From the IMG/VR virus record IMGVR_UViG_3300037041_001930: a stretch of DNA of 64,000 bases; one strand, written 5' to 3'. This document shows, one piece after another, positions 1 through 64,000 of this stretch (position 1 is the stretch's first letter; the number at the start of each line of letters is the position of its first letter). The notes under the pieces are model-generated. The model did no database searches, was not told the origin of the DNA, and saw nothing but the letters and a program-made list of their open reading frames with translations. The translations under genes were made by a program, and so were the position numbers. The stretch is from a virus. Its lineage: Duplodnaviria > Caudoviricetes.

Positions 1-775
1 GGAGCCAGTCATCGAACGATGGCTTGTCATCCCCGGCGTCTGCGGTCTCCAAGACGTAATCGGTCTGCTGCTTCGCCTTGTCCAGGCTAGCACACCTCGC
101 CTTGGCTTCCTGCAGGATGACCTCGGTCTGCGTGGCCATGTGTTCATGCACCAGCTTACTAATCTCATCAGCGGTGTACTTCGGCACGGGCTTCATCGTG
201 AACCCGGGGTCACGCCTCCAGTCCTTGCCTGGCTTCCACTGCAGGTCCTCAATCAAGGCCTCGCGGATCCCGGCGAGCATCCTGCGCTCCCTGTCAGTCA
301 AGGAGACCTTGTCGCCCTCGGCAACGGTTTCCACAGAACTGTCCTGGACCTCGATCTTGAATGGGGAATCCACGGGAATCGCACCACCCCCTGTTGAGGG
401 TTGAACCGGTACGAACACGAAGGCGTGCTTCCAGATCAGCTTCGCTGTCGGCAGCATGTAGAACTCAGTCCCGGTATCCCAGCCAATGGGCTGGTAAGGG
501 GAATCCCCGTACTTGACGAAGACCACCTTGTTGTCAATGAACACACCGGTCTGGCACCAGAAGGTGCCAGCGTAGAGGCGGGAGAGCAGGATACGACCTT
601 GCATGCCGTGACGGATGACCTTGGTGAGGAACCGATAGAGATGCACACGATCCAGCTTGCCCTCAGCGATTTCCTCAGGGGTCTTGGTGTCAGGTTTCAA
701 GGCTTCCATGACCTGCTTGCGCAGGGCTTCCTTGCGTGCCTGGGCCTCGTCTTGGGCTACTTCGATCTCCGCCAT
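1..775 (-). CDS. hypothetical protein, runs off window edge
   Basis: Manually translated open frame from ATG 775 (MAEIEVAQDEAQARKEALRKQ...) to position 1 without a stop; GAGGAG RBS upstream; absent from the ORF track because truncated. Confidence 0.75.
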   Translation of the reverse strand, partial: MAEIEVAQDEAQARKEALRKQVMEALKPDTKTPEEIAEGKLDRVHLYRFLTKVIRHGMQGRILLSRLYAGTFWCQTGVFIDNKVVFVKYGDSPYQPIGWDTGTEFYMLPTAKLIWKHAFVFVPVQPSTGGGAIPVDSPFKIEVQDSSVETVAEGDKVSLTDRERRMLAGIREALIEDLQWKPGKDWRRDPGFTMKPVPKYTADEISKLVHEHMATQTEVILQEAKARCASLDKAKQQTDYVLETADAGDDKPSFDDWL

Positions 776-837
776 GTCGTGCTCCTCTTGGTGTGAGCAC
801 GCAGTTTGATTCAGGTTTTCCCTGAGTCAACCCCGCA

Positions 838-1440
838 CTAATCCAGGCGATGGAGTAACCATGCCTTGAGGAGCGCCCACTTCATCTTGAGGCGTGACCT
901 CAGCCCTGGTTTGGCTGGGCATTCACCCGGAGTGAGTTGTACAACCGCCCCAATGTTTTTTGGAGCGGAGACATGGTGTTCCGTTATGGGCCGCCTGGCG
1001 AGCTCACGCTTGGCTTCAGCATTCCACATCTCACTCTGGATTCTACATCTGAAGTCGTCACTGGTCGGCTCGTTTTCGAGACGGATGCCTTGCTTGGCGA
1101 ACTGCTCGATGGCGCGTTCTCTGGCGACATCATCGAGATCCTTCAGGGTCTCCTGGGCATCCTCGGCGTATTCAGTGAACGGGACCATGGGGCCATTCGT
1201 GCCAAAGCATCGCGAGTAGATCGCGATCATGCGGGCCTCACCGTTGAGGGTGATCTCATCAGGGAGGTTGAGGTCCTCCTGTGTCCACATCTGGGCCGGC
1301 GGGGGTGCGTGAATGTCGAACCCCCAACTAAATGCGGCGTCGACGAGATTAGCGCGTACCCAAGCCTCGGCTTGATCTCGTGCAACAACTTGATTCTCGG
1401 AGTCCGTGTAGACGGGTACGCGAACAATGACTTCAGTCAT
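838..1440 (-). CDS. hypothetical protein
   Basis: ORF 838..1485; start moved to MTEVIV at 1440, which overlaps the upstream stop (ATGA). Confidence 0.65.
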   Translation of the reverse strand: MTEVIVRVPVYTDSENQVVARDQAEAWVRANLVDAAFSWGFDIHAPPPAQMWTQEDLNLPDEITLNGEARMIAIYSRCFGTNGPMVPFTEYAEDAQETLKDLDDVARERAIEQFAKQGIRLENEPTSDDFRCRIQSEMWNAEAKRELARRPITEHHVSAPKNIGAVVQLTPGECPAKPGLRSRLKMKWALLKAWLLHRLD

Positions 1441-2132
1441 GAACCTTTTGCGAGACGTCTTGGGTTCGTTCGATGTGGCCACCATGAGACCTCCAGATCT
1501 TTATTGCTGATTGTTTTTCTTATGATCCTGCCGTCCCCAGGAGTATTGGGGCCTATATCCGGAGGGAACCTAGACCGCGTCATGATCCCCAACCCGACTT
1601 CATAGTTGTCAGTACAGTGCCCACAGAGGACTCCATGCTCTAGGCGGGACCCCACACCCTCAGTGATTGTGATCCCACACACGGCGCACTCGCCTACGAT
1701 GAGCTTACCTGTCAAATCGAAACACTGCTGCACATGAGGTGCTCTCCACTTGTTCTTGGAGCGTGGATGCTCGACAACACAGGCGTCCAGGAACTCCTGC
1801 GCGATCCGTGCTTGCGCATCTTCTGCTTTACGTGAGTGCTTTTTGTATTGGTCTGGTTTCGTTGGCTTCTCGGGAGCATTTTTACGCGGCCTTCCCCTAG
1901 TAACATATTTCTTGGGAGGGGTATAGTTGGGCTGCGTGTACACTGGGGGCTCATGCTTTGGCTTATACTCCGGGTAGCCATCGCCGAGTCGCTGCAGCCA
2001 GGCATCAATGCTCACCGTCTCAGCAGCATGCCTCCCATCCTCGTCGATGGCTCCCTGGGTTTTCGCCGAGCTGGCCAAGACGTTCTGAATACCGCATTCT
2101 ATCTGCGCATTCAAATCTTCTTTGCTTGACAT
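1437..2132 (-). CDS. hypothetical protein with C4 zinc-finger motif
   Basis: CAVC-x17-CGHC; GGAGG RBS. Confidence 0.65.
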   Translation of the reverse strand: MSSKEDLNAQIECGIQNVLASSAKTQGAIDEDGRHAAETVSIDAWLQRLGDGYPEYKPKHEPPVYTQPNYTPPKKYVTRGRPRKNAPEKPTKPDQYKKHSRKAEDAQARIAQEFLDACVVEHPRSKNKWRAPHVQQCFDLTGKLIVGECAVCGITITEGVGSRLEHGVLCGHCTDNYEVGLGIMTRSRFPPDIGPNTPGDGRIIRKTISNKDLEVSWWPHRTNPRRLAKGS

Positions 2133-2144
2133 ACAGGCCTCCTT

Positions 2145-2279
2145 TCAAGTATCCATACGCTGTATCGTGATCCCCCACTTGGCCTGAAACTCGGCTTCAT
2201 CCTTAACCTGTTTTTCCAGGTTCGCCATGGCCCTCTTATCGGCCTCCATTCTGGCGAGAATCTTGGCGCGGCGGATCAT
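2145..2279 (-). CDS. small hypothetical protein (44 aa)
   Basis: MIRRAKILARMEADK..., 3' part of track ORF 2145..2825; starts 5 nt after the stop at 2284. Confidence 0.4.
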   Translation of the reverse strand: MIRRAKILARMEADKRAMANLEKQVKDEAEFQAKWGITIQRMDT

Positions 2280-2283
2280 GATT

Positions 2284-2847
2284 TCATTGTCTGGGAGCCC
2301 CAGGTACACCCGGGGGTTCAGATTTAAGTTGTTGGACAAGATGGTTGACATAGGCACTACAGCTATTTTTGCAGACATCTTTAACCTCCTGCATCGGGAT
2401 GTTGTGGTCCCAGGTGGCATGCCTGACCCAGGAACGCCACGTCGACCACGGAGTGGTGTGAACTGGTGCCGCAAAAGCCGGGTTGCCCCTGATGTTCTTA
2501 TAGAACTTGATCGTGACCTGGCGCCCCTTGGTATTGACTTCGATGACGAAGCGTCGACTCGGCCCCTTGGTGAAAGTATCACCGGGTTGTGGGAACACGT
2601 TGGGATCCCGGGGTACGGGATCCTGGTTGCCCGGCTTCCACAGGGGGTAATGGGGGTCGCTGACCAGTGCCCAGCCCTCGATGTCATCGTGGAGACGATA
2701 CCGGATCTTGAGATCCCGGCTGTCCCTGAGTTGGGCCTTATTCCTCGAGACGGAGACCACACTGAATTCAGCCCCCTTACGAGACTTCCAGACCTGACCG
2801 GGGTGGAAGCTATGAACACGTTCATCAGGTATCGATGTCAGCATCAT
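2284..2847 (-). CDS. hypothetical protein, two SH3/Tudor-like repeats
   Basis: FHPGQVWKSRKG..FSVVSV and PQPGDTFTKG..RFVIEV; ATGA overlap at start. Confidence 0.55.
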   Translation of the reverse strand: MMLTSIPDERVHSFHPGQVWKSRKGAEFSVVSVSRNKAQLRDSRDLKIRYRLHDDIEGWALVSDPHYPLWKPGNQDPVPRDPNVFPQPGDTFTKGPSRRFVIEVNTKGRQVTIKFYKNIRGNPAFAAPVHTTPWSTWRSWVRHATWDHNIPMQEVKDVCKNSCSAYVNHLVQQLKSEPPGVPGAPRQ

Positions 2848-3131
2848 GACTTCCTCCGGGGACCCACGAAGAAGTGATGGATGCCACTCCACTTCATGAC
2901 CACACAGGGATTCCCGCAATAGACCCCCTTGTAGTACCTGACTGCCCAATCATTGCGCAGGAGGAGACCGTATTTGCGGCCATACTTGTTGGCCTCCATC
3001 CATTCCTTGAGATCCTCTTTATCCGCATACTTCACGAAGGTGCGATAAGTGATCTCGCGGGAGCTGTCATCGAAAGCGTCGACGTGACACCCGCAGGCGC
3101 CCACGCAGGTTCCAATTAGGCAGTAGCTCAT
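2844..3131 (-). CDS. hypothetical protein
   Basis: MSYCLIGTCV... ATGA-coupled to tmk. Confidence 0.65.
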   Translation of the reverse strand: MSYCLIGTCVGACGCHVDAFDDSSREITYRTFVKYADKEDLKEWMEANKYGRKYGLLLRNDWAVRYYKGVYCGNPCVVMKWSGIHHFFVGPRRKS

Positions 3132-3850
3132 CTGACCTCCTCGAACTCGGCGAGCCATTGGGACGGTAGGGTCTCGTAGATCTTTTCTACGACTTCACGG
3201 GGGCTCGCCGTGCTGACATCAAGGACTGAGGTTGTAAAGGAGTGACCACTGAGATCGTGGAGCTCAATGGTGACCTGTTCGGCGCCCAGGTAACCGTCAT
3301 CGACCCGACGGCGGAAGTCATCGTTCGCGGATTCAAAGCGATCCTTGCCACGATCACCGACGAGGCGACTGCGGCGGACCTCAGGGGAAGCCCGCAGGAA
3401 CACGTAGTGGATGTGCTGGGACACCGGGATGTACTTGTCGAACAGATACAGCGCAGTGGAGATCACGAGCTGTAGGGGCACCCCGTTGCCGTAACTCTGA
3501 TAGGCCACCGTGCTCGGCCACAGGCGATCCATGATCACGGTGTAGCCATGGGAGAGAAGCCTGGCGGCCTCAGCCATGAGTTCAGCACGTGCTGCCAGGA
3601 ATCCGAAGAACAGAGTGGGCACCTCTGCCTTCTGGTTGGGATCCAGCAGGATCGTGCGGAGCTTCTCGCCCAAGGCGGTGGTCCCAGGATCCCTGAGGAT
3701 CTTCACCTTGTCCATTGAAGTCACCTTCCAGGGTGCCACACTTTGATCGATGACACACTGGGGGGTCACCAGGAACTCGGCGAGGTTGTGACATGCCAGG
3801 CTCTTGCCCGAGCCGTCTGGGCCATCCAGAATTATGAGTTTTGCAGTCAT
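3128..3850 (-). CDS. tmk: thymidylate (dTMP) kinase
   Basis: P-loop LDGPDGSGKS, RDPG, AARAE, MDRLWPSTVAYQ, RFES motifs; start MTAKLIIL at 3850. Confidence 0.93.
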   Translation of the reverse strand: MTAKLIILDGPDGSGKSLACHNLAEFLVTPQCVIDQSVAPWKVTSMDKVKILRDPGTTALGEKLRTILLDPNQKAEVPTLFFGFLAARAELMAEAARLLSHGYTVIMDRLWPSTVAYQSYGNGVPLQLVISTALYLFDKYIPVSQHIHYVFLRASPEVRRSRLVGDRGKDRFESANDDFRRRVDDGYLGAEQVTIELHDLSGHSFTTSVLDVSTASPREVVEKIYETLPSQWLAEFEEVR

Positions 3851-4230
3851 GAAATAAAACCTCCATGAATGAGTGGTTTGGAATAGGGACGGATCATCAG
3901 AGGTGCAGTCTTTACTCCAACGATGTGCATTCGCAAGGCGAGATGCTGGGGGCGGAACGTGACGACGCCACCGTTGTGGCGGTAACACGCCGGTCTCTTG
4001 TAACGCGTGAAACTGATGAAGACACCGGCCTCAGTACGCTCGATGGCGTAATGGGTGAGGTGATGATCAGGACGGGGACCCAGGGCACGCTGGATGCGAT
4101 CCGCAGTGGGGCTGAGATCGGCGCCTTCAATCCAGGCCTTGGCGGCCTCATGGATCACGTAGTCGTTGATATCACCGGTGGCCACGCAACACGCCCCGGT
4201 GTCCTCTGCACGAATAACAACCGAATTCAT
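3847..4230 (-). CDS. hypothetical protein
   Basis: MNSVVIRAE with GGAGG RBS; stop overlaps tmk start. Confidence 0.6.
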   Translation of the reverse strand: MNSVVIRAEDTGACCVATGDINDYVIHEAAKAWIEGADLSPTADRIQRALGPRPDHHLTHYAIERTEAGVFISFTRYKRPACYRHNGGVVTFRPQHLALRMHIVGVKTAPLMIRPYSKPLIHGGFIS

Positions 4231-4306
4231 AGTACCTCCCTGAATAAAAAGAAACGTCGGTGTACTGAGTACACCGACGTCGTGGGACATCTAATTAAAG
4301 ACGGCC

Positions 4307-4720
4307 TCAAAACTTCGTGGTCGCCGGGGCTCCTACCTGTGGGGGTTCCGCCTCGGCTTTTTCTTTTTCCTCGGCATCAGCGCCGACTTCGGGGACTTTA
4401 ATGCCGGCGGCTGCAAAGGAAGTCGACAGGGCATCCACCAGGGGCTCTTCCTTGGTGAACGTGGCACCGTGCTTGATATGCAGGACGACCTGCTTGCCAC
4501 CATCAAGGGTGAGCAACAGGGTGTTGGCGTTGAGGAACGAGAAGCGACCTTGCAGCAGGGCGACACGAGCCGAGGCCTCGCAGACCTCAATGTTATTGGG
4601 GGTGCGGCCACCGGGGTTCAGGGTACCGGTACGCAGAAAGTTGATCATGTTGACTCCAGGGTGTTGTGCTGTCTTGCAGCGGGTGATGTCAGGATTCTGT
4701 AGCGGTTTACTCTCAGTCAA
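4307..4720 (-). CDS. hypothetical protein
   Basis: Co-directional ORF filling the gap, TTG start with GAGGGG RBS. Confidence 0.55.
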   Translation of the reverse strand: MTESKPLQNPDITRCKTAQHPGVNMINFLRTGTLNPGGRTPNNIEVCEASARVALLQGRFSFLNANTLLLTLDGGKQVVLHIKHGATFTKEEPLVDALSTSFAAAGIKVPEVGADAEEKEKAEAEPPQVGAPATTKF

Positions 4721-4736
4721 GCCCCTCTGCGGGGGC

Positions 4737-5315
4737 TCATTTCCTCGCCTTACTGATCAGAGACTGGGCGATAAAGTTGGCGTCTCGTCCCGGGTTACTC
4801 AGAACCACATCCTTGATCTCACCGATGTCGAAACGTGCGCCGAGTCCGAGTGCCGAGAGAATAGCATAGACCGCTGAAGTCGTCTGGTCGTATTGGAGAT
4901 TCTCACGGGATTGGAATCGCACCTGAAGGGAGTCCACGAGTTTCTTGGCACCCGTGGGTCCAAACCCCTTAGTGATCTTCGCCAACGCGGCGACATCACC
5001 ATTGGCAACCGCAGCGATGACCACTGCGGCGTCGACTGCGGTGGCCAAGCGATGTGCAGTCTTCGCTCCGATGCCGTCGACGTCCATGAGCTCTAAGGCA
5101 AGACGTCGAGAATCATATGTGTTGAACCCGAAGAGCACCTGCGACTTCTCAGTGAAGTGATGGTAAATCCAATAGGAGGCGTCTCGCCCACACTGGGCGA
5201 GGTCTCCGTTGGTGTCGTGGATGGGGCGCACGAGGGCATAACCGATGTCCCCTGTACGCAAAACTACTTCAGTGGGGTTCACGGCGATGACACGTCCTAA
5301 GATATTGGCAATCAT
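4737..5315 (-). CDS. ruvA: Holliday junction branch-migration DNA-binding protein RuvA
   Basis: MIANILG..GDIGY (OB fold), LFGF, HhH VDGIGAKTA, TKGFGPTGAKKL, short domain III. Confidence 0.9.
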   Translation of the reverse strand: MIANILGRVIAVNPTEVVLRTGDIGYALVRPIHDTNGDLAQCGRDASYWIYHHFTEKSQVLFGFNTYDSRRLALELMDVDGIGAKTAHRLATAVDAAVVIAAVANGDVAALAKITKGFGPTGAKKLVDSLQVRFQSRENLQYDQTTSAVYAILSALGLGARFDIGEIKDVVLSNPGRDANFIAQSLISKARK

Positions 5316-5319
5316 GTTT

Positions 5320-5874
5320 TCACCAGGGTTTGTTGAGGTGGTTGGCATTGGCGGGGCGGCTGACCAGCTCGCCCTTCAGGAAGTCGGATCCATTGGAGCC
5401 CATGTTGTTGCACGGCACCTCGAGGAAGTCGTCGAGGTTGGCATCAATGAGGCGCAGTGCCCTGGCAGCATACCGCAGGGCTCCACGCGAGGACACCGAG
5501 TTGCACTGGAAAATGGGGCAATAAACGCCATGCAGTCTAGCTTCCAGTATAAAACTTTCGTCACTGCACCCCTGCGATTCGCGCAGTTCCGCCCAGAAAC
5601 TCTTCGGCTGATATTGCCGAAGTGCGATGTACACCAAAGCGTTATATGGGTACTTGTCTGGTCGCGCATGTGAACGCGGGTTTCCAATTTGACTCACCTC
5701 AATCCCTGCCACGACAGGCTCGCCATTTACATTGTTACATGGGCGCAGGACCCCTGCGTAATAATAATCGCTGCCGCAATCATATGTGCACCGCACCTTC
5801 CAGGGGTGTGCTGGAAGTGGGCCGAGTTCCTCGATGAGGTTGGTGTACCGGATGTCAGGGATGGTTGTTGGCAT
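5320..5874 (-). CDS. hypothetical protein
   Basis: MPTTIPDIRY with GGGAG RBS. Confidence 0.6.
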   Translation of the reverse strand: MPTTIPDIRYTNLIEELGPLPAHPWKVRCTYDCGSDYYYAGVLRPCNNVNGEPVVAGIEVSQIGNPRSHARPDKYPYNALVYIALRQYQPKSFWAELRESQGCSDESFILEARLHGVYCPIFQCNSVSSRGALRYAARALRLIDANLDDFLEVPCNNMGSNGSDFLKGELVSRPANANHLNKPW

Positions 5875-6553
5875 TGTCGGCTCCCTTGTCGCTATGGCCG
5901 CGGAGGAACTCCTCGGCGGTGTCTGGTGCTTTGAACTTGGTGTCGGACTGGATGTCGTGGAGGATATCAATGGCATACCCATTGATCGTGGCGCTGATGG
6001 TCCCGTTGGTGGGGGTAGTATCAACTACCAAATGCACCAAGTGCTGGATAGGGAACCTGACCTCGGGGTGCCGCCGGTACATGGAGGCTATCACTACGTT
6101 GCGCATCAAGCCATGAATTGTGGTGATCGTCGCAGCGGCGAGAAGACGAAACAATACACTTGGGGTAGTCTCTTTCATTGCGTCGAAGACACCCTTGGCT
6201 TCGGGTTCGGCATCGATGTGTGCCAGGAGCATACGCATCATTGAAATCAGATCCTGAGTCGCCGCGAAGTCTTCACCTGGGGAAGACGAGTCAGCGATAT
6301 CCATGACACCTGCGAGCTCTTCGACCTGCGCGACATGACTCGAATGGATACTCGAAGGGGGTCTCTCTGAAAAGCGCTGGGAGACCCGCTCATTAACAAA
6401 CGAATAAACGGTTTCATCAGCCTCCCGTTGCCTTATGGCCACGAACAGGCTTCTCGTGGCGATCAGAGATGTGAGCTCGCGCCGCGCCTGGGCGTCGAGC
6501 TCGATGGGACCAATGGGGAACAAGCGTTGGAGATCGCTGAGACTTGGAATCAT
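5855..6553 (-). CDS. hypothetical protein
   Basis: 232-aa ORF coupled to neighbours. Confidence 0.65.
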   Translation of the reverse strand: MIPSLSDLQRLFPIGPIELDAQARRELTSLIATRSLFVAIRQREADETVYSFVNERVSQRFSERPPSSIHSSHVAQVEELAGVMDIADSSSPGEDFAATQDLISMMRMLLAHIDAEPEAKGVFDAMKETTPSVLFRLLAAATITTIHGLMRNVVIASMYRRHPEVRFPIQHLVHLVVDTTPTNGTISATINGYAIDILHDIQSDTKFKAPDTAEEFLRGHSDKGADNANNHP

Positions 6554-7851
6554 AACGGGATTCCTTTCTTTGTTTTCTGATACGCGTTGACCAACCTGAT
6601 GATCTCACTAACGGCGGCGTGGGAACTCTGGGTTCTCGCCGCGGAGTTCATGACCATGGCCAACAAGACCAGGACATGATCGTTGAGCATGGAGTGCTCT
6701 TGTATCCCCGGGGCCTGGACTCCCATAGCCTTAGCGGTGTGGGCCTGGATTCGGGCAAGCATGAAGTCGCGGATATTCACGGCGTCTCGGGTGCGCCCGT
6801 TGTCCTTGAGGATCTCGAGCCCCCCTTTATCGGTTACCGCGACGATGACATCGCGTTCACGACGCAGGGACTCAGCGATGCGATCCACGGTATCCGCATG
6901 CAGGGCCTTCATGGCTACAACAAAGGCAGGGACGAGTTCCGTGTTCGCATTGGACTCCATTGCGAACTCACCGGGTTCAGTCCACCCCAGCGAGGCCCGT
7001 GCGAAGATGCCCCCCTTGGCGAGGTGCTCCATGTACTGCTTCGTGGGCCACGTCCTGGGTTGATCGGGTTCCCGGAGGATCTCGAGGCGCTCCAAGAGCA
7101 CCTGGGTGCAGAAGTCGTAATCGATGTCCTCGATGACGTGACCGATGTGCTGGCCCAGGTTGTAACGCCAGCTCTCGAGGACGGTCTCGGGGTTGATGCA
7201 GTGGGGGACCCACCACGACCACATCGCGATACCCAGGAGGTTCAGGTACTGGGCTACAAATGCTGCCCAGGGGGTCTCATAGCCGTATTCATTATTACCG
7301 AAGTACCCGAATACTGACTGACAACTCCGGAGACCCGAGCAGTCGGTTTCCCAGTACCCGGCCTGCCAGTCCGAGAGCAGGTATAGCCGGGAGTTGTCTT
7401 GACTCGCGGATTCCCAGTTGAGCTCCCAGTAATCCTTTTTGTTGCCACGCCGCTTCGAGGACCAGTAACAACTGAATCTATCGAAGCGCTTCCCGTAGTC
7501 GCTGAGAATATCGGAGTCCCGGAGATCACGGGTGAGGCGTTCCTGGACATCGTAGAGGAGCCCATAGAAGTGGTCGTTATTCCCAATCTTACCACAGTGT
7601 TTCTGGACATCGGGGTAGCTGCGTGGCTCCATGTTCACCTTGAGTGCGTAGACACTCTTACGATTCGCATGGAACTCGGTGAGGCCGGCAACACATGAAT
7701 CAATGAATGACTTGGTGTCCGCGTTGAGCCCGCCGTCTTCGTCGTGCCCGAACCCCAGGGACTTCAGGAAGTCCTCGGTGATCGGGTCAGTTTCTGATGC
7801 GGGCAGCCAGGGCTTCAGGCCTGCCCAGTCCTGGATTTCAAGTGTGTTCAT
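6550..7851 (-). CDS. hypothetical protein
   Basis: 433-aa ORF, Trp-rich central part, ATGA overlaps. Confidence 0.75.
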   Translation of the reverse strand: MNTLEIQDWAGLKPWLPASETDPITEDFLKSLGFGHDEDGGLNADTKSFIDSCVAGLTEFHANRKSVYALKVNMEPRSYPDVQKHCGKIGNNDHFYGLLYDVQERLTRDLRDSDILSDYGKRFDRFSCYWSSKRRGNKKDYWELNWESASQDNSRLYLLSDWQAGYWETDCSGLRSCQSVFGYFGNNEYGYETPWAAFVAQYLNLLGIAMWSWWVPHCINPETVLESWRYNLGQHIGHVIEDIDYDFCTQVLLERLEILREPDQPRTWPTKQYMEHLAKGGIFARASLGWTEPGEFAMESNANTELVPAFVVAMKALHADTVDRIAESLRRERDVIVAVTDKGGLEILKDNGRTRDAVNIRDFMLARIQAHTAKAMGVQAPGIQEHSMLNDHVLVLLAMVMNSAARTQSSHAAVSEIIRLVNAYQKTKKGIPL

Positions 7852-8366
7852 GCGATCTCCCCTCTCAGGTTGTAATCGGATCGTCCAATGTAGGCGACAC
7901 CGCCATCAGCGTTCTCGAACACCCAGAAGTTATGGTTGAGCCCACTCACGATGCCAAGCCGGGATTCATAGAAGACATCGGGGAGGCATCGGATATTACT
8001 CACCGCGATTCTGGTGTGGGGGAGTCCCCCGGGGCCATGGCGGAGGCGGACAACTCGTGTAGCGGAACCCTCGTACCCAAGGTACTCGATTCCTGGTTTA
8101 TTGGTCTCAATAAACTTGTCAGAGCTTCGCATCTTCTTACGCATATACTTCAGAGTTACATCGGTCCATGCCACTGGATTGGCCTGGCAGTCCAGAATGC
8201 AGACGAGCAGTGGCCAGAGCCGAAAGGGAACACTGCCTAGGATGCCCAACTTAATCGGCTTCTGGAGTAAGGTGACGACGCCATCGCTGTTCCCGAACTC
8301 TGTCGGGAACCCGGGGACATCGGGGAGATCTGTTTCAGTGTTACGAATCCAATCGGGAAGACTCAT
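7848..8366 (-). CDS. hypothetical protein
   Basis: 172-aa ORF, ATGA overlaps. Confidence 0.65.
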   Translation of the reverse strand: MSLPDWIRNTETDLPDVPGFPTEFGNSDGVVTLLQKPIKLGILGSVPFRLWPLLVCILDCQANPVAWTDVTLKYMRKKMRSSDKFIETNKPGIEYLGYEGSATRVVRLRHGPGGLPHTRIAVSNIRCLPDVFYESRLGIVSGLNHNFWVFENADGGVAYIGRSDYNLRGEIA

Positions 8367-8683
8367 CTGACCCCCTTATAGGTGAAGTACACCTTGTTCT
8401 TGTGGATGCTTGTCTTGATGTCGGGGTGGTCGCGCAAAAACTTGTCGATGGCACCCCATCCGCACTTGAGGTGCAGGCCCTGCAGGTACCCCATAGACAC
8501 CGGACGCTTGGCGATGCGGACCTCCTCGAAGGCCCGCTGGAGGTCGTGCACGAAGACCTCGACACGCCGGTGTGCATACTCGCTCTCCCTGGACTGGAAG
8601 GAATCGAAGACGTTCATGGCAACCCTTGCAGCACTCTCTGGGGTGACCTCTGGCACATCTGGGTTCTTGTCGACTTGGTTCAT
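8363..8683 (-). CDS. hypothetical protein
   Basis: 106-aa ORF, ATGA overlaps. Confidence 0.6.
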   Translation of the reverse strand: MNQVDKNPDVPEVTPESAARVAMNVFDSFQSRESEYAHRRVEVFVHDLQRAFEEVRIAKRPVSMGYLQGLHLKCGWGAIDKFLRDHPDIKTSIHKNKVYFTYKGVR

Positions 8684-9891
8684 AGGTGCCCCGCTGATAG
8701 TAAAGTGATTGTGGTCTCACGGACACGATCCGGGAGATCTTTCCAGCGCACGTGGCGCTGGTGCTCAAAGCAATGCGATGCCATATTCGTCGTGATCTCC
8801 ACGGTAACCCCCTTGCCGTGATCCCGCAACACGTAGCCCACGAGATCCCCTGGATTCGTGGGTTTCCCGAAATCATGAGACGTCGGGGTCCTGAGGAGGT
8901 AGACACTGGGGTCGTAATCGGAGACCAGGAGTGTGGCGTTCACGGGCTCGAGGTCCGGCAACAAGGCCTTCTCGATATCCTCCAGAGAAGGCTGACGTTG
9001 AGCGTGGCCGGCGTCATCGATCTCGATTTTATCATCGAGCTGCCGGCGGGGGTCGTCGGAGTATCGTGTGGACTCGAGGAGCAACCGCATTGGCTTCTCG
9101 GGCATCCCGGCCCACTCCGACAACGTGGTCAGGTGATCCTCGACGACTTCATCCCAGATCTTGTCCTTGGCCCTGCACTCGGCCTCAGAGAACGCGAGGT
9201 CATCGAGGATGGGGTAGTTCTCCAGGGATCCCTTGATCTCGAGAAGTGTCTTGACCACAAGGTATGTGTGGACCTTACCATCATAATTGTTGGCGATGCA
9301 GACGTAGAGGCTGTTATCAGAATACGTGTAGATGTCAAATGCCTTTTCACGAAGATCGTTTAACGTCTTCATGACTGCGTCATAGTTGACCCTGCCAGCA
9401 ATAGAATTCCGGGTACAGATATGGTCTGGCATAAATCGAATCCAGAACCCGGTTTCCAATATGTTTGCAGTCGAAGGCCTCGGGGTCACTTTATCTGGGG
9501 CAGCCCCCTCGAACTCTTCGTCACCATCCATCTTAACCTTCATCGAGGCGAGGTCCCCAATCTTGTTCAGGAAGTCGCTATCGAGATCATGAAATGAAGG
9601 TGGGCGTTCTCGTGTGACGTAAATGAACTTATTGTTCTTGACCTCTCCGTAATTCGGTGCTGTGGGCTCCGGCCAGCCATCAAATGGCTTCTCGCCCTCG
9701 GAGAGGGCTTCGAGGCTCTCGCGCCAGGCTAGATCCCGGGAGATCGAAGGTTTGAACTTGCCTTCACAGCTCGGGCACCCCATGCCACGGATGAGCTGGT
9801 CATAGGAATGCCAGGGGAGATCGGAATGCGTGAAGTGGAGGCCCCCGGTGCTATCCCAGGGTTCCCCACACCGGCAAATAATGTCGGCCAT
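8680..9891 (-). CDS. hypothetical protein with N-terminal Cys cluster
   Basis: CRCGEPWD...GCPSC; GAGGAG RBS. Confidence 0.75.
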   Translation of the reverse strand: MADIICRCGEPWDSTGGLHFTHSDLPWHSYDQLIRGMGCPSCEGKFKPSISRDLAWRESLEALSEGEKPFDGWPEPTAPNYGEVKNNKFIYVTRERPPSFHDLDSDFLNKIGDLASMKVKMDGDEEFEGAAPDKVTPRPSTANILETGFWIRFMPDHICTRNSIAGRVNYDAVMKTLNDLREKAFDIYTYSDNSLYVCIANNYDGKVHTYLVVKTLLEIKGSLENYPILDDLAFSEAECRAKDKIWDEVVEDHLTTLSEWAGMPEKPMRLLLESTRYSDDPRRQLDDKIEIDDAGHAQRQPSLEDIEKALLPDLEPVNATLLVSDYDPSVYLLRTPTSHDFGKPTNPGDLVGYVLRDHGKGVTVEITTNMASHCFEHQRHVRWKDLPDRVRETTITLLSAGHL

Positions 9892-9918
9892 AATGGCTCC
9901 TCTGTCTCGACATGGAGA

Positions 9919-10065
9919 CTATTTCTTGGATTGGAATCCCCGAACGGCCTCCAGAGGCCACTTCAGGGCGTGGATGACACGTTCCCCGGAACTCATGGTT
10001 TCCGGGGACTTGGCGTAGGCGATGCCGACACCGATGAGATAGACCACAATGAGGATATCAATCAT
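9919..10065 (-). CDS. small membrane protein (48 aa)
   Basis: Manual translation MIDILIVVYLIGVGIAYAKSPE...; GAGGA RBS; fills the gap exactly. Confidence 0.55.
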   Translation of the reverse strand: MIDILIVVYLIGVGIAYAKSPETMSSGERVIHALKWPLEAVRGFQSKK

Positions 10066-10714
10066 GGGATTCCTCGTCACGTAACACGGGTTCTAGGAGA
10101 TCATGGATCAGGGCGTCCAACTGGGAGCTCACATAACCATGGACCACTCTGACGTAGCCATGGTTGATCTTCTTGGCCCCGAAGTGGTCGACGCCATATA
10201 GGTGGACGTCAAACTCGCGAGTATCATGGAAGTCCTGGTCACGTAACCAGGACTCCAAGCTATCGAGGTCCACTGGTGGTATCAGTGCCCTGCGGAGGAA
10301 CTCGTCAAGTGGGATATTAGAACGTGTGTCGTGCGAAGGTGTCCCGATGAGAACCCCATATCGCTTATGGTGTTCTGCGATGTTCTCCATGACGATATCG
10401 GCGACGTGCTCCCATCCCTTCTTGGTATCCCGTGGGCGGTGGTCGTCGTAGACCTGCCAGGCCTCGAGACGGACATTGGGGACCCCAAACGTGGGGGTAA
10501 TCGCGAAGACTCGTGTGGTCGTCTTCTTGTTCGAGATTTGAGAAGTCACGATGTCATGCCGCAGAAATGCGGGCAAGTCATCAATGCACACGGGTGGGAA
10601 CAATGCCGCTGCCTTAATGCGATCTGGATTCATGTCCTTTATGGGCAGCTTGTCAAAGGAATCAATGACCACGGCATATTTCGTCAGGGGTTCTCGTGAG
10701 GTGTCATCACACAT
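10058..10714 (-). CDS. hypothetical protein
   Basis: MCDDTSRE with GAGG RBS. Confidence 0.65.
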   Translation of the reverse strand: MCDDTSREPLTKYAVVIDSFDKLPIKDMNPDRIKAAALFPPVCIDDLPAFLRHDIVTSQISNKKTTTRVFAITPTFGVPNVRLEAWQVYDDHRPRDTKKGWEHVADIVMENIAEHHKRYGVLIGTPSHDTRSNIPLDEFLRRALIPPVDLDSLESWLRDQDFHDTREFDVHLYGVDHFGAKKINHGYVRVVHGYVSSQLDALIHDLLEPVLRDEESHD

Positions 10715-10716
10715 GG

Positions 10717-11187
10717 TTAGGCCTCCTCGGTGCAGGGTGAACACGCGGTAACCTCGCCTTGGTCGACGCAGACATAGTAGGTGCCGTGGGTCTTATTGTG
10801 GAGATAGAACTCGTTGCTGACCCCGGTCTCGGGACCAGTCACGGTAGCCCACTTCGTCTTGTTCGGGGCTCCAGACGCCGAGCGAACCGCGGCGAGAGCC
10901 TTGTCGTAGTCCGATGACCCCTCGGGGGCCTTATCAAGGATCTCACGGGTGACTTCATGCCACTCCGAGTTCACGAATGCGAAGCACACCGCGTACTCAC
11001 AAGATGGACACTTGATGTTGGCCTTGTGTTGGCCTCGCTTTCCAGCGGTGCCCAGTGAACCCACCCCAATGGGTACCATGCCCCAAATCAGGGCGCCATA
11101 GGGTATCTTCGTGGTATGAATCTTCGGAAGCGTGCCGGGCTCAGCCCCCAGAGGTGGACGGCGGGGATCTGTATGCTTTTCAGTCAT
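10717..11187 (-). CDS. hypothetical protein
   Basis: MTEKHTD start overlaps upstream stop; CPSC motif. Confidence 0.6.
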   Translation of the reverse strand: MTEKHTDPRRPPLGAEPGTLPKIHTTKIPYGALIWGMVPIGVGSLGTAGKRGQHKANIKCPSCEYAVCFAFVNSEWHEVTREILDKAPEGSSDYDKALAAVRSASGAPNKTKWATVTGPETGVSNEFYLHNKTHGTYYVCVDQGEVTACSPCTEEA

Positions 11188-11518
11188 CTTCGACCTCTTC
11201 CTCGTCGGCGAGATCATCGCAGACGGCAGCACTGGTTTGTTCTTCGATGTCATCCTGGCAGGACGAGCACAACTTCTGCGCCTTCTCCTCGGGGATGAAC
11301 TCGCACCCGCAGGACTGGCACTCTGTCTTCACGTCCTTCCAAGCACAGGGGCAGCCGCGCTCATGACAGACCACCCCGTTGATACTGGCGAGCACACAGC
11401 TATCGCAGCTCAGGCTGGCAGCGTATTTATCCTTCATGGCGATTTGGGCACCTCGGATGGTGTCGAACTCCTGCTTGATCAGGCTACCATCCTCGTCGGT
11501 GTACGACGCTTTAATCAT
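11180..11518 (-). CDS. Cys-rich hypothetical protein
   Basis: CDSC..CHERGC, CQSC, CSSC, acidic tail. Confidence 0.6.
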   Translation of the reverse strand: MIKASYTDEDGSLIKQEFDTIRGAQIAMKDKYAASLSCDSCVLASINGVVCHERGCPCAWKDVKTECQSCGCEFIPEEKAQKLCSSCQDDIEEQTSAAVCDDLADEEEVEDD

Positions 11519-12236
11519 GTGGACTCCGTTTCTCCTTGCAATTATAGCATACAAAACTACGGGTATTCATGTATTCCATGAAACCATAACCCATGCGTAT
11601 CTCCAGGGGGTTAACGAACTCCTGTTTGCATTTCTTACATGTTATTGGCTTCCCGTTATACGCGTCGAGAGCCCATCTCACTGAACACACTGGCTGCATG
11701 CAGTCATAACAAACAAATAATCCGTCTTCGTAGTACCCGCGTTGGGTAGTGTTGGCACGTGTGTCCACTCCCCCGCAAACCCTGCACACCGAAGACAACG
11801 GTGTATCGCCTAGCCTAACGCTGTCGGAATTACTAACCCGCATCTCGAGCTTCAAGCCCCCTGCCTCAACCCAGTACGATAATATCGAACGGGTAATCCG
11901 CATAATTTCAACTTTCTTGGGCACAAACTTCCCGTAATACTGATCCCTCCAGCGTGAATCTAAGATAAGCACCCCACCCTCACCAACTATCGCAGGTAGA
12001 GTGGTTGGCTGTGGGCTGGCTGCGTATAGCTGGGTACCTGGCAATGCAGTGACAACCCACTTTGAAGTTTTTGGCGTCTTATATGAGTTACGCGCTCGAA
12101 CTGGCGCCCCAATGGCTATCTTAGCCTCTCGGTTAGTATTGCGCATCTCCTCGGCATGCCTATTCATTGGCTTGCTCGATGCGGCACCAAGGGTCGTGTA
12201 TTTTCCTTTAAGTAAACAAAAAGATGAGGAGTTCAT
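11511..12236 (-). CDS. low-GC protein with tandem C4 zinc fingers
   Basis: CRVC..CYDC and CKKC..CYNC; sampled 60-nt lines 40-53% GC. Confidence 0.6.
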   Translation of the reverse strand: MNSSSFCLLKGKYTTLGAASSKPMNRHAEEMRNTNREAKIAIGAPVRARNSYKTPKTSKWVVTALPGTQLYAASPQPTTLPAIVGEGGVLILDSRWRDQYYGKFVPKKVEIMRITRSILSYWVEAGGLKLEMRVSNSDSVRLGDTPLSSVCRVCGGVDTRANTTQRGYYEDGLFVCYDCMQPVCSVRWALDAYNGKPITCKKCKQEFVNPLEIRMGYGFMEYMNTRSFVCYNCKEKRSPHD

Positions 12237-12262
12237 ATAGGCTTCCCCTTTCTTTATTAGTG

Positions 12263-13969
12263 TCAGCTCACGAATGGTTTGACCTCTGGTGCACAGAAAA
12301 CGGCTTCTGGCACCCATGCGGACAACTTGAGACCCGCGAGGGTCCGAGTCCGCGATAACGCGACGTAGGCGAGGCCATGCCGGGAATCCCCGGGCATATA
12401 GGTAATCGACTTCATGTCGACCCAGGCCTTGTCCACGGTGGCCCCCTGGGCCTTGTGGATCGTCATCGCCCAGCCCAGGGACAACGGGAACCCCCTGAGG
12501 CTGAACTTGGGTTGTCCCAGGGGATCCTTGACCTCCTGGGTCACCTCGGTGACCTCAACGGTGGCACCGGTACGATCCATGGTGACCAGGATGGACACCG
12601 GGACCGAGGCAGGCTTCGAGCCAACCTCAAAAGGATTTGGCTCCGGGGTGTCATTAATCCTGGTGCCCCCGGCGACCCTGGCCTCCACGATGAGACCGAC
12701 GTCCCCGTTGACCCAGCGTTGCTCGCCTTCCTCGGAGTAGTCATTCATGGTGAAGACTACCCGGGCGCCAACACGGAATACATCGTTGTGGGCGAGACGA
12801 CCACTAGAGATCTCCCGGGCGATATCGGATTCCTTGAGAGCATACTTCTCCTTGATGTGGGTAGGCCGCGTATCTAAGTATTTGGTATGCAATCTGAACA
12901 GGCGGTGGCCATCGGGGTTATGGGTGACCCGCTGGAGGTTGTAGTTGTCCGCGGTGGCATTGGTGGCATAGAGCCGAATAAAGGCGTCATCAGATGGGGG
13001 TGTATCGACGACACATGCCTTGAAGACTTCCTCCACGCTGGAGTCAACTTCCCCTCTGCGAACCTTGTTGAGAGCTCCGAGGAATACTACCTCACTCTGG
13101 CGATGACACTCCGTGAGCTTGATGACGTCGGCTTGGGTGATCAGCTTGGTCGACATCGCCCAGGTGTCCTTGACCGGCGCGGCTTGCCCCCAGTCGCCAA
13201 CGATGACCAGAGACTTCCCATACTTCTGGGCCGTCGCGTAGAGATAGTTGGCCATGCAGGCCCCGATCATGGAGCCCTCGTCGATGATGATGACCTTGGG
13301 GGTCCCCCGCATCAGCTTCTCGAGCCGGATGGCATCCCGGGTCTTATTGAGCTCGCGATCATATGAGAACATGGCATCCACGGTGCAGCCACCAACATTG
13401 ATGGCGGCTTTACCCGTGGTCGCGCAGATCGCAGACGGGATCCGCTTGAGGACCTCGCGGATCACCGTGGACTTCCCGGTACCCGCGTACCCCGTGAGGA
13501 TGGTTACCGTGGCCCGTGTTGACGTCAGCTTGTTGAGTGCGGACTTCTGATCCGGACTCCAGGGGATCTCGGGCTCCTCGGGTTCATCGTCGTCGTCGAA
13601 GGCATCCCCTGCTCTGTTGTCACCCATCGATGGTGATGGCTTCGGCGCGGGGTCACAAAACGGGGAATCTCCTGGGGACAACGCTGCCGCCACGACCCGC
13701 TGAAAGGCGGCCTCTGGGGTAAGCCGTGGAGTAATCGGTGCCTGCAGTGGGTTTAGCGTCAGGGGATCGGCATGACTGCCCCCGAGTTCCACCACGGCGT
13801 CCTCGGTATCCGCGTTGACTTCACTTTCAATAATCGCGGTGATGGCCTCCTGGGACAGGAAGACCTGGTTGAACTGCCTGACCACCTTGAGGCGTCTGGC
13901 ATCATCATGGAGCCCGGGGAGGTCGAGTAACACTCCTTTCCCGGGGACTCTTGTGATTCTTGTGGGCAT
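12263..13969 (-). CDS. Pif1/RecD-like SF1B DNA helicase
   Basis: GYAGTGKS, IIIDEGSM, GDWGQ, CHRQ, FPLSLGWAMTIHKAQG, YVALSRTR. Confidence 0.92.
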   Translation of the reverse strand: MPTRITRVPGKGVLLDLPGLHDDARRLKVVRQFNQVFLSQEAITAIIESEVNADTEDAVVELGGSHADPLTLNPLQAPITPRLTPEAAFQRVVAAALSPGDSPFCDPAPKPSPSMGDNRAGDAFDDDDEPEEPEIPWSPDQKSALNKLTSTRATVTILTGYAGTGKSTVIREVLKRIPSAICATTGKAAINVGGCTVDAMFSYDRELNKTRDAIRLEKLMRGTPKVIIIDEGSMIGACMANYLYATAQKYGKSLVIVGDWGQAAPVKDTWAMSTKLITQADVIKLTECHRQSEVVFLGALNKVRRGEVDSSVEEVFKACVVDTPPSDDAFIRLYATNATADNYNLQRVTHNPDGHRLFRLHTKYLDTRPTHIKEKYALKESDIAREISSGRLAHNDVFRVGARVVFTMNDYSEEGEQRWVNGDVGLIVEARVAGGTRINDTPEPNPFEVGSKPASVPVSILVTMDRTGATVEVTEVTQEVKDPLGQPKFSLRGFPLSLGWAMTIHKAQGATVDKAWVDMKSITYMPGDSRHGLAYVALSRTRTLAGLKLSAWVPEAVFCAPEVKPFVS

Positions 13970-13986
13970 GGTGTTTCCTAAAAAGG

Positions 13987-14017
13987 AGCCCCCATGTGGG
14001 GTCACCACATGGGGGCT
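13987..14017 (-). terminator. intrinsic terminator-like hairpin
   Basis: Perfect 13-bp stem AGCCCCCATGTGG / CCACATGGGGGCT, 5-nt loop, followed by CCTTTTT on the minus strand. Confidence 0.65.
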
Positions 14018-14039
14018 GGGTTCTCATGAGTAACCTGGG

Positions 14040-14372
14040 CTACGCCGTCTGCACTTTTTGACTCTTCTTTTCTTTTGCGGGTTTAACCGGTATTGCGATA
14101 TCTGGTCGCGTGCATGGCGTGAGTCCTGCGGATAACAACTGTTTTTCCAGGCGAGATACCTCGGCCTGGGCGACGACAACAGCCCGTCTCGCGATTTGCT
14201 CGTTGCGTCCGGAAGTCCGGACATCTTCTTGAGCTCTGTGCAGGGCGTTTCGTAACTCGTCGGTTGCCTTACCTAATTTCTCGAGTTCAGCCTTGTGGGC
14301 TTCCGTGAGAGTTTGGATTCGACGGTCTTGCGCAGTTATCATAGCGGCTCCAAGGGCGTAGCCTATACCCAA
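14040..14372 (-). CDS. coiled-coil hypothetical protein
   Basis: 110-aa ORF, heptad-like core, basic tail; start uncertain (TTG). Confidence 0.5.
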   Translation of the reverse strand: MGIGYALGAAMITAQDRRIQTLTEAHKAELEKLGKATDELRNALHRAQEDVRTSGRNEQIARRAVVVAQAEVSRLEKQLLSAGLTPCTRPDIAIPVKPAKEKKSQKVQTA

Positions 14373-14389
14373 GTTTACTCAGCGTCAAG

Positions 14390-16498
14390 TCACCCGAGGT
14401 CCACGCCGAGTTCAAGGGTCGAGGACACCCCATGGGAATCCACCTTTGTGATCGCAATCTTTGATGCCTTGGGATCAATGCACACCGCAGTGACACTCTC
14501 GCGTTCTCGGAATGAACTCTCGAGCCCACACAACCTGAGGATGTCACGGTATGGCTTACCTATCTCGGCGACCCTGGCGATCTCGGTGCGGAACCTGGCG
14601 AAGTCAGCCTCAACATCTTTAGCGGCGTCGTCGTCAGAATCCCCTGAACTCCGTATTATGTTCGTCATCGAGGATTCAACGCTATGTGTTAGCGCGACGA
14701 CCTCATCCAAGGTGCCCATCCAGATACATTCTTGAACCCCCTTTTCATTCCCAGTATAGAAACTGAACGCGGGGAGCGCGAAGTCCTCCTGGCGCACCGC
14801 TGCCGATCTAATCGGGGCGAACTCGCTGAAGGACAGTGGAGTGTTCCCGGCATCCCGTAGGGGCTCCAGGACATCGTCTGACGCGGGATCTGTGTCGACG
14901 TCGAAGAACAGGATCTGACCCTTGACGCCGTCATCAAGACGGATGAAGGAGTTGACCCTCATGTCCTGGGGGCGCGTGCACCAACGATTCGTGGCGATGT
15001 CGGCGAGCTTGCATGGGATATCGATGACCATCAGGGCGACCTGGGCTCCATGTGGATCATCCATGCCATGGATGCCACGAACACTGACACAGACACCATT
15101 GGGGACCGCGGTTCCCGCGATGTCGTGACACCCCATTAATTTGCCCTCACGTCCCTCACGCAGCTTCCAGGACGAGAGGTCCGCAGGGAAGTTGAAGCGT
15201 ACGGAGACATCAGAGGCATCGGCGAGGCAGGAGTCGTCAAGACTCTCGATGAGAACTTGATTGTCTTGAGTCCGCAGGGCAATCATGGGTGCGAGTTCGG
15301 CGACACGTTCACCTCGGGGCAGCAGGGCTACCTCGAGTTCGCTGGAGTCATCACCCCTGGCCACAGGCCAGAGTACCTTGGGGGCCCCGATGTAGTGGGC
15401 ATAGAAAGCCTGGAATACCTCGGGTTGTAACTCGTGGTTGTCATCCCGAGACCGGTAGCAGACCTCAGAAAATGTGAGTTTCCCCTTCTCGTACTGGATG
15501 GCCCTGGTCTTAAACAGTTCCCGTAACTCGGTGACCTCAGACATGAACAGGGATTCGTAGATGCCCCAGATGAACTCCACGGTTTTCGCATCGAGGATCA
15601 GGGACCCACGATCCGGGAGCTTGGGGGTCACCGGGGCGGCGCCGTGATCGATGGCGACACACCAGCCGCGTGCCGACCGGATCTCGGGGGTAGTGTCGAA
15701 CTCGACGTCATCAAACTTGAAGTGCCGCTTGAGCTCGCGTGCATTCAGTTTGACCTGGATGCGCTGGCCATGCCAGATCACACCGAGTTCACCATCACCG
15801 GGGTAGAAGCCTCGGGAGCCCCCACCTGTATCACGGTAGATCTCGTAGCCCCGGAAATTAAATGGTTTTTTATCTGAGCCTTGCATGTGTTGAAAGCAAT
15901 CACGAAACGTGCGAACCTTGACCTGCTCGGGTTGTCCTGGTTTCCGCATGTAGATGTCAAGGGCGGCGTGGTAGAATGCGGTTTCCTCGACAACCCTGAT
16001 GACCTCGGAATCCGAGGGGATGCCATGGAGAGTGATCTCGACCCCCTCACAGTCCCAATGCGGGTCGATGTGGTTGAGGAGATCATCACGATACTCGGGG
16101 TCATTGAAGAACGCTTTGCCATGGATCTCTATGGTGCCGAACTTGGATACGATGACAGCGCGTTCTGAGAACGCGAGGGCGGCACAGAGCCCCATGCCCG
16201 CGGGGTCCTGCTCGCGTTCCACGCTGTCATCCCACCCGGAGACCGCGATGCTCAGGGCAGCACCGATGTCGGTGATCCCCTTGCCGTAGTCGCGAACAGT
16301 CAGTGTGGTGACCCCCGTGGGATCAGTGTCCACGCAGACATCGACCCGAGGGCGGACTCCCGTGGTTTCAATGGGCAAGCTGGCCCGATACGCGTTCTGC
16401 AGGATCTCGGTGACCGCGGAGCCAAAGTTGCTGAAGTATCGCGCAGCCTTGGCGAAGAAGTTGGAGGAAACATGAATCGGGGTCTGGGTATGAGTCAT
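14390..16498 (-). CDS. GHKL (HATPase_c/Hsp90-like) ATPase domain protein
   Basis: N-box EILQNAYRA, G1 RDYGKGI, G2 AGMGL in the first ~130 aa; long unrecognised C-terminus. Confidence 0.8.
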   Translation of the reverse strand: MTHTQTPIHVSSNFFAKAARYFSNFGSAVTEILQNAYRASLPIETTGVRPRVDVCVDTDPTGVTTLTVRDYGKGITDIGAALSIAVSGWDDSVEREQDPAGMGLCAALAFSERAVIVSKFGTIEIHGKAFFNDPEYRDDLLNHIDPHWDCEGVEITLHGIPSDSEVIRVVEETAFYHAALDIYMRKPGQPEQVKVRTFRDCFQHMQGSDKKPFNFRGYEIYRDTGGGSRGFYPGDGELGVIWHGQRIQVKLNARELKRHFKFDDVEFDTTPEIRSARGWCVAIDHGAAPVTPKLPDRGSLILDAKTVEFIWGIYESLFMSEVTELRELFKTRAIQYEKGKLTFSEVCYRSRDDNHELQPEVFQAFYAHYIGAPKVLWPVARGDDSSELEVALLPRGERVAELAPMIALRTQDNQVLIESLDDSCLADASDVSVRFNFPADLSSWKLREGREGKLMGCHDIAGTAVPNGVCVSVRGIHGMDDPHGAQVALMVIDIPCKLADIATNRWCTRPQDMRVNSFIRLDDGVKGQILFFDVDTDPASDDVLEPLRDAGNTPLSFSEFAPIRSAAVRQEDFALPAFSFYTGNEKGVQECIWMGTLDEVVALTHSVESSMTNIIRSSGDSDDDAAKDVEADFARFRTEIARVAEIGKPYRDILRLCGLESSFRERESVTAVCIDPKASKIAITKVDSHGVSSTLELGVDLG

Positions 16499-17109
16499 TT
16501 CAGAAAATCCTTGTGACTGAGGTGTATGGGAACCGGGAGGTCGTGGACACGAGCCACGGCCTTCACGGCGACCACGGGGTCATAGATGCCCTCACATGCC
16601 GAGAGGAGACCGTTGGCACTAACCCCGGCTTCAATGAAGTTCAACCACTTTTCGTTACCGGAACCCAAGGCGTAATCGACGACGTAGCGAGCCACCCCCT
16701 TGAGGTCCTGGAGACGGAAGGGTTCCGTGTATTCGACTTCGGTGCCAATCGCAGTCTTGAGCTTGATCGCAGAGATCCGGCGAAGCAGGGGGCGACACTC
16801 GTATTCACCGATCTCCGTCCACTTCCCGATGTCCTGGAGACACCAGGAGACCTCATTGGTGTCGATGAGGAAATGGTTGGATTCTGGATCGAACCATTCC
16901 ACCCAGTGCGGGTTATCCGTGTTACCCTGTGTGGCCTCTTCCAGGCAGGCCACGAAGGTCCCGGGATCCGGGAGTTCGACCTTGGTATCCAGCATGGCCT
17001 CGAGACGTAGAAAACACGGAGGCCAGGCTTCGCAGTTATCAACTCCTGCGATGTATGCTCGAAACTCCTCGAGGATACCACGTAGGGTTTCTTTTTCTTC
17101 GGGGGTCAT
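16495..17109 (-). CDS. hypothetical protein
   Basis: 204-aa ORF, ATGA overlap. Confidence 0.65.
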   Translation of the reverse strand: MTPEEKETLRGILEEFRAYIAGVDNCEAWPPCFLRLEAMLDTKVELPDPGTFVACLEEATQGNTDNPHWVEWFDPESNHFLIDTNEVSWCLQDIGKWTEIGEYECRPLLRRISAIKLKTAIGTEVEYTEPFRLQDLKGVARYVVDYALGSGNEKWLNFIEAGVSANGLLSACEGIYDPVVAVKAVARVHDLPVPIHLSHKDFLK

Positions 17110-17294
17110 GGGGTCCTCTTCTCCACGGTACCATCAAGGTAACCGTGGTGCCAAGTAATGAACTCAGACTCGAGGCCCTGACGCTCAATGAAGAGCGCCA
17201 GGGCCTCGATGAGCCCGGTTTTCGTGATGCCATCCACGGTGTCCTCAACCGCGGCGAGGTGGTCTAGGATTCCTGAGGTGGCGCCATCACTCAT
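17106..17294 (-). CDS. small hypothetical protein
   Basis: MSDGATSG with GGAGG RBS, ATGA overlaps at both ends. Confidence 0.55.
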   Translation of the reverse strand: MSDGATSGILDHLAAVEDTVDGITKTGLIEALALFIERQGLESEFITWHHGYLDGTVEKRTP

Positions 17295-19321
17295 TGGGTC
17301 CTCCAGGTCACCGCGGCGAACCGGAGGTCTTTGAGGTGGTGGATCTCGCATTTGCCATCATACGAGTTCAGTTGGCCGCCGGCGTCTTCACGGGCGACCT
17401 CATGACACCAGTCCAGCCAGTCCTGGTACTGCTTCGCATTGAGATCCTTCTGGGGATCCCATTGCTTGACATGGATCTTGTCATCTTTACCGATAAACCC
17501 ACGTGAACGCAGCCAGCACTGCTTGCCGTAGTCAGCGTAACCATTGTTGACCCCATGCGCAGCCAATGCGGCCACTGCGCCTTCAGGGGAGTATTCCTGG
17601 AGCGACGGCAACGCGATCATGACATATTTCTCGGGGCCATAACTGAAGGAGACCTCTGGCAACGGTTCGCCCTCGATGCCATCCGGGCTCAGGCAGCGGT
17701 GGAAGCTGTCGTTGTCGAGCTCGAAGCCATAACACTTCGTGATATCGAAGCGCATGGCGAGGGCGGGCTCAAAGGCTTCCTGGAAACCCTTGTGGCTCGC
17801 CTTGGGGAGTTCATTGGCGATGAACTCCTTGAGCTCAGTGGTGTCCCCAGAGAAATCATCGTACTCCTTGCGGAGTACCTCACATGCCTTGTCATATGGC
17901 AGGAAATTGCCGTCGTTATCACAGAGCAAGTGCATGTTCTCGGGGGGAATGACGAAATGGGCTTCCTTTACAGTGTCGAGATCACGCACACTGAAACCGA
18001 GTTCACCAAAGGAACCAATGGTGATGTAAGGTTTCGCGCCCCTGTGGTTGTTGGTATCACTGAGGATGTGAGGCCAGCCTGCCTTGGCCATGCGCTGGTG
18101 TTCCATGCGCTGGGCTTCACCACCGGAGACCAGGATACCCGAGCTGCACCAGATCTGGAGCAGGGACTTCGCAAACCTCACCATCTTGGGGTCCGCATGC
18201 TTGGATTCCGTGACCAAGGCATACGCATTGTTCTCGATATAGGTCCGCAGTGCCGCGGGATCCGAGAGGGCTTCATCCAGGGTGCCCCAGGTGATGAGAA
18301 CATCCACAATAGGTGAACACGTGAACTCATTGTGACCCCACCCCAGGAATGGTGGCATGTTGAACTTCCACTCCCTGACCAAGATCGGCAGCTTCTTCTG
18401 GATACGGGTGATGAGTTCCAAGAACTCGCGTTCATCGACGGCGTAATTCCGGATCTTCCTGACGGTGCCTTCACAGCCCCCGTGTTCCTCCAGGGTATTG
18501 ATCAAGAACTTCTGAATCGCCTCCTGGGTTTCGACGACCGCACTATGCGAGAAGTGCTGCGCAGTCCTCGCTGTGCACTGCAGGTTGGAAAGAATGAGCT
18601 TGAAATACTCGTTGGATTTCATGCCATCCGTGTACGCCTTGCTGTCACCGTACTTCATGCAATTCACGATCTCAGCGGAGACCCGGGCGACGTCGACTCC
18701 AGTGATCCCTGCTGGCGGGGTCTCGAAGAGATCAGCATGGGCTACGAACAAATCGAATGCACCCAGAACCGCCTTCTGCAGGAACAAGGCGATGTGATCG
18801 GTGGATGAAATGTCATGCTTCCAGGACTTGGTGGCGCAGTAGGACTCCCAGCGTGGGCGCCCCAGCCGGGCCAAGTAACCGGCTTCATAGGTGTTCATGG
18901 CGAAGGTGACCCATGGGGGCTGGGCCTGCATGGGCACGAGATCATGGGTACCCGAATGCGTGATACCCCCAATGCCGGCACATGCCTTGGCGAAATCGAG
19001 ATCAGACAACTTGAACACTGGGGTCCGGGAGACCTCACGGTAGAACTTCTTTTTGCCCACCTCCCGTGTGAGGATCCCGGGGATCTGCGTGGGTCGTGGT
19101 GACATCTCGACTTCATCCCAACTCGGGACTTCGATGGGCAGCGCATACAGAGAACTCGGGATCCAGACATCACGGGGTTCACCGTTGTCATTCGGGAACC
19201 CCGCGGGTGCCTTGGTGAACTTGACTTGATCCCATGAAAAAGCCGCACGGTTTCGTGCGGCTGTGGTCTGCAGGGCGTTGAGGCGGCGTGCTGCGGCCTC
19301 GATGATTTCAAGAGCTGACAT
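17291..19321 (-). CDS. large hypothetical protein (676 aa)
   Basis: Long ORF with GC3-biased codons; no motif recognised. Confidence 0.8.
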   Translation of the reverse strand: MSALEIIEAAARRLNALQTTAARNRAAFSWDQVKFTKAPAGFPNDNGEPRDVWIPSSLYALPIEVPSWDEVEMSPRPTQIPGILTREVGKKKFYREVSRTPVFKLSDLDFAKACAGIGGITHSGTHDLVPMQAQPPWVTFAMNTYEAGYLARLGRPRWESYCATKSWKHDISSTDHIALFLQKAVLGAFDLFVAHADLFETPPAGITGVDVARVSAEIVNCMKYGDSKAYTDGMKSNEYFKLILSNLQCTARTAQHFSHSAVVETQEAIQKFLINTLEEHGGCEGTVRKIRNYAVDEREFLELITRIQKKLPILVREWKFNMPPFLGWGHNEFTCSPIVDVLITWGTLDEALSDPAALRTYIENNAYALVTESKHADPKMVRFAKSLLQIWCSSGILVSGGEAQRMEHQRMAKAGWPHILSDTNNHRGAKPYITIGSFGELGFSVRDLDTVKEAHFVIPPENMHLLCDNDGNFLPYDKACEVLRKEYDDFSGDTTELKEFIANELPKASHKGFQEAFEPALAMRFDITKCYGFELDNDSFHRCLSPDGIEGEPLPEVSFSYGPEKYVMIALPSLQEYSPEGAVAALAAHGVNNGYADYGKQCWLRSRGFIGKDDKIHVKQWDPQKDLNAKQYQDWLDWCHEVAREDAGGQLNSYDGKCEIHHLKDLRFAAVTWRTQ

Positions 19322-19332
19322 GCGTGTTCCTT

Positions 19333-20163
19333 TCAGAACGGTGGAGAGTCATCGTCGATGCGGGACCAGAAGTCACTGAAAACTCGGGGAGGCGCATCGG
19401 GGTACCGTGTCTTGACTACGGCATCAACGAGTCTGCGATAGGTCTCCGCGGGGATCTGGGCTCCCTTGACTTGGCCGAGCACCTTGAACAGGAGCCCAGC
19501 GGTGTTCAGACAATCACAGAGACAGTAATCGATGACATCATCGATCTTTCCTGCCTTGACGAGAGCGCCGACATCGGAGCCATCGCAGTCCAGTTTTCCA
19601 GGGAGCCCGACGAGACGGGACCAGAAGTTGAGATCGCCTCCTGAGCGTGATTTACCGGAGAGGAAGACGCTGAGGTCCAGATGGGTGTCATTAGAGGTAT
19701 TTGAACTCCGTGGATCCTCCCAGGGCTTCAGGGCGAGGCCTCGGAACCACCAGGGCACCGAGACGCCATGCTTGAGTGCCTGGGCCTCCATCATGGGGAA
19801 ATCGAAGTTGTGGCCCCCGAAGGTGACCAGGGTTCGTGTGCCCAGGGAGTTCACGGCACCGACCACGGCACCCCAGAAGGCTTCAGTGAAGGCGCGATCG
19901 AAGACATGATGAATGGTCTGGACCCCGAGGAGTCTGAGATCCTCGGAGATCGCGAGCATGCAGGCGACCACGGGGGTCTGGAGACGGCCGGGGTAGAAAC
20001 AGTTCTCGGTCTCCTTGCAGATCTTGTCACCCACCCGGGCTAAGCAGGCATCGTAATTCTCGGCGACGAGCCCACCGGTCTGGGCATCCCGGGTGTAAGT
20101 GTGATTCGTGTTATACACTACAGAGTCATGCCGAACACTCTCGATATCAAGTACGAGGTACAT
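19333..20163 (-). CDS. PolB-related stand-alone 3'-5' exonuclease (DNA_pol_B_exo2-like)
   Basis: ExoI LDIES, ExoII GHNFDF, HLDL, KLDCDGSDV, ExoIII DYCLCD; GGAGG RBS before 20163. Confidence 0.85.
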   Translation of the reverse strand: MYLVLDIESVRHDSVVYNTNHTYTRDAQTGGLVAENYDACLARVGDKICKETENCFYPGRLQTPVVACMLAISEDLRLLGVQTIHHVFDRAFTEAFWGAVVGAVNSLGTRTLVTFGGHNFDFPMMEAQALKHGVSVPWWFRGLALKPWEDPRSSNTSNDTHLDLSVFLSGKSRSGGDLNFWSRLVGLPGKLDCDGSDVGALVKAGKIDDVIDYCLCDCLNTAGLLFKVLGQVKGAQIPAETYRRLVDAVVKTRYPDAPPRVFSDFWSRIDDDSPPF

Positions 20164-20782
20164 CGGTGTCCTCCCCGTAAACATTGTGGAGATGGACAAC
20201 ACCACCGTCGTGGACGACATGTGGGGACATCTGGAGATTCGCCCACCGCTCGGATTCCTCGGCCTCCTTCTTCGTGTTGTAGGGGCGCGAGGAAATCACG
20301 CCATCAACACAGATGACCACTGCGGTACGTGGTAGCGGGGCATTGGGGTCGTACCCCGAGATATCAGGGGAGGCATCGGAGCGCCCCGTGGGGGTCACGA
20401 TGTCATTCTCCTCGGCGATCTCTTGGCGAACCCGTCTGGCCTCGATCTGGGCCAGCGATGATGTCTTGATCTCACCAAGCGTGATGTCGCAGCCATGCTT
20501 GACGACCCCGAAGCCTCCGAGATGGAGGAGTTTGGCGATCACGGGAGTCACGGCGTCGGATACCGAGGGCATCCCATCGGCGTACGCCGGGGCCACGGCG
20601 TAGATCATGCCGTCACGAATCGGAACGGGGTCCACTGAGGATGAGACCACAGCAGCGACCTGGTTGGTGCGCAAACAGTGGGCCAGGAACTTCTCGGCAC
20701 CCCCTGGCGAGATGACCACGTAGGCATTGGACATTTCGATCCAGTTGAAATAGAACTTTCGGAACTCGTCGAGCAAACTCAT
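20147..20782 (-). CDS. hypothetical protein
   Basis: 211-aa ORF coupled to ruvB. Confidence 0.65.
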   Translation of the reverse strand: MSLLDEFRKFYFNWIEMSNAYVVISPGGAEKFLAHCLRTNQVAAVVSSSVDPVPIRDGMIYAVAPAYADGMPSVSDAVTPVIAKLLHLGGFGVVKHGCDITLGEIKTSSLAQIEARRVRQEIAEENDIVTPTGRSDASPDISGYDPNAPLPRTAVVICVDGVISSRPYNTKKEAEESERWANLQMSPHVVHDGGVVHLHNVYGEDTDVPRT

Positions 20783-21747
20783 GTGTTCCCTATCTTGCCG
20801 AGGATCTCGGCGCCTCCAGCGGTGAGCTTGCGGCCCTGGCGGCCACGTTCAATGAAACCCTGCTGGAGTAACCAGGGCTCATAGGTGTCTTCAATGGTGC
20901 GCTCTTCTTCGTCGAGTGCAGCCGACAACGTCTTCAACCCGGTGACCCCATTGGTGGCCAGGATCTCGAGGATCCTGACTTCCATCTTGCCGAGCCCCTG
21001 GGTGTAACCGAGGCGATCCAGGGTGCGCTGCACGGTACCCGTGGTGATCCCCCCGGTCTCCGAGATCGAGGAACCAAAGTAGGTGTCGAGGACGGCTTCG
21101 ATGAGGCGCCCCGCGAATCTCCCGGTGCCATGACAGGGTTTGATGAGAAGCCCGATGGCATCGGAGTCCCATTCGATGCCCTTGATGTCATCAGACTCCT
21201 CACGATACGCGTTCACGGTCCACTTGAGGACCTCGAGCATGGAGGCGTCATCGTAGAGCTCGAGCCGGATGTGGTGCTTGAACCGATCCCGCATGGGCTC
21301 TGGAATCAGGCCCTCACGAGTCGTCGCCCCGGCCACCGTGTAATCAGCAACCTCCAGAGTGATCAGTGGCTGGTTCTCCCCCATGGAGACCGTGACCTTT
21401 TGATCCTCCATGACGTGGTAGAGATACTCGGAGACCTCACCGGGTAAGGCGTGGATCTCGTCGAGGAACAGGAGACCACCTTGGGGAACCGTGGTCAATG
21501 TGGGCAGGATATCCTTGGGCTTCTCGACTGCGGTGCAGTTGAGAACCGTGACACTCTCAGGCCTCAGCCCGAGTTCATGGGGGACCACGTGGGCTGCCAG
21601 AGTGGTCTTACCAACCCCCGGGGGACCCACGATGAGGAAATGTGCGAATCGCTTTGACCTCCGAGTCGCGGCACGGACGGCAACAGCGAGCTGTTCGACG
21701 GCATCAGTTTGGCCGTGGAACGCCTGGAAACTGTTCGGACGGGGCAT
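20779..21747 (-). CDS. ruvB: Holliday junction branch-migration ATPase RuvB
   Basis: GPPGVGKTT, LFLDEIHAL, GATTREG, RDRF, GTGR, C-terminal winged helix TIEDTYEPWLLQQGFI. Confidence 0.95.
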   Translation of the reverse strand: MPRPNSFQAFHGQTDAVEQLAVAVRAATRRSKRFAHFLIVGPPGVGKTTLAAHVVPHELGLRPESVTVLNCTAVEKPKDILPTLTTVPQGGLLFLDEIHALPGEVSEYLYHVMEDQKVTVSMGENQPLITLEVADYTVAGATTREGLIPEPMRDRFKHHIRLELYDDASMLEVLKWTVNAYREESDDIKGIEWDSDAIGLLIKPCHGTGRFAGRLIEAVLDTYFGSSISETGGITTGTVQRTLDRLGYTQGLGKMEVRILEILATNGVTGLKTLSAALDEEERTIEDTYEPWLLQQGFIERGRQGRKLTAGGAEILGKIGNT

Positions 21748-22258
21748 AACGTGCCTCCAATAGTGTTAGTATAACGATTTCTTCGTCACCTCTGCGCTGC
21801 GAGTAATCGCACTTAAAACATGAGGGCTTGTCATCGAGGATGACTGCATTCCTTGTTAGTGCATCGATTGTTGGCTTCGCGCCACCTACGAGGTTTCCAT
21901 AGTCCATTTCTCTGGATTTACCGGTGTAGACGCGCTCAATGGACCAATGTGACCACGGCAGCCTGAGGCCACGCAAGGGGGCAATGAAGGGGACAATCCC
22001 AGAATACCACTTGTTGCGGTATGTTGAGTAGACCCGCCAGTGTGCGTACTGTGACTTGTTCTGACTCTCGACACGGATGGGAACTCGTATAACAAATGGA
22101 AGCACTGGCTCCACTATCTGCTGTGGGATCCGATCTCGTGCTGGCGGCGGGGATGCCGCGGGTTTACGCTTTCGTGCGCACGCCTTGACGTGTGCCCGGA
22201 TCGTGGCGAGATCCCCGCTGATCGTCTCCCCGCACCCCGGGCATCTCGTGCTTGTCAT
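21704..22258 (-). CDS. rusA: RusA-like Holliday junction resolvase with N-terminal CxxC..H..C finger
   Basis: SQN, DYGNLVGGAKPTIDAL..AVILDD match the RusA D-x-x-N..K..D..L..DD pattern; N-term CPGC..HVKAC. Confidence 0.7.
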   Translation of the reverse strand: MTSTRCPGCGETISGDLATIRAHVKACARKRKPAASPPPARDRIPQQIVEPVLPFVIRVPIRVESQNKSQYAHWRVYSTYRNKWYSGIVPFIAPLRGLRLPWSHWSIERVYTGKSREMDYGNLVGGAKPTIDALTRNAVILDDKPSCFKCDYSQRRGDEEIVILTLLEARYAPSEQFPGVPRPN

Positions 22259-22691
22259 AAAAGGACCTCACGGAGTCATGGAACCTGGCGAGGTTAAAAA
22301 CCGTGAGCACGAAGGGTGCACCGCTGGGTTCCCTGACTTCCTTCATGGAAGATGTATTGAAACACTTGATACCACTGGGGGTCGTGATCACCATGATGGC
22401 GCCATCAAAGATGGATACACTATCAGTGGCGATGACTTCAGCGGGATGCTTGGAGACCTCGGAGACAAACGCCATCCTGGCGGACTCCGGGATCCCCGAT
22501 CTCGACAAAAAGGCGGAGACTACCGAAATAGTCACCGCCTCGACTTGACCCAGTGTGGGGTTCAACATCCCGATCAGGGATAGAGTTGAACGTATGTAAC
22601 CGATGCCCTGGTCACCGATCCCGAAGGATGCTGCCACGGCTTCGACGACATCAGACTCAGATTGAACGTGTGAGCTTGATGTCTCTTTCAT
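22164..22691 (-). CDS. hypothetical protein
   Basis: Co-directional ORF; start uncertain; 95-nt overlap with rusA. Confidence 0.5.
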   Translation of the reverse strand: MKETSSSHVQSESDVVEAVAASFGIGDQGIGYIRSTLSLIGMLNPTLGQVEAVTISVVSAFLSRSGIPESARMAFVSEVSKHPAEVIATDSVSIFDGAIMVITTPSGIKCFNTSSMKEVREPSGAPFVLTVFNLARFHDSVRSFYDKHEMPGVRGDDQRGSRHDPGTRQGVRTKA

Positions 22692-22977
22692 ATGCGACGA
22701 CGACATCTGCCCCATCCTTCTGTACCTTAACAGGGTAGGTATGCCCGTTGTCCATCCCATAATTGGTAATGCCGAGTTCCGCTTTCTTCTCTTCGACTTC
22801 ATTGCGGAATCCAGGGGACGACAGGTAGGAGATCACACCTGAGATCTCCTTGGGGTCATCAATGGCTACACGCGCAATGATACGCGTTTTATCCAGACCC
22901 TTGGTAGACGTGAACTCTGAACCGTCACTGGTGTGAAAGGTTACTGGGTACTTTTTGATTCCGAACTGCTGACTCAC
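22657..22977 (-). CDS. hypothetical protein
   Basis: GTG start with AAGGAG RBS. Confidence 0.65.
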   Translation of the reverse strand: MSQQFGIKKYPVTFHTSDGSEFTSTKGLDKTRIIARVAIDDPKEISGVISYLSSPGFRNEVEEKKAELGITNYGMDNGHTYPVKVQKDGADVVVAYERDIKLTRSI

Positions 22978-23043
22978 GGTAGGCTCCTTGCTGGGGTTGA
23001 CCTATAGTGAATCCCTGCGGTGCGGAGTCAAGCCACCGCGGGT

Positions 23044-23688
23044 TCAGGCGTCGTGCATGAACCCGGCGTTGTCGAGACACTCGGCGACAAACCGAGCCGC
23101 ATAGCAGTCATCCAGTGCGGTGTGGCGTTCCCAGGTCTCCCCGGTGACACCTTGGTAGTTGAGCTGCTCACATGCCGCACCTAACTTGGCCATGCCCTTG
23201 CCGACTTGAGTGACCCCCTGGACCTTCTTGAGCCACCGAGTAAAGGCGACACAGGGATCTCGCCATTCGGGGAGACAGGCATCATGGATCTCGGGGATGA
23301 GATCCTTACACCACGATTTATCGAACCCCTTGTTATACGCGATGCCATGGAAGCCCTGGCGACCCCCGAGCCAGCCCTTGATATTCGTGCGAACCTCGGA
23401 GAGCTCAACAAGTGGGGATACAATGTTCTCGAGCTCGGCGGGGTTCGGGGTGCGGCCTCCGAAGTCACCCCAGAGTTCGGGTCGGTACCCATTGATCGCA
23501 GCGGCATCAGGTGAGATCTTCTTACCAGGCTGCGGGATGATGTAACTCTGGAAGGAATCCAGAATCTTGTACTCGTGATCCACGATGAGAATCGCGATCT
23601 CGATGAGGGCGTCGTCGAAGCGACTGAAGCCCCCGGTTTCGATATCCACGATTGCAGATCTGGAGCCCGGATTTAATAGGCGTGTCAT
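23044..23688 (-). CDS. DEDDh 3'-5' exonuclease (DnaQ/epsilon-like)
   Basis: IVDIETGG, IEIA, AYNKGFD, HTALDDC. Confidence 0.9.
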   Translation of the reverse strand: MTRLLNPGSRSAIVDIETGGFSRFDDALIEIAILIVDHEYKILDSFQSYIIPQPGKKISPDAAAINGYRPELWGDFGGRTPNPAELENIVSPLVELSEVRTNIKGWLGGRQGFHGIAYNKGFDKSWCKDLIPEIHDACLPEWRDPCVAFTRWLKKVQGVTQVGKGMAKLGAACEQLNYQGVTGETWERHTALDDCYAARFVAECLDNAGFMHDA

Positions 23689-24335
23689 TTGACGTCTTCT
23701 TCTCCCACGATTACGTGGGTTTCGGGTGCATTGAGTACCCAGCCCCCGCAGTCCTCTGCGGAGGGGCCACGGCGGTGTATGGTCCCCACACTTTTGCCAT
23801 CACTGAGTGTGATCTCACGTGATACCATCGGAGACCGAATCACTGCGATGATATTCTCGGCATTCGCAGTGGCACGTAAGGCGGAATCCCGGAGATGATC
23901 ATCTAGGAGCTCTGCGGACTCCAGGTTGAACTCGATCTCAGACAGAATCCTGACGTCGTGATCACAGGGCTGTAGGACCACGAAGACTTGACCCGAGGAT
24001 ACCCGGAGGACTTCCGTGATCTGTGTGGTCGCATACTTCGCTGACCAGACGACGTCGAGATCCTTGGGGCGCCAACTCACGAGACCGTTGAGTCGGGAGT
24101 AAATCGATTTTGCACGAGACCACCATACATTCAAATCTGAATCCATGATCATGGCAAACTCGAGCTCCAGCCGTGCTGATTTCGAGAAGCTCAGAAATAT
24201 CGAGGGTAGGAAGAATGGTGAATCCGTAGCACAATCGGCGAGGGCACGGGCTACGCCCAGCACACTGCCTTCAATTTCCAGGGGGTCATTCCCCTTCCGC
24301 TGGAGCTTGTTGTCCTGTAGGAATAATTTGCCCAT
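23685..24335 (-). CDS. hypothetical protein
   Basis: 216-aa ORF, ATGA overlap. Confidence 0.65.
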   Translation of the reverse strand: MGKLFLQDNKLQRKGNDPLEIEGSVLGVARALADCATDSPFFLPSIFLSFSKSARLELEFAMIMDSDLNVWWSRAKSIYSRLNGLVSWRPKDLDVVWSAKYATTQITEVLRVSSGQVFVVLQPCDHDVRILSEIEFNLESAELLDDHLRDSALRATANAENIIAVIRSPMVSREITLSDGKSVGTIHRRGPSAEDCGGWVLNAPETHVIVGEEDVK

Positions 24336-24690
24336 ATAAAGAAAGTCCTCTGGTGTCCTCGAGACTCGAGGACACCGGTAAAGTTTGAGAGTCCGCGGTG
24401 AGGGATCCCTGGGATCCGATGATTAAGATGTCTTCGTGTTCGATGGGTACCAGGTGCCCCCTGACCACACGAACCACGTTCTCACCTCGGAGGTGAGAGG
24501 CCAGCGCCCGGTGACCATCGGGGTCATCGGTGAAGTCGAAACAGCGCGCACCCCTGGGGGATGTCGTGAACGCGTATATCCGTGGTGGGATGTCCACCGC
24601 AGGTAACTCGACACGAAACCCCCGGGAGCCGAACTCCTGGGTGCGCGTGGGGCGCCGAAGCCTGAGATGATCGAATCCAAACCTGGCCAT
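24286..24690 (-). CDS. hypothetical protein
   Basis: MARFGF with AAGGA RBS. Confidence 0.55.
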   Translation of the reverse strand: MARFGFDHLRLRRPTRTQEFGSRGFRVELPAVDIPPRIYAFTTSPRGARCFDFTDDPDGHRALASHLRGENVVRVVRGHLVPIEHEDILIIGSQGSLTADSQTLPVSSSLEDTRGLSLYGQIIPTGQQAPAEGE

Positions 24691-24706
24691 TACGACATCC
24701 TTGCGG

Positions 24707-25468
24707 TTACACCGCGTACTGTTTGGCTTCTTCATCAACCACGGTGTTCACGCTGAACACCGGGGCGTCGAGCCCCCACCCAGGGAGAGTCATGACTCGA
24801 GGCCCCCGTGATGTCGTCAGGTTCAGAGGAATCGCGAAATGTACATCAACGGCGACGCGATCATGGATGAAGGGGTCCGCGATCTTGATGGTCGCCCAGT
24901 CAACACGAAACACGGTTTCCCCGGGGACATAGATGTCATCGGAGGCCCCGGGGTCAGTCTTGAACCGATACGATGCAATGAAGTCTCGGAACTTAGCAGA
25001 GTACGCATGCGGGATCCCCAGGATCTGATGTGCGAACTCCGACTTCTCGAACTGGGCGACTCCATGTACCTTCGCAATCGGTTTCGAGCTGACATGTGAC
25101 TTAATCGGTACATCGAGTTTCCCTGCGGACAGGAAGACGTCGAAGAGACGCCGAGGATTCCGGTTGTAGAGATTCCGGATGAACCCGTAGGGGAGTCCAA
25201 GAAAGAACCAGGAGAAATCCCGATCGAGACCTGATGGGGTCGTCAGCTCGGGATCCCCGCCTTGGATCTCCAGTGTGGTATGATGCACGGGAACCCCCTC
25301 GGGATCCTCGTGATGCTTGAGTAACTTGGTCAAGGATTCCGCGGATTCCTTGGGGTCGACATGGAACCCAATTGAGTTGGGGTCCACAACCGTCGCCGGG
25401 ATCCCCGCTGCTTTCATCTTGTTCACGTAGCCGTCGAGACGACTACCACCTGTGTTGACGCCGGACAT
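24707..25468 (-). CDS. hypothetical protein
   Basis: MSGVNT with AGGGAG RBS. Confidence 0.65.
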   Translation of the reverse strand: MSGVNTGGSRLDGYVNKMKAAGIPATVVDPNSIGFHVDPKESAESLTKLLKHHEDPEGVPVHHTTLEIQGGDPELTTPSGLDRDFSWFFLGLPYGFIRNLYNRNPRRLFDVFLSAGKLDVPIKSHVSSKPIAKVHGVAQFEKSEFAHQILGIPHAYSAKFRDFIASYRFKTDPGASDDIYVPGETVFRVDWATIKIADPFIHDRVAVDVHFAIPLNLTTSRGPRVMTLPGWGLDAPVFSVNTVVDEEAKQYAV

Positions 25469-26202
25469 TCGTGTCTCCCTTTTGTGCATGAGTTGCAATC
25501 CCAATCGAAGTCGTATTCGCAGATGGGATCAACTGGGGTTGGTGTAACCGTAAACCTGAGACGCCTACGCAGGATCTCTTTGTTTCTCTTCTGCATCCAC
25601 GGTGGCACCCCCCACTCCACGAAATTGAGCATGGCGCCGTCGGCATCGGGGACAAGGTATCCCCATAGCCAGAGCCAGGTGAGTACCCAGGGTTCGTGGG
25701 GGTAGGCGAGACGCCGTGAGCACCCCATCTGGTAGGCCAGGAAGGCCAGCCAGGACTCGGGTACCTTCTTGGTCAAGACGTGGCCGGCGGGGTGGCCGCC
25801 CATAGCGAGGAGATCAAGTTTGATCCCCCGCTCATTGTTCCGCCACACACAAGACGTCAGCCCATGGATCTCCAGGGGCACCCACTCAGATCTCACGGGT
25901 TGCGTGTACAAGAGCAGGGGACCCTTGTCGAGTTCATCACGCCTCGCCGCGATCTGCATGGCCAGGACCTCGGCGAACCCTGGGGTCAACACGGTACCCT
26001 CGTATTGCAGGAACGTGAATACGAGAGGTTCAAACAGCATGTCGCCATCGGTTACCGAGTTGAGCTCATGTGCGAACCTCTTGGCGAGGTCGGCAGTTAT
26101 GGTTTCCCCAACGTAGAGATTGAGGACGCAGAGAATCCAGTCCCGGGTCGAAAACACGGGGTCGAGTTTCCTCGACGGTGGTTTCCCGACGTCTTCACTC
26201 AT
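25423..26202 (-). CDS. hypothetical protein with C-terminal 4-Cys cluster
   Basis: C-x7-C-x2-C-x6-C at C-terminus. Confidence 0.65.
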   Translation of the reverse strand: MSEDVGKPPSRKLDPVFSTRDWILCVLNLYVGETITADLAKRFAHELNSVTDGDMLFEPLVFTFLQYEGTVLTPGFAEVLAMQIAARRDELDKGPLLLYTQPVRSEWVPLEIHGLTSCVWRNNERGIKLDLLAMGGHPAGHVLTKKVPESWLAFLAYQMGCSRRLAYPHEPWVLTWLWLWGYLVPDADGAMLNFVEWGVPPWMQKRNKEILRRRLRFTVTPTPVDPICEYDFDWDCNSCTKGRHECPASTQVVVVSTAT

Positions 26203-27209
26203 TTGAACTTTCCGCGCTTCTTCTTGGCGGCCTTGGCAGCCGCAGTGGGCTCCGCGAACTCCTTGGCACCATCACTGAGCATGCAGGACTTCAGCAAGGC
26301 CCGGATGGGTTCAAGATACTTATCGGTGTCCTCACAGTTCGCCTTGAGCTCCTCACACGCCGCCGCCCAGTTCTTGGCTGCCACTGGGGAATCGAAGCCC
26401 ACCTTGGGGACTTCCTTGAGAGCAACGACGGCATCGGCGACCGCGGCGACCACGGAGACCATCGCCTTGGAGAGGCGCTTCACCCCGGGGAGCGGGGACT
26501 TCGAGTAATCGGGGGCCTTGGGGGCCGCACCGAGACCTGGCTTGCCATCCCGGGTGGGTGCCTGGGATGCCTTGGATTCCGGGATCTCGACGAAGTTGCC
26601 TTCACCATCAGTGTACCCGTTGGCCTTCGCGGCTTCCTCTTTGGACTGCGGGGCCAGGGCGGCGTCAGCCTTGTTCTTGGCGTCCTTACCCGTGAGTTCC
26701 TTGACCTTGGTTCCGAGATCCCGGGTGGTCATGACATCCTTGGTCGCGGGATCCACGAGATCCAAGAACACTTTCTCACGAATATCCGGACTCAGGGGGA
26801 GCAAGAGGCGGGCGTGTTCGACGCTGTAGCCTCGAGCCGAGAGTTCCTTGATCTGGGCCTCACTGAGTTCCCTGAAGACGTGGCGACAATGGTACAGGGA
26901 ACTCCGGGCACTCAGCGAGCACCCCTTGGCCTTGAGTTGCTCGCTGAGCTCCTCGATGCCGTGGGATCCATAGCGGCCGCCGTTCTTCTTTTCAGCCTCG
27001 ATGAGAAAGTCATCGACGAGGCGCCCCATGGACCACATGGCATGGATGGCGCCGGCTTGCCCCAACCGGAATGTCTGGACGAGGTCGGTGACCAGTTTGG
27101 TGAACGCGGAGTTCGCTGAACTCGCGGAGACCACTGTACCCGGAGTAGCCTTGATGGCTTCCTTGGCACGGTCGATCATGGATTGCTTGGGTGGAACTTT
27201 ACTGCTCAT
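26199..27209 (-). CDS. putative DNA-binding protein, DUF1016/YhcG N-terminal-like domain, basic tail
   Basis: WSMGRLV..GRYGSHGIEELSEQL..SARSSLY resembles DUF1016_N; AAKAAKKKRGKFK tail. Confidence 0.55.
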   Translation of the reverse strand: MSSKVPPKQSMIDRAKEAIKATPGTVVSASSANSAFTKLVTDLVQTFRLGQAGAIHAMWSMGRLVDDFLIEAEKKNGGRYGSHGIEELSEQLKAKGCSLSARSSLYHCRHVFRELSEAQIKELSARGYSVEHARLLLPLSPDIREKVFLDLVDPATKDVMTTRDLGTKVKELTGKDAKNKADAALAPQSKEEAAKANGYTDGEGNFVEIPESKASQAPTRDGKPGLGAAPKAPDYSKSPLPGVKRLSKAMVSVVAAVADAVVALKEVPKVGFDSPVAAKNWAAACEELKANCEDTDKYLEPIRALLKSCMLSDGAKEFAEPTAAAKAAKKKRGKFK

Positions 27210-27681
27210 TGGGATCCCTCACTGTGGACAAGAAGTCCTTTAGAGTTGCGATCGATACGATCTGGTTGAATACGGAGACATGAATATGCGTGACCGCCGA
27301 GAGGTCTTTCGATGTCGCCACGAACAAGGTGCTGGGCATGCCATGCACCTTGAAGATCAGTGCGAAATCATCCTCAGACGGAAACAAGGCACGCTGCTCC
27401 CGATACGCGGCGAGCAGCGCGCTCTTCGTGGGGGCGTCAAACGCCATGGCTAAGTCGAAGTTGAAGACTCGTGTGGCCGTCACAGAAAAGGGCAGGAGGC
27501 CCTGAGAGTTAAACCAGTCGAATCCCCAGTCGGCGTCGCCGTAATCGCGTCTGGCCTGAGCCACGGCTTCCTTGGTCCACCCCAGCCCCCTGAGGAGCTT
27601 GTCCAGGGTGGACCTCTGGAAGTCCGCGATCTTTTCTTCGTCGGATTTGACTCCGAAGGTGATCGGGAACTCGTCGCTCAT
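27199..27681 (-). CDS. hypothetical protein downstream of recA
   Basis: 160-aa ORF, ATGA-coupled to recA. Confidence 0.6.
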   Translation of the reverse strand: MSDEFPITFGVKSDEEKIADFQRSTLDKLLRGLGWTKEAVAQARRDYGDADWGFDWFNSQGLLPFSVTATRVFNFDLAMAFDAPTKSALLAAYREQRALFPSEDDFALIFKVHGMPSTLFVATSKDLSAVTHIHVSVFNQIVSIATLKDFLSTVRDPNEQ

Positions 27682-29168
27682 TTCTTGCCCTTGGGTGCGG
27701 GTTTATCAGGAAGACTCCAGTCGATGTCGGCTTCCTGAACCGTGGGGTACCTGTTGATGCACAAGTAGTGCTGGACTGCCCTGCGATGCTTGGGTGAAGC
27801 CTCGATGCGTTTTCCGAACTCGTGCATACTCATGACCCCACGTTTGTCCTTGTCGGCGGCGTCGAGTTCCTCTGGGGTACAGAGTTCCTCACACTTCACG
27901 AAACCGGCGCTGACCTGGGTGAAGTACACGGCTTCGTTGAGAACTCCGACCTCGTACTTAGACCCCTTCTCGGTGTCCCTGCCATATTTACACGTCCACA
28001 GCATTTCGCCGAGGGCACCCTCCCAGTCATAGACCATGACCTGTTTCGTGCTGCCATCTGGAAGTCTTGGGAACTGCCAGAGAACATCCACTTTGACCTT
28101 GAGCTTGTCGGGGCCCAGGGATGAACAGTTGGACTTGAACACCACAGTGGTGCGGGTGACGGGTGGGCCCTGGAATGGGGCTGCGGGGTGGAAGGCGAGT
28201 TCATCGTGGGCCTGCTTGTCGAGACGGAGACCTAGTGACGCCGCGAACTTAGCGAAGTCACCTCCGGCCTCCTTGTGTTTGTCAGCGAACTTGGCTTCAA
28301 ATGATCCATCTGCGATAACATTGCTGAGGTGCTGGACGTACCCCGCGGACATACAGGTTCCACGCATGGAGACACTGCGCAGGAAGCTGGAGATCATGTT
28401 GGCGCGGGTGGCACCCCCATAACCTCGTTCCTGAGCATGGCCTTCCTTCTCGATCGCGGCTGCACCGGCTTCGGAATCCTTACCAGTCAAGGAGTCCACC
28501 GCACAATAGATGGGGACTCGTTTCCCCTTCTCCTTGAGCTCGGGATGCTTGACCACCATGTCGCGTGCCCACTCCAGGGTCTCGACCAAAGCGGTCTGCC
28601 AACCCTCGATTGAGGTCACCGGGGTGTAGATCAGACGACTGCGACCCGTCTGAATCATGGGGTCTGGATTAACGTGGAGCATGATCTCACGATCGGGGTG
28701 ATCCATGTCCACTGGCATCCCGGTTTCGGGGTCTCTCGGAATCGAGTTGTTGTACGAACAGAAGTTGCCTTGACTGTCGGTATAAGAATCATCGGGGCTC
28801 AGGAAACGCCACCACGTCATGGCCTCGAACATCGTATAGGACGCCTTTTCTTCGGCGTCGATGTAACGCGCGCAGCCATTGGCCATGGCGTACCACATAC
28901 AGATCATGATCTGAAACGTGGACTTCATGGACTTCGGGAGTCCGCTGACCGCATACCAGCGCTGCAAGGGCAGCACGTTGGTGAGCCCGGCGAGGTACTG
29001 CATGGCCAGAGACGGCAGCTCGATGCCATAGGTGTGCTGGGCGTGATCTCCGAGAAGATAACCCTTGCTCGAGGATGCCCGATCCTTGGCGGAGCCGAGA
29101 AGACTCTGAACCAAGGAATGCACCACGGTTTCTTGAGTGGAAACGTCTGCTTCTTTTTTCTTCGCCAT
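27678..29168 (-). CDS. recA: RecA/UvsX-like recombinase (divergent)
   Basis: P-loop GLPKSMKST, YIDAE, Walker B AVDSL, QH, GGDFAKFAAS (cf. RecA GGxALKFYAS). Confidence 0.8.
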   Translation of the reverse strand: MAKKKEADVSTQETVVHSLVQSLLGSAKDRASSSKGYLLGDHAQHTYGIELPSLAMQYLAGLTNVLPLQRWYAVSGLPKSMKSTFQIMICMWYAMANGCARYIDAEEKASYTMFEAMTWWRFLSPDDSYTDSQGNFCSYNNSIPRDPETGMPVDMDHPDREIMLHVNPDPMIQTGRSRLIYTPVTSIEGWQTALVETLEWARDMVVKHPELKEKGKRVPIYCAVDSLTGKDSEAGAAAIEKEGHAQERGYGGATRANMISSFLRSVSMRGTCMSAGYVQHLSNVIADGSFEAKFADKHKEAGGDFAKFAASLGLRLDKQAHDELAFHPAAPFQGPPVTRTTVVFKSNCSSLGPDKLKVKVDVLWQFPRLPDGSTKQVMVYDWEGALGEMLWTCKYGRDTEKGSKYEVGVLNEAVYFTQVSAGFVKCEELCTPEELDAADKDKRGVMSMHEFGKRIEASPKHRRAVQHYLCINRYPTVQEADIDWSLPDKPAPKGKK

Positions 29169-29185
29169 TGATGGTCTCCAGTCTG

Positions 29186-29218
29186 GAGACAGGGAGAGGG
29201 TGGCCCCCTCCCTGTCTC
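29186..29218. promoter_or_regulatory. intergenic hairpin between ssb and recA
   Basis: 11-bp inverted repeat GAGACAGGGAG / CTCCCTGTCTC; overlapping alternative GTCTCCAG-T-CTGGAGAC. Confidence 0.4.
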
Positions 29219-29239
29219 GCGTTCAGGGGTGAGTGGGGT

Positions 29240-30709
29240 TCATGCCTTCGGTGGCTGGAGCGCTGCGCTGAACTGGGAAGCCAGAGCGTTGGCACTCGGA
29301 GGAATCACACTTGCTGCTGGAGCCGTAGGGGCTGGTGCGGGGGGTGCTGCGGGAGCCGGGGCTGCAGGTGCCGCTGGGGCCGGCCAGGGGTTCGCAGGAG
29401 CCGCTGGGGCTGCGGGGGCCACGGGTGCCGCCGGGGCTGGCCAGGGGTTCGCCGGAGCCGCTGGGGCTGCCGGAGCCGCCGGGGCTGGCCAGGGGTTCGC
29501 CGGAGCCGCTGGGGCTGCCGGAGCCACGGGATTACCCCATGGAGCCGCTGGGGCCACTGGAGCCGCGGGCGGGGTCTGCCAGGTATTCGCTGGGGCCGCT
29601 GGGGGTGCCATGGGAGCCGCGGGGGCCGCATGATTACCCCAGGGGGCCGCCGGAGCCGGGGCCTGCGGAGGGTAGCCAGATGGGGCTTGGGGGTAGCCAG
29701 CTGGAGCCGGGGCTTGTGGGTAACCAGATGGGGCCTGGGGAGGATACCCCGTGGCCATCTGGGGCAGCGGGATCCCCAGACGTGCGATGTCATCACCGAA
29801 GGCTTCGGCGACGAGCACGGGTCCAAACGCGGACACCATCTTCTTGATGTGGTCATCGCGGGTGAACCGCAGGAAGCAGTCTTCCCAGGGATGCCATGCC
29901 GACCGGCAGAAATCATCGGGGATCGGCGATGGCGCATAGTTGATCAGAGTGGGGGTGACTCCTTTGGGGAAGTAGAGCTGTGGCATCCCCGGGAACTGCA
30001 TGACATTCCCGTTGTAGTCACAGAGACCACACTGCATCGAGGCCTGCTCCTGCCCAGGCAGGGTCTTCGGAGGCAGGCCCCAGAACTTGACGTAGCAACC
30101 ACCCGATGGGCTGAAGATATCGATACCAGCCAGATAGGCAGCTTTGGCAATGGCATCAAACGATGTGAAAGCTGACTGCTTGAGGACGATCGCAGTGTTG
30201 GTCTGCATCTGGGCAAGGGCGGCATTGTTGGCCATGATCACGACGCCTTGTGCGAAGTGCATGCTGCCTGGGTTATCCAGTGCACCCGGGCGATCCCCTT
30301 GCCGTTTCGCCAACGCGGCCTGGAGAATGGGCACGATCATGGGATTGATCTGGCCCTTCTTGAGGCGCCCCTTGAGCTGGATGAAGAGACCGGACCAAGG
30401 CAGGTTGGGTTCATCGGTGACGAGATCAACGCGACCATCCATGCCCAGGGGGCGGACGAGGCCAGTGAAGAGATTGGCGGTACCCGCGGCGACGGCAACA
30501 CGTTCAAACCAGAAGTTCGAGTAATCGATGCCTTGGGCATCGACGACACGTGCCATGGGATACGGGGTGCCATCGGGGGCCATCTCGGGCAGGAACCGAA
30601 CGATGGAGACCGCGTTGGTCTTCGGCGTGAAGGCTTGAAGCGTGCCGGGCTTGAAGCAGTGTTGGTAGAAGTCGCCTTTTTCAGACGAATTGTAGGACGG
30701 AGCGCGCAT
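29240..30709 (-). CDS. putative ssDNA-binding protein (T4 gp32-like) with Pro/Ala-rich C-terminal repeats
   Basis: VRFLP near N-terminus, position between polA and recA, C-terminal ~150 aa of PAAP/GYP/NPWP repeats. Confidence 0.6.
   Translation of the reverse strand: MRAPSYNSSEKGDFYQHCFKPGTLQAFTPKTNAVSIVRFLPEMAPDGTPYPMARVVDAQGIDYSNFWFERVAVAAGTANLFTGLVRPLGMDGRVDLVTDEPNLPWSGLFIQLKGRLKKGQINPMIVPILQAALAKRQGDRPGALDNPGSMHFAQGVVIMANNAALAQMQTNTAIVLKQSAFTSFDAIAKAAYLAGIDIFSPSGGCYVKFWGLPPKTLPGQEQASMQCGLCDYNGNVMQFPGMPQLYFPKGVTPTLINYAPSPIPDDFCRSAWHPWEDCFLRFTRDDHIKKMVSAFGPVLVAEAFGDDIARLGIPLPQMATGYPPQAPSGYPQAPAPAGYPQAPSGYPPQAPAPAAPWGNHAAPAAPMAPPAAPANTWQTPPAAPVAPAAPWGNPVAPAAPAAPANPWPAPAAPAAPAAPANPWPAPAAPVAPAAPAAPANPWPAPAAPAAPAPAAPPAPAPTAPAASVIPPSANALASQFSAALQPPKA
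29330..29760 (-). repeat. coding low-complexity tandem repeats (APAAPAAPANPWP; GYPQAP)
   Basis: Near-exact units such as GGGGCTGGCCAGGGGTTCGCCGGAGCCGCTGGGGCTGCCGGAGCC, about three copies. Confidence 0.85.
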
Positions 30710-30803
30710 GTTTTTCCTTTGTTGTCGGGGTTGATTTGACGCTTCCCCTGCCGAATTGCGCTACGGCAGGGGACCTCCAGAACGTAACTGGGTTTACTCA
30801 CAG

Positions 30804-33800
30804 TCAAGCCGCACCGAGCAGCGAGACGACTTCAGCCTTGGGAAGTTTTACACCCCAACGCTTGAAGATTTCAATGTCGACTCCGAGGTTCTTATCTGTC
30901 CCCGGAATCTTGCAGGCGGTGCCCATACAGAACTTGATGACCTGCACCATCTGGGGCACCGAGGGGATTGGAACCTGGAACAGGAAGGCGTCATGGATCG
31001 GCAAGATGATGCTGTACCCAAGAGCCTTCCCGATCTCGGTGCGATACCTGAATCGGTATAGGTTGATTCCTGCTAGACTGAGAAGGAATGCCACAGATCC
31101 CTGAATGGGACTATTCGAGGCCTGGCGACGCGCCGCGGCCTGCTGTGACCTCGAGAGCTGGTGCACACCGGTGAAGTACCGGCGACGACGGGCGCAGTCT
31201 TCCACCCATCCGTTCTCGATCGCTGAATCCATGTTGGCTTGCATCCATTTCCAGGCCACTGCAAACCGCTTGGCGAACCCGTCGATAAGACCCTGTGTTT
31301 CATCTTGTGTGATCGAAACACCTGCCTTACCGATTTCACGTGTTAAAGCACGTGCACCTCTTCCGTATAAAATCCCAAAATTAACTGTTTTACTGGCATC
31401 TCTGAAATCCTTGTACGACTTCTTGAACTTGTCACACCACTTGTCGTATGGGCACCCCTTGGTGACCACTCCACCATCTAAGACAGCGATCGCGGCCTCC
31501 ATTTCAGCGAGCAGGGGTAGCTTGAAAGCCACGCATGCCATTTCCGAGTGGAGATCACGCCCCTGCTGCACAATCGCGGTGAGCACGGGATCCCCGGAGG
31601 CATAAGCCAACTGGGCGAGCTCCGCGGTCTGAAAGTCGGCCTCGATGAGGACGTAGCCTTCAGGGGCTACAAGGCAGGACTTATAGCTCGGGATCTTGAG
31701 ACGTTTGTCAGATGGGATCCAGGAACCATCCGTGGGAACCTTGTCGTCATCGGTCCTACGTTTGTACTCTTTGACATCGCAGCCAACGAAGTAATCCACG
31801 AACACCGCGAAGGCTTCAGACTCCTGACGTTTCGGAGACGTCTGGAGATTGGGCTTCGATGACCGGTATCGATGGGTTTCCGAGGTCTGCCAAAGATGGG
31901 TTCTTACGCGCCCATCCCGGTAGATGTTGTTATGGATCCCTTTGCCATCACAGGGAACCCCGAACTCGTTGATCTCGATGGCGTGGAGATAGTCCCGCAA
32001 GAACTTGCCAAGGATGAGGACCTGCTGGAGGTACTTGATCTCATCGCAGGGGTGCTTGAGGTACAGGAGATCCAGGGATTCCGATTTCGTCGAGGGGGTG
32101 TGTCGATCCGCGACTCCTGCTGCCAGGATCTCTTCCCAGTCACGGGGGTACTTATCCGTATTCGATATCGGAGTCAGTCCTGTGAGGACACGTGCCCCCG
32201 GGGGGACCACATGGGGCTTCTTGTCCCTGAACACGCAGTCGCTGAACAAGAGCATGAGAACCTGATCCTTGGACCCCGGGTTGAATGCCGGCCAGTTCAA
32301 CAACTCCCTTAGCTTGACTAGAATGGCGTCGTGCACGGGTTGATAGATGCCTCTGAGCTCAGTACGCCTGGCCTCATCGACAAGGATGCCCTGTCGTTCG
32401 ACATCGAGGAGATGAAGGGAGGTCGGCGCAGTAATGTTCTTGTAGATCTCGAACAAGTGAGCGTTCTCGGGTTTCGCGAATAAGTCGAGGAGGGCATGTA
32501 AGGCCTCCCAGGTCACCGCGACGTCGTCCATGCTGTACGGGATCAGGATTTCATCGGGGATATTGCGATACCCGAAGTCAAGGTTGGACTCTCGTCCATT
32601 CTCAGTCAACCAGTCCTGCAGGGGCTTCCAGTAGTTTCCAAACTGGGGCGCAAACTTGCGAGTCAGGACTTCCAGGCCTTGGTCATCATCCCCGAATAGG
32701 AGATGGTGCATCAGCATGGTATCGTAACCTGACTCCAACTTGTCATCGACGTTGAACTCCATCTCGGAGAGGCGTTGGATGTCAACACGGAGGTGGTGAC
32801 CTGCCAGGCGCACCTTGGGGTGCTCGAACAGGGCACGCATGGACTCCATGGCCTCACCGATCTCGGCTTCAGTCATGAAGGCGTGGCCCTGACAACCATA
32901 GAAACCGAAGTAAGCTGCCTCACCCCGGTTCCAGGCGATCTGGACACTGAGCGTGTAGACGTCTTCCTCTCGAGCCGAGTCGTTGCCGAACTCGGTATCG
33001 AAAACGACGACCTCGACTTCGCCGGATTCCACCTTGGCGATGACCTCCTTGCACGTCGCCGCGATCTCCCCTGGAGACGTGCATACCCGGTACTTGGAGC
33101 GGTCGACGTGGACCTTGTTGACCCCGTTAAAGATCAGGAAGTCACGTGCACGCTCCAGGTAACTCCGGAAGACATCAAGTGAGGCATGCCCATACGCGAA
33201 CTGGTTATGGCTGGGGATCACGAGGACCTCGATGCCATGCCAGTTATGGAACTGGCCCTCATAGTTGTCCATCTTGGCATTACGCCCAAACAGACCCTTG
33301 AGGGCCTCGGATCCACTCGCGATGATCAACCTGGGGTTAAGCCCCAGGATGTCAGCCCTGAACAAGGCAGCATTCGACTTCTTGTGGGCCTCGCGATACG
33401 AGGTCATGCCTTCACCAAGTGGGAACCGAATCGATGCTGTGAGGAAGACATCCTTGAGGTTGAGTCCTGAACCCGCGATCTCATTTCGCAACCAGAGACC
33501 GACTTCATCGCTGAGGTGGCTCTGGATACCGAGATCCTCCCGGGTCGCCGGGGGTGTGATGTAGACCACGGGGACCCCCTTTCTCCACTCATACACCGGG
33601 GGGTTGTCAAGAATACACCCGGGGAGATGCACGGGTTGCCCGGAGACTTTTACCTCGGGCAGCGGAATCATCCTGTTACAGATGTAATGCGCAACCTGTT
33701 CCTCGGAGAGATCGGGACGAATGCTCCGAACTGCTGCGAGATGCTCGGGATCGAGGTCAATGACCTCGGCGACCACAGAGCGCGTGGTCGCCTGTGTTTT

Positions 33801-33821
33801 AGTGTCAGCCAAGGTGCGCAC
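30804..33821 (-). CDS. polA: family A DNA polymerase with N-terminal UDG-like domain and 3'-5' exonuclease
   Basis: Exo VFDTEFG, HLRVDI, YSMDD; motif A EADFQTAEL, motif B RDASKTVNFGILYG, motif C IHDAF; N-term NPRLIIASGSEALKGL (family-4 UDG-like). Confidence 0.95.
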   Translation of the reverse strand: MRTLADTKTQATTRSVVAEVIDLDPEHLAAVRSIRPDLSEEQVAHYICNRMIPLPEVKVSGQPVHLPGCILDNPPVYEWRKGVPVVYITPPATREDLGIQSHLSDEVGLWLRNEIAGSGLNLKDVFLTASIRFPLGEGMTSYREAHKKSNAALFRADILGLNPRLIIASGSEALKGLFGRNAKMDNYEGQFHNWHGIEVLVIPSHNQFAYGHASLDVFRSYLERARDFLIFNGVNKVHVDRSKYRVCTSPGEIAATCKEVIAKVESGEVEVVVFDTEFGNDSAREEDVYTLSVQIAWNRGEAAYFGFYGCQGHAFMTEAEIGEAMESMRALFEHPKVRLAGHHLRVDIQRLSEMEFNVDDKLESGYDTMLMHHLLFGDDDQGLEVLTRKFAPQFGNYWKPLQDWLTENGRESNLDFGYRNIPDEILIPYSMDDVAVTWEALHALLDLFAKPENAHLFEIYKNITAPTSLHLLDVERQGILVDEARRTELRGIYQPVHDAILVKLRELLNWPAFNPGSKDQVLMLLFSDCVFRDKKPHVVPPGARVLTGLTPISNTDKYPRDWEEILAAGVADRHTPSTKSESLDLLYLKHPCDEIKYLQQVLILGKFLRDYLHAIEINEFGVPCDGKGIHNNIYRDGRVRTHLWQTSETHRYRSSKPNLQTSPKRQESEAFAVFVDYFVGCDVKEYKRRTDDDKVPTDGSWIPSDKRLKIPSYKSCLVAPEGYVLIEADFQTAELAQLAYASGDPVLTAIVQQGRDLHSEMACVAFKLPLLAEMEAAIAVLDGGVVTKGCPYDKWCDKFKKSYKDFRDASKTVNFGILYGRGARALTREIGKAGVSITQDETQGLIDGFAKRFAVAWKWMQANMDSAIENGWVEDCARRRRYFTGVHQLSRSQQAAARRQASNSPIQGSVAFLLSLAGINLYRFRYRTEIGKALGYSIILPIHDAFLFQVPIPSVPQMVQVIKFCMGTACKIPGTDKNLGVDIEIFKRWGVKLPKAEVVSLLGAA

Positions 33822-35025
33822 TCCTATGGGAAGCCGGCAGGGCTTGCAGGAGACCCCGCATGACAGCCCAACCGAGGTCAGCGGGATCCGGAACCTTCAA
33901 TCTCTGCGATTTCTCCATCTTGGGGATCATGCCGTCTTGTTCATCCCTGCGTTGCTTCATCGCGGCATTCGCAGCCGCCATGACCTCAGGTGGATACTTG
34001 AGCAGCATTGCCGGGATCCGGAGCCCAGCTCTATCCAGGCGCTCCTTGAGCTCCTGGGCAAAGATACGACCGTTATCCGCGGGGTCATACTTGACCCCCT
34101 TCTTACGCCGTGTCGTGGGATCCGGGATCATGGTCTCGGGATCCAAGGCGATGACTGCCGTCTTGAAGTCCCTGACGATGAGACTGATCCGTCTGGGGTC
34201 GAGTTCCTTGCCAAAGATCGCAGTAGCCGTGGGGCCGCTGGCAATCGAGGCCGGGATGCCCTCTGTGATCACGACAACATCCCCGCGTTGGCGCGGCAAG
34301 TTGTCCCAGTTGTATAACACCTTCCTGAATCCAGTCGGGAAGTACCACCTCTGGGAACACAGGGGATCCAGAGATCTGCCTTGCCAGGACACCCACTTAC
34401 CATCTTGCTGGATGGGGAAGATGATTCGGTTGTACGCCGCGGGGTACTTGGGGTCTGGGGTAGAGCAATACCCGACCTTGAAGTAATCACTGATGACGTC
34501 GGGGTCGAAACCATACTTCTTCACCACGAACTCCCGCGCGGGGTGCCCACTGGGGAGGTCCCGCAGGAACAAGACACCACTGGGGAGATCCTGGGTAACC
34601 GGGACCTCGGGTCCATTCTGCTTAGAAGTCTGTGAACTCATGATACGTGCCACAGAGAACCCGACGAGATCTGGGTTCTTTTTCAGGTAGTCTTCTATGG
34701 CAGCATAAGCGGGATGCGTGTGAAACCTGCAGCCCTCATTATGACACTTGTACAAGTACCTGAGGATCTCTGGCGCAATGTTACGATCCAATGGGGTCAA
34801 GAGACGATGCCCGATTTCAAGTCGGTACCTGTCGTCTCCGCACACCGGACAGCACACATAATACTGCTCACCTCCATAGTCGATTTTTGGGACTCGCGGT
34901 GTCTTCGTGAGATCCCACGACCATCTCGCGTTCTCGCCCTCGGATGTCACCCTGACCTTCCCGAATACGGAGGTCAGGGCATCGAAGAGCGCAGGGTTTT
35001 TTACTGTGCCTACTGCGTCTGCCAT
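33805..35025 (-). CDS. dnaG: DnaG-like DNA primase
   Basis: Zn finger CPVC..CHNEGC, RIIFPI..WQGR, TOPRIM VITEG..IALDPE, DPADLG. Confidence 0.88.
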   Translation of the reverse strand: MADAVGTVKNPALFDALTSVFGKVRVTSEGENARWSWDLTKTPRVPKIDYGGEQYYVCCPVCGDDRYRLEIGHRLLTPLDRNIAPEILRYLYKCHNEGCRFHTHPAYAAIEDYLKKNPDLVGFSVARIMSSQTSKQNGPEVPVTQDLPSGVLFLRDLPSGHPAREFVVKKYGFDPDVISDYFKVGYCSTPDPKYPAAYNRIIFPIQQDGKWVSWQGRSLDPLCSQRWYFPTGFRKVLYNWDNLPRQRGDVVVITEGIPASIASGPTATAIFGKELDPRRISLIVRDFKTAVIALDPETMIPDPTTRRKKGVKYDPADNGRIFAQELKERLDRAGLRIPAMLLKYPPEVMAAANAAMKQRRDEQDGMIPKMEKSQRLKVPDPADLGWAVMRGLLQALPASHRSAHLG

Positions 35026-35033
35026 GTCTCCTC

Positions 35034-36500
35034 CTATTCTTTGGGGACAGTGTGTTTGTTGTTATCCGCTGAGTTGCGGGCAATCCGCCCATTGGCTACC
35101 GAGAAATCCTTGGATTCCTCAAAAGACGCGAACTCCCCTGTGTGGCGTAGGACCACCCGGTCACTACCACGGAGTGGCTTATCATTACGAGCCTTGGGTA
35201 CCCCGAGGATCTGGCACCCAGTCTTGGACTCACGTGGACCAATGGTCACAAAATATCGAAGTGGAACCTGGAAGTTTGTACGCGAATCCGCGGCGCAATA
35301 CTGATCGAAATCATAGAACGGCCCTCTACGCGCGGCATCGCCCCCCATCTGGTGAGATAACACGACGCAGATGTTATACTTCTGGGCGATCTCGGCTGCC
35401 CAGGTGGCTATGAATGAGGTCGGACGCCGGAGGTCGTCGGATTCCCATTTGTTGCCCCGAAACTTTCTGGCCTTCGCCATTTCACCCATGGCACCTGCCC
35501 AATCAAAGTAGGCGATACGAAATCTGCCATCCCCATCCCCAGCCGCGGCTTCGATGGCGGTCTCAACACTGGTGAGATCGCCGTCGTGATCATTCACGAG
35601 GTCCACAAACTTGACATTGTCCTGGAGCTTCTTCAGGCGATCTAAGGTGATATCACGATCGAGCTTCATGGCTATGGCTGCCTTGATTACGTCATCCCCG
35701 TGATCCAGCAAAACATTCGTCGAGATCCCCAGTGTGCACGCCAACACATTTCTGCGGTAGTCGGCATCCATGCCTTGTTCTGCGATAGCCATAATCGCTG
35801 GTCTCCCCATCATGGCCTGCGCAATCACGATCTGATTCCCCAGAGTAGTCTTACCACCACCACCGGGGGCGACGAGCCCCATGGCGGCGCTCTGGACCAG
35901 ACCACGCCCACCACCAACCCGGACATCGAGGAAATCAATGCCGGAGAGAACACGCGCAACCTGTTCAGCCTTCTCATAGGGGTTAAACGAAGTGCTCGGA
36001 GCACTAAAAGCACGAGAGCGCTCCATATCCAGGGCTGTCGACCTCTTCGAGAGCTCACTCAAGAAGTTGTCGCTGTTCTGGTTTCTCTGGGCCTCTTCGA
36101 TTAACGCCCTGGCTTGAGCATCAAACCGACACGTCCGGATCATGTGCTCATATAACGCCTTGGCCAACTTTGCACTGCTGTCGGTTACCGTTGGCATAAA
36201 CACATTTACAAAATTATCAGTATTGTTCTTAAAAGCCGCGGCCTCTGGTGAATACGGATTCAGGAACCGCTGGGCCAAACCAACAATCTCAGCCTCAAAT
36301 GCTGGCCTATCCGGAGGAGCCTTGTACTTTTCAAAATAGGCCTGGATAGTGGAGAATGCTGCCGAGCACCAGTAATCACATCCTATCGGCTCCGACGTGA
36401 ACCACTCGGATTGTAGGTTCGCCGAAGCATCCTTGCAAAACTTGGCACTGTATAACATGTGCCCTATTACGATGTAGTAGTGTTGAGGTGTAAAGCTCAT
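35034..36500 (-). CDS. dnaB: DnaB-like replicative helicase
   Basis: APGGGGKTT, IAEQG, YFDW, SHQM, PKARN; adjacent to primase. Confidence 0.8.
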   Translation of the reverse strand: MSFTPQHYYIVIGHMLYSAKFCKDASANLQSEWFTSEPIGCDYWCSAAFSTIQAYFEKYKAPPDRPAFEAEIVGLAQRFLNPYSPEAAAFKNNTDNFVNVFMPTVTDSSAKLAKALYEHMIRTCRFDAQARALIEEAQRNQNSDNFLSELSKRSTALDMERSRAFSAPSTSFNPYEKAEQVARVLSGIDFLDVRVGGGRGLVQSAAMGLVAPGGGGKTTLGNQIVIAQAMMGRPAIMAIAEQGMDADYRRNVLACTLGISTNVLLDHGDDVIKAAIAMKLDRDITLDRLKKLQDNVKFVDLVNDHDGDLTSVETAIEAAAGDGDGRFRIAYFDWAGAMGEMAKARKFRGNKWESDDLRRPTSFIATWAAEIAQKYNICVVLSHQMGGDAARRGPFYDFDQYCAADSRTNFQVPLRYFVTIGPRESKTGCQILGVPKARNDKPLRGSDRVVLRHTGEFASFEESKDFSVANGRIARNSADNNKHTVPKE

Positions 36501-37090
36501 TTGAACACCTCGCATAACTCCACAAATATCTTCGGGGCAATGGATGAAGCCAGGAACTCGCGTCGAGCCTCCTCGCGGCATGCCTCGGCGATGCCTGGCA
36601 GTTTATGGTGTGTCGCCATGGTGAACCTCATCAGGGGTGTGAACTCAAACCAAACTGTCCGAAGGATACCCTCGGGGGAGCCAATGCTGACATACCTTTT
36701 CCATCTGTCAAGCTGTAATTGGTAACGATGTAGGTCAATATCGGCTGTACTAATCAAGACATCCCTGGCACCCGTAGTCACGGTTTCAGATGCCAGGCCC
36801 TGAGGGTATAGCATGGAGCCCGTCTTGAGCAGATACCCGATCTGGGTGTTCACGAAGACCTCAGGAGATTCCCCGAGTCGCCTCGCGATCTCAGCTGCCT
36901 TAATGAAATACTTGCGCTGCTGCTTCGAGCACCCCGAGGCCCCAGGGATCACTGCACGCCTGGCCTCGACAAAGGCACGCTCAATGGCAACGGCCCCATG
37001 CTCGATTTCAGGACTCACCACGGGTTCCATCTCGGACTCAAAACCAGTCTCGACACTGGAGACTTTCTTTCTCTTATAGCCTGTCTTCAT
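36497..37090 (-). CDS. hypothetical protein (possible helicase loader by position)
   Basis: ATGA-coupled between SF2 helicase and DnaB; function inferred only from synteny. Confidence 0.6.
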   Translation of the reverse strand: MKTGYKRKKVSSVETGFESEMEPVVSPEIEHGAVAIERAFVEARRAVIPGASGCSKQQRKYFIKAAEIARRLGESPEVFVNTQIGYLLKTGSMLYPQGLASETVTTGARDVLISTADIDLHRYQLQLDRWKRYVSIGSPEGILRTVWFEFTPLMRFTMATHHKLPGIAEACREEARREFLASSIAPKIFVELCEVFK

Positions 37091-38541
37091 GATCCCACCT
37101 CGTAGATCCAGCCATTACGCTTGTAGACCTTGAAGCGATTCGCGGACCTCCCCTTCATGTCTGGACTGAAGACGTCATTGAAATCGATGAGGAGTCCATA
37201 CTCCTTTTTGCCATCGTGACCCTTACGACTCAGACGCCCGGGGACCTGACCACTCGCGATCTCAGTTGAGGTACCCTCGGCGCGGACGAGGACGTCGAGG
37301 CCCAAGAAGTTGACCCCCTTGGACCACTTGTACGTCGCGATGACTTTGCGCAGGGTGCCCGCCGAGAACTCCTTCTTCATCCGAGCACAGTCATCCTTGG
37401 ATGGCGCCGACTGGGTACCCTGCATGACACCTCTCCTACGGAGGTCGGCTTCACGTTCATCATCGACTTCTCCGGTGACAACTACGAACTCGGGTAGAGC
37501 CTGCTGGAGCAGGAAAGCATGTTCAGTCTTCTCCACCATGATCAGGATCTGGGGATCCGGGGCCTCCGTGATCTCGGCGCGTCTCACCGCATGCGCGATG
37601 AGATCATTGCGTGCCTTGTTACGCCAAAGCGCGATACGGTCCTTGGCGACCTTGTTGGTCATCCCAGAGGTATCTGGCCCAATGGCGCTCTCGTAGACCC
37701 GGTACCTGAGCTGGCAGATGTTCCCGGACTCCACGGCCTCCTGATAGGGGACGTGGTGGATCACGGGACCGAACAGGGCTTCCATGAACCCATCGGCGCC
37801 ATCACTGCGCCCCTTGGGGGTTGCCGTGAATGCCTGGAACTTGGCGCGAGGGAACCTATTGAACATGTCGATGAAGTTCGGGGTAAGTACGGCGTGGGCC
37901 TCATCGGTCATCAGCAAGTTGATGTTTGGGTCCAACTTTAACAACGAGTGTGTAACCGCTACGGTTACACGCCGCTGCTTGTGCTTACCCCCGCCCACGA
38001 TGCCCACAGAATACCCGAGCTCGGGTACCAAGGATTCGTAGATCTCCTTGGCGACATCCGTGCTCGGTACGGTGACCCCAATCATCGAATTGGGGTACGC
38101 CCTCACAATCATTCTGATGATAAAGCTCTTGCCCCACCCCGTGGGGCAGTCGATGACCCCACACCTATTGGCGAGGAGCTTACAGACCACCTCGGACTGA
38201 GAACCCCGCCAGCTAATGCCCTGGAGTCTGGCGAGATCGGGATCCGGGAGCCCGCATGGTGTGAAATCTCTGACCTCGACTTCATGGCCTTGCTTGATCA
38301 GCTCGGCATGGATCCGGTACCCGTAACCCGAATAGGTCACGAATACCGGGGTTCCATCGGGTTGGGTGTCATACCAGTACAGGGTGTGGTCTTCAGGTTT
38401 CCTGGATTGCCTCCACCCGTTTTCTGCACAGGCCTGGACTTGAATCATTCGGGTGACAATGCAGGACTTCTCGAACTGTTTGGCGAGAGGCGCAGGGCTC
38501 AGGGAGAGCATGCGCCCCAGGTATGTTAGGACTGCTTTCAT
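37087..38541 (-). CDS. SF2 DNA helicase (UvsW/XPB-like)
   Basis: CPTGWGKS, MTDEAH, TATP, GVNFLGLD, QVPGRLSR. Confidence 0.92.
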   Translation of the reverse strand: MKAVLTYLGRMLSLSPAPLAKQFEKSCIVTRMIQVQACAENGWRQSRKPEDHTLYWYDTQPDGTPVFVTYSGYGYRIHAELIKQGHEVEVRDFTPCGLPDPDLARLQGISWRGSQSEVVCKLLANRCGVIDCPTGWGKSFIIRMIVRAYPNSMIGVTVPSTDVAKEIYESLVPELGYSVGIVGGGKHKQRRVTVAVTHSLLKLDPNINLLMTDEAHAVLTPNFIDMFNRFPRAKFQAFTATPKGRSDGADGFMEALFGPVIHHVPYQEAVESGNICQLRYRVYESAIGPDTSGMTNKVAKDRIALWRNKARNDLIAHAVRRAEITEAPDPQILIMVEKTEHAFLLQQALPEFVVVTGEVDDEREADLRRRGVMQGTQSAPSKDDCARMKKEFSAGTLRKVIATYKWSKGVNFLGLDVLVRAEGTSTEIASGQVPGRLSRKGHDGKKEYGLLIDFNDVFSPDMKGRSANRFKVYKRNGWIYEVGS

Positions 38542-38565
38542 CGCGACTCCTCGCCGCAATGGACC

Positions 38566-40974
38566 TCAAGAGGCCAACGCGGCATTTTCTCCGATTGTTA
38601 CGGTTTGATCAAAGAATCCCATAAGAGAGGCCTCATGGGTGACCACGATGACCTGCCGGTGGCTTGCCGCCGAAACCTTCTTGAGCTCGAGCAGCACGGT
38701 TTGCAGATTGTGGATATTGGTTTTGTCGAGGTAGCTGCTGGGTTCGTCGAGGACGATGAGCCCAGCATTCCTGGCAAAGGTATCTGACATGGCAACCCGG
38801 AAACTGGATGAGCCCACGATTTGTTCGCCACCACTGAGTCGGGCGGCATCCATCTCGGCTTCGGAGCCATCGGCATCTGGCTTCAGTGCCCTGAACTCCA
38901 TGTTCTCGTTGATCCAGAGGCGGAACGGGGCGTTCCACTTGTCGAGGTACCATCCGAGTTGGTTGTTGATGATCGCCGCATACTCCCGCATCGCCACTGC
39001 TGGCAAATTGGTGGGGTGCAGGATATCGCGAACCTTGGTCACGGTTTCCACCCAGGCTTGATCCCGGGCTTCCCGTCTCGCGGTATCCGCGAGACGCTCG
39101 GCTTCACCCTGACGCATGGTCACCGCGGCCAGATTGGCGGCATGGGTGGCCTCGGCTTGGGCCTGGGTCTTCCTGAGCTCGGCGAGACGACGTGTCGCCA
39201 CAACGGCGGCGTCGACTTCCTGAGGACTCGGGGCATCGAGTTGCTGACCCAGCGAGATCACCGCGGATTCCGCGGAAGCGACTTCGTTGTCCGCAGAAGC
39301 CAACCTGACCCCTGCGGTATCCCTGGTGCGCTGGAGCACGACATGGGCGTCCAGGGCAGCCCGGATCTGGGCGAGGTCGCGATCAATGGTCTCGATCTCA
39401 CCGGGTTCAGGAGTCGCGACACCACCCAGGGATTCCAGGAGGCGTTGGTTGGCCTGAATCGCCGTGATGGCCTGCTGGCGCTGGTACACCGCATTCCGCT
39501 TCGCCGTGAGGTCTGCGGATGCCGCGTTGGCCTTCGCCGTCGCCGCCCTGAGGTGCTCACTGAAGAAAGCTGCGGCCTGGACTGCGATCTCGTTGACTTT
39601 GGCGGTCGCGGCTTGGACGACACCCATACACCTGTTGATCTCCTGCCCCCTGGCGAACTCGAGATCATTTCGACGCTTCTCGCGCTGTACGGTGAGTTCA
39701 GCAATTGAGGACCGGATGCTCGCGATGTGGGCGGGGCCGCCTTTAACCTCCTGTTTGCAAGTCGGGCAGAACCCGGTCTCGAACCCCTGGATATCACCGG
39801 TGCGCCGGTTGATCTCCGCTGACATCGCGACGAGGTCGGCATCAGTGAGAACATTCCGTGCCTTGGCCTCCTCGAGGGCTCGTGTTGCGGCTTCCTTGGC
39901 AGCATTGGCTTCGATCTCCGCAGGGATCTGGGCACGGTTACCCCGCGCCGCGTTCTCCGCCGTGGCGAGCTCGGCATTCGCCGTCGCCGCAGCGATCTCG
40001 GCGGCCTGGCCTTCCTCTGCGGTGATCTCCGGAATCGTGGCCAGGGTGGCCTGATAGGATGCCACCGCGTTGGCCGCGTTTTGACGCTGGGTGACCTGGG
40101 AAAGCGCGACCTCGATCTGGGCCCTGCGCTTCCTGAGCCCGTCAGCCTTCTCGGGGAGTCCCTGGACGACATGTGACTCCAGGGCAGCCGTGGCCGCCGC
40201 GGCTTCCGATTTCGCTGAGGCCTGGGCCTGCAGGGCGGCTTGATGCCGTGCTGTGGCCTGCGCCAAGGCGGCGCCATGGCGTTGCGCGGCATCGGCACGC
40301 CTCAGGACCTCCTCAGCAGGCAACAGGGCCTCGATGGCGGCCTTTCCGGCCGCACAGGCTTCCTGGGAGACCGCAACCTCGGATTTCGCCGCGGTGAGGC
40401 GCTCCGCTGAATCCTTGAGGGCCTGGGAGAGCCCTGGGGTCAGCGTGTACTTCGCGGCTTCCTCGCCGAGATAGCGATGTGCATCGGCGACGCCCTGGAG
40501 ACCGAAGACACGCTGGAACTCTTTGAGCCGATCCCCGGGACGCTGGAAGAGCACGGCGTTGATGGCACCCTGGGGCACCAAGACGGCATCGAGGAGAACC
40601 TTGGCGGTGGAACCCGTGAGGGCGTTCAGCGTGGTCTGGATCTCAGCAGCCTTGATGAGCTTCTGCTCACCCCCCGTGTTGTCCTCCCATGACATCTCGG
40701 CCTTCGCCGAAGTGATCCACCGCTTCAGGTAGTAGTCGGTGTCCCCGAATCGGATGACACCTTCGACCCACCCTGTCTTCGCGCCCCAGCGGAGATTGTC
40801 TTCCTTCTTCCCTGGGTTGTTGGATTCCCCGGTGAGCAGGAATCGGATAGCGTCGAGGAAGTTGGACTTCCCGCGACCATTGGATCCAATGATCCCGTTG
40901 AGGCCGGCGCCGAGTTCAACGGTGACATCCTCGTGCTGGCAGTAGTTGCGAAGTGTTACTGTTTTGATGAACAT
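38566..40974 (-). CDS. sbcC: SbcC/Rad50-like SMC ATPase
   Basis: GSNGRGKS, Q-loop PQG, Zn hook CPTC, signature LSGGE, Walker B LDEP, H-loop VTHE, long coiled coils. Confidence 0.93.
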   Translation of the reverse strand: MFIKTVTLRNYCQHEDVTVELGAGLNGIIGSNGRGKSNFLDAIRFLLTGESNNPGKKEDNLRWGAKTGWVEGVIRFGDTDYYLKRWITSAKAEMSWEDNTGGEQKLIKAAEIQTTLNALTGSTAKVLLDAVLVPQGAINAVLFQRPGDRLKEFQRVFGLQGVADAHRYLGEEAAKYTLTPGLSQALKDSAERLTAAKSEVAVSQEACAAGKAAIEALLPAEEVLRRADAAQRHGAALAQATARHQAALQAQASAKSEAAAATAALESHVVQGLPEKADGLRKRRAQIEVALSQVTQRQNAANAVASYQATLATIPEITAEEGQAAEIAAATANAELATAENAARGNRAQIPAEIEANAAKEAATRALEEAKARNVLTDADLVAMSAEINRRTGDIQGFETGFCPTCKQEVKGGPAHIASIRSSIAELTVQREKRRNDLEFARGQEINRCMGVVQAATAKVNEIAVQAAAFFSEHLRAATAKANAASADLTAKRNAVYQRQQAITAIQANQRLLESLGGVATPEPGEIETIDRDLAQIRAALDAHVVLQRTRDTAGVRLASADNEVASAESAVISLGQQLDAPSPQEVDAAVVATRRLAELRKTQAQAEATHAANLAAVTMRQGEAERLADTARREARDQAWVETVTKVRDILHPTNLPAVAMREYAAIINNQLGWYLDKWNAPFRLWINENMEFRALKPDADGSEAEMDAARLSGGEQIVGSSSFRVAMSDTFARNAGLIVLDEPSSYLDKTNIHNLQTVLLELKKVSAASHRQVIVVTHEASLMGFFDQTVTIGENAALAS

Positions 40975-40984
40975 AGAGTCCTTT

Positions 40985-41239
40985 CTACCATTCGACTGCA
41001 GCGCATAGTGCCTTGAATCCCTGGGAGCGCCGGACACCAGAGATGTCTTCGACATCCGAGAACACCTGATTGGCGAGTTCACGGCTTACCTGGGCCCCGC
41101 CTTGTGGCGAGAATGCCCAGGTGTCGTCTTCACCCACGATGGCTACCTTTCTGAGACTGGGGTCCTCGTAGCCATTGACGAAGATAAACAACTTCTCGGT
41201 CTTCGGGGATCTCCACTTATTCAGGCGTAGGCGTGCCAT
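40985..41239 (-). CDS. hypothetical protein
   Basis: MARLRLNK with GGAGG RBS. Confidence 0.55.
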   Translation of the reverse strand: MARLRLNKWRSPKTEKLFIFVNGYEDPSLRKVAIVGEDDTWAFSPQGGAQVSRELANQVFSDVEDISGVRRSQGFKALCAAVEW

Positions 41240-41753
41240 TGTTACCCCTCCTGAACGCCTCCTGTGCTCCGCCCAATCCCATGCCACTCACGTAACCTGG
41301 GTTGTTGATGTCGGTCCAGGCGCGAACTCGGGCGACCCCGTTCTGCTGCTCGATGAGTAGCGGGGCACCCCCGTTGACAACTCCCCCCATTGCACTGCAA
41401 GTCCCATACCCCTTGAACCCAACCTCGATACCGTCACAGGTGATTTCAATGTGGCCGTCGAGAACACTGCCATCACCCCCAGCGGAGCAAAGCGAGAACG
41501 GTATTGGGCACTGATTCCCGGGGTGCTCGCGTAGCCTGTTGAACGCACGTCGCACCCGCATGGTGACCACGATGAGTTCCTCGAGTATGAGATCAAAGTG
41601 ATCCAGGGCCTCCTTGGAGACCTCGCCGTGGTCATTCTCCGAGTTCGAGATGTGGTCCTCGAGGAGATCGGAGACCAGGCGAGCCTCGGTACCCTCGGGG
41701 TTCGCGAGCTTCTGTTGTAATTCGTCAAAGATTTCAAGTGGGGTCTTGCCCAT
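41217..41753 (-). CDS. hypothetical protein
   Basis: MGKTPLE with AAGGAG RBS. Confidence 0.6.
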   Translation of the reverse strand: MGKTPLEIFDELQQKLANPEGTEARLVSDLLEDHISNSENDHGEVSKEALDHFDLILEELIVVTMRVRRAFNRLREHPGNQCPIPFSLCSAGGDGSVLDGHIEITCDGIEVGFKGYGTCSAMGGVVNGGAPLLIEQQNGVARVRAWTDINNPGYVSGMGLGGAQEAFRRGNNGTPTPE

Positions 41754-42285
41754 CTTTTGTCTCCTTTTTCCTGAGTTGTTTAATATGTGGCACCCAGACC
41801 CCCTCGTCTTTCCTCGATGACTCCATGTCCTCGAGGCGCAGGGATTCCGCGATACTCGCGGCGTGCTCACGTGATTTCGCGTTGACCACATGAGTCTTCG
41901 TGCTCACCTTGTAGAAAGTGACCTCGAAATCAGCGGTTTCCCCGGGGGCCAGGAGACGTGGAGGCAGCAGGGCCTCCCAGCCTATCGGGGTCACCTGAGT
42001 GGGCCGCGGTTTCGCCTTGGGATCAATGGGGCTGCCATAGCGCCATTCCCCGTCATGGATCTCCAGCTCCTGTGCCTTGGTCATCGCGGCGAGCTCGGAC
42101 TCGGCTTCAACGAGCACGTTGGCATGAACCACCGCAGGCATCGTGAACCGCACCGAGTAGGTTCGATTCAGCATTTGCTTGGCATACTCGTTGCCGGCCT
42201 CCATGGCCTGTTTGGCTGCCACGGGGTCATTGAGGATGCTGAGAAACAGACGATTGATGGCGTCTGGTGGTTTAGCGCCGCTCAT
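41734..42285 (-). CDS. hypothetical protein, two DpnD/PcfM-like repeats
   Basis: YSVRF..VEAESELAA and FEVTF..VNAKSREHAA. Confidence 0.55.
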   Translation of the reverse strand: MSGAKPPDAINRLFLSILNDPVAAKQAMEAGNEYAKQMLNRTYSVRFTMPAVVHANVLVEAESELAAMTKAQELEIHDGEWRYGSPIDPKAKPRPTQVTPIGWEALLPPRLLAPGETADFEVTFYKVSTKTHVVNAKSREHAASIAESLRLEDMESSRKDEGVWVPHIKQLRKKETKDGQDPT

Positions 42286-42637
42286 ACAGCCTCCGAGGAC
42301 GGGGTGACCGCTTGTGCCACGTGATGAGACCAGGGGCGTCGTATTCAAACTTGCTCTGGGCCTCCGCACGTGAGTACGCCCGGGCGAACATCTGGAAAGT
42401 CTCATCCCCATCGAAACCATTGGTGGCACACCAGAGATCATTGGGGCCACCCCAATACGCACCCCCGGAGTCGTAGCCCTGGCACAGGCGTACCCGGAAA
42501 CAATACGCGGGGGCCTTGAAGCATTCTGTCTGCGTGATATCGAGGCCCTCACTGCAGGGGGTCTTCCGAGGCCACGGTGGGCGCCCCATTGGGCTCCCAC
42601 GTGAAGTATCTAATTCTGGCAATTTAGGCGTAGGCAT
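42272..42637 (-). CDS. hypothetical phage protein
   Basis: GYDSGGAYWG motif; AAGGAG RBS. Confidence 0.65.
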   Translation of the reverse strand: MPTPKLPELDTSRGSPMGRPPWPRKTPCSEGLDITQTECFKAPAYCFRVRLCQGYDSGGAYWGGPNDLWCATNGFDGDETFQMFARAYSRAEAQSKFEYDAPGLITWHKRSPRPRRLYERR

Positions 42638-42654
42638 CGCCGACTCCTTATTGG

Positions 42655-42864
42655 TTAAATGATCTGCCAGGTCGTCGTGTTGACCGTCTTCATGCCTTTC
42701 GAGCACGGGAACGTGACCTTGGCTCGCTTCTGCCCGGATTCCTTTGGCCACCGGACACCAATGCAGGCGCCTCCGCAGCCCTCGAGACGACAGCACCGCA
42801 CTGATCCCGTGGTCTCCCCCTTGAGGGTACCACACCGACTCAACACAAACTTAGGTGGCCGCAT
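42655..42864 (-). CDS. small Cys-rich hypothetical protein
   Basis: CCRLEGC..VRWP..PCSKG; GGAGG upstream. Confidence 0.55.
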   Translation of the reverse strand: MRPPKFVLSRCGTLKGETTGSVRCCRLEGCGGACIGVRWPKESGQKRAKVTFPCSKGMKTVNTTTWQII

Positions 42865-43258
42865 GATCCACCTCCAATACACAGGATTCCCATTTGGCGA
42901 TTTCAGCGTGGTGCTCGGCAAGGGTGGCACAGTAGCAATCCTTGATGGCCTGCACCATCACTGCCTTGCAGGCCTCGACGTCTTCCATGGCGCAGTAAGC
43001 AAACCCCTTAATAACCTTGCCGTAGTCCATGCACTCATGCTTTTCAGCGATGCCGTAGACGTGTTTTGACGACAGCGAATTGCCCCCGGCGACGAAGTCA
43101 CTGCCGGGGCCATGCGTGCTCCCCCTGCCGTAGGACACCGCCATCTCGTGTGTCGTTACCTCGATCTTTTTACCGGGCTCCAGGCGGACATTGACGTCCA
43201 ACATGGGGAACCCATCCATCTTGCGGAAGTCGTCGGGGAGGTTTTGTGATTTCGTCAT
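42851..43258 (-). CDS. hypothetical protein
   Basis: MTKSQN with GGGAG RBS. Confidence 0.6.
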   Translation of the reverse strand: MTKSQNLPDDFRKMDGFPMLDVNVRLEPGKKIEVTTHEMAVSYGRGSTHGPGSDFVAGGNSLSSKHVYGIAEKHECMDYGKVIKGFAYCAMEDVEACKAVMVQAIKDCYCATLAEHHAEIAKWESCVLEVDHAAT

Positions 43259-43446
43259 GGTGCTCCCTGCTTTCTGCATTCCTTAATGTGGTCTTCAGTG
43301 AAACCCCGCCCTGCCGCCACGGCTTCAGCGATGGCGAGATCCTCGCGGTGGTTGTTCTTGTGCTCGCTGTGGATGATGTTGGCGAGTTGACGATCCGTGG
43401 CCTGCTGACAGAACGCACGGAAATCGTCGGAGTCGTATTGTGACAT
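43255..43446 (-). CDS. small helical protein, paralog of C-terminus of 43826..44383
   Basis: 26/50 identities by manual alignment. Confidence 0.7.
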   Translation of the reverse strand: MSQYDSDDFRAFCQQATDRQLANIIHSEHKNNHREDLAIAEAVAAGRGFTEDHIKECRKQGAP

Positions 43447-43449
43447 GGG

Positions 43450-43821
43450 TCACTCCAGTTGCTTGGAATAGTCAGGGAGAGGAACCGCCTCGAACTTATC
43501 GAAGAGGTAACCCTCTGACTTCGTGTAATTCTTTCGGGTGAATGCGCCCACAATGCAGATCTCCTTCGGAGGGTGCCTGCGATACTTTGCGGGGTTCCCC
43601 GCTGTGCCGAGACCAAATAGCCAGGTCTCAAACTCGGACTCCGTCATCGTGGTATCCACGAACACCTTGGTGTATCCGGCGTCCTCTCGGTAGGCGCCTT
43701 GGGACTCAAACGCCAGGATGTCCTTCTTTCGTTGTAGTGCACGTAACAGGGGGCGTAGAGTATCCGTCTGGACATCAACTCCGAGGAAGTGAATGACTTG
43801 CTCACATATGGTATCTACCAT
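43450..43821 (-). CDS. hypothetical protein
   Basis: MVDTICE with GGAG RBS. Confidence 0.6.
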   Translation of the reverse strand: MVDTICEQVIHFLGVDVQTDTLRPLLRALQRKKDILAFESQGAYREDAGYTKVFVDTTMTESEFETWLFGLGTAGNPAKYRRHPPKEICIVGAFTRKNYTKSEGYLFDKFEAVPLPDYSKQLE

Positions 43822-43825
43822 GCGG

Positions 43826-44383
43826 TCACTCCATTTCTCTGGGGTAGAATTTAGATGGCAGCGAGCCTTCAGGGAGTTTTCCACCCCGGAACTCCTCGAT
43901 GGCCTGCTCGCTGAACCCACGCCGGCGCGCCACCTTCTCGGCGATCAGGAGGTCTTCAGTCCTCTTGTTCTTGTACTCCTCGTAGATGACATGCGCGAGC
44001 TGATTCTCCATGACCTGTTCGCAGACCAGCCGAAATGGGAGCTGTTCTATCTTCTCTTCCTTACGACAGTTGTCATAAGTCGGAGAAGTGTAGTCATAGT
44101 TCGTCCATGCTGCTATGGGTACCTGGATTAAACCATCAACATCCCAATTCAGGAGATCTCGAAACCAACGTGGTAGTGCTGCTTCGTCTAAATCTTTCCC
44201 ACGTGAGTAAACAGACCAGGAGCCCATGCCTGAATCAAATGCGTAACCATACTTATCACAGAATGGCTTGACATAGTCCTCGAAAATATCCTTGGCGATG
44301 CTATCAATCTCAGCATGAATAGCATCACATCTCTTTTGGAACGCTGGGATCCCCTTGCGGGGCTTGTACTTGTAGAACCCCAT
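43826..44383 (-). CDS. two-domain hypothetical protein
   Basis: MGFYKYK with AAGGAG RBS; lower-GC N-terminal half; C-terminal domain paralogous to 43255..43446. Confidence 0.7.
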   Translation of the reverse strand: MGFYKYKPRKGIPAFQKRCDAIHAEIDSIAKDIFEDYVKPFCDKYGYAFDSGMGSWSVYSRGKDLDEAALPRWFRDLLNWDVDGLIQVPIAAWTNYDYTSPTYDNCRKEEKIEQLPFRLVCEQVMENQLAHVIYEEYKNKRTEDLLIAEKVARRRGFSEQAIEEFRGGKLPEGSLPSKFYPREME

Positions 44384-44729
44384 TCGTGATCTCCTTTTTA
44401 GGAAGCGGTTTGTCGAACTGATCCAGACCTTTGGCGTCCTGGCAGCGCGGGCAATACCGGCGACGGCAATCCCCAAACATGTCGACCACGCTACCACAGG
44501 GAAACGTGCCTCCGTTGGTACCCGCGAGATGTGTGGGGGCTCCACAGCCCCCGTTGTCTGGGGGTGGGAGTGCCTTGAACCTGAAACCCATGCAGACACC
44601 CCCGGCTTCCGACGCCGCAGCGGAGTGGGGGTCCCCTGGGATCCCCACTGGGGTCTGCTTAGCGGAAGCCGCGCGTCGACGCCTCACCGCGGCATCACGG
44701 AGTTTGCGTTCTTCTGGAGAATCCATCAT
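44325..44729 (-). CDS. Cys-rich hypothetical protein
   Basis: GC..GTNGGTFPCG..YCPRC. Confidence 0.55.
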   Translation of the reverse strand: MMDSPEERKLRDAAVRRRRAASAKQTPVGIPGDPHSAAASEAGGVCMGFRFKALPPPDNGGCGAPTHLAGTNGGTFPCGSVVDMFGDCRRRYCPRCQDAKGLDQFDKPLPKKEITNGVLQVQAPQGDPSVPKEM

Positions 44730-44737
44730 GAAAGGTC

Positions 44738-45175
44738 TCATCCCTGTTCTCCTGGTGCCGGGGTGTCGACGGGATACACATGGTTGTCCCATTGGGTAAC
44801 CGTAGCCATGGTTTCACCTGTAAACTCGGCATCCCCCATTGCATTTGGGGCCACGTTATTGAGGCGTTGCTTGATCTCAGCGACGACCCCGTCTAGCCCT
44901 TTGGGAGGAACCAAAGTGAGATCGTATTCAACCTCGATTACGAGCTTGAAACGTGGTCGCAGTTTATTCTCGATGTCGTCGCGCCAGTCCACTGGAACCC
45001 CGGTGAGTTCCCGAGGCGGCACCACGGCGACAATGGTACCGCTGGGATCCCCGAGTTCAGTCAGCGCCACGAACTCGTCACCGACAGCAGCGACGCGGAT
45101 GTACCGCGATGACGTGCCGCCATCGGGGTCCTCCCAGAACACTGGAGCTCCTACTTTGACGTCTTTCTTTCGCAT
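44738..45175 (-). CDS. hypothetical protein
   Basis: VGAPVFWEDPD N-terminus; AAGGAG RBS. Confidence 0.65.
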   Translation of the reverse strand: MRKKDVKVGAPVFWEDPDGGTSSRYIRVAAVGDEFVALTELGDPSGTIVAVVPPRELTGVPVDWRDDIENKLRPRFKLVIEVEYDLTLVPPKGLDGVVAEIKQRLNNVAPNAMGDAEFTGETMATVTQWDNHVYPVDTPAPGEQG

Positions 45176-45369
45176 GTCACGTCTCCTTGAGATGGTTTGA
45201 TTTCAAGCACTGGAAGAATTTGATCTACAAAACCTGGACCGCGAAGCCTGGCGTTGAACCGACTAAAGTATTTCCGGAAGTGCGCCCACTCCCTGATCTT
45301 GTGCTCCCTGACCTCAGCGAGGGCCCTGGCCATATTGTAGCCAGGGCCCCGCATGCCGCGATGTTTCAT
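45151..45369 (-). CDS. small hypothetical protein
   Basis: Co-directional ORF filling the gap. Confidence 0.45.
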   Translation of the reverse strand: MKHRGMRGPGYNMARALAEVREHKIREWAHFRKYFSRFNARLRGPGFVDQILPVLEIKPSQGDVTCERKTSK

Positions 45370-45372
45370 GGG

Positions 45373-45777
45373 CTACCCATCCTTGAGTTTACGAAGCAGG
45401 TCTACCCACTTCTTGGTGGGTCTCCGTCTGAGCTTCTTCGCATCCTTGAGGCCAAGAAAACTGACGGCATCACATGAACCACACGCGAGGCCTCCGCGCT
45501 TATTAACCCACACTGAAACCATGAACCCGAGTTGCTCGGCCTGGGCCTCAGCCCAGTTTTGATTCCCGGTATCCTTGGAATCAATATCGTCGATATACCA
45601 CTTGACAGCATCAGAAACAATTACTGCCATGGCCCTGGATGACAGCAAGGTGTAGGGCCAATTTGTTTCCTGTTCGGGCCTACATTGGATCACTGTCTTC
45701 GCGACAATGCGAGGAGATCCCCCGGTTTGCCGGAGACGTGGGATTATGAAACGATACCGCTTTTCAGACTTCTTCAT
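45373..45777 (-). CDS. hypothetical protein
   Basis: GGAGG RBS, ATGA overlap. Confidence 0.6.
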   Translation of the reverse strand: MKKSEKRYRFIIPRLRQTGGSPRIVAKTVIQCRPEQETNWPYTLLSSRAMAVIVSDAVKWYIDDIDSKDTGNQNWAEAQAEQLGFMVSVWVNKRGGLACGSCDAVSFLGLKDAKKLRRRPTKKWVDLLRKLKDG

Positions 45778-46196
45778 GATACCACCTCCCCATTGAGGAG
45801 CACTGCGGCAACAATGAGTTCGTTGCCATCCTCAGCTGCTTTCGCCTTCGCGGCGGCTTCGGCGGCCTGTGGTGACGCCGCCCAGAACTCATCCCAGTAG
45901 CGCTGATTATTATCCGCGTAAATCGCGACGACCTGATACAGCCTGGTGGGGACCTTACTGGGTTCCAGGAGACCCAGCTCATCGAAGGCTTGCGAGAGAG
46001 TATCGCAGACATCGGATCCGGGTGCGAAATCAGCGGTGGTCTCAATGGACCCATTGACGGGGTCATAAGGTGCCCAGAGCTCCCTGCAACCACTGCTGTA
46101 CAGGAAGATGATGAGATGCAAGGCAAAATCCTGCAATATACGTGGTTCGAGTTGCTGGATGCGCTCGGTGAGATCGGAAATCATAACTGTGCTCAT
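45774..46196 (-). CDS. hypothetical protein
   Basis: MSTVMI with GGAG RBS. Confidence 0.6.
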   Translation of the reverse strand: MSTVMISDLTERIQQLEPRILQDFALHLIIFLYSSGCRELWAPYDPVNGSIETTADFAPGSDVCDTLSQAFDELGLLEPSKVPTRLYQVVAIYADNNQRYWDEFWAASPQAAEAAAKAKAAEDGNELIVAAVLLNGEVVS

Positions 46197-46705
46197 GACT
46201 CCACCTCGTCCCATGCCGCATCCACGGCGTCTTCAATACTGGTGTGCACACACTTGATGGTGCGGTCGCCGTCTTCGCAATCATCGGGTCCCGTGACATA
46301 CCAGCGGGGGGCGCTCTGATCGGCTTGCATGGGGCAGGGGTGCACTGAGTACCCCTGGGGTAACGCGTAGCCATGCTCGGGGGCCTCGACGTACCAGGTC
46401 GCCGTACCATCGGCGTGATGTACCGCGCGGGTCTCAATCTTACCCGGCATCGAACAGTCCGTGACGACCCGCCAGCCGTTACACTCGGCGTAGATTTTCT
46501 CGATGACAGCTCGAAACGACATATCGTCGGTGCTGTTCTCGTAGTCGGGCTCCAGGGGGTGCCAATGCGTGATCCGCCACTTGGCGTGCTTGCGAAACGG
46601 GGTGTACGCCCACATCTCGCCGGTCTTGGGGTCCGTAACAATAATTGAGGTCCGGTGGGTATGCGTGGCATCCAGCACCGTGAACAAATCGGGTTCATTG
46701 CTCAT
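46193..46705 (-). CDS. hypothetical protein
   Basis: GAGGAG RBS, ATGA overlaps. Confidence 0.65.
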   Translation of the reverse strand: MSNEPDLFTVLDATHTHRTSIIVTDPKTGEMWAYTPFRKHAKWRITHWHPLEPDYENSTDDMSFRAVIEKIYAECNGWRVVTDCSMPGKIETRAVHHADGTATWYVEAPEHGYALPQGYSVHPCPMQADQSAPRWYVTGPDDCEDGDRTIKCVHTSIEDAVDAAWDEVES

Positions 46706-47037
46706 TTGGGGCTCCTCTTGTATTTGCTAAGAAGGAAACGGAGATTTGACTCCCACTGGGCTATACTGCGTTGGGGGAACTGCTGATCCAGAACTAACAC
46801 CGCGGTGACATCTGGGACACCACATGCGGAACCGCAGCGCTGCTGCACCCATCGCGAGATAATGTACGCAGTGAGCTGCGCGTGCGCAGCATATCTCTGT
46901 GCGGTATCGCCTCCCTTCAGACATCTGTAATGACTGACTAAATCATAGACTATGCCTGCCATGTCCGGCACAGTGATAGATTTATAGTAGAGTCGCTCGG
47001 GGCGCTCAAGTGACTCAGGGTCGGGTTTGCGTGGCAT
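46702..47037 (-). CDS. hypothetical protein
   Basis: MPRKPD with AAGGG RBS. Confidence 0.5.
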   Translation of the reverse strand: MPRKPDPESLERPERLYYKSITVPDMAGIVYDLVSHYRCLKGGDTAQRYAAHAQLTAYIISRWVQQRCGSACGVPDVTAVLVLDQQFPQRSIAQWESNLRFLLSKYKRSPK

Positions 47038-47281
47038 CGTTGGACCCCTTCCCTGGCTCAAAGAACACACCTTCGGGGAAGTAGAACTTGCCGTCTGTGG
47101 CGCGCACCATCGTCTTGAGACGCTCAACCTCAGAAGGCGGCATCACAAATGAAAGCATGTCAATGAGTACATGATACGTGGACTCCCGAATACCCTCGTC
47201 GGAGCCCAACAAATCATTTGTCAGCACAACAACAGCAGCTTTGGTGTGATTCGCTATCGTAGATAAATCTGGAGTAGTCAT
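47015..47281 (-). CDS. hypothetical protein
   Basis: 88-aa co-directional ORF. Confidence 0.55.
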   Translation of the reverse strand: MTTPDLSTIANHTKAAVVVLTNDLLGSDEGIRESTYHVLIDMLSFVMPPSEVERLKTMVRATDGKFYFPEGVFFEPGKGSNDATQTRP

Positions 47282-47311
47282 TAGATGACTTCACTTCCTG
47301 AGGCCAGGGCC

Positions 47312-47566
47312 TCACTTCAGGTTTTTAACACAGGGGAGATTGGCGGCCTTGGCTTCTGCCAACAAGGTCTCAATCTTCACGATGACATCAGCGGTGGCCT
47401 CGGGGAGACAGCCGTTCTCGAGATTATCATAATCGGAATCCGAGATGTCACGCCATTGCAGGATGGCGCCACCGGTTCCCGAGAACGCGGCGTCGTCTTC
47501 AAGGACCAACAGGGTCTGGGGGATGGGGAGTGGTTTCGACCTCTTCGACTTCTTTTTCTTGGGCAC
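47312..47566 (-). CDS. hypothetical protein
   Basis: GTG start 47566 with AAGGAG RBS (MPKKKKSK...). Confidence 0.5.
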   Translation of the reverse strand: MPKKKKSKRSKPLPIPQTLLVLEDDAAFSGTGGAILQWRDISDSDYDNLENGCLPEATADVIVKIETLLAEAKAANLPCVKNLK

Positions 47567-47843
47567 TGGGGTTCTCCTTCGCGATTCTCGCGAGTATGAG
47601 GTTTCGTATGGGGTGGCCATGTTTGAGTTCAGTGCCGTCCAGGAAATCCTGGACGGCACTGAACCCGTCTTTGCCGGCGGCGACGGCTTCCACGAAGACT
47701 CCATGGCTGAGGGCCATGAAGCCTCGTGGATTCGTGTAGCCATGCAGGATCCGGGAGTGTGAGTGATACTTGGGGGCCGGGATCTCACGTGGGATCTCGT
47801 GCCCCCGAATCACCCTGGTGTCGCCTACCCAGGTGTACGGCAT
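47499..47843 (-). CDS. hypothetical protein
   Basis: GGAGG RBS; overlaps both neighbours. Confidence 0.5.
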   Translation of the reverse strand: MPYTWVGDTRVIRGHEIPREIPAPKYHSHSRILHGYTNPRGFMALSHGVFVEAVAAGKDGFSAVQDFLDGTELKHGHPIRNLILARIAKENPSAQEKEVEEVETTPHPPDPVGP

Positions 47844-56579: not shown

Positions 56580-56739
56580 CGAGTCGTCCTTTGGGGTCCA
56601 GACGACAGACCACCTGTGGTGTCCGGATGCGATCCGTAGACGCCACGGTGAGGTCTGAGAGCGGGGCCCGGTATCTCGGGGTGGGATAGGCACGGCGAAT
56701 CACGGCGCGGGGGCTCTGGGATAAGTACATGTCCCCAGT

Positions 56740-57021
56740 CTATTCAGATGGCTTCGCTGGGCTACTGGTGGTACCCGCACGGGTACCCGAGTTCGTGTAC
56801 ATGTCCTCGGCGATGGCGTCCACATGGGAATCCAGCCAGTCAATACAGTGCTCGGTGAAATCGCGATGCAGCTTCGCCGCGGTCGCGCACCTCTTGAGAT
56901 CCTGCAGGTAACTCGCCAGGGCACATTTCAGCTCACTGATCTCTTCACGTCTGGTGAGCTCGGCGCGCAGGGTATCCACGGGATACTTGGCGAGTTCAGG
57001 TGGAATCGGTCGTGTAGCCAT
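56740..57021 (-). CDS. small helical hypothetical protein
   Basis: AAGGAG RBS. Confidence 0.6.
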   Translation of the reverse strand: MATRPIPPELAKYPVDTLRAELTRREEISELKCALASYLQDLKRCATAAKLHRDFTEHCIDWLDSHVDAIAEDMYTNSGTRAGTTSSPAKPSE

Positions 57022-57059
57022 TGGCTTCTCCTTTTGAGTTGGTTGTTAATAAAACTGGG

Positions 57060-57093
57060 GTCGACTCGCCGAGTACGGCATCAGCGAGTCGAC
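57060..57093. promoter_or_regulatory. intergenic hairpin
   Basis: 10-bp inverted repeat GTCGACTCGC / GCGAGTCGAC. Confidence 0.35.
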
Positions 57094-57101
57094 TGGGGGT
57101 C

Positions 57102-57236
57102 CTAGCCCTTCCAGGGATGACCACGAAAGCCTCTTAGCGCCCAGACCACGAGGATCACGATGAGCGCAAAGATGGCAAACTTGAGTACGATATATGCGAG
57201 TGCAACGAGCACGAGCACTTTGATGACGGGCGCCAT
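57102..57236 (-). CDS. small membrane protein (44 aa)
   Basis: MAPVIKVLVLVALAYIVLKFAIFALIVILVVWALRG; AAGGA RBS. Confidence 0.55.
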   Translation of the reverse strand: MAPVIKVLVLVALAYIVLKFAIFALIVILVVWALRGFRGHPWKG

Positions 57237-57316
57237 ACAGGTTTCCTTGAGGCCATGGGGCCACAGGAGGTGAGGGTGCTGGCATTGCTGCCACACCGAT
57301 TTACCATGAGTCAACC

Positions 57317-59161
57317 ATGGTAGAGTTTGCATCCAAGGAGGTCGCGAGTCTCGGGCACGATCCAGTGCCCCCGAGATACGCCGACGCCCTTGAACAAATT
57401 AGAAAGATGAGACTGGCCAGCCCCAATATGCCATTGTCGGCTGCGCTGCCCCTGATTTTCAGGTTGAAGGGTAAACCATACTCAATCGCGAATACCCATT
57501 TCCTCTTCGAGCACGAATACGCCACACACAACATTCCACGACGCCAGATCGATAAGGCGGGGCGTCAGCTCTCCAAGTCCACCAACAAGGCCGCCGGGAG
57601 TATCATCAGGGCGGCATGCCACCCCTATTACAACTTGCTCTCGGTGACCCCACTGTTCGAGCAGATCCGCAAGTTCTCGAATAACTATATTCGACCGTTC
57701 CTGCAAGAATCCATCGTGAAGTCCCGGCTCATGGATAATCGAGGGGATCAGCAGGTTCTCCAGCGCACCCTTGGCAACGGCAGTAACCTGTTCTACAACT
57801 ATGCCGCGAACTCCGCTGACCGCATAAGAGGCACGAGTGCCGACGAAATCGCTATAGACGAATGTCAGGACTTCGACATCGATGTCCTCCCGGTTATCCA
57901 GAGCTGTCTGGACGCCTCACAGTACAAACTCGAGAGATATGCGGGGACCCCGAAAACATTTGATAATCCCCTAGAAGTCTACTGGGAACAGTCATCCCAG
58001 GGCATCTGGCATATCCCGTGTCAGGAAACCGGGTGCAAGCACGAAAATGTGTGCAGTGTCGAAGGCGACCTCCTCAATATGATCGGGGATAACTCGAGAC
58101 GTCGTGACGGCTCCGTGCGCACCCTGATGTGTGCGAAGTGCGGGGGTGCCCTGGATTCCAGGCTTGGCTACTTCATCCATAGATTCCCAGAACGCAGGTT
58201 GACCTTCGCGGGGTACCATGAACCCCAGGTCGTCTTTCCCATGCACTACACGTCGCCGTTGTCGTGGGATAAGATCATGGATACCATGCACAACAAACCC
58301 AAGTATATCTTCTATAACGAAGTCCTTGGGGAGAGTTATGACACCGGCCAGAAGTTGATGACGATCAAGGATCTCACCGCTGCGGGCACCGCGAAATACA
58401 TTCGGCCCTCACAGTACGTGAAGAACAACTGGGTCGCCAGCATTCTTGGGGTCGACTGGGGCGGCAAGGGGCGTGAGAAGACAACGGACACCGAAGAGTT
58501 CATCTCGAATACCGCACTCGCCTTGGCAGGGATCACCGCGGATGGCACCATCACGATATCCTGGGGATACGCGGTACCCTATGCCGCCGATCACTTCGCC
58601 GAGGCCAGCATGGTCAAGGAAGCCGCGGTGACCGCTGGGGTCAACTATATCGCACATGACTACGGCGGTGCCGGAAATGTTCACGAAAGTATTTTAACCC
58701 ACATGGGCTGGCCAACCGACATGTTGTGCCCATTCACGTATATGTCGTGCCCCAATAAAAACGTGGTCAGCTATACGCCGGCTGGTGAAGCCGGGGTACG
58801 TGACTACTGGGCACTCGATAAAGCCAGAAGCCTCCTGATGCTCTGCGAACTCATAAAATGCGGGAAGATTAAGTTCGCGGCCTACGAGGGCCCCATGGTA
58901 CCCTTGATGAACGACTTCCTGTCAATCTTCGAGGAAGTCCGCGATAACCCCAGGGGTCAAGCTCTCCGCTTGGTACACCGGATCTCGAAGCGACACGATG
59001 ACTTCGTGCATGCCGTGAACTTCGCAGTCATGGCGCTGTACCATCACTGCCAGAAGTGGCCGGATACCGCGCAGGCCTGGCACAAGATGCGGGAGATGGT
59101 GGCCTCAGACGGCACCATGGAATCCATGGATCGTCAGTGGTTACCTGAAGACGTCCGCTGA
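57317..59161 (+). CDS. terL: terminase large subunit (GpA-like)
   Basis: GRQLSKST (Walker A variant), RIRG..AIDECQD, GTPKT, CxxxxC/CxxC Zn module, nuclease LGVDWG and HDDFVHA. Confidence 0.9.
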   Translation: MVEFASKEVASLGHDPVPPRYADALEQIRKMRLASPNMPLSAALPLIFRLKGKPYSIANTHFLFEHEYATHNIPRRQIDKAGRQLSKSTNKAAGSIIRAACHPYYNLLSVTPLFEQIRKFSNNYIRPFLQESIVKSRLMDNRGDQQVLQRTLGNGSNLFYNYAANSADRIRGTSADEIAIDECQDFDIDVLPVIQSCLDASQYKLERYAGTPKTFDNPLEVYWEQSSQGIWHIPCQETGCKHENVCSVEGDLLNMIGDNSRRRDGSVRTLMCAKCGGALDSRLGYFIHRFPERRLTFAGYHEPQVVFPMHYTSPLSWDKIMDTMHNKPKYIFYNEVLGESYDTGQKLMTIKDLTAAGTAKYIRPSQYVKNNWVASILGVDWGGKGREKTTDTEEFISNTALALAGITADGTITISWGYAVPYAADHFAEASMVKEAAVTAGVNYIAHDYGGAGNVHESILTHMGWPTDMLCPFTYMSCPNKNVVSYTPAGEAGVRDYWALDKARSLLMLCELIKCGKIKFAAYEGPMVPLMNDFLSIFEEVRDNPRGQALRLVHRISKRHDDFVHAVNFAVMALYHHCQKWPDTAQAWHKMREMVASDGTMESMDRQWLPEDVR

Positions 59162-59577
59162 CGTGGAATCGCCATCTCGCTGACTTCTCGGGCCCCCGCG
59201 GCCACCGCACCCGGGATACGAATCCCGGGGAGCCCAGCGATGATCTCCCCTTTAATCGGAGTATAGACGCCATCCTTGAGGACATTGGAGTCCGAGGGGC
59301 ATCTATAGATCCTATAGGCATTCGCGGACATCACGGTGACCAAGCGGCCGCCCTCAGTGCGCACTAGCCAGATATTGTTGCCACGGACGACCACGGAGAC
59401 GTAGAAGCGCTCCCCGAACTCCTTGAAGACCTCACGAGGGATCTTGATGATCGTCGGAGTAATCTTGAGGAGGTCGGAGCCCTTCTGGGGGCCCCGAACC
59501 CTCGTGGGTCTGAGATCAACGATGTTGAAGGCGTCAGGAGGCAACAGCTCCGCAAGCCTGGAACTTTTGACGAGCAT
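59134..59577 (-). CDS. hypothetical protein
   Basis: MLVKSSR; 3' end overlaps the terminase stop by 28 nt (convergent). Confidence 0.55.
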   Translation of the reverse strand: MLVKSSRLAELLPPDAFNIVDLRPTRVRGPQKGSDLLKITPTIIKIPREVFKEFGERFYVSVVVRGNNIWLVRTEGGRLVTVMSANAYRIYRCPSDSNVLKDGVYTPIKGEIIAGLPGIRIPGAVAAGAREVSEMAIPRQRTSSGNH

Positions 59578-59977
59578 GGAGGGCTTCCTGTATGATGGGG
59601 AGATGTTCGTATCTGGACTCCCAGGTCCACGAGATCTCGTAGCCCCGGGTCTCAAACCAGGTAATGAATCTCCAGTCCGAGGCCAGGTTTCGCTTCCAGG
59701 GATTAACACCAGCAGTGATGACATCCGGGGCATCCGTGATGCAAAGAACCTGCGGGTGCAGTTTCTTGAGATCCGCGTTGTGCGTGTTGTGCCACCACTG
59801 AATCGCAGCAGCAAACGGCATGACGTCGGCGTCGTCCTGGGTGGCCTCGGCACTGCCGTCCACGATCTTTTTCTTCTCCCCGGTACTCGGGACAATAATG
59901 AACGCAGCCCAGCCGACAGGACCACCCCAACGGGCTCCCACGGCTCCACCAATCACGATGAGATCTGGCTGCGACAT
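59534..59977 (-). CDS. RNase HI-fold protein, apparently catalytically degenerate
   Basis: GPVGWAAFII, ATQDDAD, LCITDA, ISWTWE follow the RNase HI layout; first Asp is Gly, last Asp is Ala. Confidence 0.65.
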   Translation of the reverse strand: MSQPDLIVIGGAVGARWGGPVGWAAFIIVPSTGEKKKIVDGSAEATQDDADVMPFAAAIQWWHNTHNADLKKLHPQVLCITDAPDVITAGVNPWKRNLASDWRFITWFETRGYEISWTWESRYEHLPIIQEALHARQKFQACGAVAS

Positions 59978-60005
59978 GACTCCCAGTAAATCATGTTTCT
60001 TAGTT

Positions 60006-60164
60006 CTGTCTACCCCGAAAGTCTCCAGCGTCGAGACTTTCGCGGACAGGAGAGGTCATAGGTAAAGAAAACACTATGCCCCCTCCGATACCACTGGGGA
60101 CACCAGCGATATCAGAGGGGGCACGTGTTTAACTTTTCATAATGAAGCCCGAGGGCTTATTATG
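60006..60164 (-). promoter_or_regulatory. three consecutive intergenic hairpins (terminator/processing-like)
   Basis: 10-bp stem 60016-60042, 9-bp stem 60077-60123 followed by GTGTTTTCTTT on minus strand, stem 60138-60164. Confidence 0.5.
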
Positions 60165-60351
60165 TCCCGGCGAGAGCCGGGCGGGCCTCGAGGCCCGATT
60201 TGTCGGTGTCGACCCGACGGAGCTGCCATTTCGCGGCTCCCTTGCGGCACATGGGCTCCCCATGAGGACCCCTGACGATCACCCACATGTATCCCGAGGG
60301 CGGGTGGTTTGGTTGTGATTTCGCCCATTGGACATTACGTGTAATAGTCAT
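60160..60351 (-). CDS. small protein, paralog of 62800..62910
   Basis: SQPNHPPSGYMWVIVR..WQL; GGAGG RBS. Confidence 0.55.
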   Translation of the reverse strand: MTITRNVQWAKSQPNHPPSGYMWVIVRGPHGEPMCRKGAAKWQLRRVDTDKSGLEARPALAGT

Positions 60352-61136
60352 ACTGCCTCCGCTTCAACTCCCTGAGTTGCGAAAACCCGCAGGGCATCGA
60401 TGACGCCTGCGGGTGCCCGCCCCGTGTTTACCGCCGCACGAATCCGCGGCATGATCACTGCAATGAAGTCTTCCTTGGCGAGACCCAATTTGGGAACCGC
60501 ACCGAGGGCAGTGGCCATACGACGGAGATCCAGGAGACGCATGGTCTCCAGGGCTTCCGGGGATGCCACGACTTCGAGGAGGACACACGCTTCCTCTTCC
60601 AATGCCTCGACTTCAGTCTTCGGGAGATCGTTGATATCAACGTACCCCCGGGGCTGCTTCCTGGACACCAGCGCAGCGCCGACTGCGGGTGCCCACACCC
60701 GGTCTTCACTTCTCCGCTGAATACGGAGACGCCGGGTGGCCATGCCAATGCGAGGCGACGACCACAGCGAGACGAACTCGTTGGCCTCCGCGGCATCTGG
60801 ATTCGCCGCAAAGGCCTTTCCGGCCGCCATGGTACGAATCCGTTCGCCAACCAGGGTTTCCTGGTCGTCGACGGTTTCCGAGACCTGGTAGCCGAGATCG
60901 ACGCCATCGGCGTAGACCTTGTAGACATTCAGGCACCCGACATGTGGGACTTGAACTTTTCCGGATTCCACGATCCGGGAAACAATCTTGGTAGCCCCGG
61001 ATGCCCGGAGCAAGAGATCACTTCCAATTTGGATTTTGGGATTGCTGGAACGAAGACCTTTTTTCATGGTCTCCGCGGCCAGACTACTGAGGGATTCAAC
61101 GCTGTCCCGATTAGGGAATGTATTAACTGAGTTCAT
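60348..61136 (-). CDS. hypothetical protein with C-terminal Rho-N/HeH-like motif
   Basis: LETMRLLDLRRMATALG..LAKEDFIAVI; AAGGAG RBS. Confidence 0.65.
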   Translation of the reverse strand: MNSVNTFPNRDSVESLSSLAAETMKKGLRSSNPKIQIGSDLLLRASGATKIVSRIVESGKVQVPHVGCLNVYKVYADGVDLGYQVSETVDDQETLVGERIRTMAAGKAFAANPDAAEANEFVSLWSSPRIGMATRRLRIQRRSEDRVWAPAVGAALVSRKQPRGYVDINDLPKTEVEALEEEACVLLEVVASPEALETMRLLDLRRMATALGAVPKLGLAKEDFIAVIMPRIRAAVNTGRAPAGVIDALRVFATQGVEAEAV

Positions 61137-61203
61137 GATAGACTCCTTCTTGCGCTGCTAAGGCGCAGTGAGGTTGTGCTGACCCCGTGGGGTTGCAGCG
61201 GGT

Positions 61204-61428
61204 TTAGATTTCCCGGACATCGCCACCAAGAGCGGTGACGAGGCCTCCCACGGCGATGCCGCCACCAATGGCAACAATCGCAACGGGGATGAATGCGGCT
61301 TCATCGGGACAGATCCCGACGACGGCGCAGGCAACGATGGCGACTACGAAGGCTACACCAGCCATGACGGCACAGTTGCACCCCATAGTCTTGATGGCGT
61401 CCATCGTAGTTATTTCCTTGTCGCTCAT
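61204..61428 (-). CDS. small two-TM membrane protein
   Basis: Two hydrophobic segments; ATGA overlap. Confidence 0.55.
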   Translation of the reverse strand: MSDKEITTMDAIKTMGCNCAVMAGVAFVVAIVACAVVGICPDEAAFIPVAIVAIGGGIAVGGLVTALGGDVREI

Positions 61429-61802
61429 GGCAGGATTCCACGGTTGTGGCTGACAACTGCGAGATACAGGCGGGCGGCTTGAGTCGCCGCCTTGGTGGTC
61501 TTGGCGAGCATGGCCTTGCGGCCGCGAAGCCAGGACTCACTCCTGGGGTTGTAGGCCGGGGTGCCCTGCTTACGCCGCAGGGAAGTCTCGGCGCCACGGA
61601 CAACACCATTCGCAAATGTTAAACGGGATTCCCAGTGGGGCATCCCTTTAAGATTCGGTTTCAAACCCACGGCGCGTTCGCACCGTGCAACAGCTTCTTC
61701 GACGAGGTGCAAGGCCTCGCGGAAGGCGACATCAGGGTGGGCACCAGGCAGGACCTGGATCAGGGCTTCATGGGTGGACAGCAGGGCTTCGATACTCGAC
61801 AT
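61425..61802 (-). CDS. hypothetical protein
   Basis: MSSIEA with AAGGA RBS. Confidence 0.6.
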   Translation of the reverse strand: MSSIEALLSTHEALIQVLPGAHPDVAFREALHLVEEAVARCERAVGLKPNLKGMPHWESRLTFANGVVRGAETSLRRKQGTPAYNPRSESWLRGRKAMLAKTTKAATQAARLYLAVVSHNRGILP

Positions 61803-61889
61803 GGTGTTTTCCTTTGTGCGCACGCGGCGCATTGAGGGTTAGCAAGGCGCACACACAACGGCGTGGTGCACACAAGAAGACTCGGGGGG

Positions 61890-61962
61890 ACCACCCCTGA
61901 TGCCCGGACTTGAGACCGGGTCCACTTTCGTGGAGGCCTTACAACTCAGGGGTGGTGAGTTG
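61890..61962 (-). promoter_or_regulatory. switch-like multi-stem RNA element
   Basis: 11-bp outer stem enclosing two adjacent hairpins (one with GAAA loop on minus); mutually exclusive 7-bp alternative stem. Confidence 0.4.
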
Positions 61963-61970
61963 CTCTCGGA

Positions 61971-62228
61971 TTAAAATCTCCGCTCAACCGTCAACATTTC
62001 TTCAATCCCCGTGGGTCCCATGGCTTGGTCAGGCATGTCCTCAAGGATCTGGAACTGCTCACGCACCGACAGCTTTCGCCAGAGATGGCGCAGCATGTGG
62101 TGTTGGGCATGCCCAGCTGACCACTTGCGGTCGTCTGGATTCTTCGTGTAGTCTCGGTCAAACTCCTTCCATCCCGTGATGAAGGCTTGTGCCATGCCAC
62201 TTAGGGCCGGCGGTGCGGTTGCTTCCAC
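61971..62228 (-). CDS. hypothetical protein
   Basis: GTG start with AAGGAG RBS. Confidence 0.55.
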   Translation of the reverse strand: MEATAPPALSGMAQAFITGWKEFDRDYTKNPDDRKWSAGHAQHHMLRHLWRKLSVREQFQILEDMPDQAMGPTGIEEMLTVERRF

Positions 62229-62280
62229 TTTACTCTCCTTGCCCCAAAGGGGCCGTGATGCCGGGATCCGCCGGCGCGGT

Positions 62281-62361
62281 TTAGAGACGAAAATAAAACG
62301 ACCCCGAGGGCACGTGGCCCCCGGGGTCTGTGATGCCCTGGTTTCCCAGGGCGGCTTGCAT
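62281..62361 (-). CDS. candidate 26-aa leader peptide
   Basis: AAGGAGG RBS, MQAALGNQGITDPRGHVPSGSFYFRL; contains a terminator-like hairpin. Confidence 0.3.
   Translation of the reverse strand: MQAALGNQGITDPGGHVPSGSFYFRL
62291..62328 (-). terminator. intrinsic terminator-like hairpin
   Basis: GACCCCG/CGGGGTC stem with one G-U on minus strand, followed by GTTTTATTTT. Confidence 0.55.
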
Positions 62362-62399
62362 GACACGCCTCCTTATTGGTATTTCGCTAGTGTGACGGC

Positions 62400-62582
62400 C
62401 TAGGCCGCCACTGCAGGTTCGAGTTGCGCCCGGAGCTCAGCGATCTCCTCAGAGATCGCGAACGTGTCTAAGCCGCGATCACTGCGATGATCGTATTCGG
62501 CCTCGAGCTCTTCGATTCGCAGTTGGATATCCCGTCGACGCAGGATATCATCGACTTCTTCGCAGTTATTTCGATAATCCAT
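62400..62582 (-). CDS. small acidic hypothetical protein
   Basis: MDYRNN with AAGGA RBS. Confidence 0.6.
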   Translation of the reverse strand: MDYRNNCEEVDDILRRRDIQLRIEELEAEYDHRSDRGLDTFAISEEIAELRAQLEPAVAA

Positions 62583-62649
62583 GGTCTGTTCCTTTTTAAG
62601 CTGGGTGGGTGAGCATGACTTCCGCTTTGCCAGACAATGAGTCATAGCA

Positions 62650-62758
62650 AAAAAGAAAGTCACGCCCACCCAACTATGACGCCTCTTTCGAGAGCGGTCA
62701 TAGTTGGGTGGGCGTGACTTCGTATAAAAAGGTTCGTCTTGCGACGATAACTTTTTTT
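62650..62758 (-). terminator. tandem terminator-like hairpins
   Basis: Perfect 24-bp stem 62657-62720 followed by TCTTTTTT on minus strand; second hairpin with GCAA loop and T-run. Confidence 0.65.
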
Positions 62759-62799
62759 ATGGATTATCTTTAACGTCCCTCCAAGGGGGACAAGGACAC

Positions 62800-62910
62800 C
62801 TACAGGGGTTTGAGTTTCCAAACCGCCCCGTCGGTGTCCTGCCGAATGAATACCCAGTGGTACCCATTCGGGGCTTGGGGAGGCTGGCTCCCCTTATGGG
62901 TGCGCTTCAT
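62800..62910 (-). CDS. 36-aa protein, paralog of 60160..60351
   Basis: SQPPQAPNGYHWVFIR..WKL; start may be further upstream. Confidence 0.45.
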   Translation of the reverse strand: MKRTHKGSQPPQAPNGYHWVFIRQDTDGAVWKLKPL

Positions 62911-63047
62911 GGCGTACCCTTTCCGCCGCTTTAGGCCCGGCCGGCCAATGCGCTCGTCTTTTACGCCGGGGGCGGCGACGTCCTCTGCGTTTATAGGGGC
63001 TTGGAACCCTCGATCTGACATCAGACAGATCGGCCGCATTACGTCAT

Positions 63048-63360
63048 AAAAAACTTGGGCAGTTTAACGACCTACCCAGGTCGTGGTGTTTCGTACACCT
63101 GAGTCCTCGGCTGCCGGCACAACACGGCGGGACCACGTATCTCAACAGTGGACAGTGAGTTCAGTGGGCTGTACGGCCCACCTTATCAGGCACCCAGCAC
63201 GGTCTCGCGACGCGTCTGTCCTGGTGCCAGCTACCCCCTCGATAACCCAGGGTAGCCAATTACCTTGCCGGAATACAAGGCGTGACCTTGTTTCAGGGAC
63301 GAGTCCCTGCCTTAATAATAAATAAGATTCCAAGCCTTTTAACGACCTGCTCAGGTCAAA
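63048..63360 (-). ncRNA. candidate structured non-coding RNA (~315 nt)
   Basis: No convincing ORF; at least 7 short helices in series, possible 6-bp pseudoknot, ends in hairpin + T6 on minus strand. Confidence 0.4.
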
Positions 63361-63366
63361 GCCTTA

Positions 63367-63681
63367 TCAGCCTGCTGCGAGGACCCCCTGCGCTGCGGCA
63401 GAACGTCGCAGCGCTTCACACATCGACTGGCACGCTGTCCAGTCGATGTGGTGGGTGCACTCCGCGTCGTCCCATACAAACGGGGCATCCCCTTTAGTGA
63501 TGTCCTTCTGCCTGGCGATCCTTGCCAGCGCGGAGACGCAGCTCCTTACGTTCTGGTCCCCTCCCCATTTTTTAACCATATACAGATCGTGCTCCAGCTG
63601 AGCATCTGATCCGAAGGCTCCATACGGTTTCGGGAAGCTGGCGAGAACGGCCTCCGCTGTCATAATAATCATGCTCTTCAT
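63367..63681 (-). CDS. hypothetical protein
   Basis: MKSMII with AAAGGA RBS. Confidence 0.6.
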   Translation of the reverse strand: MKSMIIMTAEAVLASFPKPYGAFGSDAQLEHDLYMVKKWGGDQNVRSCVSALARIARQKDITKGDAPFVWDDAECTHHIDWTACQSMCEALRRSAAAQGVLAAG

Positions 63682-63737
63682 GCACTGTCCTTTCATAACG
63701 AGGTGAACCCACAGGGATCCAAAGCGGACCCCTATAG

Positions 63738-63999
63738 CAAGACAACCCTTGCACAGTGAAGTGCAAGGGTTGTCTTGGTGGGTGATGGAGATGTGGGTAC
63801 TGGGGTGAGCCAGAACTACTTAGGTCCATCACTATAATATACGACAAAACGGGGTTTTATTTAGGTAACCCCCTGGCGGGGGTCTATTTACGCTTACAAG
63901 CCTTATTTTAGACCCCATAAGGGCATGGACGTTAATCCGCCTGGATTAACGTGATTCCAGACCCCCGGCAGGGGTATTCACCTGGAGAAGTGAATACCC
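63738..63999. repeat. cluster of inverted repeats (17-bp, 6-bp, 10-bp, 5-bp and 10-bp stems)
   Basis: 63738-63777, 63868-63883, 63929-63952, 63961-63975, 63972-63999 with AT-rich linkers; continues to window edge. Confidence 0.7.
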
Positions 64000-64000
64000 T

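Follow-up and report, generated by a model that had tools for sequence, protein, structure and literature searches.

Gene content and layout of the locus

The window, i.e. the whole stretch of 64,000 nucleotides that was analysed, forms the last 64 kb of a 171.6-kb phage genome from IMG/VR. All credible genes around positions 63048–63366 are encoded on the minus strand, no Pfam or PHROG family is assigned to the products of the neighbouring genes, and the large terminase gene lies ~4 kb from the gap. The initial annotation had described the gap as the only large one without a credible ORF, which agrees with our analysis, where it spans 63048–63366. A complete related phage of 216 kb (G001, locus L002) was used for comparison. 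The features are given below in the order in which they would be transcribed on the minus strand.

63738–63777, no strand assigned: perfect 17-bp hairpin, conserved in G001, at the upstream border of the swapped cassette (63738–63054)
63367–63696, minus strand: ORF109, an ORFan gene, covered by homologue, Pfam/PHROG and G001 searches
63332–63357, minus strand: knot A, coremin-like mini-pseudoknot (GACCU-GAGC-AGGUC-GUUAAA-AG-GCUU)
63083–63331, minus strand: interior of 249 nt, covered by folding, z-scores and Rfam, Pfam and phage searches
63057–63082, minus strand: knot B, coremin-like mini-pseudoknot (GACCU-GGGU-AGGUC-GUUAAA-CUGCCC)
63048–63053, minus strand: U6 tract between knot B and the twister, within the block conserved with G001
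62977–63045, minus strand: type-P1 twister (RF03160, 63.5 bits, E 3e-13, full-length match)
62800–62910, minus strand: small ORF of 36 aa (MKRTH...KLKPL), with an orthologue of 37 aa in G001
61970–61904, minus strand: second, P5-type twister-like site (28.8 bits vs a cut-off of 37.6)

ORF109, for which the gene caller gives a version of 104 aa starting from the second ATG, ends with UGA, followed by an in-frame UAA, 9 nt ahead of knot A. The only cluster returned by the homologue search is the ORF109 protein itself, and an identical ORF109 is also encoded on a second contig (217 kb). The protein matches no Pfam and no PHROG family, and the gene is absent from the related phage G001.

On the other side of the gap, the 36-aa ORF starts 66 nt 3' of the twister and is preceded by a Shine-Dalgarno-like AAAGGG. 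It differs from its G001 orthologue by an in-frame indel and many substitutions, and is probably a genuine small gene that length filters passed over. Further along, a near-perfect 30-bp hairpin is found at 62657–62720, followed by a two-way terminator-like hairpin at 62734–62747. The 30-bp hairpin has a counterpart at the same place in G001 (L002 4124–4189) and draws spurious microRNA hits.

The two mini-pseudoknots and their relatives

The two hairpins that bracket the gap are present as annotated initially. They form a direct repeat of 20 nt (18/20 identical, 275 nt apart), which is found at no other site in the 171.6-kb genome. Each of them is part of a 26-nt mini-pseudoknot. In knot A the stem (hp1) is formed by 63357–63353 with 63348–63344, and the loop (63352–63349) pairs with 63335–63332, one of the pairs being G-U. 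The loop–flank pairing is complete (4/4) in both knots, and the two differences between the repeats are each compensated in the flank of the same knot. RNA-level elements on the minus strand, as had been implied, do exist: both bracketing hairpins are covarying RNA pseudoknots. The view of them as uncharacterised has to be given up, since they probably belong to a described kind of motif, coremin / xrRNA_C.

Knot B has a nested alternative, a 10-bp hairpin of -12.8 kcal/mol that runs into the U tract; the T6 tract reported earlier for the minus strand is present at 63048–63053. Taken as a terminator hairpin, it has a 9-nt loop, a bulge, and AAG ahead of U6. A relaxed descriptor of the knot finds 3 sites in the 171.6-kb genome vs 0.4 expected, two of which are knots A and B, and zero sites in G001. 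The third candidate (G000:C1:20949, minus strand; AGCA-GGCCAG-UGCU-GUUAAA-GU-CUGG) lies outside the window and may be real or a chance match.

A pattern scan for related knots, which kept the stem and the GUUAAA linker constant and allowed any loop, yielded 61 viral contigs. The loops of these hits, mostly G-R-G-Y, depart strongly from random sequence and are complementary to the bases after the linker. Of 52 distinct, unselected hits to the exact pattern in other contigs, pairing is complete (4/4) in 24 at a single fixed offset, and is seen in 6 at the offset two bases further and in 0–1 at neighbouring offsets; when partners were shuffled among the hits (2000 trials), the count averaged 9.4 and reached 17 at most, vs the 24 seen. 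In a 35-row alignment all four loop–flank pairs change on both sides and 94% of the cells pair, compared with 29–45% when the partner is slid, values that are biased by the choice of rows for pairing. The strand of the knot is fixed by the many loop–flank pairs that are G-U. The set was gathered with a fixed stem sequence; the stem itself also covaries, since GACCU/AGGUC, as present in the window, is replaced by GUCCU/AGGAC in L078, a metagenome contig found via its twister and not via the knot. These comparisons place both knots in a widespread family of predicted H-type mini-pseudoknots, with a stem of 3–5 bp, a linker rich in A (GUUAAA) and pairing of the loop with the bases past the linker. 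No Rfam family covers the motif.

At most of the loci, the motif starts 5–13 nt past the stop codon with which a same-strand ORF ends, and no shared gene was found upstream of the knots across the loci. Among the carriers are tailed dsDNA phages that encode a portal, terminase or tape-measure protein, and also picorna-like contigs of dicistronic layout and one tombus-like contig that matches the Tombusvirus 5' UTR. In a 161-kb phage contig (L015, 1362–1807) a knot at 1511–1530 is located between two tRNA genes of an array.

Coremin, known from beny-, cucumo- and many other RNA viruses, BNYVV among them, consists of a hairpin of 3–5 bp, a 10-nt spacer (G-UUAAA-CUAC) and, behind the spacer, another hairpin. 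Xrn1 is stalled by it, as are scanning and elongating ribosomes (Dilweg et al.: PMC6546385, PMC10520033, PMC10321173). Its first hairpin, hp1, requires 3–5 bp and a pyrimidine-purine loop-closing pair, and the change of CU to AA in the BNYVV element abolishes Xrn1 resistance (PMC6546385). In a Watson-Crick variant, xrRNA_WCC, bases of the loop pair with the spacer (PMC10321173). The three papers (PMC6546385, PMC10520033, PMC10321173) do not mention phages or bacteria.

Compared base by base, the predicted phage knots closely match coremin / xrRNA_C and its Watson-Crick variant. The hp1 stem GACCU/AGGUC has a U-A closing pair (C-G if it is read as 3–4 bp). The spacer of knot B, GUUAAACUGC, is identical to that of BNYVV in 9 of 10 positions, and the differing base is a G that pairs with the loop. 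In the spacer of knot A, GUUAAAAGGC, AG is present where BNYVV needs CU; copies of this class A are common in the family and covary. The CUAC of the coremin spacer is found exactly in several phage copies, and the L078 copies share the CGUC/GACG stem of BNYVV. In respect to the loops, GAGC and GGGU of knots A and B depart from the coremin consensus (YGAD or YGNNAD), whereas the Watson-Crick pairing of loop and spacer is shared with xrRNA_WCC; the loop–linker helix comprises 4–6 Watson-Crick pairs here, and 3 or non-canonical ones in coremin. The placement is also shared, at or just after stop codons, between genes and at the start of the 3' UTR, as are the tandem copies.

Coremin requires a second hairpin (hp2) directly after the spacer, whereas no simple hp2 directly follows knots A and B. 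In the predicted fold a 5-bp helix (GGAAU/AUUCC) closing a junction starts at once after knot A, while the next helix after knot B is P1 of the twister, 11 nt on; in L078 the knot is directly followed by the next knot or by a twister P1. To our knowledge, Xrn1 is absent from bacteria. The motif here would differ from coremin in its setting, a dsDNA phage of a host without Xrn1, and in the predicted position of one copy just ahead of a ribozyme.

The twister ribozyme and the exchanged cassette

A type-P1 twister, overlooked in the initial annotation, begins 2 nt past the region, directly 3' of it on the minus strand. The alignment covers all model positions (1–68/68) with zero non-canonical pairs flagged, and the conserved blocks are all present (UAA, GC-GCC, CCAAGCCC, UAAA, GC-GAGG). 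The E value is 3e-13 when 4 kb is searched and 4.9e-12 for 64 kb, and the score of 63.5 bits is a near miss, 3.7 bits below the Rfam gathering cut-off of 67.2. The twister is 100% identical in G001 despite diverging flanks. The scissile bond of the env22 twister is located 5' of the A in AAUG (PMC6101554), and from this position the cut is predicted to fall between U63041 and A63040 of the minus strand. As in the type-P1 twisters of bacterial and phage operons, the match is full-length, intercistronic and followed by a ribosome-binding site and a start codon; the differences are the score under the cut-off, the coremin-like knot ahead of the twister and the P5-type site 1.1 kb downstream on the same strand.

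The P5-type site is conserved in G001 except for a 4-nt loop insertion. The two sites are the sole hits in the window at E <= 0.1, and the sole twister-like sites in this genome, likewise in G001. They are ~1.1 kb apart, with three small ORFs between them, and double cleavage would therefore free an RNA with 5'-OH and cyclic-phosphate ends. A circular RNA between two ribozymes was considered for the gap and rejected, as there is no ribozyme at the 5' end of the region and an RtcB gene is found in neither this phage nor G001.

A pattern scan for this twister subtype returned only G001 in IMG/VR and, in addition, six metagenome contigs. In L078/L080 two twisters each have a knot whose end lies 1–2 nt ahead of the P1 stem, a Shine-Dalgarno sequence and an ATG follow each twister, and upstream of the second twister the knots alternate with two related hairpins of ~90 nt. 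The paralogous twisters of L078 show compensatory changes relative to each other. On the reverse strand of L078 (~2900–3410 and 190–275 of the reversed sequence) at least 8 tandem coremin-like knots are present, along with two twisters. Four other twisters of the subtype have a stable hairpin after the stop codon instead of the knot. The presence of a knot, a hairpin or a terminator before the twisters points to a recurring design, in which a gene stop is followed by a stable fold, the twister and the next cistron. A scan of IMG/VR for a knot followed by a twister gave a single chance match, inside a gene, so direct adjacency of the two is not common for this subtype, and only one other phage with it was found. 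No report of the pairing of the knot with a twister was found in the literature that could be searched.

The flanks of the locus are common to both phages at 78–90% identity. The segment 63738–63054, which comprises ORF109 and the whole of the gap up to the U tract, is swapped in G001 for ~700 nt of unrelated, ORF-poor sequence that ends in a canonical 16-bp terminator hairpin with U9 just before the twister, at the place of knot B. Being exchanged wholesale, the region is the tail of a strain-specific cassette, whose borders are the 17-bp hairpin (63738–63777) on one side and the U tract with the twister on the other. In this two-genome comparison the 17-bp hairpin marks the putative upstream recombination border. 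The cassette of G001 (L002 2451–3146) is rich in hairpins, with repeated GGUCCCCU-AAAGGGAAA units. G001 also has an extra gene of 141 aa and unknown family, inserted right after the twister (L002 3260–3685).

The interior and the interpretation of the locus

The interior of 249 nt begins with an AU-rich stretch, which is followed by six or seven predicted GC-rich hairpins. The helices listed in the initial annotation are present in the minimum-free-energy folds of both strands. The fold of the whole region has a z-score of -2.7 on the minus strand and of -3.2 to -3.5 on the plus strand, and values of -2.5 or lower are found in 16% of the 250-nt windows of the neighbouring, mostly coding DNA (background mean -1.44, sd 2.1). 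For the interior without the knots (63083–63331) the values are -1.6 (minus) and -1.8 (plus). The folding energy of the interior is at the level of the genome background, and the stability of its hairpins is not above chance. In the comparison with shuffled sequences, which had been suggested as a way to refute a structured RNA, the interior (-1.6 vs a background of -1.44) comes close to refutation. The complementary hexamers GGACAG/CTGTCC and CCGGCA/TGCCGG are present in the sequence as described, but the long-range pseudoknot drawn from them is a match at chance level, because a single 6-nt complement is expected many times in 313 nt.

The searches of the interior were negative throughout. 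ARAGORN finds no tRNA or tmRNA, in line with the earlier statement, and no Rfam family is found inside the region, neither at curated cut-offs across the whole window nor at E <= 10 when 4 kb or 331 nt is searched. The ORFs of 63 aa (minus) and 80 aa (plus) in the region have no Pfam match, which agrees with the absence of a credible ORF stated initially; the Pfam search with a 33-aa interior ORF and the tblastn search of phages with the 63-aa ORF were empty as well. No stop codon directly precedes knot B. No DNA homologue of the interior was found in GenBank phages, in the whole G001 genome, or beyond the knots in 60 fetched loci. A hammerhead-like CUGAUAA ... GAAC in the interior was rejected, as the essential G8 is missing and no model matches. 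The proposal of one novel multi-helix RNA of ~315 nt is not supported, with an interior that has no homologue and folds like background. The landmark itself is real, but its reading needs revision: the two knots and the twister are the informative parts, and the core is unsupported as a conserved structured RNA.

On a slight balance of probability, ORF109 and the region, as its non-coding tail, form a strain-specific cassette within a minus-strand operon, in which the twister would cut the transcript and the knots would cap the ends of the gene and of the RNA. The RNA would contain, in order, the ORF109 stop, 9 nt, knot A, the 249-nt spacer RNA, knot B, AAG-U6-AU, the P1 twister, 66 nt and the 36-aa ORF. 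The polycistronic transcript would cut itself at U63041|A63040. The downstream mRNA would then begin with a folded, compact ribozyme and a 5'-OH, and we infer that the 36-aa ORF is its first cistron. The upstream RNA would end in a 2',3'-cyclic phosphate 16 nt past knot B, with the end shielded and 3' trimming hindered. Knot A, just past the stop codon, would set the coding part apart from the tail and may act as a roadblock to 5'-to-3' exonucleases or ribosomes. The interior would be cargo or spacer. Protection in the manner of an Xrn1 block is not available to the downstream fragment from a knot that lies upstream of the cut. The processing of polycistronic transcripts by bacterial twisters is a published hypothesis (PMC6765202).

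The segment from knot A to the cut could also be a real product, a stable non-coding RNA of ~317 nt (63357 to 63041) similar to sfRNA or to BNYVV ncRNA3 and serving as a decoy or a regulator; we consider this rather unlikely. Decay of the ORF109 message would stall at knot A, the twister would make the 3' end and knot B would guard it. Knots at both ends, together with the ribozyme, would give the RNA defined and protected termini. The bracketing of two ~90-nt hairpin RNAs by the knots ahead of a twister in L078 is consistent with such a product, as are the L015 knot between tRNA genes and the release of such RNAs by coremin in plant viruses (PMC10520033, PMC6546385). The interior, however, is conserved nowhere and folds like background, and G001 does without such an RNA. 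The layout of flavivirus sfRNA and BNYVV ncRNA3, a 3'-UTR segment that begins at a nuclease-blocking knot, is predicted here too, with the differences that the 3' end would come from a ribozyme and that the system is bacterial. For the phage this would mean, with the same tentativeness, an sfRNA-like armoured RNA made by a dsDNA phage: a coremin-type knot, described so far only in eukaryotic RNA viruses, would stall bacterial 5'-to-3' decay, and the RNA, with its twister-cut 3' end and the second knot as a guard, would act on the turnover of RNA in the host or on the expression of phage genes. An independent small-RNA gene, with its own sigma-70-like promoter in the AU-rich stretch and knot B with U6 as the terminator, is unlikely. 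The promoter-like elements TTAAAA and TATTAT, 16 nt apart (63342–63315), would place the start near 63308, the nested 10-bp hairpin of knot B (-12.8 kcal/mol) leads into U6, and a true terminator occupies the same spot in G001. The promoter, however, matches in 9 of 12 positions only, which is common for such sites, the linker of knot A overlaps its -35 element, and the U tract is set off from the main stem by three bases. The own-promoter explanation is weaker than both the operon-processing mechanism and the 317-nt RNA.

It is a little more doubtful still that nothing beyond the knots and the twister is functional, with an interior that is filler, or a decayed gene that cassette exchange left behind, and hairpins that result from GC-rich composition. 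The z-score of the interior (-1.6 vs the background of -1.44), the swapping of the whole cassette between relatives and the empty search for interior homologues are consistent with filler, whereas no remnant of coding homology was found and 249 nt left unused between two intact knots would be unusual in a compact phage operon. Very improbable, finally, is a DNA mobile element (a MITE or a derivative of IS200/IS605) with the 20-nt hairpin repeats as its ends, or an unrecognised ribozyme such as pistol. The repeats do occur at both ends and in the same orientation, but RNA pairing compensates for their differences, with G-U pairs on only one of the strands; the motif is also carried by RNA viruses without a DNA stage, and only two copies exist in this genome and none in G001. 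The local sequence is pistol-like, and in the P1-pseudoknot core of pistol env25 a hairpin is likewise followed by GUUAAA with the loop pairing downstream (PMC6101554). The partner strand in pistol, however, lies 17 nt further on, whereas in the knots it follows the linker directly; P2, P3 and the G-U cleavage site of pistol have no counterparts at the knots, and pistol (RF02679), hatchet and hammerhead give no match at E <= 10 on 331 nt.

What small ribozymes, twister included, do for bacteria and phages is a standing question (PMC6765202). The layout of gene stop, knot or hairpin, twister and ribosome-binding site makes operon processing with shielded ends testable at the bench, within the slightly favoured reading of the region as a cassette tail. 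The armoured RNA of ~317 nt, if true, would give the phage twisters and the knot a defined job. The 26-nt knot could also serve as a compact RNA-stabilising part. A knot that blocks nucleases and ribosomes, known from marine RNA viruses and those of plants and fungi, recurs nearly base for base in tailed dsDNA phages, which suggests either a mechanical RNA device that is self-sufficient and functions across both host domains or an exchange of RNA modules among very different viruses.
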